From: Mobula hypostoma
Lineage: Eukaryota
Reading direction: 5' to 3'
Assembly (NCBI RefSeq): GCF_963921235.1
Contig: NC_086097.1
Coordinates: 77,812,001-77,876,000 of the forward strand
DNA: 64,000 bases
Part shown: positions 1-64,000 of the stretch, in pieces
How the letters are laid out: each line of letters opens with the position of its first letter
Position numbering within the stretch: the first letter of the stretch is position 1
Notes under the pieces: model-generated
Told to the model about the DNA's origin: nothing
Database searches by the model: none
Seen by the model: only the letters and a program-made list of their open reading frames with translations
Made by a program: the position numbers and the translations under genes

Positions 1-119
1 ACACACGCATACCTTAGAGGGAACATTGGCGTGATCTCAGTCTTTTGGAAAGGAGGGAAAGGAACAATGAACGAGTTAATCTTAGGCCTTTGACCTTTCA
101 TGATAGATTTCAGCATATT

Positions 120-555
120 TTCACTACACTGGTGATAAGGAAGCTGCTGAAATCTATAATGAAAGATAAAATAATAGAATTACTTGCAAAGGATAACAGG
201 ATTGAGCAGAGTTAGCATGGTATTCTGCAATGATAAAGAAATCCTGACGAACCTGCTGGAAATATCTAATGAAGTGATTTAGCCATCACCATTGATTAAT
301 TACGTTGGAGAAATGGTATATCTGTATTTTAGGAAGATATTCGATAAGGACTCATGTAGGAGGTTAGAACATATGGAGTTGGGGATAAAATATTAAATTA
401 TATTAAGCATTGGTTATTGGACAGAAACCAAAGAGTGGGAATAAATGGATCTTTTTCAGACAGGTGCACTGGATGACGGAGGTGTTGCAAAGGTTGAGAG
501 TTGGGGCCTAGTTATTCACAATCTATATCAATGTTTAACTAAGAGAACTAAATAA
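120..555 (+). mobile_element. Old, degraded CR1 LINE fragment (RT region); appears to resume at ~1262-1420
   Basis: Decayed similarity to the RT region of younger CR1 copies in the window (agttagcatgg, ttcgataagg, gtgggaataaatggatc); no intact ORF. Confidence 0.6.
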
Positions 556-556
556 C

Positions 557-1262
557 ATCAGAATTAGGTTTATTATCACCGGCTTGTGACGTGAAATTTG
601 TTAACTTAGCAGCAGCAGTTCAATGCAATACATAATCTAGCAGAGAGAGAAAAAATAAATAAATAAAATAAAACATGACAATAAATAAACAAGTAAATCA
701 GTTACATATATTGAATAGATTTAGAAAAATGTGCAAAAACAGAAATACTATATTAAAAAAGTGAGGTAGTGTTCAAAGCTTCAATGTCCATTTAGGAATC
801 AGATGGCAGAGGGGAAGATGCTGTTCCTGAATCACTGAGTGTGTGCCTTTAGGCTTCTGTATCTCCTACCTGATGGTAACAGTGAGAAAACAGCATGCCT
901 TGGGTGCTGGAGGTCCTTAATAATGGACGCTGCATTTCTGAGACACTGCTCTCTAAAGATGTCCTGGGTACTTTGTAGGCTAGTGCCTAAGATGGAGATG
1001 GAGCAACCTTCTGCGGCTTCTTTCGGTCCTGTGCAGTAGCCCCTCCATACCAGACAGTGATGCAGCCTGTCAGAATGCTCTCCACAGTACAACTATAGAA
1101 GTTTTTGAGTGTATTTGTTGACATGTCAAATCTCTTCAAACTTCTAATAAAGTATAGTCGCTGTCTTGCCTTCTTTATAACTAGATCGATATGTTGGGAC
1201 CAGGTTAGATCCTCAGAGATTTTGACACCCAGGAACCTGAAGCTGCTCACTCTCTCCACTTC
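557..1262 (-). mobile_element. Rex1/Babar-type LINE, 5'-truncated 3' end
   Basis: ORFs 987..1367 and 832..1092: VERVSSFRFLGV-ISEDLTW, KKARQRLYF, VESILTGCITVWYG, HAVFSLLPSGRRYRSL; 3' tail aataaacctaattctgat. Confidence 0.9.
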
Positions 1263-1429
1263 CATATTTCCACGTTTGCAGTTAGATGGGATTGATTGCA
1301 AAGAGACTTCAGGGAAATATGGGCAAACAGAGAGAAAGTTAATAATGAGGTTGTTGAAATATACCATACAAACTGTGAGGCCATTTAGTCTGGTGCTTTA
1401 AAACAGAAAAGCAGAGTGTTTTTGAAATG

Positions 1430-2777
1430 GAGATTAGAGTCTTAGAGTTATAGAACACTACAGCACAGAAACAGCCCCTTTGCCCATCGAGTTTGTGCTG
1501 AATTATCCTGCCCAGTCCCATTTGACCCACACCTAGACCATAGCCCTACATACCCTTCCCATTCATGTACCTATCCAAGTTTCTCTTAAATTTTGCAATT
1601 GGAGCTGCATTCACCACCTGCACTGGCCGTTCATTCCACACTCATATCACCATCTGAGTGAAGTTGTTTCCCCTGATATTCCACTTTAGCATTTCACCTT
1701 TCACCCTTAACCCATGACCTCTAGTTATAATCTCACCCAACCTCAGTGGCAAAAGCCTGCTTACATTTACCTTAACTATATCCTTCAAAATTGTGTATTA
1801 CCTCTATCAAATCTTCCCTTATTATTTTAAGACCTAGGGAATAAAGTCCTTGCAGATTTTCTCTGCACTCTTTCGATTTTATTTACATCTTACCTGCAGG
1901 TAGGTGACCAGAACTGCACAGAATACTCCAAATTAGGCCTCAACAATGTCTTATACAAGTTCAGCATAACATCCAAACTCCTGTACTCAATATTTTGATT
2001 TATGAAAGCCAATACGCCAAAAGTTTTCTTTACAACTCTATCTATCTGTGACGCCACTTTCAAAGAGTTATGGCTCTGTATTCCTAGATCCCCCTGTTCT
2101 ACCACACTCCTCAGTGCCCTACCGTTCACCCTACCCTGGTTTCTCCTTCCAAAGTGAAACACCTCACATTTACAAGAGAAAATCTGCAGATGCTGGAAAT
2201 CTGAGCAACACACACAAAACGCTGGAGGAACGGCCCGCTGAGTTCCTCCAGCATTTTGTGTATGTTGCAGCTCACACTTATCCACATTAAAATCCATCTG
2301 CCAGTTCAGCCCATTTTCCCAGCTGGTTCAGATCACACTGTAAGCTTTGATAGCTCTCTTCACTGTCACTATGTCCAATGTCCTGGCATCATTGATAAAT
2401 TTGCTGATTCCGATTGTTGATATGGATGACAAACAAAAGTTCACCCGGTGCTGATCCCTGTTGTCCTCCACTAGACACAGGCCTCCAGTCAGAGAGGTAA
2501 TAATCTATTATCACTTGCTGGCTTCCCCTGTGGAGTGAATGTCTAATCCAATTTACCACCTCATCTTGAATGCCAAGTGATGGAACCCTCTTGACCATCC
2601 TCCTATACAGGAACTTGTCAAAGCCTCGTTAAAGTCCATCCACTGACCTTCCTTCATCAACTTTCCTGGTAACTTCATCAAAAAAAATCTATAAGATTGG
2701 TTAGACACGACCATCTGTGTACAAAGCCATGTTGACTATCCTTAATCAGTCTTGTCTATTGAAATACCTATATATAC
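1430..2777 (-). mobile_element. CR1 LINE 3' portion, decayed, interrupted by a Penelope fold-back at 2173-2270
   Basis: MDFNVDKCE..FHFGR, LYKTLLRPNLEYSVQFWSP; CR1-type 3' UTR. Confidence 0.9.
2173..2270. mobile_element. Minimal Penelope-derived fold-back insertion (~100 bp)
   Basis: caacacacacaaaacgctggaggaac / gttcctccagcattttgtgtatgttg inverted arms; imperfect TSD ctcacattta (2163-2172) / ctcacactta (2271-2280). Confidence 0.8.
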
Positions 2778-3266
2778 TGTTACAAGTATTAACCCTCAAC
2801 AATAATGATCAGATAGGTGCAGAGATGATAATCTGCATTTACTGACAAGTATCTTTATTGGCCCAGTTAACAGCACATGAATTTACAAAACTAAGTACCT
2901 GTGTACACAATCTGACCCTCCATGACAGCCAAAGAATAGAAAATGTAATATTCAGGAAAAGGAGTAAACACTGAGCAAGTGTTCCTCTCGATCTTGATGT
3001 AATCCTTACGTTTCTGATGTGAAATCATCCATTCTGCAATGGTTGTCTCCTCAGAATTGTTGCACCTATGCTCCCAAAATCCCCCATTCTGATAATTTTT
3101 CTTATCAGATCAATCTATGATGTTTCAATTTTGTAGGCTTAAGCTCATCTCAGCTCATTTATTAGAGAATGATGCTCTTATAAAAAGAAGAGATGATTAT
3201 CAATATAAAAAAGATTTGTGTGAATTCACTAAGTAAATGCTACTTTTATATAATGAGAATGTTACA
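2778..3266 (-). mobile_element. Possible solo LTR
   Basis: Begins and ends with TGTTACA (TG..CA termini), ~490 bp, AATAAA on the minus strand near 2855; no convincing TSD. Confidence 0.35.
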
Positions 3267-3529
3267 CACCCGTTGGTAGTGCATGGCAGTCCTGGGGGCT
3301 GTCAACAGAATGAGAGGAGGATAATGATCCTAAGATAAATCTCTGGATCAAGAGAAGGAAAATGTTGTCCAGAGAGAACTCTATAAATCAGCGAACAGGA
3401 GTGAAGCAAGGACAGTTGAAACAAACAAAGCAAGAGTCTGTGTTCTTGCCATATGGCTGCAGAAAGAGAGATGACCATTTTGTGAGACTGCTCTTGCAGC
3501 CGTCATTTTGTGAACTGTTTGATGAACTA

Positions 3530-4797
3530 GTTCAAAGTTCAAAGTTCAATGTAAATTTATTATCAAAGTACATGTATGTCACCATATGCAACCCTGAGAG
3601 CTGTTTTCTTGCATATTTATTGTCCAAAAAACATAATAGAGTCGTTGAAAGGCTGCACCTAACAGATCAGACAAACAGCTCATGTGTCAAAGACAACAAA
3701 CTGTGCAAATACAAAAAGAGAAAACAAAATAATAATAAATAAGCAATAAATATTGTGAGCATGAGATGAAGAGTCCTTGAAAGTGGACTTTTCAGTATGG
3801 AAACAGTTCAGTGATGAGGTGAGAGAAGCTATCCCCTTTGGTTCAAGACCCTGATAGTTAAGGGGTAATGACTATTCCTGAACCTGGTGGTGTGGGTCCT
3901 GTGGCTCCTGTACCTCCTTCCTAGTGGCAGCAGTTAGAAGAGAGCATGGTCTAGGTGGTAGGGGCCTTTGATGCTGGATACTGCCTTCCTGTGCCAGCAC
4001 TCCCTGTAGATGTGCTGAATGCTGGGGAGAGTTTTACTCGTGGTGGACTGCTCTGTATTCATTACTTCTTGCAGGATTTTCCATTCAAGGGCTTTAGTGT
4101 TGCCATACCAGGCTGTGATGCAACATACCAGCATACTTTCCAGCACACACCTTAAGAAGTTTGTCAAAGTTTTAGATGTAATGCCGAATCTTCGCAAATT
4201 TCAAAGGAAGTAGGGGTGCTGCAGTGCATTCTTTGTAATGTCACTTGCGCACTGGAATTTAAAGTAGCTGATTCTCTCCACCTCTGATTACCCAATAAGG
4301 ATTGGCAAATGTACCTCTGGTTCCTTCTCTTGAAGCCAATAATCAGCTCCTTGGTCTGGCTGACATGGTGTGAGAGTTTGTTATGGCATTTCTCAGTCAA
4401 ATTTTCAATCTCCCTCCTATATGCTGATTCTGCCAATGACAGTAGTGTCATCAGCAAACTTACTAAATATGTCATTGGAATTGTAGTTAGCCACATTGTC
4501 ATAAGAATAAAGCAAGTAGAGCAGGGGGCTACGCATACAGCCTTGTGGTGCACCTGTGCTAATGGAGATAACAGAGGAGATGTTGTTACCAATCTGAACT
4601 GACTGGGATCTGCAAGTGAGGAAATCAAGGATCCAATTGCACAAGGAGGTATTGAGGCCATGGTCTTGTTATTTATTGATCAGTACTGAGGGAATAATAG
4701 TATTCAATACTGAGCTGTAGTTGATGCAGAGCATTTTTGCTGTCCACATGTTCAGGGTTGAGTGAAACACCAACGAAATGGCATCTGCTGTGAACCT
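3530..4797 (-). mobile_element. Rex1/Babar-type LINE, decayed RT and 3' end
   Basis: [45 protein letters not shown]; (TTTGAAC)n tail. Confidence 0.9.
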
Positions 4798-5094
4798 TGT
4801 TCTGGGATAACTTAATCAGAGCAACTAAACACAAACACATTGTTTGCTACTGATGATCTAATATACCTGAGACCGTTTTCAGATGAGAAGCTGTTTATTA
4901 TGTAAAATGGCAGGCATATAGAAGGAACAACTTGTGATCTGATTGTCTGGGTCTAGTGTTTGGCTGATTTGGTTGAACTGGTTTGAACCAGCAAGAGTTG
5001 GAAGGAGCAAAAGAAATTACCTAGGGCATAGGACTCTGGGAAACAGCTGTAAAGCATACTGCTGGTAGCCTTGGGCCAGACCTCAGGACAGCAA

Positions 5095-5788
5095 GTACCT
5101 CCTCCTCTGTATTCCATATTCGGTCCATGAAGTCTTTGCTGCTTTACCTCATTCTATAGACTCCGTGTCCATCTCCTCAGTAAATACAGATACAAAGAAA
5201 TCCATTTAAGATCTCACCCATCTCTTTTAGCTCAATATGTTGATGACCACGCAGATCTTCTGTCACCTGGTTCAGATATGACCCAAGTGCGGAGTGAGAG
5301 ACACTGAAGTGGATCGATATTTCAGACTTCAAAGAGAACAGTGTTAAAGGGAAAAGAAAACAATTAATGCTTGGCCAAACAGGGCTGTTAACTAAAACTT
5401 TCAAATGGAAAATGAAGCCTACACTGTGGCTGAAAAAGAACAACGAAATATAAACAATTACCACTAGTCTTCAGAGTCAGTTGACTCGACAGTCCAATTT
5501 CTCAGGCAAGGCCGAATGCAAACAGGCAGTGAAGTGTTACTGTGCTGTGTCCAAGTCTTGACAAGCACTACGACGAAAAGAATGGAGTTAAGTACTATCA
5601 CAATGAAATAATAATTAGCTGACATGCGCATATCCACAAGCACAATTGCCGTATGTACTGCGCTGCCGAATCCGTGGTTGTGACATCTTCAAGAGGGCTA
5701 ATTTTGTCCCTTGCTACCCTTTTGCTCCTAATATATCTGTAGTAGCCCTTTGGATTCTCCTTCACCTTTTATGGCAGAGCAACTTCAT
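5095..5788 (-). mobile_element. CR1 fragment split by the solo LTR at 5261-5685
   Basis: EMGEILNGF..ASVFT-like segment and gagaatccaaagggctactacag, similar to the CR1 at 8412-8975. Confidence 0.65.
5261..5685 (-). mobile_element. Solo LTR (family A, related to the LTRs of the Gypsy element at 30680-35781)
   Basis: TGTCAC...GTGACA termini, perfect 5-bp TSD TCTTC (5256-5260, 5686-5690); co-linear similarity to 30680-31037 and 35359-35781. Confidence 0.9.
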
Positions 5789-6672
5789 GTGAGTGAAGTT
5801 AAGTGAAGTTATCCCCTCTGGTTCAAGAGGATGCTGGCTGAGGGGTAATAAGTATTCCTGAACCTGGCGGTATGAGTCCTGAGGCTCCTGGACCTTCTTC
5901 CTGATGGCAGCAGTGTTAACAGAAGATGGTCTGGATGATGGATGCTGCTTTCCTGTGACAGTGCTCCTTGTAGTTGTGCTCAATGGCGGGAATGGCCTTA
6001 TCCATGTTGGATGGGCTATATTCACTACTTTTTGTAGGTTTTTCCATTCAAGGACATTGGTGTTTCCATGCCAGGCTGTGATGCAACCAGTCAATATACT
6101 CTTCACCATGCATCTAAAGAAGTTTGTCAAAGTTTTAGATGCCATGCTGAATCTTCGCAAACTTCTAAGAAGGTATAAGCGCTGCCATGTTTAGTAATGG
6201 CACATACGTGCTGGACCTAGGAAAGATCTTCTGAAAGGATAACACTGAGAAATTTAAATCTGCCAACCCTCTCCACCTCTGATACCCCGTTGAGAACTGG
6301 CTCACGGACCTCTGGTTTTCTCCTCCTGGAATAAATTATCAGCTCTTTGGTTTTGCTGATGTTGAGTGAGAGGTTGCCGCTGTGACACCACTCAGCCAGA
6401 TTTTCAATCTCCCTCCTGTATGCTGATTCATCACTTTTGATTCAGTCTACAGCAGCAGTGTCATCAGCAAACCTAAATATGGTACAGGAGCCACACAGTC
6501 ATCCATATAAAGCGAGTGAAGTGGGGGACTGAGCACATCGCCTTGTGGTGCACCTGTTCATATGATGATTGTGAGGAGAGGGAGCTGCCAATCTGAACCG
6601 ACTGAAGTTTGGAAATAGGTGATCCAGTTGCACAAGAAGATTTTGAGGCCATGGTCTTGGAGCTTATTGATG
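5789..6672 (-). mobile_element. Rex1/Babar-type LINE fragment
   Basis: ORF 5762..6160 RRFSMASKTLTNFFRCMVKSILTGCITAWHG; GAPQG and FADD-like remnants. Confidence 0.88.
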
Positions 6673-6679
6673 CAAGGAT

Positions 6680-6975
6680 AGATTAAGCAGACTAGGCCTA
6701 TATTTTCAAGAGTTTACATGTTAGTTAAACATTTAGAATTCCTAGAAGTCTTGACAGACAGGACACAGGGAGGATGTTTCCCTTAATTGAGAAATCTAGA
6801 AGCAGGGCATAATATCTCAAAATAAGGGAATAAGCTGTTGGCAACTATGATGAAGATACATTTCTTAATGCAGAGAATGGTGAAATCTTGGAATTGTGTA
6901 CCCATCAAGGGTGTAGAGGCTTAGCTGTTGACTTAGTTGAAAACAGACATCAATAGCTTTCTGAATATTGAGGTA
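6680..6975 (+). mobile_element. Old CR1 3' fragment
   Basis: Decayed RLSRLGL..RMFPL..SRSRGHNLKI-like sequence. Confidence 0.6.
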
Positions 6976-7013
6976 TGATTTTGCCAGAGTTGACTCTTTG
7001 GGTCAGATAGTCT

Positions 7014-8968
7014 TAGAACATAGAACATAGAATACTACAGCACAGTACAGGCCCTTCAGCCCACAATGTTGTGCCGACCCTCAAACCCTGCCTCCCATAT
7101 AAGCCCCCACCTTAGGTTCCTCCATATACCTGTCTAGTAGTCTCTCAAACTTCACTAGTGTATCTGCCTCCACCACTGACTCAGGCAGTGCATTCCACGC
7201 ACCAACCACTCTGAGTAAAAAACCTTCCTCTAATATCCCCCTTGAACTTCCCACCCCTTACCTTAAAGCCATGTCCTCTTGTATTGAGCAGTGGTGCCCT
7301 GGGGAAGAGGCGCTGGCTATCCACTCTATCTATTCCTCTTATTATCTTGTACACCTCTATCATGTCTCCTCTCATCCTCTTCTCTCCAAAGAGTAAAGCC
7401 CTAGCTCCCTTAATCTCTGATCATAATGCATACTTTCTAAACCAGGCAGCATCCTGGTAAATCTCCTCTGTACCCTTTCCAATGCTTCCACATCCTTCCT
7501 ATAGTGAGGTGACCAGAACTGGACACAGTACTCCAAGTGTGGCCTAACCAGAGTTTTATAGAGCTGCATCATTACATCGCACTCTTAAACTCTACCCCTC
7601 GACTTATGAAAGCTAACACCCCATAAGCTTTCTTAACTACCCTATCCACCTGTGAGGCAACTTTCATGGATCTGTGGACATGTACCCTGAGATCCCTCTG
7701 CTCCTCCACACTACCAAGTATCCTGCCATTTACTTTGTACTCTGCCTTGGAGTTTGTCCTTCCAAAGTGTACCACCTCACACTTCTCCGGGTTGAACTCC
7801 ATCTGCCACTTCTCAGCCCACTTCTGCATCCAATCGATGTCTCTCTGCAATCTTTGACAATCCTCTACACTATCTACAACACCACCAACCTTTGTGTCGT
7901 CTGCAAACTTGCCAACCCACTCTTCTACCCCCACATCCAGGTCATTAATAAAAATCACAAAAAGAAGAGGTCCCGGAACAGATCCTTGTGGGACACCATT
8001 AGTCACAATCCTCCAATCTGAATGTACTCCCTCCACCACCACCCTCTGCCTTCTGCAGGCAAGCCAATTCTGAATCCACCTGGCCAAACTTCCCTGGATC
8101 CCATGCCTTCTAACTTTCTGAATAAGCCTACCGTGTGGAACCTTGTCAAATGCCTTACTAGAATCCATATAGATCACATCCACTGCACTACCCTCATCTA
8201 TATGCCTGGTCACCTCCTCAAGGAACTCTAACAGGCTTGTTAGACACGATCTGCCCTTCAGAAAGCCATGCTGACTGTCCCTGATCAGACCATGATTCTC
8301 TAAATGCCTATAGATCCTATCTCTAAGAATCTTTTCCAACAGCTTTCCCACCACAGACATAAGGCTCACTGGTCTATAATTACCCGGACTATCTCTACTA
8401 CCTTTTTTGAACTAGGGAACAACATTCGCCTCCCTCCAATCCTCCGGCACCATTCCCGTGGACAACGAGGACATAAAGATCCTAGCCAGAGGCTCAGCAA
8501 TCTCTTCTCTCGCCTCGTGGAGCAGCCTGGGGAATATTCCGTCAGGCCCCGGGGACTTATCTGTCCTAATGTATTTTAACAACTCCAACACCTCCTCTCC
8601 CTTAATATCAGCATGCTCCAGAACATCAACCTCACTCATAGTGTCCTCACCGTCATCAAGTTCCCTCTCATTGGTGAATATTGAAGAGAAGTATTCATTG
8701 AGGACCTCGCTCACTTCCACAGCCTCCAGGCACATCTTCCCACCTTTATCTCTAATCGGTCCTACCTTCACTCCTGTCATCCTTTTTTTCTTCACATAAT
8801 TGAAGAATGCCTTGGGGCTTTCCTTTACCCTACTCGCCAAGGCCTTCTCATGCCCCCTTCTTGCTCTTCTCAGCCCCTTGTTAAGCTCCTTTCTTGCTTC
8901 CCTATATTCCTCAATAGACCCATCTGATCCTTGCTTCCTAAACCTCATGTACGCTGCCTTCTTCTTCT
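7014..8968 (-). mobile_element. Young 5'-truncated CR1 LINE (~1.95 kb), RT broken by frameshifts
   Basis: ORFs 8412..8975, 7572..8369, 7372..7572: KSPGPDGI, WREANVVP, QHGF..GRSCLT, KAFDKVPH, GVPQGSV, FADDTK, RPHLEYCVQFWSP; (TGTTCTA)n tail. Confidence 0.97.
7572..8369 (-). pseudogene. CR1 ORF2 reverse transcriptase fragment (265 aa)
   Basis: Non-LTR RT motifs QHGF, D..KAFD, GVPQGS, FADD; flanking frames shifted. Confidence 0.9.
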
Positions 8969-9752
8969 CCTGCACTTATTTCTTAAATACGTATCAGTTA
9001 ATACCCTAATAAACTGATAAGGTCAGCCATTGAAATTTCTAACTCAACAACAGCTTAGTACAGTTTTTTTGTGGACTTGCATTGCCTTGAGTAAAGCAGC
9101 TGCTGAAGCTGTTGGCATAATTTCTGACTGAAACTACCAGCTTAGAGCTGAACTGTATACCATTGTATTCTGTTGGCAGATGCACAGACTCAAAATTAAG
9201 TTCACCCCGCTCAACCTCATTGAAACTTTCTTTCTGTGACATTCAGAAAATTCTGTCAAAAGGAAAGCTGCAGTTCTCATAGCATTAGACAAAAAATATT
9301 AAGTGCATTGCAAACCTCTGGCCAATGTCATCAGGCAAACATTTTTGTATGGGTTTTATGAATTCATTGAAGCTTCATTGCCTGTTCAGCAGAAGATCAG
9401 ATATAAATGAATGATTACGGTGTTGTAGCATCATACTTCAAAGGATTAGTTTGCAAAATATGATGGTTTAAACCTGACATTTTTATCCTAACTCTGAAAG
9501 TGAAATAATACAGATGAAATCCAAAGTATCTTGCTGGGCCCTCGACCTAATTTGTGACCCAAGTATTGCTTCAAAGCTTAACAATGAATCAGATTTAATA
9601 GGTTGTGGATATATTTATGTGGCATTTCATTTACATGCAAGTGGGGTAATTTTTCTGTGGTTCTGCACTATCTGAGCCTGATGATGAAGTCTGCCTGATT
9701 TCCAGTCCTTTGTTTGCAATAGGCAAGGGGTCCATCAAAATCAAAGTACTGC

Positions 9753-10350
9753 AGTTCAAAGTAAATTTATTATCAAAGTACGTATACATCACCATATACA
9801 ATCCTGAGATTCATTTTACAGTGGGCATACTCAATAGATCCATAATAGAATAATAACTTGGGTGTTCAACCAGTGTGAGAAAGACAACCAACTGTGCAAA
9901 TACATAAAGCAGGAAAAACAAATTAAATAAGCAATACACGCAGTATCAAGAGCATGAGATAAAGAGTCCCAGAGAGTGAGTCCATGGGTTGTGGGAATAT
10001 CTCAATGATGGGGCAAGCGAAGTTATCCCCTTTGGTTCAGGGGCCTGATGGTTGAGGGATAACAACTGTTTCTGAACCTGGTAATGTTAGTTCAGAGGCT
10101 CCTGTACCACCTTCTTGATGGCAGCAGTGAGAAGAGAGCATATCCTGGGTGGTGGGGGGTCCCCGATGATGGATGCTGCTCTCCTGCGACAATGTACTCA
10201 ATGGTGGGGAGGGCTCTACCCATGATTAACAGGGCTGTATCCACTACTTTTGGTAGGAATTCCCATTCAAGGCCATTGGTGTTTTCATGCCAGGCCATGG
10301 TGAAGCCAGTCAATATACTTTACACTACACATCTATAGAAGTTTGTCAGA
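9753..10350 (-). mobile_element. Rex1/Babar-type LINE 3' end
   Basis: HHPGYALFSLLPSRRWYRSL; same 3' UTR as 3530-3900. Confidence 0.88.
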
Positions 10351-10371
10351 GCTGCTGTATGTCTGTGTATC

Positions 10372-10490
10372 TGAAATCAAACAGAAAATGCAGGAATTAA
10401 TCAGCAAGTCAGGTGGAAAGGCTCACAGCTTATTCTTCAGATGCTGTCTAACCTGCTGATCTTTTCCAGGTTTCTTTTTTGTTTTATTGG
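10372..10490. mobile_element. Very old Penelope-derived fold-back remnant
   Basis: aaacagaaaatgcaggaattaatcagcaagtcagg / cagatgctgtctaacctgctgatcttttccaggtttctttttgttt; resembles both orientations of the Penelope 3' repeat. Confidence 0.5.
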
Positions 10491-11054
10491 AGGAGTCATT
10501 CAATCAGTCAGTGAAAATGATACCTGCAGTTAGCACTGAGTCAGCAAGTACTAAGTAGGCAGAGATACTATGAATAATGCAAGATTATCTTTGTTATAAT
10601 CTTAAAAGATTAAATAAAGTAATGGAACAAACAGTGACACATTAAATTTTTATTTTACATAGATTCAATAACTTTAAATAAGATTTAAATACCTTCCTAA
10701 TTTTTGCAGTATTCATGTATCGTGCATGATTAATAAAAACACTCTCCTGCTCTCCTGTGACAATCCACTAAATGAAATCACTTATTTGTCTTTAGTATTA
10801 AGAGAACATCAGAAAATAGCAGAATGTTTTTTACTTCTGAGAAGAATCACTTGATGTGAATGCCGGTATGTTGCCCAGTTAACCTATCTGTACTTGTACA
10901 ATTGTTTATTATATTTAACAATATATAAAATGGATCAATCCCACAAGGAGTGAAATTTCTGTTGAGCAATTAAGCAAGACTTAAAGATGCTGAGAACACT
11001 GCAAGCAGCTTAGCCAGTATTTATCCCTCAATTCGTATCAATAAAATAAAAATG

Positions 11055-12425
11055 CTATTTTATGAGGAAATGTGCTTGGAATGGGAGGAGGTCCTTAATG
11101 ATTACTTTGCCTCAGTATTCACCAGTGGGGTGGACCTTGACTCTCCTGGAGAAAATGTAAAACAAGCTGATTTGCTAGAACATGTCAACTTTTGAAAAAA
11201 AATTAGGATAGATAAATTCCTGTGGCCAGGTTACTATGGGAAGTAAGGGAAGGGATTACTGTGACAATCTTTGCGTCCTCACTGGCCATAGGAGTGATAC
11301 CTGATAACTGGAAGTTTGCAAATGTTGTTTCTTGTTCAAGAAAGGATGTAGGAATAACCCTGCCACAGTCCCAAACCGTTAATTACCCATTTTCTCCTAA
11401 TTCCCTTTGATTGTGTCACAGTCCCGACCGTTAATTCCCCATTTTCTCCTAATTCCCTTTGATGGTGGCACACCTGGTTCTCATCAAGACCTGCAGCATA
11501 AAAACCCCAGCTTTGCATCCACTCATTGCCAGATCGTTGTTTTAGCCAGTGTGGTGTTTAACGTTCCCACCTGCTTAGGATTGTGTATTCTAAATTTTAC
11601 TTCAGTACCAAGGTTTATCTGTGTAACTCCATCTCTTCGTGTCAAGAAAAGTATTGTCTACCGCTTGCCTTTCTACGCTCCATGTCAAGATAAGTTTGCC
11701 TGCCGCCTGGCCCCTGTTTGCGGTTCAACGCCAGCAATGTTCTGCCTGCCTCCTGATTTGCTGTTCACCCTCCTGTTTGCCGTTCAGCTCCAACCACTCT
11801 CACGCCCTTGTCTGCATCCTAACTCAACCTCCGTGCCAGTTGTCCTGCGTTTGGGTTCGCCCCATTCTTTGCAACAAACCCTGGGAATTATAAACCAGTG
11901 ATTCTTACTGCAAGGTGGGCAAATTATTGGTGAAGATTCTTAGAGACAGGATTATGGCATTTGGAGAAACATAGTCCAATCAGGGATAGTTATCATGGCC
12001 TTCTGAGGAGGAGTAAGTTCAAGAGCCATGAGGTAAGGTTGCATCTCTATAAAGCCCTGGTTAGGTCACACCTGAAATATTCTGTTCAGTTCCAGTTGCC
12101 TCATTATAGGAAGGATGTGGAAGCTTTAGAGAGAGTGCAGAGGAGATTTACCAGGATGCTGTCTGGACTAGAGAGCATGTCTAATAAGGATAGGTTGAAT
12201 TAACTGGGGGTTTTCTCTCTGGAGCAAAGGAAGATGAGAGATGACTTGATAAAGGTGAACAAGATGACGAGAGGTGTAGATCTAGTGGATAGTCAAATAC
12301 CTTTGCCCAGGGCAGAAATAGTTAATACCAGGAGGGCTATGATGGAGGGAAGGGTTAGATTGATCTTAGAGTAGGTTAAAACGTAAGTCAAAGGGCCTGT
12401 ACTGTGCTGTAATGTTCTATGTTAC
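11055..12425 (+). mobile_element. Internally deleted CR1, interrupted by solo LTR 11361-11876
   Basis: RLLWEVRE..WKFANVV, LYKALVRSHLKYSVQF..RVQRRFTRML; CR1 3' tail. Confidence 0.88.
11361..11876 (+). mobile_element. Solo LTR (family B) with an internal ~53-bp tandem duplication at its 5' end
   Basis: TG..CA termini, perfect TSD AACCC (11356-11360, 11877-11881), TATA-like CATAAAA at ~11497; homologous to 34950-35353. Confidence 0.9.
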
Positions 12426-13204
12426 CTCAACAATATCTCAATGCTGTTAATGGGAGCATGCTATGCAAAATGTTTGCTCTATTTCCCAATTCGCAATGTT
12501 TGTAAGAGCTACATTCCATTTGCATAAAATAAAGCAACCCGGGAAGAACTGCTATTGGGACTGCACATCCTGCTCTGCCATGTTATGTAACATTCACCAA
12601 CTATTTTTGTCAATCTTTACGTTCAGTAGTTTTGGTCTGTAGAAAGGTGGGTCAAATATTACACATTCTCTCTTTTGCAAGGCAATGGTAAATGCTCTGA
12701 AAATCCTTAGTGGGTTCCAATATACATTGTTATTGGCAAAGAGGATAATTGTTCGCTTTAAATTCTGTATCCCATACTAACACTTATTATGCTATTCTCA
12801 AGGGTGTGAGTTACTTGAGGAGTTAGTTACAACCAATGACACAGAATCAGTATTTTGGAACATCTGAAGTCCAGTAAAACCTCTTCTCCTTCCTTTTCCA
12901 GAGATATATGTTTCAAATAGTCAAAACAGATATTTCTGTTTTATCTGACATGAACATTGTGGTATTCAAATGGGTGCATAGTCATCGACTCGTTAAGTAT
13001 TAAACACAATTTTGCCTACACGGAAGTGCGGTGGCAACTCAGACCTCAAATATAAGAGTATTTAACTAAATCTTGTTTAATTCCAAGAAATTTATCCACC
13101 CAGATATATAAGGTTTACAGATTGCCCAGTATTACCCAGAGTGTAAATACATACAAGTGCAATTTTTGCAATATCTGTGGCCTAGTCTAAATTATACTGT
13201 ATTT

Positions 13205-13510
13205 ATACATTCATTTATTTATTTACTTAACTACGTCAATGTGGAGTAGGCCCTCTGGTCTTTCAAGCTGCACCACCCCAGCAGCCCCTGACAAATCTGA
13301 TTAACCCTGCCCTAATCACAGGAAAACTTACAATGACCAGTTAACCTATCTGGTACATCTTTAGACTGTGGGAGGAAACTGCAGCCACCTGGGGAAAACC
13401 CACACATTCCATGGAGAGGATGGACAGATGCTGCCGGAATCGAACTCCGACCTCCGGAATGCTCGGAGCTGTAGTAGCATCACTCAAACCGCTACACTAC
13501 CATGGCGCCC
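13205..13510 (-). mobile_element. tRNA-derived V-domain SINE (HE1-like) with CR1-derived tail
   Basis: tRNA-like head with B-box ggagttcgattcc, V-domain gtttcctcccacagtctaaaga, tail agggcctactcc..(TAAA)n. Confidence 0.8.
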
Positions 13511-13729
13511 AACAGTACATCCCAAAAATCTATCCTAATATAAATATATCCCAACAATACAGATGACTTTGAAAAAAAAAAACAGAATTTTCTTATGTTT
13601 GTCCCAGTACCTAACACCGAAGTTAGGATCAGAAATGGGCTCTGGAGTCACAGTGGCAGTAAATTAATAAAACGTGTACTGAAGTAGAAAGTGTGGCAGA
13701 ATATCAAAACTACTCAGGCCAGAAAGTAT

Positions 13730-15855
13730 TCCCAATACCATAGTGCTGTGAACCACTGGGAGAATTCTGGAACTGGGGAGGACCACTTTGAAGCAAAGTG
13801 GATACTAAAGGATCCCAAGAAATAATAGTAAAATGTTATTAAGGAAGTTTCCAGAAAACAGACTTTGGATCATTACTTTTGCAACAGCCATACAAACTGA
13901 TTTAAGAGTTTTTACTCAGAGGATTCTAAAATGTGAAGCAGATTTGCAGCAATTGCTTTATGGAGATCTTCACCCCTGCTTTGAAGGGTATGGAACTCAA
14001 GAAATGGACTGAGACAAATTTCTTGTTCACACAGGTCCTGTGAATTCTCGTTCAGTAATTCGGCACTTGATCAAACAGGATGTGAATGGGTGGCGTGAGG
14101 GTGGTGGGAAAGGTGGTTGTTCCCTCTCCACCACTATCCTCCATCTGGCAGAACTGGTCTTCACCCTGAACAATTTTCCCTTCAGCTCCTCCCTCTTTGT
14201 CCACACTCCTGCCTCTTCGTTGGCTACATAGAACAGTCCATGTACTAAGCCTACCATGGTAGTACTCCCCAACTCTTCCTCCACTACATTGACGACTGTA
14301 TTGGTGCGGTTTCATGCATGTGCTGAGCATGTCAATTTCATCAACTTTGGCTTTAACTTCCACCCTGCCCTTAAATTCACTTGGTCCATTTCTGACACCT
14401 CCCTCCATTTACTTGCTCTCTCTCTCTCTCTCCATCTCTGAAGTCAAGCTGTCAACCAACATCTTTTATAAAGCTACCAATTGCCAGGGTTACCTGGACT
14501 ATACCTCTTCCTAACCTGTCTCCTATAAAAATACTATTGACTTTTCTCAGTTCCTTCACCTCCACAACATCTGTTCTCAAGATGAAGCTTTCCTTTCCTG
14601 GACATCACAGATGTCCTCCTTCTTTAAAGAATGGGGCTTCCCTTCCTGCCCTGTTAATGTTGCCCTTGCCTGTAATCTTCTATTTCCTGAACATCCACAT
14701 TCACTCAATCTTCCCGCCGCTTTAACAGTGATAAAGTTCCCCACCTACCACCCGATGAGCCTTCGCATTCAACATATCATCCTCCACCTCACCTCACTTT
14801 CCACCGGGAACGCTCCCTCCACGATTCCCTTGTTCATTCTTCCCTCTGCACTAATTTCCCTCACAGCACTTACCCCTGCAAGTGGCCTAAGTGCTACACC
14901 TGTCCATACACCTCCTCTCTCAGCTCCGTTCAGGCCAATAGTGGTCCTTCCAGGTAACACAACACTTCACCTGTGAATCTGCTGGAGTCCGCTACTGTGT
15001 CTGGTGCTCCTGATGTGGCCTTCTCTTCATTGGTGAGATCCGTCATAAATTGGGGGATTGTTTCATCGAGCACCTCCACACCATCCACCAAAATCTGAAC
15101 TTCCCGGTGACCAAGTATTCTAATTCCCATTCCTATTCCTATACCAACATGTTGGTCCATGGCCTCCTTTTGTGCCAAGTTGAGGCCACTCTCAGGGTGG
15201 AAGAGCAACACCTCATATTCCTTCTGGGTAGCCTCCAATCTGATGGTATGAATATCAATTTCTCCTTCCTTTCCCCTCTTCTTCTATTCCCCACTCTAGC
15301 CTTTTATCTCTTCTCACCTGCCAATTGCTCGCCCAACCCCCGCCCCCCGGTCCCCTTGTCTTTCCTTTTTCCTTGGTCCACTCCTCTCCTATCAGATTCC
15401 TTTCTCTCCAGCCCTTAACCTTTCCTACCCACTTAGCTTCACCTAGCATCTTCTAGCTATCCTCCTCCCCCCACCAATCTTTTTATTCTGGCATCTTCCC
15501 CTTTCCCCTTACTTTTCAGTCCTGAGGAAGGGTCTTGGCAAAAAATGTCGATTGTTTATTCATTTCTGTAAATGCTGCTTGGCCTGCCGAGTTCCTTTAG
15601 CATTTCGGGTAGGTTGATTTGGAATTCCAGCATCTGCAGTCTTTCTCATTTTTTTGTTTTTTTGTTGCTTGTTGTACGTTAACTACATGTTGTTCTGCTG
15701 AACATGGAGGGAATACTTTGTTAGAGCCAGAATGTATGGTGACACTTACAGGCTACCCCAGCACATATTCTGTTTGTGTTGGTTGTTAATGTAAATGACA
15801 CAGTTCACTGTATGTTTCAATGTACATGTGATTAATACATAAATACAATCTAATA
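13730..15855 (+). repeat. Unclassified ~520-bp interspersed repeat, copy 1 (13730-14118 and 15650-15855), split by a Penelope insertion
   Basis: Co-linear similarity to the uninterrupted copy at 23383-23900. Confidence 0.8.
14119..15650 (+). mobile_element. Old Penelope-like element (RT C-terminus, GIY-YIG, 3' repeat with decayed hammerhead)
   Basis: LAELVFTLNNFPF, HYIDDCIG-like, LSTNIFYKATN..YLDYTS, FIGE, VEEQHLIFLLGSLQSDGMNINFS; decayed ribozyme at ~15517-15552. Confidence 0.92.
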
Positions 15856-15949
15856 TAGTCTAATCGCATCCTCTTTGACTGAATCAGATCTGAAATCTGA
15901 AGGAAAACAGGCGTGGAGATCAAAATTTTAAAAATTATTAATGTAACCC

Positions 15950-16595
15950 GACTCTGTGGTTAGGAAGGCATACGGTGCATCGGCCTTCATCAATCATGGG
16001 ATTGAGTTTAGGAACTGAGAGGTAATGTTGCAGCTATATAGGACCCTGGTCAGACCCCACTTGGAGTACTGTGCTCAATTCTGGTCGCCTCACTACAGGA
16101 AGGATGTGGAAATCATAGAAGGGTGCAGAGGAGATATACAAGGATGTTGCCTAGATTGGAGAGCATGCCTCATGAGAATAGGTTGAGTGAACTGGGCCTC
16201 TTTTCCTTGGAGCAACAGAGGATGAGAGGTGACCTGATAGAGGTGTATAAGATGATGAGACGCATTGATCGCGTGGATAGTCAGAGGCATTTTCCCGGGG
16301 CTGGAATGGCTAATACAAGAGGGCACAGTTTTAAAGTGCTTGGACGCAGATACAGAGGAGATGTCAGGGGTAAATTTTGTACGCAAAGAGTGGTGAGTGC
16401 GTGGAATGGGCTGCCGGCGATGATGGTGGAGTTGGATACAATAGGGTCTTTTAAAGACTCCTGGATAGGTACATGGAGCTTAGAAAAATAGAGGGCTCTG
16501 GGTAACCGTAGTTAACTTCTAAGATAAGGACATGTTCAGCACAGCATTGTGGGCCGATGGGCCTCTACTGTGATGTAGGTTTTCTATGTTTCTAT
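15950..16595 (+). mobile_element. CR1 3' end
   Basis: ORF 16123..16491 RYTRMLP..RLSELGLFSLE..RGDLIEVYK..TRGHSFK; CR1 tail. Confidence 0.95.
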
Positions 16596-17599
16596 ATAAC
16601 ATGTTGGTTAATGCCAGTGACCCAAACTAGAATCTCAATATTCCCTGTTTTCAAACACTATTACAGTGCAATGCTTTGCTTCCATTCATTTTCATGGATT
16701 ATGCCAAAAATAATCCTAAAATAGCATTTCCATGGATATATTTCGAAATATTTCAAATAGTCAAATCACAAATTTGAATTTAAAGGGCTGGCAAAGTATT
16801 TGTCTTCCTGGTTTGATCATTAAGGAGGTTGAAGCCAATGTCTAAAACTAACAAGAAAAGCATGTTGCAGATATTTGCACTGTGTCTCTGGAGAAGCTGT
16901 GAGATAGCCTGTACCAGGCTTGATGTTTTTTAGATGAAGTGGCTGGTCCAAATCTGGAATTGGCTTTGTTCTACGAGACATACAGTAGCAACAGTAGACT
17001 GAACAAACACTCGCTTCAGCGTAGGTTACCAAGGTCAGAATTTTCTACTGAGATCTGCAATACTTCCATGAGTTGTACTGACTTTACATTACTTTGAAAT
17101 TTAAAATTTCTTGAATCAATAAAAAACACTGAACCACCTAGCCCATTAAAATTTCTTAGATCTTTCCACAGAAGTAATTATGGAAACATCAACTTAACTA
17201 ATAGCAAGCTATTAGCTTAATAAACTGAACTAAACTACTTAGAAGCTACTCATTGAGGCGCCCAGAAGAAAGACATTTGAGGCGTTGTGGCTGGTGTCCA
17301 AGCTGGAGTTGGTTTTCCCCTCCAGTGTTTGCTTGACAGAAGACAAGATGTATTGTGTTCGACAGCAGACAGCAGCAATGTGAACTCATGGACTTGAACA
17401 CTTGGACTATATTACTTCTGTGTGGCTGCATTTTACTGCTGTCTTATATGTTCTATACTGTATTTGCCTTGTTCTGTGTTTTGCATCTTGGCCTCAGAGT
17501 AATGCTGTTTCATTTGGCTGTATCCATAGGTATTCATGTATGATTAAATGACAACTGAACTTGAACTTATTACCAAACAGTAAAAAGTATAGCGACAAA

Positions 17600-17900
17600 C
17601 TTTTAATCGTGCGTCCTGTTCATAGAGTCACACAGCATGGAAACATACTCCTTGACCCATCGTGCCTGAGACAACCATAACTACCTATCTATGCTAATCT
17701 CATTGATTATCTCTCGGCCTGTAACCTTTTACCTCATGGTGTTTCAAGAGCTCATCTAAATACTTCATTAACATCATGATAATTTCTGTCTTTGTCTCCC
17801 CCTCAGGCACTGTATTGAATATTTCAAACACTCTTTGGGTGAAAAAGATCTTCAGTCCTCATGATCTTTTACCTTTCATCTTAAAACAATATTCTTAGAT
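17600..17900 (-). mobile_element. Old CR1 3' fragment
   Basis: catagagtcacacagcatggaaac..ccttgaccca resembles the antisense CR1 tail. Confidence 0.5.
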
Positions 17901-18384
17901 TACGAATACCTCTGATAAGTTTTCCCATTTTCTGCTTTATCCGATATGTACAAGTTTGAAGGAACCCAAGTAAACTTGACTTAGGACATCTTTTTATTTG
18001 ATGCTAATCCTTAGAACATACCTTTAACAGTCCAGGAGTAAGTTCCTTTGGCTTAGCCAGTCTTAAAATATAGAAGAAACTTGTTCCTTTAATCTGATTG
18101 CTTACTGCAGAGAAAGAAATTTGTTATCCTCAACCTGTCTTTCCTTTTTAAGATGCAAGTGCCACCGATGTGATGATTCTTAACTACCCTCTGAAATCAC
18201 GTGGTAACCTTCATATTTCAGAGAGCCAAGCCCAAATTGACAGTGAATGCAAGACATGTTATGCTTATCTATATCACGTCAACACTATTTTTTATATAAA
18301 TATGTGCGAGGTGCAGAACTGCTGCCATGTCAAAATAGAAATCGATTAACATTGTCGTGTCTTTCTGTTCTAGCTTAATAAAAG

Positions 18385-19655
18385 AGTTTTCAAAGACAGG
18401 TCGTGCCTTACGAGCCTGATTGAATATTTTGAGGATGTCACTAAACACATTGATGAAGATAGATCAGTAGATGTAATGTATATGGATTTCAACAAGGCAT
18501 TTGATAAGGTATCCCATGCAAGGTTTATTGAGAAAGTAAGGAGGCATAGGATCCAAGGGGACCTTGCTTTGTGGATCCAGAATTGGCTTGCCCACAGAAG
18601 GCAAAGAGTGGTTGTAGATGGGTCATATTCTGCATGGAGGTCAGTGACCAGTGGTGTGCCTGTTCTGGGACTCCTTCTCTTTGTGATTTGTATAAATGAC
18701 CTGGATGAGGAAGTGGAGGGATGGGTTAGTAAATCTGCTGATGACACAAAGGTTGGGGGTGTTGTGTATAGTGTGGAGGGCTGTCAGAGGTTACAGCGGG
18801 ACGTCAATAGGATGCAAAACTGGGCTGAGAAGTGGCAGATGGAGTTCAACCCAGATAACTATGAGATGATTCATTTTGGTAGGTCAAATATGATGACAGA
18901 ATATAGTATTAATGGTAAGACTCTTGGCAGTGTGGAGGATCAGAGGGATCTTGGGGTCCAAGTCCATAGGACACTCAAAGTTACTGGGCAGGTTGGCTCC
19001 GTGGTTAAGAAAGCATATGGTGCATTGGCCTTCATCAACCGTGGGATTGAGTTTAAGAGCCGAGAGGTAATGTTACAGCTAAATAGTACCCCGGTCAGAC
19101 CCCACTTGGAGTATTGTGCTCAGTGCTGGTCACCTCACTACAGGAAGGATGTGAAAATATAGAAAGTGTGCAGAGGAAATTTACAAGGATGTTGCCTGGA
19201 TTGGGGAGCATGCCTTATGAGAATAGGTTGAGTGAACTTGGCTTTTTCTCCTTGGAGCGACGGAGGATGAGAGGTGACCTGATAGAGATGTATAAGATGA
19301 TGAGAGGCATTGATCACGTGGATAGTCAGAGGCTTTTTCCCAGGGCTGAAATGGCTGTCATGAGAGGGCACAGTTTTAAGGTGCTTAGAAGTAGGTACAG
19401 AGGAGATGTCGGGGTTAGTTTTTTACGCAGAGAATGGTGAATGCGTGGAATGGGTTGCCGGCGACAATGGTGGAGGCGGATACAATAGGGTCTTTAAGGA
19501 GACTCCTGGAGTTATATTTATATACATGGAGTTTAGAAAAATGGAGGGCTATGGTTAACCCGAGGTAATTTCTAAAGTAAGTACATGTTCAGCACAGCAT
19601 TGTGGGCTAAAGGGCCTGTATTATGCTGTAGTTTTTCTGTTTCTATGCTTCTAAG
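18385..19655 (+). mobile_element. 5'-truncated CR1 LINE
   Basis: ORF 18476..19162 YMDFNKAFDKV, SADDTK, RPHLEYCAQCWSP and 19114..19440; tail ttctgtttctatgcttcta. Confidence 0.96.
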
Positions 19656-20847
19656 AAATATATGTATTGTAAGTGCGGAGAATTGAAACAATGCAAAATA
19701 TCTTCTGACTGTTAATTAAGCTGCATGTGGGGAAAATGTCATTGCCTGAACAACCCATTATTTGATCATGGTTTGCTTAAATCAAATACAGGGAAGTGTC
19801 AGAGAAATTGACATGCAACACATTGACTAATATGGCAAAACTCAGCTGTAAAGACTGTCAAGGCAACTATGCTGTCTGCTTAAAAATTTAGTAACTCTTC
19901 AATTCAGGTCTTTCAAAAGCTTCGGAATCTTCATGGAAACAGTATTCATTTTTAAATAGCCAATCTGAGTGAAAAACAAAATGCTGAAACTCTATATATT
20001 GTGTCCTGGTGCTCATTTATCATAGATGTCAATAACAGACCCACGGTGTAAAAAAATATATTTTCTTAAAATTCCTTTTGCAGAAACAAAACAACTTTAC
20101 GTTTTAATAATTTCCACTTAGCAGAATTGCATCAAGGAGCCAGAAAGCCACCTTCCAAATGGACTGCATAAAAATTCAGGAGATAATGCCGGACTCTTTT
20201 AAAGGCATTTAATTCAATAGGCTGAGATTCATTTGCTTTCCACAAAATGCATTAGATTATCTGTATATGCAAAATGGAAACCAATGTAACAAGATGACAT
20301 AAACAGGAAATCAGACAGCAATGAATTTGAAATGCTTTATAAAATAGAGTCATAAAAGATTACGAGAAACAAGGAAGACATTCCACTCATTACATGAATA
20401 CCAATTATAGGTGCTGTTTTAGACTAAGCTCATTTCCCATCTTAGCCTGTAACTTCAGAATGTACGAGGTACTGCGTTAGAGGCTAATAAATATGATCAG
20501 GGTTTCTGACTCCATCAACCTTTCATGCAGCGCGATCCAACTCTTCAGGTGGAAAATATGTTTAATTATTTTAAATACTTCTAACCCTTCTGCCAAATTA
20601 TTAATGTGGAGACTGAGGCCACTGCCAAAGGAATTAAGTGCTTGCTATTCATTCTAGCAAGACCTCAATTACACACACCCTGATTAAACCTAACCTTCAC
20701 CCTTCCCTGTTCCAGAGCAGTGGTCCCCAACCACCGGGCCGCAGACCGGTACTGGACTGCAAAGTATGTGCTACCGGGCTGTGAGAAAACGATATGAGTC
20801 AGCTGCACCTTTCCTCATCCCCTGTCACGCACTGTTGAACTTGAACA

Positions 20848-21486
20848 TAGGGTTGCCAACTGTCCCATATTTGCCTGGACATCCTGTATATAGGGCTAAA
20901 TTGGTTTGTCCCATACGGGACTGCCCTTGTCCCATATTTCCCCCGCTAAGGTAGAGCGTTCCTATGAAACCTTTCGTGCCGAAATGGCGTAAAGCGAAGA
21001 AGCAATTACCATTAATTTATATGGGAAAAATTTTTCAGCGTTCCCAGATCCAAAAAATAACCTTCCGAATCATAACGAATAACACATAAAACCTAAAATT
21101 ACTCTATCATATAGTAAAAGCAGGAATGATATGATAAATGCACACCCTATATAAAGTAGAAATAATTATGTACAGCATAGTCGGGAAGATTAAGCCAAAA
21201 CCGATTTGTGGAAAAAATAATCAGCACGTACGCACATGCGCATGTCACATATGTGCATGTCACGCATACACACACAGGTGCCCACGCAAGGCTTCATGGT
21301 CATGGTAGTCTTTCTCATGGTAAACACAAGTGTCCCGTCAACACACACAAAAAATGCTGGTGAACGCAGCAGGCCAGGTAGCATCTATAAGAAGAGGTAC
21401 AGTTGACGTTTCGAGCCGGGACCCTTCGTCAGGATTTGACTGCTACTTTTGTCCCTTTTTTGGGAGTGAGGAAGTTGGCAACCCTA
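20848..21486. mobile_element. Inner hAT (Blackjack-like) MITE nested in the Charlie element
   Basis: TIRs TAGGGTTGCCAACT / AGTTGGCAACCCTA with subterminal TGTCCC/GGGAC motifs; no matching TSD. Confidence 0.7.
21339..21436 (-). mobile_element. Short Penelope 3' repeat with hammerhead core
   Basis: Minus strand: aatc CTGACGA agggtcccggctc GAAA CGTC aact ... gtgtgtgttg. Confidence 0.88.
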
Positions 21487-22407
21487 ACTGTAAAAGACAG
21501 GTTGAGGTGAGTTTAACCCTAACACCACCCCCCCCCCCATCGGCCGGTTCGCAAGAATATTGTCAATATTAAACTGGTCCGCATTGCAAAAAAGGTTGGG
21601 GACCCCTGTTCTAGAGGAAACAACTTCAATCTGTCTGATCAGTCCTCATAGCCAAACATGCCCACCTATTGTCCTGAGTCTTGGCATTCTGATTCTTCTT
21701 ATAATCTGGTACCCAGACGTAAGCAATCCAACACAACCAGTGTTTTATAGAGTGGCAATTATATTTCACTACTTTTATATTCTATGCTTCAACCAATAAA
21801 AGTCAAAAGGCCTTCTTAACTACCTTGAACACACCCTGAATGATAAAGATAAAAATCCTTGGATACAACCACTGTTAAGAGCATGTGGGTAGAATCAAGT
21901 GATTAACATACCAAGTAAACAATTGAAATATATAATACTGCTAATTTCCATTTTTTTCAAAGTTGCTAACAATCAGCTAAGCATGCATCACACAGATTTC
22001 CTAAGTTATGGTAGAGAGGCTCTTAATGAATATTTACTATGTACTTCACGGAGGAATCAGAAAAAAAATTGGTAGTATTTCTTCTCATTTTAAAATATGT
22101 AGCTTTATTTCAGCCAAGTGTATCCTGTCCGGAACAAATCGAGACATACTTGAGATTACTTTAATGCAAATTGGACTCAAACATGACTGGAAGTGCTTGC
22201 TGAGCCAAACTTTGCCATTCTTTTAAGCCACTTCCTCTCTGCACTGGCAACAACTTGTGTTTTGCCCATGAGTTGCCATCTCCTGGTTCTGGCCAGGATA
22301 TCTCCTTACATAGAAATCACTAGTGACAATTCATGAACTTCAGCCTTTTTTATATTAGTGGTAAACAAAGCAACAGTAAAGTCCAACCTTGGCCCTCTCT
22401 CAGAATA

Positions 22408-22912
22408 ATACACATAAAGTGCTGGAGGAACTCAGTAGGCCTGGCAGCCTCTATGGAAAAGAGTAGACAATCGATGCTCTGCTTTCAGGTCTAGCAAAAA
22501 AAAGAGATGAGAAGTCAGAGTAAGAAAGTGAGGGAAGGGATGGAAGAAGTACGAGGTAGTAGGTGATAGGTGAAACCAGGAGAGGGGGTGTGATGAAGTA
22601 AAGGGCTAGGAAATCAATTGGTGAAAAAGGGGGAATCTGATAGGAGAGGATATTAGGCCATGAAGAAAAGGAATGGGGAGGAGCACCAGAGGGAAGTAAT
22701 GGGCAGGTAAGGAGATAAAGTGAGAGAAGGAAGTGGGCATGGAGATGGTGAAGGGGGGGGGGCAATTACAGGAAATTCACAAAATCAAAACTAATGCCAT
22801 CAGGTTGGAGGCTACCCAGATGGAATGCAAGGCGTTGCTCCTCCAACCTGACTGTGGCCTCATCGTGGCAGCAGAGGAGGCCGTGGGATTGGCATGTCAG
22901 AATGGGAATAGG
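22408..22912 (-). mobile_element. Old Penelope 3' fragment
   Basis: EATVRLEEQRLAFHLGSLQPDG-like antisense plus polypurine 3' UTR and gctggaggaactcag end. Confidence 0.85.
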
Positions 22913-22951
22913 ATCTCTCAGAACTACTGTTTTAACATCCAGAAATTACCT

Positions 22952-23248
22952 AGGGTGCTACAGTAGTGTTGCAGTCAGCGCAAAGCTATTACAGCTCAGG
23001 CTGTCAAGAGTTTGGAGTTCAGTTCCGACACCATCTGGAAGAAGTTCATCGTCCTTCCTGTGAACGTGTGGGTTTCCTCCAGTTTCCTCCGGCTTTCTCC
23101 AACAGTCCAACAGTATTGGTTGGTAACTTAATAGGTCATTGTAAATCGCCCTGTGATTAGGCTAGGATTAAATAGGTGGGTTGCTGGGCAGCACAGCTCA
23201 TTGTGCAACAAGGGCCTATTCCATGTTGTATCTTTATATAAATAAAAA
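22952..23248 (+). mobile_element. tRNA-derived V-domain SINE (HE1-like)
   Basis: Homologous to 13205-13510; ggagttcagttcc, gggtttcctccagtttcctccggctttctccaacagtccaa, agggcctattcc..taaataaa. Confidence 0.8.
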
Positions 23249-23382
23249 TGTAATTAATTAATTAATTTAATAGAATCTTTTGCATTCAATTCTGCATATC
23301 TTTGTAAGGTTACATGTAGACAACATATCAACTATGCCAATACAGAAGACTTTACCTTGTAGAAGATTTTCAGCAGCAAATA

Positions 23383-23900
23383 ATTCCATATTCCTGTGAG
23401 ATACTGGGAGTTATCTGAAACTGGGGAGGACAGCCTTGAAGTAAAAATGGATATTAAATGACACAAAGAAATAATAGTAAAATGTCATGGAGAAGTTTCC
23501 AGAAAAGAGGCGGTGGATCATTGTTTTTGTAACTAACATACAAAATGGTTTAAGAGTTTTACTCATATGATTCTGAAATGTGAGACAATTTTACAGCAAC
23601 TGTTTTCTGGAGGTCTTCGCCTCTGCTTTGAACAGCATGGAACTCAAGGACTGGACTGAAACATCTTTTTCATCTTTTTCATTCACACTGGTCCTGTGAA
23701 CAATCCTTCATCAAGGTGGCACTTTATCAAACATGATGTGTGTGGGAAAGGGGTTTGTTTTGTTGTTGCTTGTTGTATGTTGTTCTGCTGAAAGTGGAGG
23801 GTGTGTTTCGTTAGCAACAGAATGTGTGATGACACTTGCAGGCTGCCAGAGAACTTACCCAGTTTGCGTTGGTTGTTAATGCAAATGGCACATTTCCTGA
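23383..23900 (+). repeat. Unclassified ~520-bp interspersed repeat, copy 2 (uninterrupted)
   Basis: Matches 13730-14118 joined to 15650-15830. Confidence 0.8.
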
Positions 23901-24532
23901 ATACCTAAATTTAATAAAAATCTATTTCTTAAACATATTGAGTGACTGAGCCACCACAGCCTTCCGTTGTTCACCACCCTTTGAGGGAAGAAATTTTCCC
24001 TCAGTCATCTTAGCATGACTGCTGAAACCATGATCCTAGTTTCTAGATCCTCCAGCTAAGGAAAACATCCTCCTTCCTTCCAGTAATTTCCCAATCCCCA
24101 TCTTCATTGTCTCCACTCCAGTCTTTCCCCCAATACCTGAAATCTTTGCTCCCTGTTTTTGAACAGTCTTACAAAGGAGATGTCCTTTCCATTTTCGCTA
24201 TTTAAAGCCATCAGATTATATTCATTATTTGTCTCCCCTGAACTGTCTCTATTCCAATCTAAACATTAGTTTATCCAGTCCCTACTGAAGGCTAAAATGT
24301 TCTGCTTCTGTCAACAACCTTATACATCTCCTTTTTGCCTACTTCAGTGCAATCACATTTTTCCTAATAATATGGTGAATTCTGTACAATACTGAAACAT
24401 AGTCCAGTTACCATTGTTTATAATTCCAGCATAACCTTTCAGTGTTTATATTCTATTCCCTAGCTAAGAAACAAACATTCAGTATGCATTTTTATTAACT
24501 TTACTTGATCTGCAGCCATTAAGTATCTGTAG

Positions 24533-24650
24533 GCACACACAAAATGCAGCAGGAACTCAGCAGACCAGGCAGCATCGATGAAAATGAGTACAGTCGACAT
24601 TTCAGGCCGAAAGGTTATCCAGCATCTGCACATTTTCTTTTGTTTGTGAT
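24533..24650. mobile_element. Short Penelope fold-back remnant
   Basis: Minus-strand repeat ending inside the hammerhead (gtcgacatttcaggccga), then plus-strand tail tccagcatctgcacattttcttttgtttg. Confidence 0.75.
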
Positions 24651-24934
24651 AAGTATCTATAGGCATACGTTCCAAGGCCCCTTTGTTCCTTCACAGCAGT
24701 CAGTATTTATTGGGAAGATTTTGTCTTTGAAAGCTGTTGCTAAAGTTTTTGATATGACAGCCGTCAAAAAGGTCAGCAGAGCAGTTAAGGGAAGAACCAC
24801 AGGATTAGTCACCTGAGATCTAACTATCAATTATGGATCACTCACCTTACTTGTTTTATATATATGATTGTGTTGCTAAGTTATTGATAATAGCTCTGTC
24901 ATAGGCCGAATCAGCATATAGGAGTGATATTGAA

Positions 24935-25737
24935 AATCTGGTTTGAGTGCTGCTACACATGCAACTGCTCACTCAATGTCAGCAAAACCAAAGAGCTGAT
25001 TATTGACCACAGGAGGAAGAAACTGGAGATCCATGAGCCAGTCCCCATTGGGGGAATGGAGGTGGAAAGGCTCATTTGTTTTAACTTCCTTCCGATGAAC
25101 ATATCAGAGGATCTTTCCTGGGTTCAGCAAGCAAGTGTCAACACAAAGAAGGTACAACATCGCCTCTTCTTTCCTAGAAGTCGGTGTAGATTTGGCATGT
25201 CACCATAAACCTTGACGAACTTCCATAGATACAGAGTGGAGAGTATCCTAACCAGTTGCATCATGGCTTGGTATGGAAACACCAATGCCCATAAATGGAA
25301 AAGACTAAAGTAAGTGGTGAATAGAACCCAGTCCATCACAGGCAAAGTTCTCCCCGCCATTGAATACATTTACACGGAGCACTGTCAAAAGAAAGCAATA
25401 TCTATCATCGAGCAGTAAGTACAGAAGCCTTATGTCCCACAACCATCAGGCTCTGGAATCACGCGGATAACTTCATTCACCACATCTCTGAGCAGATTTT
25501 ACAGCTGACAGACTCACTCTTAAAGGGCTCATGTTCCCAGTACTATTTATATTTGCACAGTTTTTCTTCGTTCTCACATTGGCTGTTCGACAGTCTTTGT
25601 TCATGTATTGTTTATTTTTTGCAAATTCATTTGTATTTCTTCATTTTTCCTATAAATGCCTGCAAGAAAATACATTTCAAGATGGGATATGGTAGATACA
25701 CATACTTTGATAATAAATTTACTTCGAACTTTGAACT
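24935..25737 (+). mobile_element. Rex1/Babar-type LINE 3' end
   Basis: SLNVSKTKELIID.R, ISEDLSW, ESILTSCIMAWYG; tail aaatttacttcgaactttgaact. Confidence 0.9.
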
Positions 25738-27062
25738 CCATCTTCTGGAATGGCTGCAGTGGGGAGGCCACCAGTTCACTCAAACCTGCTGGGCTGAAAA
25801 GTTCGTGCAGCCTGTGGGAGTGTTCATGAGTACGTAGAGCAGATATTGTCAACCACAATCCAGCCCAGTAGAGTTTCCTTTTCACTCCCAGGACACAGGA
25901 ACATGATTGGAAACAAACTCTCCGGAAAGCATTTAACAGTGCTGACTAATCTGTCAAAATAACTACTTTTGGCAAAGTTGTTGAGTACAACATCATATAG
26001 TAATTCAATTCTTTATGAGTATGCTTGTGGTTTTATTGCACATTATCCACAGTTTTTTCCTTGATGGAGAGTGAGATCAATGGAGTTCAGGATTGGAAAT
26101 GGGCAGGTGATTAAATTGTCAAAGGAATAGAATGATTGCTATTCTGATCGGTCCAGTGTGGGTTCATCAGCTGAAAGAATTCTTCCAACTTTTATAGCAT
26201 GACATTCGTGCATGTATATAAATATTGCACAGTTTAGATAAAACATCTGTTAGATTCTTGAACCTCTGCAGAATTTTTTTCTGTGTGAGTTAAGGATCTA
26301 AGCACAAAGAGCTTGTATAAGATCTATTAACAATAGATATGAAGTGCCAAGTGACCTTTCATTATTTCACTTCCTACATTTGTAAAGTTAAAATTCTGGA
26401 TAACATTTATGGAGCTAAATCTTTTTCTAAAGTGCTTTACTTCATATTGCATGCTTGTTAACAGCTTTGCTGGTCATAAGCTAAAAGCCACAGTTTTATC
26501 ACTGGAGGATTTAAATCTTTGCTCTGGTAAAAGGAAATCATGTAAGAACCTTATCTGGTAAAAGTAAACAGTGCAGAGATGATCTTCACTAAATATGGAG
26601 TAGTTAAAAGACTCTACATATTTCTCTTCTCTAGACTTTCACTCCCTTTGCTTGACCTCTTAAAGGTGAATGAATTCAGAGGGTCAAGTTCACTCTATTT
26701 CATCCTATTGAACAATGATGTATTACTGACATCAGCAATGCTGGAATGGTATCTCGGAATGTACCTATTCTGGAAATAAAAATTGAGTTGGATTAGGAAT
26801 AGATACAGTACTGAGCTTTTTATTCTACTTCACATCAGATTCTTTCTGAATTTCACAATACTGTTTAGAAACCTACTTTTAAAAGAATATGCAATATAAC
26901 CATTCTATATTGAAATAACAGCACTCTTCACAGCATATTTTTCAGAACAATGACAGGGGTAATCTAGTCCTCCACCCAGGGCTAATGATGGGACAAGCCC
27001 ATGGTTTCCCGTGGAAGTGTTGATTTTCATGACAGCAGTAGTTTCTTCCAATCTGTCACTGC

Positions 27063-27198
27063 ATTGCATTCTTTGTGGTGTCCAACGGGGTAACATGAAC
27101 CTCTGTAAACTTCTTGGCTGTTAGGATCACAATGGATTCTTCATGGGGTCTGATAGGGTAACACAAACTTCTGTAGGCTTCTCACCTCTCAGGATCAC
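27063..27198. repeat. Diverged 68-bp tandem duplication (27063-27130, 27131-27198)
   Basis: Gap-free alignment by eye, about 19 mismatches in 68; both units end aggatcac. Confidence 0.8.
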
Positions 27199-27734
27199 AT
27201 TCCTGCCTGCAAAGCAGCCTCATCAAAATTAATAACTGACTTCTTGGAAAAGGGATGTGGAGCCCTTTTTTTTAATTTAAGAGACTCAGTTTAATGCTTT
27301 TCAATGTTTTGGTAAGTTGATTTTTTTTTGCTGCACATTAAAAAAGATCAATTTTAACGTTATCGTTGACAGTTCTCTAATGCTGTTGAATGATTTTGAA
27401 TGTGTCTGACGCATACATTCAAAAACACCGCAGAGCCTGTGGGTCGATGACCAGCTGTTGAACACATCAGTGAGAGGAGCCAGCTTGTGGATCTCCACCG
27501 TGCCAATGAGCTGGTAGCCAGGTATCCAGCAGAATATGGCACCTGGGGCCCTGCTGGAACAAACACTGTGGACTGAGGAAAGCAGCCAGCAACGACATTG
27601 TAATGGAACGTTTGCCTCATAAGAATGTGAAGGAAAATATGGGCATGGATTTGCTGCTCCCCCCCCCCAATTATTTGACACACTGCTTCCTTTGCTGTGA
27701 ATATCATGCCGTGGTCCTCAGGTAACCTGAAAAA

Positions 27735-28243
27735 TGGGGTGACATATGCCAGACTGCTGTTCATAGGCTTCAGTTCAGGATCCAACACCATCTTACCCCA
27801 GAAATTGGTGGGGAAGCTGTCCTTGCTGGGTCTCAACACCCCCATCCGCAATTGGATAGAGGAGTTCTTAACAGTAAGGCCGCAGTCTGTCCATTTGGGT
27901 AGCAACATCTCTCATCCCATTACGCAGAGCACTGGCACTCCTCAGAGCAGCTCAGCCCACTGCTAACGCATGGCTGTGTCGCACGGTCCAGTTCAAACCG
28001 TGTCACCAAGTCTGCGGATGACACAACAGTGGTTGGCCTTATGAACGATGACAAGATGGAATGTAGAGAGGAAGTGGAGCGGCTGGGAGAAGAACAACCT
28101 AAGCCTGAACATGGAGAAGACCAAGGAAATCATTGTGGACTTCAGGAAGGTGCAGACGAACCATCCCCCTCTGCGAATGCATAGCTCCTCCGTAGAGAGG
28201 GTTACATCATGGATGACTTCACCTGGCCCCTTAATCTCACCTC
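27735..28243 (+). mobile_element. Rex1/Babar-type LINE RT fragment
   Basis: [61 protein letters not shown]. Confidence 0.9.
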
Positions 28244-29105
28244 TGTCATGATGCACTTGTGAAGGACTGGTCCCATGTGCGAAGGAATGGTAGGCTTTCT
28301 CTGTTACAGAGGTCGCTGGCAACTACTCAACTCAGGAGCTGTGGAAGCAGGCTCTTGACTCGAACCAGGAGCAGAAGAATGGCAGGATCCCCCGGAAGAG
28401 ACGGAAAAAAGAGATTAGACATCAGAATACCAACGGAGCCTCGGAAGAGTGACCGAGCGACACCACAAGAAAATTCATTCTGTCTGATACAATGATGCTC
28501 CTGCCATCCGCATACAACATAGCATACAGCTTGGAAACATTGCAATTGACTCAGAAACATAGCATATAACTTGGAAACAAAACATATAACTTGGAAACAT
28601 AGCATGATCATATAGCTCAGGAACACTGTGTTTCACTTGGAAGCATTGCAAGATCATATAGCTCAGAAACATTGCACTTGGCTCAGAAACATAGCCTATA
28701 ACTTGGGAAAAAAAGGCATAACATGGGGACCTTACAAACCTTGTTGATCCAGAGAACCTCGGAAAATAACCTTGAGCACAGACTGGAGAAGCTCAGAACC
28801 TGTGCTGGGTCCATAGGTTAGTTGGGTCGTTCTATCATGATGTGCTCACAAAGGACTGGACCCAGGAGCGGAGGAACAACAGGCTTTCACTGCTACGGAA
28901 GTTGCTTACACCTACCCAACCCAGGAGCTGCAGACGGCAGGCTCACGACTCGAACCAGGAGCAGAGGAATGGCAAGATCCCCAGGAAAAAAATGAAAACA
29001 AGAGGTTAGACATTGGAATACCAACAGAGCCTCAGAGGAAAAACTGAGCGAGTCCACAAGACAATTCATTCTCTCCAACACAACGACATCCTCACCCTTA
29101 TCACA
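28244..29105 (-). mobile_element. Small two-LTR-like element (direct repeats 28244-~28515 and 28833-29105) with a minisatellite interior
   Basis: Diverged ~270-bp direct repeats starting tgtcatgatg/tatcatgatg; minus strand after the right repeat reads gaacgacccaac...ATGGACCCAGCA (MDPA, Gypsy gag-like start); no TSD or PPT seen. Confidence 0.55.
28516..28710. repeat. ~20-26 bp minisatellite (gaaacatagcatataacttg and variants)
   Basis: About 8 degenerate units visible. Confidence 0.85.
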
Positions 29106-29106
29106 C

Positions 29107-29516
29107 AAGGTGATAGGTGAAAACAGAAGGGGGGCAAGGGTGAAGAAAGAGCTGGGAAGTTGATTAGTGAAGGACATACAGGGCTGGAGAAGGGGGAAAT
29201 CTAATAGGAGAGGACAGAAGCCCATGGAAGAAAGGGAAGGAGGAAGAGCACCAAAGGGAGGTGATGGGCAGGTACAGAGGTAAGGGACCAGAAGTTCGAG
29301 AAATCAATGTTCATGCCATCAGGTTGGAGGCAACCCAGATGAAATATAAGGAATTCCTCCTCCAACCTGAGTGTGGCCTCATCTCCATTCCTGATGAAGG
29401 GTCTCGGCCTGAAACATCGTCTATACTCTTTTCCATAGATGCTGCTTGGCCTGCTGAGTTCCTCTAGCATTTTGTGTGTGTTGCTTGGATTTCCAGCATC
29501 TACAGGTTTTCTCTTG
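29107..29516. mobile_element. Penelope inversion: minus arm 29107-29386, plus arm starting at the hammerhead (29387-29516)
   Basis: EATLRLEEEFLIFHLGCLQPDGMNIDFSNF on minus; CTGATGA agggtctcggcct GAAA CATC on plus. Confidence 0.88.
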
Positions 29517-29823
29517 ATGTGGTTAAAGACTTCGGAGTAACTAAGTTTAACACACTAAACCCTGTGGAGTAAAATAACAAGAGGTGAATGTACTGAATGC
29601 AGTGCTTTCACACAACAGAGCATTTCCAGCTGTGTTGGACCTGGTCAAATTATAGGCAAGTCTGGGAAGATCTGGAGTATGTTCTTTCCACTGTTAATTC
29701 TCTGCTGCTTTTGTCTATAGGAATCCATTTGGTTTATTTTGTAACCTTAGCAACATTCCCGCATTTGAAGTTAGAAACTAATCAATTACATGACTCTGAG
29801 AAATGCATCAAGATAAAATAAAG

Positions 29824-30086
29824 CAACACATGCAAAATGCTGGAGGCACCTAACAGGCCAGGCAGCATCTATGGAAAAGAGTATAGTCGACATTTCGGGT
29901 CGAGATCCTTTGGCAGGACTGGAGAGAGGTCACACTCAGGTCATAACATCTTGAGTCCTGCCGAAGGATCTCAGCCCGAAACATTGACTATACTCTTTTC
30001 CATAGACGCTGCCTGGCCTGCTGAGTTCCTTCAGCATTTTGTGTGTGCTACTTGGATTTCCAGCATCTGCAGATTTTCTCCAGTTT
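29824..30086. mobile_element. Penelope-derived fold-back insertion with two opposed decayed hammerheads
   Basis: Inverted arms; ribozyme remnants 29885-29920 (-) and 29954-29989 (+); 14-bp TSD AAGATAAAATAAAG (29810-29823, 30087-30100). Confidence 0.92.
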
Positions 30087-30288
30087 AAGATAAAATAAAG
30101 AAACGCACTAAGTAAATTCAGGCAATGCTGAGAGGTTCAACAAGACCCAGAACTAAGATTTTCATGAAGATGCAATATAACGTTTAGGTAAATATTTCAG
30201 TGCTGTTGATAACAATTATCATTATTGACATTTCCAGTTCAGGTTTTGTTTCTTCTGTTCCTTCAATTTTGGCTTTCATCACATTATC

Positions 30289-30351
30289 TGTAACATTGGT
30301 TACCTGTCCACCTTCCGCCCCACCTGGGTGGGACAGGTGACCAATGTTACA
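30289..30351. repeat. 63-bp inverted repeat / hairpin
   Basis: 21-bp arms tgtaacattggttacctgtcc / ggacaggtgaccaatgttaca, one U-G wobble, 21-nt loop. Confidence 0.9.
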
Positions 30352-33078
30352 AGTCGTGTGATCTATGTGGTCAGTCAGACACAGGGACTGGGTGCCATCA
30401 GCTGCATTGCCTCAGTCTCTATTTGAACACATCTTGCTTGTACTTCCTGTGCTTTCCTTCTTGTAATTAAGAACTCACAAAAGTGCCTGCATTCTGATGT
30501 TTCATTTAGACATGTTTACATTCCAATCTAAATTGTTGACCAGATATTTAATACATTGTAACATATGAATGAGATCTCTCATTGTGTTAACAGCAGGAAC
30601 TAAACATGAGAGCTTAATAAAGTGTAAAAAAGGATTGTTTTGACCATCGCACTGCTTATTCCTTTATAGTAATCCTTAGTGACGAGAATGTGAAGTTATG
30701 GCTCAAGTGCAGAGGGACAGGCACCGAAGTGGATGAACAGTTCACTGACTTAATGGAAAAAACAATATACGCTAGACCAACAGAGCCATTAACTAAAATT
30801 CCCAAAATGAAAGCTAGCGCCAACATTGCAGCTCGGAAGCAGTAACTTAATACTAAATAAACACCGCTCCTTTTCAGCGCCAGTCTAAACGCAATCGTCT
30901 TTCCCGGAACAAGGCCAAGGGTCATCTGGGAGCATTGACATTGCTGTACTTATGGTCAAGATTGGACAAGACTGAAACAAGAGGAAGGGAGTTAAATACA
31001 ATCACAATGAAACCCTAATTGGCTAGAATGTGCATTCCATTGACTGTGATTGTCTAGAATGTTTCTCAAGGTCTTGCACTTCCCAGTTGACGAGGTACTG
31101 GACCTTGCCCACATCCCGGAAGATGCCAGAAGGCGCCACACAGAGACAATACAGACCAGGGAACCATCCACCACATGGGGAGGTTGGGGGGGGGTGGGTT
31201 GATGGAGCAAGGGAGTAGGAAGTCATTGGCTTGAGCTGGGAAACATGGAACCCTGACTGAGTCTTCATGGATGATGGTAAGTGTAGCCTACATCAGTCTC
31301 TGTTGATAATCTTCTCCACTGTTAATGGTCCACATAGTGTTGGGCAGGCATGCAGCTCTCAACTTTCAAAGAAAGATCTCTAAATGCCAGCTAGACTTTC
31401 TACCCTGGCTTGCAAGGCCTAACCTGTAGGTGGAACCGATCAGCCTGCCGGGCATATTGTTTCTGAGTGCACAGCAGAGAAGCCCTAGCCTGTCTCCATG
31501 TGTGTTTGTAGCACTGGGCCAGCAGTTCAGCAGCAGGAACTCCCATGTCAATCTCCTAGTCAGGGAAGGGTGGTGGCTGGAATTCCTTCTGGCATTCAAA
31601 GGGGCACATGCCAGTGGAGGATGACTGGAGGTTACTGTGGGCAATCTCTGCCCAAAATTAGTTGGGCCTTCCAGGTCATGGACTGGGGAGAGACAAGGCA
31701 GTGCAGGGTTGTCTCCGGCTCCTGAATCGCTCTCTCAGTCTGGCTGATGGAAAACTGACTAGAGGGTGGCTGTGGCTCCCAAAGAAAACAGAAAGCCTTC
31801 TAAAAATGAGACGCTGACTATTGTCCTTGACCAGACACTATGTCCTGAGGGAAGCCGTGCAGCCTGAGCTCATGCTGAAGCATGAGGATGGCACTCTCTG
31901 AGCCAACGGCAGGTTGGGGAAAGCAGTGGAGTGGGGAGCTTTGGAGGACCGGTCCACAATCACAATCTAACGGGGACCAGACCAGTGATGGAATCTGTGG
32001 AGAAGTGGGACAGGGGCAGTAAGGCACAGGTAAGGCACAGTAAGGCAGAGCAGACTCACAGGCGCTGGTGTGACATCTGGTTCTGGACACGAGGGTGGCA
32101 AGCAGAGACAAAGTCATGGACATCCTGGCAAATAGACAGCCAGCAAAATCATCTCTTAATAAATTCCAGGGTCCATTCAATTCACGACTGGCCAACCAGA
32201 TGGGAAGAGTGAACCCCACACCAACACTCTGGACCGCACAGTTGCAGGAATAAACAACCAGTTGGGAGGTTCCCCATCTGGGCCTGAATCCAACTGTTGT
32301 GCAGCCCTTACCTCTGCCTCTGTTCCCCAGACCACTGGAGCAGCTATGTACTAGTGAGGAAAGATGGGCTCTGGATTTGCATTGTCCTCCGAGATGTGAA
32401 ACTAGAGGGGGAGAGCATCGGCCTTGGGGTCCTCAGGTGAAGACGTGAGCCCAATGGGTTTGACAGGAGTTGGCTCTTCTGGCATCTCAAATGTAGGAGA
32501 GTTTCTTCTGATCTGTCTATAACACAAAGGGGTGTTCTGCCCCCTTCAGCTAGTGTTACCATGCATCCAGGGCACCCTTGACAGCCTGATGTTACTGGTT
32601 CCGGGCATCGTAATTACACTCATCAGGAGTCAAGCAATGGGAAAGAAAAGCACAGGGCTGCCGCTGATTACCCACAAAGTGCTGGGAGAGTACAGCTCCA
32701 ATGCCAGCATCTGATGTGCCAACCTCGATGATGAATGACGGGATGGGTCTGGATGCTGTAGCTCCAGAGCAGAGGTGAAGCATCTCCTAAGTTCTGAGAA
32801 TGTTTGGTCTGTTTCACTTGTCTATAGGAATCTTGCAGAAGTCTTCTTGCTGAGTGCATGTATGGGGACCTCGATGGAACTGGTTTCTGATGAAGCTGCA
32901 GTAACTGTTCACAAGCCGTATGAAGTGCCCCACCTGCTTGAACGCAGTTAGTTCTGGCCACTCTGTGACTGCCTGAACTTTACATGGGTTAATTTGAGCA
33001 CTGGAAGGGTTGAGGAACAACATCTGCTCTTTGTGGAACTCATATTCTTCTGGCTGACATAAAGTGTGTTCTTGAGGA

Positions 33079-33194
33079 GCTGTCTAAGAACCCTCTGGAC
33101 ATGCTGGGTGTCTTCCTGATGAGAGAAGAAATAGATGCTGTCTAAGAACCCTCTGGACATGCTGGGTGTCTTCCTGATGAGAGAAGAAATAGAT
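33079..33194. repeat. Perfect 58-bp tandem duplication inside the Gypsy RT
   Basis: gctgtctaagaaccc...gaagaaatagat at 33079-33136 and 33137-33194. Confidence 0.95.
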
Positions 33195-34949
33195 AAGGAT
33201 GTCGTCCATGTAAACAAAAACAAAACTGATTCAACATGTCCTGAAGCATATCATTGACCAGGAGCGAAAAGAAAAAACAATAAGGGCATTGGTTGGACCA
33301 AAAGGCATCATGAGGTACTTATAGTGACCAGTGGAGGTGTTGAATACTGTCTTCCACTTGTCCCCACCTCAGATACGAACCAAGTTGTCAGCATTGTGCA
33401 GATGTATCTTGGAAAATATGATGGTTCCATGGAGATATTGAAATACAGAGGAAAGCAGGGAAATGGGTAATGATTCTTCACTGTAATGTTGCTGAGGGGC
33501 TGACAATCAATGCAGGGATGGAACTTGCCATTCTTCTTACTCACTAAAAAGAAGCCCCATCTTTGAACCAGAGTTATATCCCTGATATACCCAGCTGCCC
33601 TGGAGTCAATAAGTGCCTGAACCTCATGGGTCTGGGACCCTCATGACAAGGAAGCTGGGAGCATTACAGGATTAGGGGAAAATATTTGCAGGGAGAATTG
33701 ACCCATCAGAATCCCTCTTCCTTCTGATGGGTATCCCCCTTTACTGGGTACTTGGGTCATGATACCCAGAAGTGCACTGAATCGCCACATTAGAGGCAAG
33801 AACCTATTCTCCTGAACCGATCTCATTCCTCCTGTGATGGGTGCATGCGCCCAACTGCATAGGCTCCTCCGCAGCCTGGGTACTGGAGACCAGGGAGAGG
33901 GTGAAAACAGATGGTAATCTAACTAATAGGAAGCTTGGGGTATTCTTTCTTTGAGCCACCCAGTTGCCTGGTTGTCAATTCAAATGGCCAGATTTATCAG
34001 ATCATCCAGGTTGTCCTGCTCATTACGCACTGCGATTCAATGCCAAACCCCTGCACTTAGCCCACTCTGGAAAGCAGAGATGAGGGATCCCTCATCCCAC
34101 CCCATCTCAATAGCAAGAGTGTGGAAATATAGCGTGTAGTGTCTCACTGTCCCTTTCCCTTGGCACAGGTCCAGGAGTTAGTGGGCCCCCCACTAGAATA
34201 TCAAAAACTCTCTTGAATTCAACTAAAAATTGCTGCAATGACTGGGCTGCAGGGGAACCTTATTCCCGTAGGGTGTTAAACAGGCTGAATAGGAGTCTGT
34301 CTCAGAGATGCACCACATGCTCCAGTCCATGCGCATCATCACCGAACCGACCAGGCTGGGCTTGGAAAGTCAGCTCACACTGGGTAATAAAATTACCACA
34401 GCTGTTGTGGACACTGGAGATTCTGCCTGCTAGTTCAGATGATGTCATGGGAGTTGGGACATTAGTGGCCGGGGCTGATGGGACAGTTGAAGAGGAGGAT
34501 GTGGGAGAAGCGGGAGTGAGATTGACCTGGCTGAATGATGCTGAACTCCAGCGGTGAGAACAGTAATGGCTGTCTGCAGAGAGCTGCTGAATCACAGCCA
34601 TTGAGAACAAGTATCACTGCCACCTGATTCCAGCTATCTGTCGTGAGTTGCTAAGCAGTCGTTACGAGGGCTGACGCCTATTCTTCTTGCCTGGACTGGG
34701 CTTGCTGCTCTGAAAGTAGCTGTCACACTATGTGAGACACTTTTGACTGACTTTACCTTCTCTGCCACGAACTTCAGTCTGGGCTGGGCTTGTCATTCGG
34801 CGAGTAGCTGACACATTGCGTGAATCACATCTGCCAATGTAGCCACCAATGGCTGTAAGTTCTGTCCAATCTGAACAATGAATGTCAGGGCTATGATCAG
34901 CTGGTTCCCTCCACTTTTGCTGTGGTCAAGACTTGCTGACAAGAATGTG

Positions 34950-35353
34950 TGTCACGTCCCAATTGTTAATTCCCTATATTTCTCCTAATTTCCTATGATT
35001 GTGCCATGGTTCCAACCATTAATTTCTCATTTGCTTCTAATTCTCTTTGATGATGACACACCTGGTTTCCATCAAGACCAGCAGCATAAGAACCCCGGCA
35101 TTACAACCACTAGTCACCAGATCGTTGGTTTTGCCTGTGTGGTAATTGACGTTTCCCAGCCCCTTAGGAGCACGTGTTCTAAGTTTTGCTCCAGTTTTAA
35201 GGTTGACCTATGAAACTCTGTTTTTCTGTGTCAAGATTCCATGTCCAGATTCCTCCTGTTTGCTGTCCAACGTTCACATCCATGTAAGCATCGTAACTCG
35301 ATCTCCATACCTGTGTCCGGCACTTGGGTTCGCTTCATTTGCTCATTGCAACA
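34950..35353 (+). mobile_element. Solo LTR (family B) nested antisense in the 5' LTR of the Gypsy element
   Basis: TGTCAC..GCAACA termini, TSD ATGTG/ACGTG, homologous to 11361-11876; removing it restores a match to 30680-30720. Confidence 0.88.
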
Positions 35354-36049
35354 ACGTGTGGTTATGCCCCAAGTACAGAGGGGGAGACACTGAAACAGAC
35401 GAACAGTTCATTGACTGTTAAAAAGAACTGTGCATAATTAAAGGAAAAAAAAAACACTAGACCAACAGGGCCATTCACTAAAACTCTCAAACTGAAAGCG
35501 AGTGTCAACCTCTGGTTTGGTATCACAATACCAAATAAAAACCACTCCTTTATAGCATCAATCTAACCATAGTCTGCTGGAACAAAGCCAAAGATAGGTA
35601 AGTGAGTATTGATGTTGCTGAACTTCAGCCCAAGATTCCACAAGACTGAAGTGAGAGGAAGGGAGTGAAGTTCAATCACGATGAAATACTAACTGGCTGG
35701 AACATGCATGGTTGCCGAACCCACTCGGCAGTCCGCCTGCGAGGCCACCCAGATCTTATAGCAGGGTCCGTGCTTGTGACATTTAGATCACAAGTTCAGT
35801 GAGATTTTACTCTAAAGAGTTATAGAGTTATACAGCCATCGGATACCAGTTGACTTGGATCAACCCAACTCATCCAAGCCGACCAGAGTATCTTCCTGAT
35901 CAATGTTCTAATTCTTAGTTTAATATTTTTTCTTTCTGTCATCTCCTCAATATAATGGGATTCTCTTAAGATTATTTTTTGATATAGATAGTACATTAAG
36001 CTTAAATCAACATTGTGAAATTTATTTTTGATAATGTTATTTTCAGACC

Positions 36050-36310
36050 AATACTTCCCAAGCAAGACCTCTGTAACCAGAGCGACAGGTACATGGGATC
36101 TCCACCATCTCAGGTTCCTCTCTTACAGGTCATGCATAATCTTGATTTGGAATTGCATTGCCATTACATCATTGGCATTTGTTCGAAATGCAGAAACTGT
36201 TCATCAAACTCTTTAGAAGGGCTACAGCAATTTAAGAAGCTGGCTCAACACTGCCTTCTTAAGGGCTATGGAGGGTGCCTTTTCAAGAATACCAACACCC
36301 TGAACAAAGA
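36050..36310 (+). mobile_element. Old LINE 3' end (CR1/L2 group), similar to 48340-49160
   Basis: gggctacagcaatttaagaagctggctcaacactgccttcttaaggg and shared upstream motifs. Confidence 0.5.
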
Positions 36311-36984
36311 GTTATATTTCTCTCTGTCTCAGGTTTAACATGCATATTTTCAAAGTCCTGCCAACAATGTTATTAATTGCAAATACCCTCACACAGGCTA
36401 CAATGCGCATCATCTGCTGCAACGCTGGTTGACTTTCACCTTTATAGTGATACTTCATTAAAGCCAGAGAAAATCTCATTCCATTTAGCAGTTTATCCCT
36501 AAGATTAAAATCAAAACAAATAAGTGAGAAGGAAAGTAATCACATTATTTTTCACTTCCAAGGAGATACCAATCTTCAGAAGAATTATTAAAAGTATGTG
36601 TTAAGTTGCCTATCGAGCGGTTCATAGAAACTAGTCAGTTTGTGTCTTAAACTTTCACTCCCAAGTCATTGGTCTACAATCCACACACAGTAATGACTGC
36701 AAAGCCTTAATCTTCTTAAAGCAAAATCTGCCCAAGCTTCAGATGGATTCAGTTTGTGAAAGCATTTGCTTGCCCACATAAGCAGCTAGTGGCATTGAGG
36801 GCAAAGTCTGTGGAAAATAATAAGTTGCATCATATTTTTCAATAAAAATCATTTCTTTGGTGGATTCTTATAGAAGCTTTCAGGTGATATTTCTGTTTGA
36901 AATGGCTACTAGTCATCTGGCAGTATAAGCCAGTATTGCAGCCCAGGCATGACCTATGAAAGGCCATTGTGAGAGCAAAATGGT

Positions 36985-38160
36985 AAATCTGTGTGAATGT
37001 ACAGACACAATCATATACAAGGAGGTCCACAGCAGATGAAATATCACCAGTTCGCCATTCGACTTTGGAGCACCTGGACAACAGCAATACATACAGTCAG
37101 TCGGTTGCTGTTTATCAATAAAGCTCAGTGTACCACACCCATCATCCCTTCAGTATTAATCAACAAGCTTCAAAACCTGGACATTTGTACCTCTTCTTTA
37201 GTCAGAGGGTGGTAAATCTGAGGAATTTGTTGCCACGAGTGGCTGTAGAGGCCAAGTCATTGGGTGTATTTAAGGCAGAGGTAGATAGGTTCTTGTTTAG
37301 CCAGGGCATCAAAGGGTCTGGGGAGAAGACAGGGGAGTGGGGATAACTGGAAGAATTGGATCAGCCCATGACTGAATGGCAGAACAAACTCGATGGGCCA
37401 AATGACCTACCTCTGCTCCTATATCTTCTGGTCTTCTGGTCTTATGGTCTCTGCAACTGGATTCTTCATTTCCTCATTAGGACACTAGGCTGTGTAGATC
37501 AGAAATAAATTTACCTCCTCACAAGGTCGCCTCAAGGATGCATGCTAAGCCTATTGCTCTACTCTCTCTACGCTTAAGACTGTGTGTCTAGGCACAGCTT
37601 AAACTCCACTTATAAATTCGCTGATGCCACACTGTTGTTGGCAAAACGAAGCAGGCATATGGGAGCAAGATAGACTGATTGTTGTCATAGCAACTACCTG
37701 GTACTCAGCATCAGCAAGACCAATGAATTGAATGTTGCCTTCAGGAAGGGCACGTCAGGAGAACATACACCAGCTCTCGTTGAGAGGGCAGCAGTGGAAA
37801 GGGTGAGTAGGTTCAGGTTCCTGGTTATCAGCATTTTAGGGGATCTATCCTGGGCCCAGTTCATCAATGCAATCAGAAAGAAGGGACGCCGGCAGCTATA
37901 CTTCATTAGGTGTTTGAGGAGAATTGGACTCTGTAAATTTCTATAGATGTATTCTGGGGAGCATTGTAATGAGAGGGTCCAATGTGGAACATTGAAAGCG
38001 GTTGTAGTGTGTGGTAGATTCAGCTAGCTCCACCGCAGGCTTAACCCTCCCCATCATTGACTGGCAGATAGTCACTTAGTAATTCTTACGTCTTATGCTG
38101 CACTGCCACCACAAAACAACTAATTGCAGTGATAATAAACCTGATTCTAATTCTGATTCA
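36985..38160 (+). mobile_element. Rex1/Babar-type LINE, decayed, with a CR1 3' end inserted at 37192-37450
   Basis: VERVSRFRFLVISILGDLSW, RRQLYFIRCLRR; tail aataaacctgattctaattctgatt. Confidence 0.85.
37192..37450 (+). mobile_element. CR1 3' end, (TCTTATGG)n-tailed subfamily
   Basis: FFSQRVVNLRNLLPRVAVEA.SLGVFKAEVDRFL; tail tcttctggtcttctggtcttatggtct. Confidence 0.88.
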
Positions 38161-40271
38161 GTGTTCCAGGCCATTCTGAATTAGAGATGTTGGCAGTGTG
38201 GGCACATTGAACAGATGTAACATGAAGACTGGCATGAAGTCTATTGGAAAGGCCAACAGCTTTAGCATTTCTCAGCATCAACGCTACCCAGACGGGGCTT
38301 CCCTTATGAATGTGAACGTGCAAAATCTGTTTGTAGTTGGCACTTTTCCAAATGGGCTCTAAGACTAGACTCTTGCTTTTCGGTTGCTGATTGCAAATCG
38401 GCCTACTGGTTAGATATGGGTCAGGAACTGTGTTCCACTGGTTTCAAGGAATAGGAATGCCTGTGAGAGCTACAGGTAAATATTAAATTACTCAAATGAT
38501 TTTGAATGGAATTTAGTTACACTTTTAATTTCTACTTAAAATGTAACTTTTGCTTTAAATTTTCAATAATTGCTTCTTCTAATTTTCAGTCTAATTGTCA
38601 TGGAAGGTATTGACAGATGATTAAGCCCAAATGTGTGACTCATTTGGATATCAATGCCATTTCCCAGTGCATGATAAGGACTGAGAAGGGAAGTAGGGAA
38701 TTACCACTTATATTTTGCTGCTAGGTAGAGAGTCACCATTTATACTTTGTCTAGTAAATCTGTGGATTTCTAAAAGCTAACTTCTAGCTTCTTAAGTCAG
38801 TAGTATTGCAGGCAGCCCACCACTGGAATTCTGGACTTACACAAGTTAGAAATGAACCCATAAAAGTTGTTCCCTTTCTCACCTGGTGTCACTAGGAAGC
38901 CAAGTCTGATTTTACACTCTCAAATCAACCAATCAGCTTCAAGTGCAAAGCACCATGTAACATGTAACATTATTGTGAATTTACTTAAAGCTTTCAAAAG
39001 GAAATTTATAGACTTCTTATTGAGAACAATGAGAGTGAGGTAATGAAATGATCGTTTTGTTCTTATTGTTTCTTTCTTGAATTTTCTTACTTCAGTAGAA
39101 CAGAAAAAAGAATGAAAATAGTAATTTTCCAGAAAGATCAGTGCTGAAATGTTGAATGTTTATATTCTCAGGATATTCAGTTACTGAAAATCCAAAACTT
39201 CAAGTAATATATAAACAAGATATTTTGAATTGTTGTATTTAGAAATTATTGGTTATTTGAAACATTTTCAATATGCATCTGATATAAAATAAATTACAGT
39301 GTATCTAATGCTCAAATCTCAAAGTCCCCATAGTCTTTCAGCTACTTTGACAAGGCAAAAGAGAGTGGATCATAAGAATAACAAGGACTGGTATCAGAAT
39401 AAGTTCTTTCCAAATTCCCAAGTCAATTTTGAAGCTATTTACTTTGATGATCTGGAAAAATACACAAAGTAATATGCTGCAGGCACTTTTTTGAACAATT
39501 GCAAAACATGACGGATCCATATAGAACATGAGATCACATAGCAGGAACCACTTGCCAGGAGGCCAGTAAGAAGTATGTCCCAGAGGATCACTGGGTAAAT
39601 TAGAGATATCATAGAGAAGATGCTCACTAGAAGTTTGCAGTTTTCTATGTGGACAATGCCTGCTCATCAGGAAAGAAAATCAAATCTTTCTTGTTATCAG
39701 TTATGTCTTGCCAAAGACTTTGGCAACAGCCATTACTGACATCGGAGGCTTTTTAAAATAATGCATCAATTACAGGGTGTTAACTTAACAAAGCTGTGTT
39801 ACTCCTGGTTGACTTACTTGATGCCATTTAAATGATGTATAAGATTCTATCAATGCATTCATTGCAAACTAATGCTTTGGGGCATTATTTCACTGATAGC
39901 TTTTAAGGCAGGAGCATTCATCTGATATTTGACGCTGTGCCTTGTCCAACAATAAAATAATGCTTCAAGGCATGCTATGTCTCATTTTATAACTTCTTGC
40001 CAGCTTTTCACCCAATAGCTACTCCAGAGCTCTCATCTATATGAAACTTATGGTTGACTCATTATATATGTAAATCAATACAATGTGTGCATCACTTAAA
40101 ATGTATCAGATCTCTCAGATTCCTTGATAATCTATCCAACTGTTCTGAACACTATCAATACAAAATAGAAGATCTTGAACCTGTACCTAATCTTCTCCAT
40201 TCATTGTTAACACTTTCCATACTGTCATACTGATGTAAAATTTCTATGAATTATAACCTTTTTCCAAGCAC

Positions 40272-42066
40272 AAACATGAGAAGGCCTTGGCGAGCAGGAT
40301 TAAGGAAAACCCCAAGGCATTTTACAAGTATGTGAAGAGCAAGACGATAACACATAAGAGAATAGGACCAATCAAGTGTATCAGTAGAAAAGTGTGTATG
40401 CAACCAGAGGAGATAGTAGAGGTGCTTAAAGAATACTTTGCTTCAGTACTCACTACGGAAAAGGATCTTGGCATTTGTAGGGATGATTTGCAGTGGCTTG
40501 AAAAGCTTGAGCATATAGACATTAAGAAAGAGGATGTGCTAGAGATTCTGGAAAGCATCAAGTTGAGTAAGCCTCCGGGACCAGTTGAGATGTACCCCAG
40601 GCTACTGTGGGAGGCGAGGGAGGAGATTGCTGAGCTTCTGAAAATGGTCTTTGCATCATCAATGGGGACGGGGGAGGTTCCAGAGGATTGGAGGGTTGGA
40701 GGGTTGGAGATGTTGTTTCCTTATTCAAGAAAGGGAGTAGAGATAGCCCAAGAAACTATAGACCAGTGAGTCTTACTTCAGTGGTTGGTAAGTTGATGGA
40801 AAAGATCCTGAGAGGCAGGATTTATGAATATTTGGAGAGGTATAATATGATTATGAATAGTCAGCATGGCTTTGTCAAAGGCAGGTCGTGCCTTATGAGC
40901 CTGATTGAATTTTTTGAGGATGTGACTAAACACATTGATGAAGGTAGAGCAGTAGATGTATGCATATGGATTCCAACAAGGCATTTGATAAGGTACCTCA
41001 TGCAAGGCAAATTGAGAAAGCAAGGAGACATGGGACCCAAAGGGACCTTGCTTTGTGTATACAAAATTGGCTCACCCACGGAAGGCAAAGAGTGTTTGTA
41101 GGCGGGTCATATTCTGCATGACCTGGATGAGAAAGTGGAGGGATGGGTTAGTAAATTTGCTGATGACACAAAGATTTGGGGTGTTGTGGATAGTGTGGAG
41201 TGCTGTCAGAGGCTACAGTGGGACATTGATAGGATGCAAAACTGGGCTGAGGAGTGTCAGATGGAGTTCAACCCAGATAAGTATGAGGTGGTTCATTTTG
41301 GTAGGTCAAATATGATGGCAGAATATAGTACTAATAGTAAGACTCTTGGCAGTGTGGAGGATCAGAGGAAGCTTGGGGGTCTGAGTCCGTAGGACACTCA
41401 AAGCTGTTGCGCAGGTTGACTCTGTGGAAGGCATACGTTGCATTGGCCTTTATCAACCGTGCAATTGAGTTTAAGAGCCGAGGGATAATGTTACAGCTAA
41501 ATAGGACCCTGGTCAGACCCCACTTGGAGTACTGTGCTCATTTCTGATCACCTCATAACAGGAAGGATGTGGAAACTACAGAAAGGGTGCAGAGGAGATT
41601 TACAAGGATGTTGCCCGGATTGGGGAGCATGCCTTATGAGAATAGGTTGAGCGAACTCGGCCTTTTCTCCTTGGAGCAGCAGAGAATGAGAGGTGACCTG
41701 ACAGAGGTGTATAAGATGATGAGAGGCATTGATTGTGTGGATAGTCAGAGGCTTTTTCCCAGGGCTGAAATGGCTAACACGAGGGGGCACAGTTTTAAGG
41801 TGATTGGAAGTAGGTACAGAGGAGATGTCAAGGGTAAGTTTTTTATGCAGAGAGTGGTGAGTGCATGGAGTGGGCCACCGATGATGGTGGTGGAGGCAGA
41901 TATGATAGTGTCTTTTAAGAGACTCTTGGATAGGTATATGGAGCTTAGAAAAATAGAGGGCTAAGTTAACCTGAGGTAATTTCTAAAGTCGGTTCATGTT
42001 CGGCACAGCATTGTAGGCTGAAGGGCCTGCATTGTGCTGTAGGTTTTCTATGTTTCTATGTTTCTA
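40272..42066 (+). mobile_element. 5'-truncated CR1 LINE (~1.8 kb)
   Basis: KENPKAFYKYVK, NYRPVSLTSVVGK, QHGFVKGRSC, FADDTK, RVQRRFTRMLP; (TTCTATGT)n tail. Confidence 0.96.
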
Positions 42067-43157
42067 AATGGTCACCCTAACTACTAACTTTTTCAGTATG
42101 ACCTGACTGTAATGCCCAGAAGTATAGCTCTAATCTGTTGGCTGCTCCTTTTACTGAAATAAACAGCATTAACTACAACAATGATATTGCTGCGGACTAC
42201 CAACTAGAATATCTGGATTTTACAGACTTCAACAGCAGTTATTTCTGTAAGTAGAAAATGACAGTTTTATGGAAGCCACTAATTATTGCCAAGTAACTAA
42301 TCTTGATATATTTAGTTTTTGAATCAAGAACACATTGTTATTGCCACAAACCAATAACAATGAAGGTGTGCATTGCTTAATGGAGAATACTTCAAAGCAA
42401 GGGATCTCGTGAATAAAACAGATGAACTGAAGGTATGGGTGGAATGGTGTAAGTTTGAAATTACAGATGAGGCAGTACGTAACCTGTTGGAAAGGCATGG
42501 TAGTATAGAACTCATCTGTGTATCAATGGGGTGTATATTTATGGTATTAACTACAATTAACTAGCATAGTTATGGAAAACATAGACAGGCCAGATGTAAA
42601 ATTTTGCAATTAACGCAAGATCAACTTTATGAGTTGAATGATAAATTAACAGAAATGAACTTGAAGCAGCTACTTGGGAGGAAGTCAGCATCAAAACTCT
42701 GTGATAATGAGAACTCAGGGCAAACACAACTTTGAAAACAGGTGAACTAAAATGTAACCCAGGCTAGAAAGGGAAGAAAGGGAGAATCTGGGCATAGTTT
42801 TACAATCCTCTCTGGTAGAAGACATAGTTCTGAGGGGCTGGAAGAAAGCTAATGTTGTACTGTAGATCAAAAGGTGAGGGAGTTAAATTGAGTAAATGAA
42901 ATTGAGATAGTCTGGCCACAATGGTGGATAGTTAATGGAAAATATGCTGATAGTTTGAGGAGATTCACAAGGACATCTGCAAGACTGAATAATAAGGAAA
43001 GACTATGCAGGGAGTATTTAACTTTTTTCAAGGACAGTAGGGACTAAGATGGGTACTTTGTAATGATATATGAAATGATAACTGGGCCAAAAGGAGAACA
43101 ACAAATATCATTCCCTTAACCGAGGGGACAATAACCAATGAACTTAAATCTAAACTA

Positions 43158-43294
43158 ACGCAAACATGAGGATATCTGCAGATGCTGGAAATTCAAGCAA
43201 GACACACAAAATGCTGGTGGAACATAGCAGGCCAGACAGCATCCATAGAAAGAAACACAGTTGATGTTTTGGGCCGAGACCCTTCGTCAGGACT
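43158..43294 (-). mobile_element. Single-arm Penelope 3' repeat starting at the hammerhead 5' edge
   Basis: Minus: agtc CTGACGA agggtctcggccc aAAA CATC aact...gtttgcgt; TSD aaatctaaactaa (43146-43158) / aaatctaaattaa (43296-43308). Confidence 0.9.
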
Positions 43295-43520
43295 CAAATC
43301 TAAATTAAGATTGGTGAAAACACTTTTTCTGTTACATGAATGGTGGTGGGGAAGAAAGTACATGCAGAAATTGCCATCATATTTATTAAGTAATTGCAAT
43401 GCCCTAATCTACAACAATAGAAAATGAGATTAATTTTGATAGTCTGTATTAAGGCAGTACAGTCAAGAATGGTCTAAATGGACTTCTCCTTTCCCACTGG
43501 ATTATATAATTTTTCGAAGA

Positions 43521-43890
43521 AGACCATAAGACATCGGAGCGGAGTTAGGCCAATCGGCAAATCACGTCTGCTCCGCCATTCCATTATGGCTGATCTATTA
43601 TCCCTCTCAAACTCATTCTGCTGCCTTCTCCCCTTAACCTTTGACGCCCTTACCAATCTAGAACCTATAAACCTCTGCTTTAAATATACCCAGTAACGTG
43701 GCCTCTGCAGCTATCTGTCACAAAGAATTCCACAGATTCACCACCCGTCGGCTAAAGAAATTCATCATCTGCATTCTAAAGTGACATCCTTCTATTCTGA
43801 GGCTGTGTCCTCTGGTCCCAGACTCCCACACTAGAGGAAACATCCCCTCCATGTCCACTCTAACTAGACATTTCAATATTCAATAGTTTC
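43521..43890 (-). mobile_element. CR1 3' end, (TCTTATGG)n-tailed subfamily
   Basis: Antisense homologue of 37192-37450. Confidence 0.85.
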
Positions 43891-45312
43891 ATAGAAGAAG
43901 CATATCTGAATTATTTATTAGGTAAAATTTATTTATTCTTATCACAACAACAGTTTATCATTGAACAAGCTGCTGGTGTTTTCCTGCTCCTTCTCGTACA
44001 AAGGATTACAATGTTTTCTAAGTCCCACACAAGCAAATAATTCCATTCTCTGCAAATCTATTCATATTTTCAAATCAACTACATTATGTAAACGAAAAAG
44101 GGATGAGAGGGTGACTTGATAGAGGCATATAAGAGAATATAGACATAGATCAAATAGATAGTCAGAGGCTTTTTCTCCAGGTTGAGCTGGTTGATACCAG
44201 GGGACATAATTTTAAGCTGATTGCAGGAAGGTACAGGGAAATGTCAGAGGTAAGTTCTTTTACACAGAGAGTGGTGAGTGCAGGGGTTGTGGTGGAGGCT
44301 GATACACTAGTGTGAAGGGATCCAGGAGTGCCCCTATTAACTGTTTGAAGAGAGACAGAGAGAGACATTTATCATGGATGGTTTGTTTGAAAAGGAGAGA
44401 GAGACAGTTATTTACCACTGATATGTTGCTTTTGAAAAGAGAGAGAGAGAGAGAGACGAAGATTAACGGTTGGACTGTCACTTTAAGGCATTGGAAGTAA
44501 CTTTGGATTTTTACTGAGTTTGGAGTTGGAGACAGCACCGAGCAGCTTGAAAGTTGCTATGGTGACCAAAGGCAGATTGTTGATGTTACTTTCAAGGACT
44601 TGTTGCCTGCTTGTGCACTTCTTTACAGACAAAGGAAGGAGGGACTCTGAATGACAGGTGATGCTCAGCCTGGTGAGATAAGTAGGAGGTCAGATGATAC
44701 AGACCTCGGATACATGATCTGGACACTGAATGAGCATTATTGTGCCAGCAGAAAAGTGGGTTTTGGAGGATCAATCAGGTGGATTGATCCGAATTGCTAT
44801 TCCAATGTAGGAGAAGGGGTTGACTGGTGGGGAGTTGTCTATGTGTCCACCCTTGCCAGGGTGATAGCTCCACCACAGGAAAACCGGTCCCCTTGGTTAA
44901 AGTCACAGTCGGTGACTTGTAAAGGATTTTGGAGGACGACGAGAAGATCGACGGCATCAGCTCACCTGAAGACTCAACTCACTCTCTCTCTCTCTCTCTC
45001 TCCATCGCTATTCAACTAAATACCACGAACTGAACTGAACTTTACTCAACATCGTAAGACTGTATCTTTTTACCCATAGACTTAAAGAAGTTTGGTTTTC
45101 ATACATATATATTCCACACTTACTTTTATATATAATCATTGCTAACCTGTGCGATTTATTTACATTGATATTACTGTATTGCGTAGTTACTAATAAATAT
45201 TAGTAGTTTATAGCAATACGAGACTCCAAAGTAGTTTCTATTTCTGCTGACAACATACATCAAAGTTGCTGGTGAACGCAGCAGGCCAGGCAGCATCTAT
45301 AGGAAGAGGCGC

Positions 45313-45348
45313 AGTCGATGTTTCAGGCCGAGACCCTTCCTCAGGACT
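45313..45348 (-). ncRNA. Hammerhead motif in the opposite arm (ACGT mutated to ACAT)
   Basis: agtc-CTGAGGA-agggtctcggcct-GAAA-CATC-gact. Confidence 0.65.
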
Positions 45349-46602
45349 AACTGAAGGAAGAGTGAGTAAGGGATTTGAAAGCTGGAGGGGGAGGGGGAGA
45401 TGCAAAATGATAGGAGAAGACAGGAGGGGGAGGGATAGAGCCGAGAGCTGGACAGGTGATAGGCAGAAGGGGATACGAGAGGATCATGGGACAGGAGGTC
45501 CGGGAAGAAAGACGGGGGGGGGGTGACCCAGAGGATGGGCAAGAGGTATATTCAGAGGGACAGAGGGAGAAAAAGGAGAGTGAGAGAAAGAATGTGTGCA
45601 TTAAAAAGAGTAACAGATGGGGTACGAGGGGGAGGTGGGGCCTAGCGGAAGTTAGAGAAGTCAATGTTCATGCCATCAGGTTGGAGGCTACCCAGACGGA
45701 ATATAAGGTGTTGTTCCTCCAACCTGAGTGTGGCTTCATCTTTACAGTAGAGGAGGCCGTGGATAAACATGTCAGAATGGGAATGGGATGTGGAATTAAA
45801 ATGTGTGGCCACTGGGAGATCCTGCTTTCTCTGGCGGACAGAGCGTAGATGTTCAGCAAAGCGGTCTCCCAGTCTGCGTCGGGTCTCACCAATATATAAA
45901 AGGCCACATCGGGAGCACCGGACGCAGTATATCACTCCAGTCGACTCACAGGTGAAGTGATGCCTCACCTGGAAGGACTGTTTGGGGCCCTGAATGGTGG
46001 TAAGGGAGGAAGTGTAAGGGCATGTGTAGCACTTGCTCCCGATGTGGCCTTTTATATATTGGTGAGACCCGACGCAGACTGGGAGACCGCTTTGCTGAAC
46101 ATCTACGCTATGTCCGCCAGAGAAAGCAGGATCTCCCAGTGGCCACACATTTTAATTCCACATCCCATTCCCATTCTGACATGTCTATCCACGGCCTCCT
46201 CTACTGTAAAGATGAAGCCACACTCAGGTTGGAGGAACAACACCTTATATTCCGTCTGGGTAGCCTCCAACCTGATGGCATGAACATTGACTTCTCTAAC
46301 TTCCGCTAGGCCCCACCTCCCCCTCGTACCCCATCTGTTACTCTTTTTAATGCACACATTCTTTCTCTCACTCTCCTTTTTCTCCCTCTGTCCCTCTGAA
46401 TATACCTCTTGCCCATCCTCTGGGTCACCCCCCCCCCGTCTTTCTTCCCGGACCTCCTGTCCCATGATCCTCTCGTATCCCCTTCTGCCTATCACCTGTC
46501 CAGCTCTTGGCTCCATCCCTCCCCCTCCTGTCTTCTCCTATCATTTTGCATCTCCCCCTCCCCCTCCAGCTTTCAAATCCCTTACTCACTCTTCCTTCAG
46601 TT

Positions 46603-46638
46603 AGTCCTGACGAAGGGTCTCGGCCTGAAACGTCGACT
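46603..46638 (+). ncRNA. Minimal type-I hammerhead ribozyme motif (intact core)
   Basis: agtc-CTGACGA-a-gggtctcggcct-GAAA-CGTC^gact: helix I agtc/gact, helix II gggtc/ggcct, helix III reduced to palindrome ACGT; predicted cut after 46634. Confidence 0.85.
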
Positions 46639-46875
46639 GCGCCTCTTCCTATAGATGCTGCCTGGCCTGCTGCGTTCACCAGCAACTTTGATGTATGTTG
46701 CTTGAATTTCCAGCATCTGCAGAATTCCTGTTGTTTGCGTTCTATTTCTGCTGGTTTCTTTATCCCTGTCACGGGGTACATGACACTAGGGGCATTTCGG
46801 AAACACTTAAATGATGGAAAAATGGAGGATTATGAAGGCAGGGAGGATTATGAAGGCAGGAAGGATTAGAATGAT

Positions 46876-47083
46876 CTTGTTGCTACTGTTAAGTGCCATT
46901 GAATCATTGTTAACTCATGGCGACCCTGTAGATACTGTATTTATCCATAGGGTTTTCATGGCAAGATACAAGCTAGATTGCCAGTCCTTCCTTCCACGCA
47001 GATACTGCTGCTGCCCAGGTTGGGACCCAGTCGGATTCAAACTCATGACCATCTGCCTTGAAGTCGTTTGCTGCTGCCACTAC
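46876..47083 (-). mobile_element. tRNA-derived SINE with RTE-type 3' tail
   Basis: Minus: B-box-like gagtttgaatcc, gtatcttgccatgaaaaccc, gggtcgccatgagt...(caa)-like end, typical of RTE/BovB-mobilised SINEs. Confidence 0.65.
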
Positions 47084-47145
47084 AAGATTAGTACAACATT
47101 GTGGGCCAAATGACCTGTACTGTGCTGTAATGTTCTTTACTCTAT

Positions 47146-47262
47146 ACATAATATGCTGGAGGAATTCAGTAAGGCAGGCGGCATCTTTGGAGAAGAAAAA
47201 CGAGCCAATGTTTTGGGCCAAAGTGCTTCATCAGGACAGAATCTGCAGAATCTCTTGTGTTC
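47146..47262. mobile_element. Old short Penelope fold-back
   Basis: Minus arm ends at cttcatcaggac (47237, ribozyme 5' edge), then flips to plus tail atctgcagaatctcttgtgt. Confidence 0.7.
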
Positions 47263-48339
47263 TATGTCTATCTATGAAGATGATCATACAGTTAAAGGCA
47301 AGCTACCTCCCTCACTAGTTGGAACAAATGACTACTGATCAGAAAAATAGATTACTTTTAAATTTTTCAGTTAGAATTTTTACTTTACTGAGTTGATTCT
47401 GGAGACACTATCCAGTTGCATCAAAGTCATGTGTTGATTTAGAAGCTCCCCGATACATTTTAAGATTAACGGTCTCACTTTAATAGCATCGATAGTTTAT
47501 TAAAATAATGGCAAACAAAAATACCACTGTGAGTTCTCAAATGAAGAGGAAACTAATAAATGCTTTCATGGAAACTTGTGAAATATTGTAAAAAAACGCC
47601 TGAATAACTGGCTCGGTCATCAAAGGGCAACTATTCAAAATGGATAATGAACAGGAGGAAGAGGAATTTTTATTCCACACCAATGGAAATGTTGACTGTA
47701 CTGAATTCCAGAATGGAATAATATCCCCTCAATAACCACAAATGTTTTTTTTCTCAGTGTATAACTGTAATATTAAAATATGAGGAATGTTAAAATATTT
47801 TGGGAGTTTTGGATGACATTTGTTGGAAAAGGATGCCCTCAAGTATGTTTTATTGCCCACCCTGCTGATGCTAAACTTTAACAAAGCTTTTATGGAGTAT
47901 AATATCAAGTTAACAGCCACAGACGACGAAAAACAAGTTGAAGATCCAAGAAGTTTTTCCTGGGACATTCAAGATCTAAGAACCTCAATTACAAGGTGAT
48001 CAATGATGTTAATAAATTGTAGTAGTAATAATATATGCTAATGACCATAATGTCTTTTTCAAATCAACTTTTAAGAAGTGATTTAGTTCACCAACAGATT
48101 TCAAAAGGAGCTGATGGTGTTTCACATTTTTCTGGAATTAGGCTGAAGAAGACAGTATGGCCCAAGTAGGTTACTTTGGTGGTTATCCAATTCATGAGTA
48201 GTCGAAAGAATTGAATATGCCACCCCATTCCTTTATCCCTTTACATTCCTCTTCTTCAAACATCTGTCCAATTTGATTTTCATTCCAAGATCATTTTGAC
48301 TCAAAGCCTTAGCTCTGACAGTAATTTCAGTTCTCAACA

Positions 48340-49160
48340 ACAAACTTCCGGACACCCCTAAAGCCTTTCCACCTTTCCACAAGGCACAAGTTAGGTGTAT
48401 AGTCAAATGCTCTTCACTTGCCTGGATGAATGCAGCACAGCAAAAGACGAAGAGGCTGACTTGTTGGGTACACCATCAAGTACCTTGAACCTTCCTGCAT
48501 TTGTCAGGCTACTCCAACAAAAACCCCCAGTACACCAGCCTTAGCACCAGAAGGGAATCAATGAGTAGGCATGTGGAAACACCACCACCTATGGGATTGC
48601 CCTACACGGCACACATGGTTCTGACCTGGAAACATATTACTATTCTTTCTTTGGCACTGGGCCTAAATGCTGGAACTCCTTGTCTGGCATCACCCTGGGA
48701 GGATCTTTACCAGACGGACTGCTGCATTTCAAGGAGAATAGCATTACAGCATTAAAAGAAAATCACTGCACAGTCTTTTCCCAGGGAAAAGGAATTAACA
48801 AAAAATCTAGAGGGCATAGTTTAAAGTGAGAAAGGAAAGGTTTAAAGGAGACCCAATGGATAACTTCTTCACACAGTGGATAGAATGAACTTGGTAAGAG
48901 CTGCTGCTGGAGGAAATGGTTAAGGCAGGTCCAATAACAATATTTAAAAGCTAACTCAGACAGGTACATGGATAGGAAGGATTAGAGGAACATGGGCCAA
49001 ATACCGTAAATGGGATAAGCTTATACGTGCATTTTGATCTTTAAGGAAATTGACTGAAATGCCTGCTTCCATGCTGTGTATCTCTAAGACTGCTCACCAC
49101 TTCCTCCTCTGGGCCGCTAATGTTGGTCTTGTCAATCACGCTTAGATTTTTAAGGATGAT
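48340..49160 (+). mobile_element. Old LINE 3' end (CR1/L2 group) with a CR1 3' fragment inserted at ~48760-49090
   Basis: caaggcacaagttagg..cacttgcctggatga; insert reads KSRGHSLKV..NFFTQ. Confidence 0.6.
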
Positions 49161-51289
49161 TAAAACAAAATTTTCCACCTCCAGGGAACTGGCAGTTGCA
49201 CTGACCTTCTCTTCTGACCTGGTTACATTTCATACGTTCAGTGATTCACATCTGATCTATGTACCCAATACACATGTGAGCTGATGTCTCCAGCTGTAAA
49301 TTGAGTGAAGCCAGATGCCTCCATTCTCACTGCTGCGCTGCTTTGTCAGGTCAGGTTGCTGTTGTCGTCCATCTGAGAGGGTCACAGCAAGGAAGCAGTA
49401 CCTCCTAGTGACATCTCCAGCTTATGAATCCAAAGGACAAATGAAATGAGGGGGAGTGGGATGAGATGTGTGGAGGATAAGATATGAGAATTGTCAGTGG
49501 TCTCACACACTGTTCTGTGGATACTCACTCCCCTAAGACAGTCTCCACTAATTAAATTTCTTGGCTAATAGCTGGAAGTATACAGATGTGAACTGCAAAG
49601 TATCAGTGAAAATTGTGTAGATATTACTCCACAACTTGCAATTATCACTTACAGTTTACATATACGGCCAGTATTTGCCTGGCAGGTTACTGTGCCCTTG
49701 TTAACACATTTGTCCTTCTTCTGCACCTGGCAATGGATCCCATCTGCCGTAATCTGCTTTCTTATCAACATCCATTTGCATATTCCCACTGTGCTCAAAG
49801 TTAATCCCTTATGTTTTTGTATTTGCTGAAATTATTGACATGGATTTCCTTTGGATATACGTTCAACTCACTATGGTGAACAGCTGCGCTCCTCATCAGA
49901 ACCATGAGATGCTTCATCCCCTTTCCATGCACTCTGAGGAACCGCCCTTAATTTTTAATCCATTTTATCTTTTTCTGATTTGTATTTAGCCCACTTTTGC
50001 ACAATTTCAATAGTTCCTAGCATTTTTCAGCAGTCTCCAGACTTTCAGCTTCCTGAAAGTCCATTTGCACCAGATACAGCAAATTCACCATCCTTAAAAA
50101 AACTACGTTAAGCTTGTCAAGGGCAAGCATTTTTTACTGAGTATGTTGGGGGCTTGTATTATTTTTAATCTGCACATAGAACAGTATTTCTTTAAGTCAG
50201 GGGTCCTAAAATATGTTTTTCTTTGTTATTGTCTAACCAACTGAGCTGTCTTTCACGACAATGTGTATAACATTAAACATTCAACAGTCTTCTGGCAAAG
50301 ATTCATTTTCACTAGAAACTGGAAATACAATTTCTGCAGCTTCCAATATCATTCTTTTATTTCCCTCTGGGTATTTGGATGTATCCCTTCAACTCCTGAC
50401 ACTATTCCCATTTAACTTAACTCGTTTCTCTTATGCGTTCCTTTTGTTAATATCATTCAAGGTTTATTGGCACTCTTACCTACTGTCTATTGAAGTTTAC
50501 ATCTGAAAGAAATCAAATCAATAGAGTCCACCGTGAATTCTAAGAATACAGATTTACAAATTGCTTTTTAACTGAATAGTGAACATTTGACCAGCCTTAG
50601 ACACAAGAACTAGACAGATTCCTAAAAATATAAATAACAGAAATATAAGCACGAACAGGAATTTGACAATTATTTTGTTTGGCTTTCACACTTAAAAATT
50701 CAAAGTATGATGTTGAGATATCTCCATGAAAGAAAAAAAAATCAAAAGCAACCTGGTTTCAAAAAGTTTTGATTAAGTTTATACATTCTTCAAGGTACAT
50801 TACTAAATAATGACAAATACAAATAATATACCTCTCTATAGAAAAATATAAAAAATCCTTTGGACTTTTCGTAATTAGAAGCAACATGTACTGAATTCAC
50901 CACATGCCTGTGATGGTACTTGTTGGGATAAGTTTCCATGGGGAGTCCTAAGTCTTTGGCACATGATGTTAGTGATCAATTGTTTCACTATATGTTCTAT
51001 AGGTGGAGAAAGTACCACATTTTTGCAGCCCACCTGCCCCATATTCTCAAAGCACATTCTGCTCCAGACTCTGGTCTTTTTGCATCTGTTCCTTTTTTAT
51101 TCCATCATTGGCAGAGACAATGATCAATACAGTTTGGAACATGTCAGTGGAGTTTAGACAGAGGCTCAATGGCCTGAATGATTTACTAATGTTCCACCAA
51201 ATCACTGATGACCAAAGCTCAAAAGAACCAAACTGAAAGCAAAGAAACACACAACAAAAGTGGAAAAACATATATCTGTCAAATTGAAA

Positions 51290-54200
51290 CTGAAAGAACA
51301 TAAATGAAAACAGGATTATGCCATTTAGCCCTTGCATACATTCTGCCATTTGGTAAAATCGTGATTGATTTTATATCTGAGGACTTTACTCCATCAAACT
51401 TGCATCCTTAGATTCCCTTAATACCCAAAACCTATTATTCTCTGTCTGGAGTGTGCTATGAAGTGATTGTTCCTCCATAGCCCCTTTTGGACAATCCCTA
51501 ATCTCTTTGTCAATAGATTTTTTGTCTCTTGCTCCTGAATGGTGAATCCTTTATTTTAAGACATTGACACTCCATCCCGGTGCTAAACGTCATCTCTCAT
51601 CTAACCTGTGAAATCACAAATATCATTTTAGTGAGATCATCTCATCTTCCAAACTCCACAACTCTGCTTAATCCCTCACCATAACTGCCCTCCACAGAAA
51701 TGTACCCAGCAAGTTTTCAGTGTGCTTTCTCTGTTCTGGGTGTATACTTCCTCAGGTAATGGGACCACACCTGCACAGAACATTCAGGTATAGCCTCACC
51801 AGTACTTATACAACTGCAGATGTCTTTACTTTTGTACTCAAATGCAATTGTGATAAAGGCCAAGATGGTTTCCTAATTCTTGCTGCATCTGCAAATTATT
51901 TTCAATGCTTTTTGTACAATGACATCCATGTTCTCTAAACACTAATACCTTTCAATCTCAACATTTGAAATACATATATTTGCTATTTTACAGTGGATGA
52001 TCTCACACATTTCCACATTATATTCCATCTGCCATGTCCTTGCTTGTTCACTTAGCTTCCCTCTATCCCTAAAGTCTCTTTGCATGCATAGCACAACCTA
52101 AACTGCTACCCACTCTATATTATCAGCAAACCTAGATGTATTACACTTGATATCCCCATTCAAATCATTGATGTATGTTATGAACAGTGGGAAGTCCAGC
52201 ATAGAAATCTCCAGCACTCACTAATCACAACTTTCTAATCCATTTCTTCACTCCAGATTCCAGTAGCTGCAGTCTCACGCACTTCCTTTTTGATCCATTT
52301 ATTCCAGTTCTGTTTTTGCTATGTTAACCAATATTCAGTACATGTGGGTATATAACTTCCAATCCCCTGGCCTTTAGTCTTATATTTCAAATTCTTCACT
52401 GGCATCTTAGCAAAGCCCTTCTGGAAATCCAAATACACTACATCAACTGGCTCCTATTTATCTATTCTGCTGATTACAACTTCAATAAAAATTCTTTCAA
52501 ATTTGTCAAGCATGATATCCTTTCATAAATCCATGCTGATTCCAATAATTCTGTAAATATTTTCCAAATGCTGTGGCTTACTTAATATGACTTCAGCAAC
52601 TTCCATACTGGTGATGTCAGACGAACTGGTCTATAGTTATACAATGTATTTCTGCCTCCTTTACAATAAAAGTACGCTACATTTGTTACTTTTCAATTTG
52701 TAAGAAACATTCTAAAAACTAGGATATTGTAAGATATCAATCTTGCATCCATTATCGCGAAGGCCATTTACATAGCAAACTATGGGATGTAGGCCATCAC
52801 GGCCTGAGCATTTATTGGAGAAATTAATGTGGCTAAAAAACAATACTGTTTTTATCTAATGCCAGATTCTTTAAGGTCTTTACTCACTGTGCTCCCCTTG
52901 TTTTCTATTGTCTCTGGTAAATTTTCTGTGCCTTCTTCCAGGGGAAAGAATAGTCTCATAATCTAAATACTGATTCAGTTTTTCTTCATTTTGTTTTCAT
53001 TCACAATGTATCTCTCTCTCTCTCTCTCTCAAATCAACATTAGCATTTGCTAATCTTTTAATTTCTACATATTATAGAAACTTTTAGTCTCACTGAATTA
53101 TATTTATTTTTTTATTTCTCACTGAATTAGTCTCATATATTGTTTTCCACTTCTTATCAATTCCTATATCATTATTTGCTGTATGCTGAATGTTTTCCAA
53201 TACTCAGTTTTTTTTTTCTTTTGCACAGGTTTCTTTCTTAGGTACAATATATTTTAAGCCTTTTTCTGCAATTTGAAATTATAATTAGAAGTATTCAAAA
53301 TTATGAGGGGTATGGTAGGCTTTCTCCACTGAGGAAAACTAGTAGAGGCTATAGGTTAATGGTAAAAGGTGAAATATTTCAGAGGAACTTCTTCACTCAG
53401 AAGGTGGGAAGAATGTGGAATGAGCTGTCAGTGGAAGAGGGTTCCATTTCAACATTTAAGGGAAATTTGGGTAAGTGCATGATTGCAAGGGTTATGACAG
53501 GCTATGATCCAGGAGCAGGTGATGGGACGAGGGAGAATAATATTTTGGCATGGACTACATGGGCTGAAAGGTTTGTTTCCGTGCTGTAGTGGTCCAGGAC
53601 TCTATGACTCCTCGTCATCTATAAATGTCAACTCTTTCTGTTGGGAATTTGTGCCTGAAGGGGTCATGTAGTTGTAATCTATGTATTCTTTAAATATTAA
53701 ACATTGCTGTCTGCTGCCTTACCTTGTAATGTTCTTTCCCAAACAACAACAGTCAGATAATTTCTGCTTTCAGAGATTGCTTTGTTTAGATTGGTAACTG
53801 GATTTCAGAATGAAGAAAATCACTTCTTATCCTGATATAAAATTCTACCATACTCTGAAGGTTCCTTAACTTTGAGATAATTAATTAACCCATTTTCACA
53901 TTTCACTGATTCCTCACGATACCATAAAGAAATCACAACTTCATGAAGTTGCACAGTTCTTGTAACCAATTGGTTACTGGTTTTCTCCACACCATTAATG
54001 CTAATCTTGTTTGTCGAACCTGTATGTGAAGGTCCCATGATTATTTCATTATCCTTGTTATGCAAAACTCTAAATTTCTGATTTATATTATGTCTTTTAT
54101 CACCAACCAATGTTTTGGGCATCTTAACACCAGCCTACCAACATTTATGTTCCTTGTTGTTTCTTGGCTGCAAGCACGGATTCTACTCTCAGCTTCCCTT

Positions 54201-54480
54201 TTTGGTCATTGCTTTTCCCTATGCTGTGTTATCAGTGCTTTCATCTTCCATTTTGTCCATCCCTTCTAAAAGTATTCTGTACTACTTAATTTCCTACCTT
54301 GTCATTTATAACTATGTTTCTCATTTGATCATATCCAATTCATATTTCTTGTTATGAATGGCACACACATGCAGATAAAGTACCCTCAATCTCATCTTTT
54401 TGCCATTATTCCCTGCTCTGACTCTAATTGGATGCATCTTCTTCTGTCTGACCCTGTTCCTTCTTGACACTCTCTGGTTA
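51290..54480 (-). mobile_element. Very old, long CR1 spanning APE start to 3' UTR, with a younger CR1 3' end at 53280-53610 (+)
   Basis: LRVLYLHVCAIHNKKYEL (APE start-like), decayed QHGF, LDFQKGF, FADN, YLNVLCRCGP-like segments in order. Confidence 0.65.
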
Positions 54481-54524
54481 TTATTCTCTGTTTTGTCATT
54501 GCTATTTGTATACCATACCATGCA

Positions 54525-54755
54525 GGGCACCAGGGTATCAAGTAGAGTGGTAGGGTAGAGTAGTGGTGAGAACAATCACTTTACAGCACCAGCAATCTCT
54601 AATCAGGGTTCAACTCCCGCCACTGTCTGGTAAAGATTTTGTATGTTGTCCCTGTAACTGTGTAGGTTTCCTCTGGGTGCTCTGGTTTCCTCCTACATGC
54701 CAATGATAGACCATTTGAGTTAGTAAGTTGTCAGCATGCTTTGTTGGCACTGTCA
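54525..54755 (+). mobile_element. tRNA-derived V-domain SINE
   Basis: B-box gggttcaactccc; V-domain ggtttcctctgggtgctctggtttcctcctaca. Confidence 0.78.
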
Positions 54756-55624
54756 GAGAGTATTCTGGAGTTCAGTTATATAGCAAAATATTAACTTCAG
54801 CAACTGATCTTTAGACCTGAATATGGACTGTAGGTTAAATTTAAAATGCAGCTCTGGATAATACATTCCTAGAGCTGTGAGCTTCAGTTAATTGAAAGAC
54901 CAGACAATGTTGATTAGCATTAATTTCAGGTGTCTGGAGTGTGGGTGCAAAGAAAGAGGTGTGAAAGTTATATGTAATTCAAAGGAAGCATTGTAGATAC
55001 ATTATAAATAATGAATTATCCTTTGAACTTTAACATATTAAATGTCATGCAATATATGGGTTGAACAGGCCTCTTCTTTCAAAAGGGTCTCAATATGATG
55101 CCTGCTGTGTCTCATTTTGTTGAATAAGAGACTATTTCATATCTACCAGCTACCAAAGTCTCTTTGGTGTTTTTGTTCACACTATAACAGGCACCAGAGG
55201 CGTGGTGATACTTATGGGCTTCCCATAGCACAATTCTCACTGGTTTGATTCAAATGATGCATTTCATTATATGTTTTGATGTACAAGTCACAAAGCTAAT
55301 TTTCCATTTTGCCACCTTGCATAATCACCCTGTCCTTTACTAACTAAAATTTAACTTACTAAAATTTATCCTCCCCACTATTTACTGTAAATTATTTACG
55401 ATAGTTACTTAGTTTGCTAGGACACTGCTCCCAGACCCATTCAAGTGAGGTTCAAGCTAATGGAACAACCTTCTTTCCCCAGTGACAGTGCTCCATTGAT
55501 TGAAACCCATTTTAGTCACGCTCATCTTTGAACCATGCATTACATTCTGTCATCAACTTTTCTTATGGTTCAATTAGTAATTGAAAGATTAGCAACTTTG
55601 TGGTTCTGCCTTATAACATAGACA

Positions 55625-56570
55625 CTTCTTGCTGATACTGCTTGCACAGGCTTGTCATTGCATGCATCAACTCCAACTTCCTGGACAACATCAGCCCACT
55701 GCAGTCTGCCTACTGCTAGAACAAGTCTACAGCTGATGTCACCCCCATACATTCATTTCTGGAGTAACTGGACTTTAAAGACACATACAGTAGAACCTAT
55801 TGTCTATTGGCTATAGCTCTGCCTTCAATACTATAATTCCATGCAAACTTAACTCTAACATCCTCTCTTCCCTCCCCTCCCATCAGGGAGGAAATGAATA
55901 AGCTTAGGAGCAAATATCACCAGGTTCAAGGGCATCTTCTATCCTACTTTTATAATACTATGGAATGGTTTTGTAGAACAATAAGATGGTTTCTTAACCT
56001 TATAATCTACCTTGTTATGGACTTGCATTTTGTTGTCTGCCATACTGTACTTTCCCTATAACTAAAACACTTTATAGTGCATTCTGTTATTATTTTCCCT
56101 TGTACTATCTCAATGCACTGTGGTTATGAGAATGATCTTTGTGGATGTAATACAAGACAAAATGTTCTGTTATGGTAAGCACCCGACCGCGCCATTTTCC
56201 AGGGTTTAGATGCTCCGATTCTCCAGAGTATAGATAGCTGGTGCAACTCCATTAGAGACTCAGGAGCACTCTGTTAATTGGGGGTCAAGTTTTGGCACCA
56301 GGATTTTTATATTTAAAGAGCACCTGAATGTAGGTTCGGTATTCAATCATCAGCTCAACTTTAGTTCAGCCTGTGATTGCATTTTTGGATTTCTGTCTGA
56401 TTTGGATTCTCATCTAACATCTACTAAATATCCTGCTCTCATCTTAATCTCAAAATCATGACTCAAGTCTAGTCTCTGATACTCCAGTACTTGGGTCCTT
56501 ACCATACTCGCTTAGGCCTCTCATCACAGTTTCACTGTACCTTGGTACATGTGCCAATAGTAAACCAGTC
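55625..56570 (+). mobile_element. Internally deleted Rex1-type LINE with an insertion at 56168-56528
   Basis: PLQSAYC.NKSTAD, YSSAFNTIIP, LPSGRK..SL; 3' UTR resumes tttcactgtaccttggtacatgtg. Confidence 0.75.
56168..56528 (+). mobile_element. Probable solo LTR (361 bp)
   Basis: TGTTATG..CATCACA termini, TATA-like tatatttaaa at ~56307, interrupts a LINE 3' UTR; TSD imperfect (tgttc/gtttc). Confidence 0.55.
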
Positions 56571-57694
56571 ACCATTTACTCTATCGGTGTCATTAGCTAT
56601 CATATGGAACATAACAACTTCAACTTTCCCCTCTTCCCTAGGCCTCCATTTGTCTTTAACCCTAGATTTATGCTCTATCAACTATCCCCTGATTATACTG
56701 TTACCTATCACGATTGAATTTCCTTAAATGGTCCCCTCTAGCACACAGCTGTAGCAAACGATTGTCCTCTTTGAAGTCTCATTGTAAATCTTCATAGCTT
56801 TTGATTAAGTGGAGAGTCAAGTGTCCTTCTTGGATACTTACTGGATCCCTGCACATTTTTCACTCATTGCCACTTTCCTGACCCCTTACCTGACCAGTAT
56901 TTCACCTCAGGAGTGAGACAGCTTCTTGGAACAAAGTATTGGTTAGCTTTCTATCTGCCCAATTATGTGCAGCTGATGTGACCTACCTTCTTAGTGAGTT
57001 CCTTTGTTCTCTTACATTTTTGAATTTAGCTTTCTCTTCCAAATCTCTCTCTCTCTCTTTTGTCCTTTAGTTACTCAGTTTATTTTCTGCAATGTTGTTA
57101 CTGAGGTAAAATACGAACCTGTTGCCTGAGTAATCTAATCATAAAGGACCAGAAGCTTTTAGCAAAGTTCCTGGATATTTCTCCTTGAGCAGAAGAAAAT
57201 CACTTGTTTTCTACAACCATGTACCTGGAGGAAGAGAACCTACTTCACGTTCAGTAATCCAGCTCCAAATTGTACCAGTTTTCAGAATTGAATAATTTGT
57301 TCAAGTATCAATATAGAATCACATATAAAATGTGAACAAAAAATCATCAGCCCAATAAAGTGATATAATTTTTTAAATGAATGTAACTGTCTTTTTTTCT
57401 GGTTTTTAATATTCTTGAGAATAGTAACATAATTGTGTTTTATTTATAGCACTAAAATAGGATTTGATAAGAAAAACAACAATTTTTAGTTGAAATGGAA
57501 AATAATTATAAATAACCTGACCATTTAATAGCTATATGGCATCATTTGCTAGCTGCAAGGTTGTATATAAACCAATAACTTATTAAATACCTTTTTGGTA
57601 TTAAAATCTTTGGGAAGGTGTCTATTACAATCATTCTAAATCAAATGCTTAAAACCTTGAGCCTCCTTGAAAACCTGCAGATCAGTGCATTTCA

Positions 57695-58385
57695 TTTTTT
57701 AAATCTTGTTTATTAATTATTATTAAAGATCAACAAAAAATACATTAATGTAATCAAGACAATATGTCAATATATACAATGAAGAAGTAAATTAGCAAAT
57801 AACTGATTAACAAAGCTAAGCAATATGTCAATAATAATAAGAAAAAATAAAGTGTTAAGAATACTTTTTGGAAAATAAAAAAAGAACCCCTACTAACTAA
57901 GAGAAAAAAACCCTACTAACTAAAAAAAAACCAAGAAACAACCATTGGGAGCACAACCCCGGAGCTATACGTTATATAAGCTTCCATAAAAGAAAAACAT
58001 CAATCCACCAACTCAAATCTATTTAAACAAAAATCCGAAGGAAACCATATTAATTAACTCAAATCAGGTGATAGTAGTGGGCAAATGAACCCCACATTTT
58101 TTCTCGAAATCAAATCGAGGATCAAAAGTTCGACTTCTGATTTCTCCAAACTAAGACATAGCATCACCTGAGAGAACCATTGTATCAAAGTAGGAGCAGA
58201 AGCATCTTTCCATTTCAACAAAATAGTCCTTACGGCCAATAATGTAACAAATGCAATTACATGTTGCCTGATAGAGAAATAGCATGAATATATTGAGGGA
58301 TTATACCAAACAGAACTGTCAATTTATTAAGTTGTAGTAAGTTAATCTTTAAAACTTGAGAAATTATAGAAAAACTAGATTTCCA
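57695..58385 (-). mobile_element. L1/Tx1-type LINE 3' end
   Basis: VLFGII..AVRTILLKWKDASAPTLIQWFSQVMLCLSLEK (fish L1 ORF2 C-terminus-like); T-rich 3' UTR and AATAAA on minus. Confidence 0.8.
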
Positions 58386-58389
58386 GAAA

Positions 58390-60110
58390 TGTTTCAATAC
58401 AGAACACAGAATACAGATCAGTGCATTTAACAAAATCTCGCCAAGGTGGTAAATTGACTGGCTACCCGAGCACATTGAGCTGCCAGGATTCCGTTTTAAA
58501 GACAGTACACTTCCGATTGAGGTTAGAGGCAGAATCGGATGCACATCGGCTCTGGCAGGGTTTGCAGGCCAGTACTTTCTACAAAGGGAAAACTTACATC
58601 GCGAATGTCTGTGATGCTTCACTCCTAGATGAGCTCAACGCCTCTTATGCACAGTTTGAAAGGGAAATAAAACTGAGGATCCCTGCAGCATCCCATCACC
58701 CTGTGAGTTCTGTCCCAGAGGCCGATGACAGAACGTCTTTCAAGAGGGTGAACCCTCGCAAAGGCCGCGATGGAGTACTTGGTAGGGCTCTGAAGCCCTG
58801 TGCCAACCAAATGGTGGGAGTGTTCAAAGACATTTTCAATCTCTCATTGTAGCAGTTGAAAGTTCCCACCTGCTTCAAAAGGACAACAATCAGTGCCCAA
58901 GGAGAACAGGGTGCGTTGCCTTAGTGACTATCATCCGGTAGCAGTTACACTTATGATGATGAGGTGCTTTGAAAGGTCGGTTAAAGATAGAATCAACTGT
59001 GACACACTGCAGTTTGCCTATCTCCACAATAGGTCTACAGTGGATGTGATCTCATTGGCACAGGCTGCTGCTTAGTGAGTACAGCTCAGTGTTCAACACA
59101 ATCATTCCAACAGTTCAGATCAAAGGGCTCCAAAGCCACGGTCTCTGTACCTCACCTACAACTGGATCCTCACCTTCCTCACTAGAAGACCACAATCTGT
59201 GCGGATTGGAAGTAACGTCTTCACCCCACTGATAATCAACACTGGTGTCCCTCAGGGATGTGTGCTTCGTCCACTGCTCTACCCTCTCTACACCCATAAC
59301 TGTACAGCTAGGTACAGCTCAATTGCAGCTTATAAATCTGCTGATGATACAACTATTATTGGATGAATTTCATATGGTGAGCATCTGGTTGAGTGATGTT
59401 CCAGCAACAATTTTGCACTCAATGTCAGTAAGATCAAAGAATTGATTGTGGACTTCAGAAAGCATAAGATACCAGTCCTCATTGAGGGATCAGTAGTGGA
59501 AAGGGTAAGCAGTTTCAGCTTCCTGGATGTCAACATCTCTGAGGAACTATCCTCAGTTCAAGTATATTGATGCTGTTACAAAGAAGGCATGACAATGGCT
59601 ATATTTCATTAGGAGTTTGAGGAGGTTTAATATGTCAGCTAAGATACTCACAAATTTCTACAGGTGTAAGGTGGAGAGCATTCTAACTGGCTACATCACC
59701 GTCCGATATGGGATCAAAATAAGCTGAAGAAAGTTGTGAACTCACTCAGCTCTATCATGGGCAGCAGCCTCCCCAGCATCCAGGGCATCTTCAAGGAGCG
59801 ATGCCTCAAAAAGGTAGCATCCATCATTAAGGACCCCCATCACTCAGGATATACGCTCTTCTCATTGCTACCATCAGGGAGGAGGTGCAGGAGCCTGAAG
59901 GCACACACTCAATGATTCAGTAATAGCTTCTTCTAATGAACATTGAGCCAATGAACACTACCTCACTACATTTAACTTTTTAAATTATATATATATATAT
60001 ATATTTACTGTAAATTACAGTTTTTAATTATAATGTTTCACAATGTACTGCTGAAACATAACAACAAATTTCATAACATATGCTGGTGATGTTAAACTTG
60101 ATTCTGAAAC
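58390..60110 (+). mobile_element. Rex1/Babar-type LINE (~1.7 kb), decayed
   Basis: [70 protein letters not shown]. Confidence 0.93.
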
Positions 60111-60754
60111 TAATGGAAACAGAATTTACATTGATCATTATTTGTGCTTGAAATTTCCTCTCTCTTTTATGTAAACTGGCCAACTCTGAGCAAATTGCAC
60201 TGAAGAATATGATGGAAGCCAATGGACAACTTGGCACTTGTGACTGTTGGTAGTAAATAACATTGCTCAATCGTGCAACTTATTATGAAAGCTCTTCCAG
60301 CTCCCTGGCACAAAACACAAGTGACAGTCCCACATTCATTATTATTATTCTCATCAACATCAGAAACATGAAAGCACAGTCTAAACATTCAAAATGGGAA
60401 ATATACTGGCCAATTATTTTCCTTTTCTTCATAAACATTCTGTTTCCATAACGTTCATGTAGTTGCTTCATACTTTAATTCTGGTCATTTCCCACTCCAG
60501 TCATATTGTTTTCATGTTTTGCTTTTGATTGGAAACCAACTTGAAGCACTTTCAGACACTTACCTTTCCAACTTTCTCTCTTATATTTTCCAATCTCTCT
60601 TCCAAATCTGAGGAGATGATTTCATTTTCTTTTTATTTTTTTTCGCCCCAATATTTTTGCTTCTTTGAGTCACCTAAAATGACCCAACCCTGCCTCACTA
60701 AGTGTATCATGTGCTATTATATCTATGAATGACAAAGTAGCAGAATTCAAAGAG

Positions 60755-60981
60755 CAACACACATCAAAGTTGCTGGTGAACGCAGCAGGCCAGGCAGCAT
60801 CTATAGGAAGAGGCGCAGTCGACGTTTCAGGCCGAGACCCTTCGTCCTGACGAAGGGTCTTGGCCTGAAACGTCGACTGCACCTCTTCCTATAGATGCTG
60901 CCTGGCCTGCTGCGTTCACCAGCAACTTTGATGTGTGTTGCTTGAATTTCCAGCATCTGCAGAATTCCTGTTGTTTGCGTT
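60755..60981. mobile_element. Near-perfect 227-bp Penelope palindrome folded back within the hammerhead
   Basis: 94-bp arms 60753-60846 and 60849-60942 with 2-nt loop, then ~40-nt tail; 13-bp TSD AGAATTCAAAGAG (60742-60754, 60982-60994). Confidence 0.96.
60844..60878 (+). ncRNA. Minimal hammerhead ribozyme motif
   Basis: gtc-CTGACGA-agggtcttggcct-GAAA-CGTC^gact. Confidence 0.75.
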
Positions 60982-61832
60982 AGAATTCAAAGAGAATAGT
61001 TTATCTATTTAAGTAACTCTGCTTTTCAGTTTCATTGCTAATTATCACAGAGAGCTTCATTTCTCCTCACTAAAAGATCTCAATGACCATGGCAATCTGA
61101 GTGAGTTCACCATGTTCCTGTACCTGCATTGTCTCAGATAATCTTCCAAGTCATTTCTGCAACTCCATTACCAATTCATGCAGAATATCTTCTTCCTCTT
61201 CTGTCTGTTGTTTTGTATTTCTCTCCTCTAGTGTGTTGTATAATCAGTCACAAACATTGAATTAGTCTGCTCTTTTATGGCACTGTGGTTTCTTCCAAAT
61301 GCTCGCCAAAATTTTAATGGACCCGCAAAAACTGTCAGAAAAAAAGTTGTAAATGTGTATCTTCTGTCAAAGGTGTAGCAATCATTTGGAAGCATATCTG
61401 TGTCAATTCAGGATTGGTAAAGGAACTGAAAGAGTACAATGAGAATTTGTGTAACTCCAAGCTTTAAATCTTGCATTCTGTTATTTTTTCCAATGTTAAT
61501 TAGGCCAATAAACAAACAGATCAGCCTTCAGGAGGTTGAAATGCTTACACTTAATAATGACCCTTTTTATATTTTTTTGCAATAGCATTTTTTTTAATGT
61601 AATTTATCTGTCTTCTTTTAGATGGAAAATTGACCAAGTAGAAATGCAGCAAATTTTGATGAGTCAGACAAAATCTTCGCTTCAAAATTATATTTCAGAT
61701 GAGGAAGCAAGGAAAAGCATGAATGTCAATAACCAAACAACAGGAATTCTGCAGATGCTGGAAATTCAAGCAACACACATCAAAGTTGCTGGTGAACGCA
61801 GCAGGCCAGGCAGCATCTGTAGGAAGAGGTGC

Positions 61833-61868
61833 AGTCGACGTTTCAGGCCGAGACCCTTCGTCAGGACT
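61833..61868 (-). ncRNA. Minimal type-I hammerhead ribozyme motif (intact core)
   Basis: Reverse complement is identical to 46603-46638. Confidence 0.85.
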
Positions 61869-62754
61869 AACTGAAGGAAGAGTGAGTAAGGGATTTGAAA
61901 GTTGGAGGGGGAGGGGGAGATCCAAAATGATAGGAGAAGACAGGAGGGGGAGGGATAGAGTCAAGAGCTGGACAGGTGATAGGCAAAAGGGGATACGAGA
62001 GGATCATGGGACAGGAGGTCCGGGAAGAAAGACAAGGGGGGGGGACCCAGAGGATGGGCAAGAGGTACATTCAGAGGGACAGAGGGAGAAAAAGGAGAGT
62101 GAGAGAAAGAATGTGTGCATAAAAGTAAGTAACAGATGGGGTACGAGGGGGAGGTGGGGCCTTAGCGGAAGTTAGAGAAGTCGATGTTCATGCCATCAGG
62201 TTGGAGGCTACCCAGATGGAATATAAGGTGTTGTTCCTCCAACCTGAGTGTGGCTTCATCTTTACAGTAGAGGAGGCCATGGATAGACATGTCAGAATGA
62301 GAATGGGATGTGGCCACTGGGAGATCCTGCTTTCTCTGGCGGACAGAGCGTAGATGTTCAGCAAAGCGGTCTCCCAGTCTGCGTCGGGTCTCGCCAATAT
62401 ATAAAAGGCCACATCGGGAGCACCGGACTCAGTATATCACCCCAGTCGACTCACAGGTGAAGTGTTGCCTCACCAGGAAGGACTGTTTGGGGCCCTGAAT
62501 GGTGGTAAGGGAGGAAGTGTAAGGGCATATGTAGCACTTGTTCCGCTTACACGGATAAGTGCCAGGAGGGAGATCAGTGGGGAGGGATGGGGGACGAATG
62601 GACAAGGGAGTTGCGAGGAATAGTCCAGATAGCTGTGAGAGTCAGTAGGCTTATAGTAGACATCAGTGGATAAGCTGTCTCCAGAAACAGAGACAGAAAG
62701 ATCTAGAAAGGGGAGGGAGGTATCGGAAATGGGAGGAGCCAAATGGGAGGCGGG

Positions 62755-63681
62755 GTCTCTGTCTCTGGAGACAGCTTATCCACTGATGTCTACTATAAGC
62801 CTACTGACTCTCACAACTATCTGGACTATTCCTCTTCTCACCCTGTCTCTTGCAAAAACGCCATCCCCTTCTCGCAATTCCTCTGTCTCCGCCGCATCTG
62901 CTCTCAGGATGAGGCTTTTCATTCTAGGACGAGGGAGATGTTTTCCTTTTTTAAAGAAAGGGGCTTCCCTTCCTCCACTATCAACTCTGCTCTTAAACGC
63001 ATCTCCCCCATTTCACGTACATCTGCTCTCACTCCATCCTTCCGCCACCCCACTAGGAATAGGGTTCCCCTGGTCCTCACCTACCACCCCACCAGCCTCC
63101 GGGTCCAACAGATTATTCTCCGTAACTTCCGCCACCTCCAGCGGGATCCCGCCACTAAACACATCTTTCCCTCCCCCCCTCTCTCTGCATTCCGCAGGGA
63201 TCGCTCCCTACACAACTCCCTTGTCCATTCGTCCCCCCCATCCCTCCCCACTGATCTCCCTCCTAGCGCTTATCCGTGTAAGCGGAACAAGTGCTACACA
63301 TGCCCTTACACATCCTCCCTTACCACCATTCAGGGCCCCAAACAGTCCTTCCAGGTGAGGTAACACTTCACCTGTGAGTCGACTGGGGTGATATACTGTG
63401 TCCGGTGCTCCCGATGTGGCCTTTTATATATTGGTGAGACCCGACGCAGACTGGGAGACCGCTTTGCTGAACATCTACGCTCTGTCCGCCAGAGAAAGTA
63501 GGATCTCCCAGTGGCCACACATTTTAATTCCACACCCCATTCCCATTCTGACATGTCTATGTACGGCCTCCCCTACTGTAAAGATGAAGCCACACTCAGG
63601 TTGGAGGAACAACACCTTATATTCCATCTGGGTAGCCTCCAACCTGATGGCATGAACATCGACTTCTCTAACTTCCGCTAA
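62755..63681 (+). pseudogene. Penelope ORF C-terminal part: RT thumb, Cys-rich linker, GIY-YIG endonuclease; premature TAA at 63361
   Basis: LSTDVYYKPTDSHNYLDYSSSHP..KNAIPFSQFL.LRRICS, PCKRNKCYTC, HFTCESTGVIYCVRCSRCGLLYIGET, LQPDGMNIDFSNFR*. Confidence 0.92.
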
Positions 63682-64000
63682 GGCCCCACCTCCCCTTCGT
63701 ACCCCATCTGTTACTTACTTTTATGCACACATTCTTTCTCTCTCTCCTTTTTCTCCCTCTATCCCTCTGAATATACCTCTTGCCCATCCTCTGGGTCCCC
63801 CCCCACCTTGTCTTTCTTCCCGGACCTCCTGTCCCATGATCCTCTCGTATCCCCTTTTGCCTATCACCTGTCCAGCTCTTGACTCTATCCCTCCCCCTCC
63901 TGTCTTCTCCTATCATTTTGGATCTCCCCCTCCCCCTCCAGCTTTCAAATCCCTTACTCACTCTTCCTTCAGTTAGTCCTGACAAAGGGTCTCGGCCTGA

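Follow-up and report, generated by a model that had tools for sequence, protein, structure and literature searches.

Head-to-head Penelope-like insertions in a ray genome pair two kinds of 3' end and are probably products of programmed twin priming

The window, the 64-kb stretch of Mobula hypostoma DNA analysed here, contains at 45250 an insertion made of two copies of the 3' region of one element, joined head to head with their 3' ends facing outward. It is bordered by two identical 14-bp copies of a target site duplication (TSD), located on the plus strand at 45236-45249 and, by flank comparison, at 46740-46753. The right arm (46034-46739, plus strand) holds a coding remnant of a GIY-YIG endonuclease (to approximately 46303), followed by a 3' UTR, a hammerhead motif and a tail. 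The left arm (45250-46039, minus strand) mirrors this region, with 45251-45917 and 46034-46700 forming an inverted repeat of 667 nt (99% complementary). Read on the minus strand, the left arm runs on through a spacer of 116 nt (45918-46033, included in the arm) to 46039. Its inner end lies 122 nt further 5' than that of the right arm, and the six nucleotides at the junction (46034-46039, plus strand; TG(T/C)TCC) show one mismatch to the left-arm continuation. The two outer ends are of different kinds: the right arm terminates at the end of the tail (site A), and the left arm at the start of the tail (site B) plus one extra base, the tail from B to A being approximately 40 nt in length (46701-46739, plus strand). 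The hammerhead motif of the right arm (46603-46638, plus strand) is of minimal type I, with a helix I of 4 bp, the core CTGACGA, GAAAC and a palindromic helix III, and cleavage is predicted after 46634. Its mirror copy in the left arm (45313-45348, minus strand) was located with a custom hammerhead descriptor.

Judged by its sequence, the element is a Penelope-like element bearing an endonuclease and a minimal hammerhead motif, as the initial annotation had proposed. The region 62758-63720 encodes, in one frame with internal stops, a reverse transcriptase (RT) thumb, a C-x4-C-x2-C linker and a GIY-YIG domain, and its translation includes a CCHH motif and two cysteines between GIY and YIG. The GIY-YIG domain of this copy, which belongs to the insertion at 61731, was matched with E=0.001, below the Pfam gathering cut-off. 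Protein homologues of the region carry PF00078/PF01541, the closest being those of rays (92% for Mobula, 84% for Hypanus), and translated searches recovered only remnants of the RT core in the window. According to the available text of PMC8557442, the CCHH motif defines endonuclease-bearing Penelope-like elements, and a CX2-5CxxC linker between RT and endonuclease is a trait of Neptune that is also present in Nematis. By these definitions the window element is assigned to the Neptune type, on the linker common to Neptune and Nematis. The custom descriptor, built on the minimal hammerhead features given in the accessible part of PMC4209133, found three motifs in the window, none in the reversed window and none in 20 shuffles; Rfam scans detected no hammerhead family at the gathering threshold or at E<=10. 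A match to UnaL2 in Rfam (E=2.9) was taken as chance. For a putative stem-loop in the tail, RNAalifold gave no compensatory pairs or covariation, and folding of the terminal region was no better than that of shuffled sequences (z=0.34).

Profile and translated searches identified twelve insertion loci in the window, eight two-armed and four single-armed, and the profile search of the reversed window returned no matches. Five of them (2173, 29824, 45250, 60755 and 61731) had been annotated initially as having outward-facing 3' ends, and sequence comparison found them as described; all others are additional. The insertion at 2173 (2160-2280) has A on the left and B on the right, non-nested arms and a TSD of 10 bp with one mismatch (13 bp with two). 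The opposite order, B left and A right, is seen at 29824 (29810-30100; 14-bp TSD) and at 60755 (60742-60994; 13-bp TSD), where both inner ends lie at the hammerhead foot and the junction is GTC. The two-armed insertion at 29108-29519 has lost its left outer end, retains A on the right and shares its junction with 29824. Loci 24534 (24520-24665; 16-bp TSD, one mismatch) and 47144 (47132-47265; TSD ambiguous in a microsatellite-like tail) both have B on the left and an A arm on the right that consists of the tail only and begins approximately 10 nt beyond B, leaving no overlap with the B arm. The long insertion at 61731 (61731-64000) has A on the left and extends past the window end; its right arm carries the RT thumb, Cys linker and GIY-YIG domain. 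Among the single-armed loci, 43157 (43146-43308, minus strand) has an A end, an inner end at the hammerhead foot and a 13-bp TSD with one mismatch, and an old copy with an A end (14127-15650, plus strand) has RT and endonuclease remnants and sits within another repeat; flank comparison of the latter yields no TSD. The other two have B ends: 22407 (22396-22923, minus strand) with an exact 10-bp TSD, and 21339 (21331-21457, minus strand) with an inner end at the hammerhead foot and a doubtful TSD of 8 bp. An additional weak match at 10426 was left out of these classes. A TSD of 10-16 bp is present at five of the six two-armed loci that retain both outer ends. Among 3000 random position pairs, 0.5% had a direct repeat of at least 10 bp at both ends by chance, as did one of the 72 mismatched flank pairs.

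A second family was obtained from metagenome contigs. A protein search of these contigs gave 29 loci, one of which (L019), distantly related, repeats the layout of the window family with an A and a B end and a 13-bp TSD; L017 and L022 are likewise head to head, each without one outer end. A motif derived from L019 matched two genome bins, which to judge by their content evidently include eukaryotic, probably animal, DNA. Copies of the second family were collected by four motif scans and a DNA search, from which 59 regions were taken. L086 (the same locus as L070) and L020 (the same as L019) were dropped before counting, as were L096, L102, L113, L017 and L022, in which one outer end is missing; 26 two-armed loci were kept. 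The whole sample thus consists of one 64-kb window and an incomplete set, selected by motif, from two assemblies that are contaminated. By sequence the second family is of Neptune type, with the C-x4-C-x2-C type of linker that is also present in the window family, from which it is distant, and its tail is approximately 55 nt in length. The second family was absent from viral contigs in a DNA pattern scan, and such scans for the window family gave no match in metagenome or viral contigs. Direct repeats of 11-17 bp border 20 of the 26 loci at both ends, one of them being a microsatellite (L088), and repeats of at least 11 bp were found in 5 of 648 mismatched flank pairs used as a control. Among the window copies and the second-family loci fetched there was no full-length partial-tandem unit with direct pseudo-LTRs.

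The two outer ends of a two-armed insertion are consistently one A and one B. In the window this holds for all six loci with both outer ends (2173, 24534, 29824, 45250, 47144 and 60755), for which independent 50:50 site choice at each end gives P=0.016, and the initial statement that one arm ends at the tail and the other approximately 40 nt earlier, made for four of these loci, was borne out. In the second family all 20 TSD-flanked loci are A+B, and omission of the microsatellite locus leaves 19 of 19 (P=2e-6); four B ends, at which the TSD overlaps the element end, were classed by eye. The six second-family loci without a TSD comprise three A+B insertions (L067, L111 and L120), two ambiguous ones (L070 and L081) and one B+B (L068). 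No A+A insertion was found among the six window loci, the 26 second-family loci or L019. The sole B+B case, L068, has inverted flanks as well as inverted arms, its contig terminates in a hairpin, and it resembles an assembly fold-back. The two sites described initially as fixed are indeed two, each being a narrow zone and not a single point: on the reference arm B falls at 46696-46701 and A at approximately 46733-46740, with B ends of the window family spread over about 5 nt and those of the second family over about 10 nt. B is also found by itself, since single B arms with an exact TSD occur at 22407 and L071. Such strict pairing suggests that a single asymmetric complex, and not two independent ones, may be responsible.

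Arm lengths range across loci from approximately 25 to more than 1000 nt. Of 25 clear cases, 13 have 5' sequence in the B arm that the A arm lacks (four of six in the window, namely 2173, 24534, 45250 and 47144, and nine of 19 in the second family, where nesting was judged by hand on the non-microsatellite loci), and in five insertions (two in the window, three in the second family) the arms do not overlap at all. Where the arms overlap, approximately half of the pairs show nesting or symmetry, which fold-back would predict as well. The arms of single insertions differ by 1-17%. Eleven substitutions are common to both arms of 45250 as against the two arms of 61731, and none is distributed in a crossing pattern; by this sequence comparison the arms of one window insertion are sisters. 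Arm pairs of the second family mostly show no greater similarity within a locus than between loci, a comparison of low power given the star-like divergence.

The inner ends cluster at the 5' foot of the hammerhead. In the window, six of the 13 short arms stop inside one 7-nt stretch there (P=0.004, or 0.02 with 60755 counted once), and among 64 anchored matches of the second family 20 end in a 5-nt zone at the foot compared with three in the preceding 20 nt. At L073 and L099 two arms are joined head to head in this zone with no loop between them. This sharp inner boundary is best read as the 5' end of the RNA, and both families have an initiator-like motif at this boundary. An internal promoter in the terminal repeat of Penelope is described in the accessible part of PMC2377424. 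An untemplated G precedes the foot at 43157, in the right arm of 29824 and at one contig joint; it could be a copied cap, or mutation or filler. At the predicted hammerhead cut site itself, none of the 13 short window arms ends. In the second family a script placed 2 of 25 arms exactly there and 4 of 25 within 1 nt (P=0.07 and 0.04), and removal of four indel-misplaced rows with one hand correction gave 3 of 21 and 5 of 21 (P about 0.005); this cluster is weaker than that at the foot and is treated as a lead only. Junctions were scored by eye, as the automated measure inflates filler owing to subfamily variants. Joining by microhomology, as initially suggested, describes 45250 (6 nt, one mismatch) and 60755 (GTC), but 2173, 24534 and 61731 are blunt or contain filler. 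Two pairs of loci have a junction in common (29384/29941 and L073/L099), which could reflect inheritance and not a hot spot.

From these observations, head-to-head A and B arms, with B 40-55 nt before A, inside a TSD of approximately 13 bp are probably the outcome of programmed twin priming. The steps, as read from end products, would be as follows. Reverse transcription would begin from both staggered nicks of the target, from one at A and from the other at B, and a single asymmetric complex, probably a dimer of the protein seated on one tail, would allot one nick to each site. The A-primed cDNA may stall near B, which would leave non-overlapping arms, or may pass B, either by displacing the B cDNA or on another unit of RNA, which would give overlapping ones. 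Short arms would represent run-off where the RNA begins, immediately 5' of the hammerhead. The cDNA 3' ends would then be joined bluntly, by microhomology or with templated filler, fill-in would yield the TSD, and loss of one cDNA would leave a single A or B arm. Most probably both nicks prime, because element 3' ends sit at defined sites next to both TSD copies, B can act without A and the arms are often non-nested; for this last reason B is also better regarded as a priming site than as a stop of fold-back synthesis. That both arms were reverse-transcribed is the favoured reading, held with the same moderate confidence as twin priming as a whole. The initial proposal that both nicks prime over the same RNA stands as far as one 3' end per site is found at both target ends, but its same-RNA part was overstated, since two RNAs, two units of a tandem transcript or fold-back fill may also apply. 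The overlap could thus stem from one part of the RNA being copied twice, from another RNA or tandem unit, or from fold-back fill.

The last of these is an alternative in its own right, in which both nicks prime but one cDNA folds back at a microhomology and extends along its own DNA as far as the short cDNA from the other end. No RNA stretch would then be copied twice, the sister arms and the hairpin-like junctions of 60755 and L100 fit, and the long B cDNA of 45250 includes a sequence complementary to its own 3' end, which could anneal in cis with a loop of 116 nt. The zero-loop palindromes at the inferred RNA 5' end (L073 and L099) are nevertheless more simply taken as two joined run-off cDNAs, and the spacer arm of 61731 lacks pieces of 380 nt and 15 nt that the other arm possesses, unless these were deleted later; fold-back fill is regarded as unlikely. 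Folding back of a single cDNA is a different matter. If priming took place at A alone, and the cDNA folded back, copied itself, stopped at B and was joined to the other target end, the A/B asymmetry and the nested cases (60755, L067, L088, L090 and L106) would be accounted for. Under this route the A arm should contain the whole B arm, which is not so at four of six window loci and nine of 19 second-family loci; the route also has to contend with the five insertions without overlap and with single B arms that have TSDs. A single-cDNA fold-back is insufficient because 13 of 25 B arms hold sequence absent from the A arm; it is contradicted for the non-nested cases, could hold for a minority only, and as a general explanation is given very little credence.

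The palindrome might instead have been present in the template, either through self-priming of an antisense transcript, as proposed in the available text of PMC3846280, where junction palindromes of rotifers are so interpreted, or through read-through of a palindromic master in the manner of a MITE. The junctions common to 29384/29941 and to L073/L099 would agree with such a template. Most junctions are, however, unique, arm lengths run from approximately 25 to over 1000 nt, and a template palindrome gives no reason for an outer end at B, which corresponds to an in vitro start site, or for single B arms with TSDs, so that this origin is considered improbable, if marginally less so than priming at A alone. 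The mostly unique junctions and variable arm lengths also uphold the initial view that these are independent events and not copies of one MITE. MITEs and foldback DNA transposons likewise have inverted arms inside a TSD, but here the arms are retroelement 3' ends with unequal outer ends, where a MITE family consists of copies of one element with matching terminal inverted repeats and a single TSD length; a MITE was ruled out by these ends, by the variable arms and junctions, by TSDs of 10-17 bp and by the RT and endonuclease remnants. Palindromes are error-prone in assembly, and L068 looks like an artefact of this sort. An assembly or sequencing fold-back is nonetheless scarcely credible for the set at large: the arms differ by the percentages given above and are asymmetric by a fixed tail, the TSDs are far above chance in two unrelated data sets, and the layout has been published for other species.

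The inverted layout itself is known (Arkhipova 2013; Craig 2021, as far as their available text goes). It is given qualitatively, in the accessible parts of PMC8557442, PMC3846280 and PMC2377424, for canonical insertions of Penelope/Poseidon, Neptune and Naiad, and is attributed there to antisense self-priming or to endonuclease resolution of an intermediate. Canonical insertions have an optional tail of 30-40 nt, an inverted 5'-truncated partner and a TSD, all of which the window family has. Compared with what these papers contain in their available portions, the present analysis adds a count of pairing, non-nested arms that reject a single fold-back, and clustering of inner ends. In vitro work on Poseidon of Anolis carolinensis (Frangieh et al. 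2024, PMC11167929, in the sections available) has described two internal start sites that bound the tail, just 3' of the hammerhead, with both target strands cut and extended and a dimer predicted. Start-site use in that assay showed no difference between strands, a bulk result that counts neither for nor against pairing on individual molecules, and RNA ends at the hammerhead cut site were not found. Anole Poseidon belongs to a different clade from the window family with its Neptune-type linker, and the sections available neither relate the pair of sites to the pair of strands in a single target nor derive inverted insertions from them. The mechanism of tandem and inverted Penelope-like insertion is called undefined in papers of the field (for example, in the accessible text of PMC11167929). 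No paper counting A/B pairing or proposing twin priming for Penelope-like elements was found in the open literature, older subscription papers being outside the scope of the search, and A/B pairing is not addressed in the available part of a retrozyme preprint (10.64898/2026.07.22.740005). The anatomy and the in vitro ingredients are thus known, which limits surprise; what was not found in print is near-obligate pairing in two distant families, exclusion of a single fold-back and the inner-end boundary.

A further parallel is twin priming of L1, in which, according to the accessible text of the sources, both nicks prime on the RNA and the cDNA 3' ends are joined by microhomology, with small deletions or duplications at the inversion point (PMC2912911, PMC12350158 and 10.1101/2024.12.14.628481 also treat the process). 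In common with the Penelope layout, cDNA starts at both target ends in opposite orientation and the TSD is kept. The initial annotation had contrasted the two on overlap, and this part of the contrast did not hold: 5'-inverted L1 insertions have an internal duplication in 17% (median 22 bp) and a deletion in 66% (median 14.5 bp; 10.1101/2024.08.27.596794, available portion), and five insertions here have arms that do not overlap. Because L1 inversions give both outcomes, overlap alone does not separate the two processes. The size of the overlap and the second site do differ. In L1 the second primer is used at variable internal sites through chance complementarity, with short overlaps, whereas the Penelope layout has a fixed second site 40-55 nt away and overlaps of more than 700 nt, with two-armed products making up 8 of the 12 window insertions; on the sequences compared, it is this fixed second site that does separate them.

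A wider generalization is advanced tentatively and with somewhat less than even confidence: throughout animals, Penelope-like elements with an endonuclease may integrate by programmed twin priming as their default. Seated on a single RNA tail, an asymmetric dimer would assign A to one strand and B to the other, the tail being the footprint of the dimer. The many hammerhead-bearing insertions of 100-150 nt would be full run-off copies of a transcript whose 5' end lies immediately ahead of the ribozyme, a smaller share being made from ribozyme-cleaved RNA. The rule of one A and one B in two distant families is a sharp prediction that is testable per molecule in the existing in vitro system. If it is correct, these retrotransposons would prime from both DNA ends by design and not, as in L1, by accident. 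That would account for the tail, for the inverted repeats and for the isolated or opposite-strand hammerheads that number in the thousands in animal genomes, and would help to keep annotators from labelling such insertions as MITEs.

The window family is very abundant, with approximately 287,000 contigs matched in four contig runs with 45918-47300 as the query. In the same contig comparison, intact elements connect 45918 with 46034 on opposite strands.

In the second, distant family of elements, carried on metagenome contigs, several arms begin at the predicted hammerhead cut site or at most 1 nt away from it (L076, position 487; L091, 492; L118, 562; L112, 493; L114, 3985). These starts may be a genomic trace of hammerhead cleavage in vivo. 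Single arms stopping at the hammerhead foot, the 5' boundary of the motif, were found at L065, L078, L092, L104, L107 and L108; most of these have no detectable TSD, whereas the two-armed insertions differ in this respect, and joining of such arms was possibly accompanied by target deletion. An additional G precedes the foot in two arms of the window (43295 and 29952) and at one contig joint (run X5, 46713 to 46603). This G is possibly a copied RNA cap, and mutation or filler is likewise a possible source.

Immediately upstream of the hammerhead in the 45250 insertion, a pyrimidine tract with a terminal CAG (46585-46600) resembles a 3' splice site; no AG corresponding to this CAG is present in the second family. 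For Penelope of D. virilis, an intron is described as ending at helix I (PMC4209133). A pyrimidine tract, an AG and a short open frame are also found at 61620-61730, adjoining the left side of the 61731 insertion, and this segment is a possible host exon. At 62613-62755, the left arm of that insertion contains an internal jump of 380 nt and a 15-nt deletion with short direct repeats on both sides, and its junction filler includes a short tandem duplication. An 18-bp tandem duplication lies in the right flank of the 45250 insertion (46826-46861) and is absent from the contigs of runs X1 and X16.

Near-identical inversion junctions occur in opposite orientations at 29384 and 29941, in neighbouring insertions 400 bp apart; the cause is either a hot spot for microhomology joining or a palindromic copy that was mobilised again. 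At L124 (contig C15 of bin G001, 4725-7984), a palindrome with two tailless outer ends (B+B) extends over 1.5 kb, flanks included, on a contig terminating in a hairpin. This is either a larger inverted duplication or a fold-back artefact. G001 and G002 are two genome bins filed as bacteria, and are likely contaminated by host DNA since many of their contigs carry the eukaryotic Penelope-like family (L030-L127; 51 and 10 matches, respectively).
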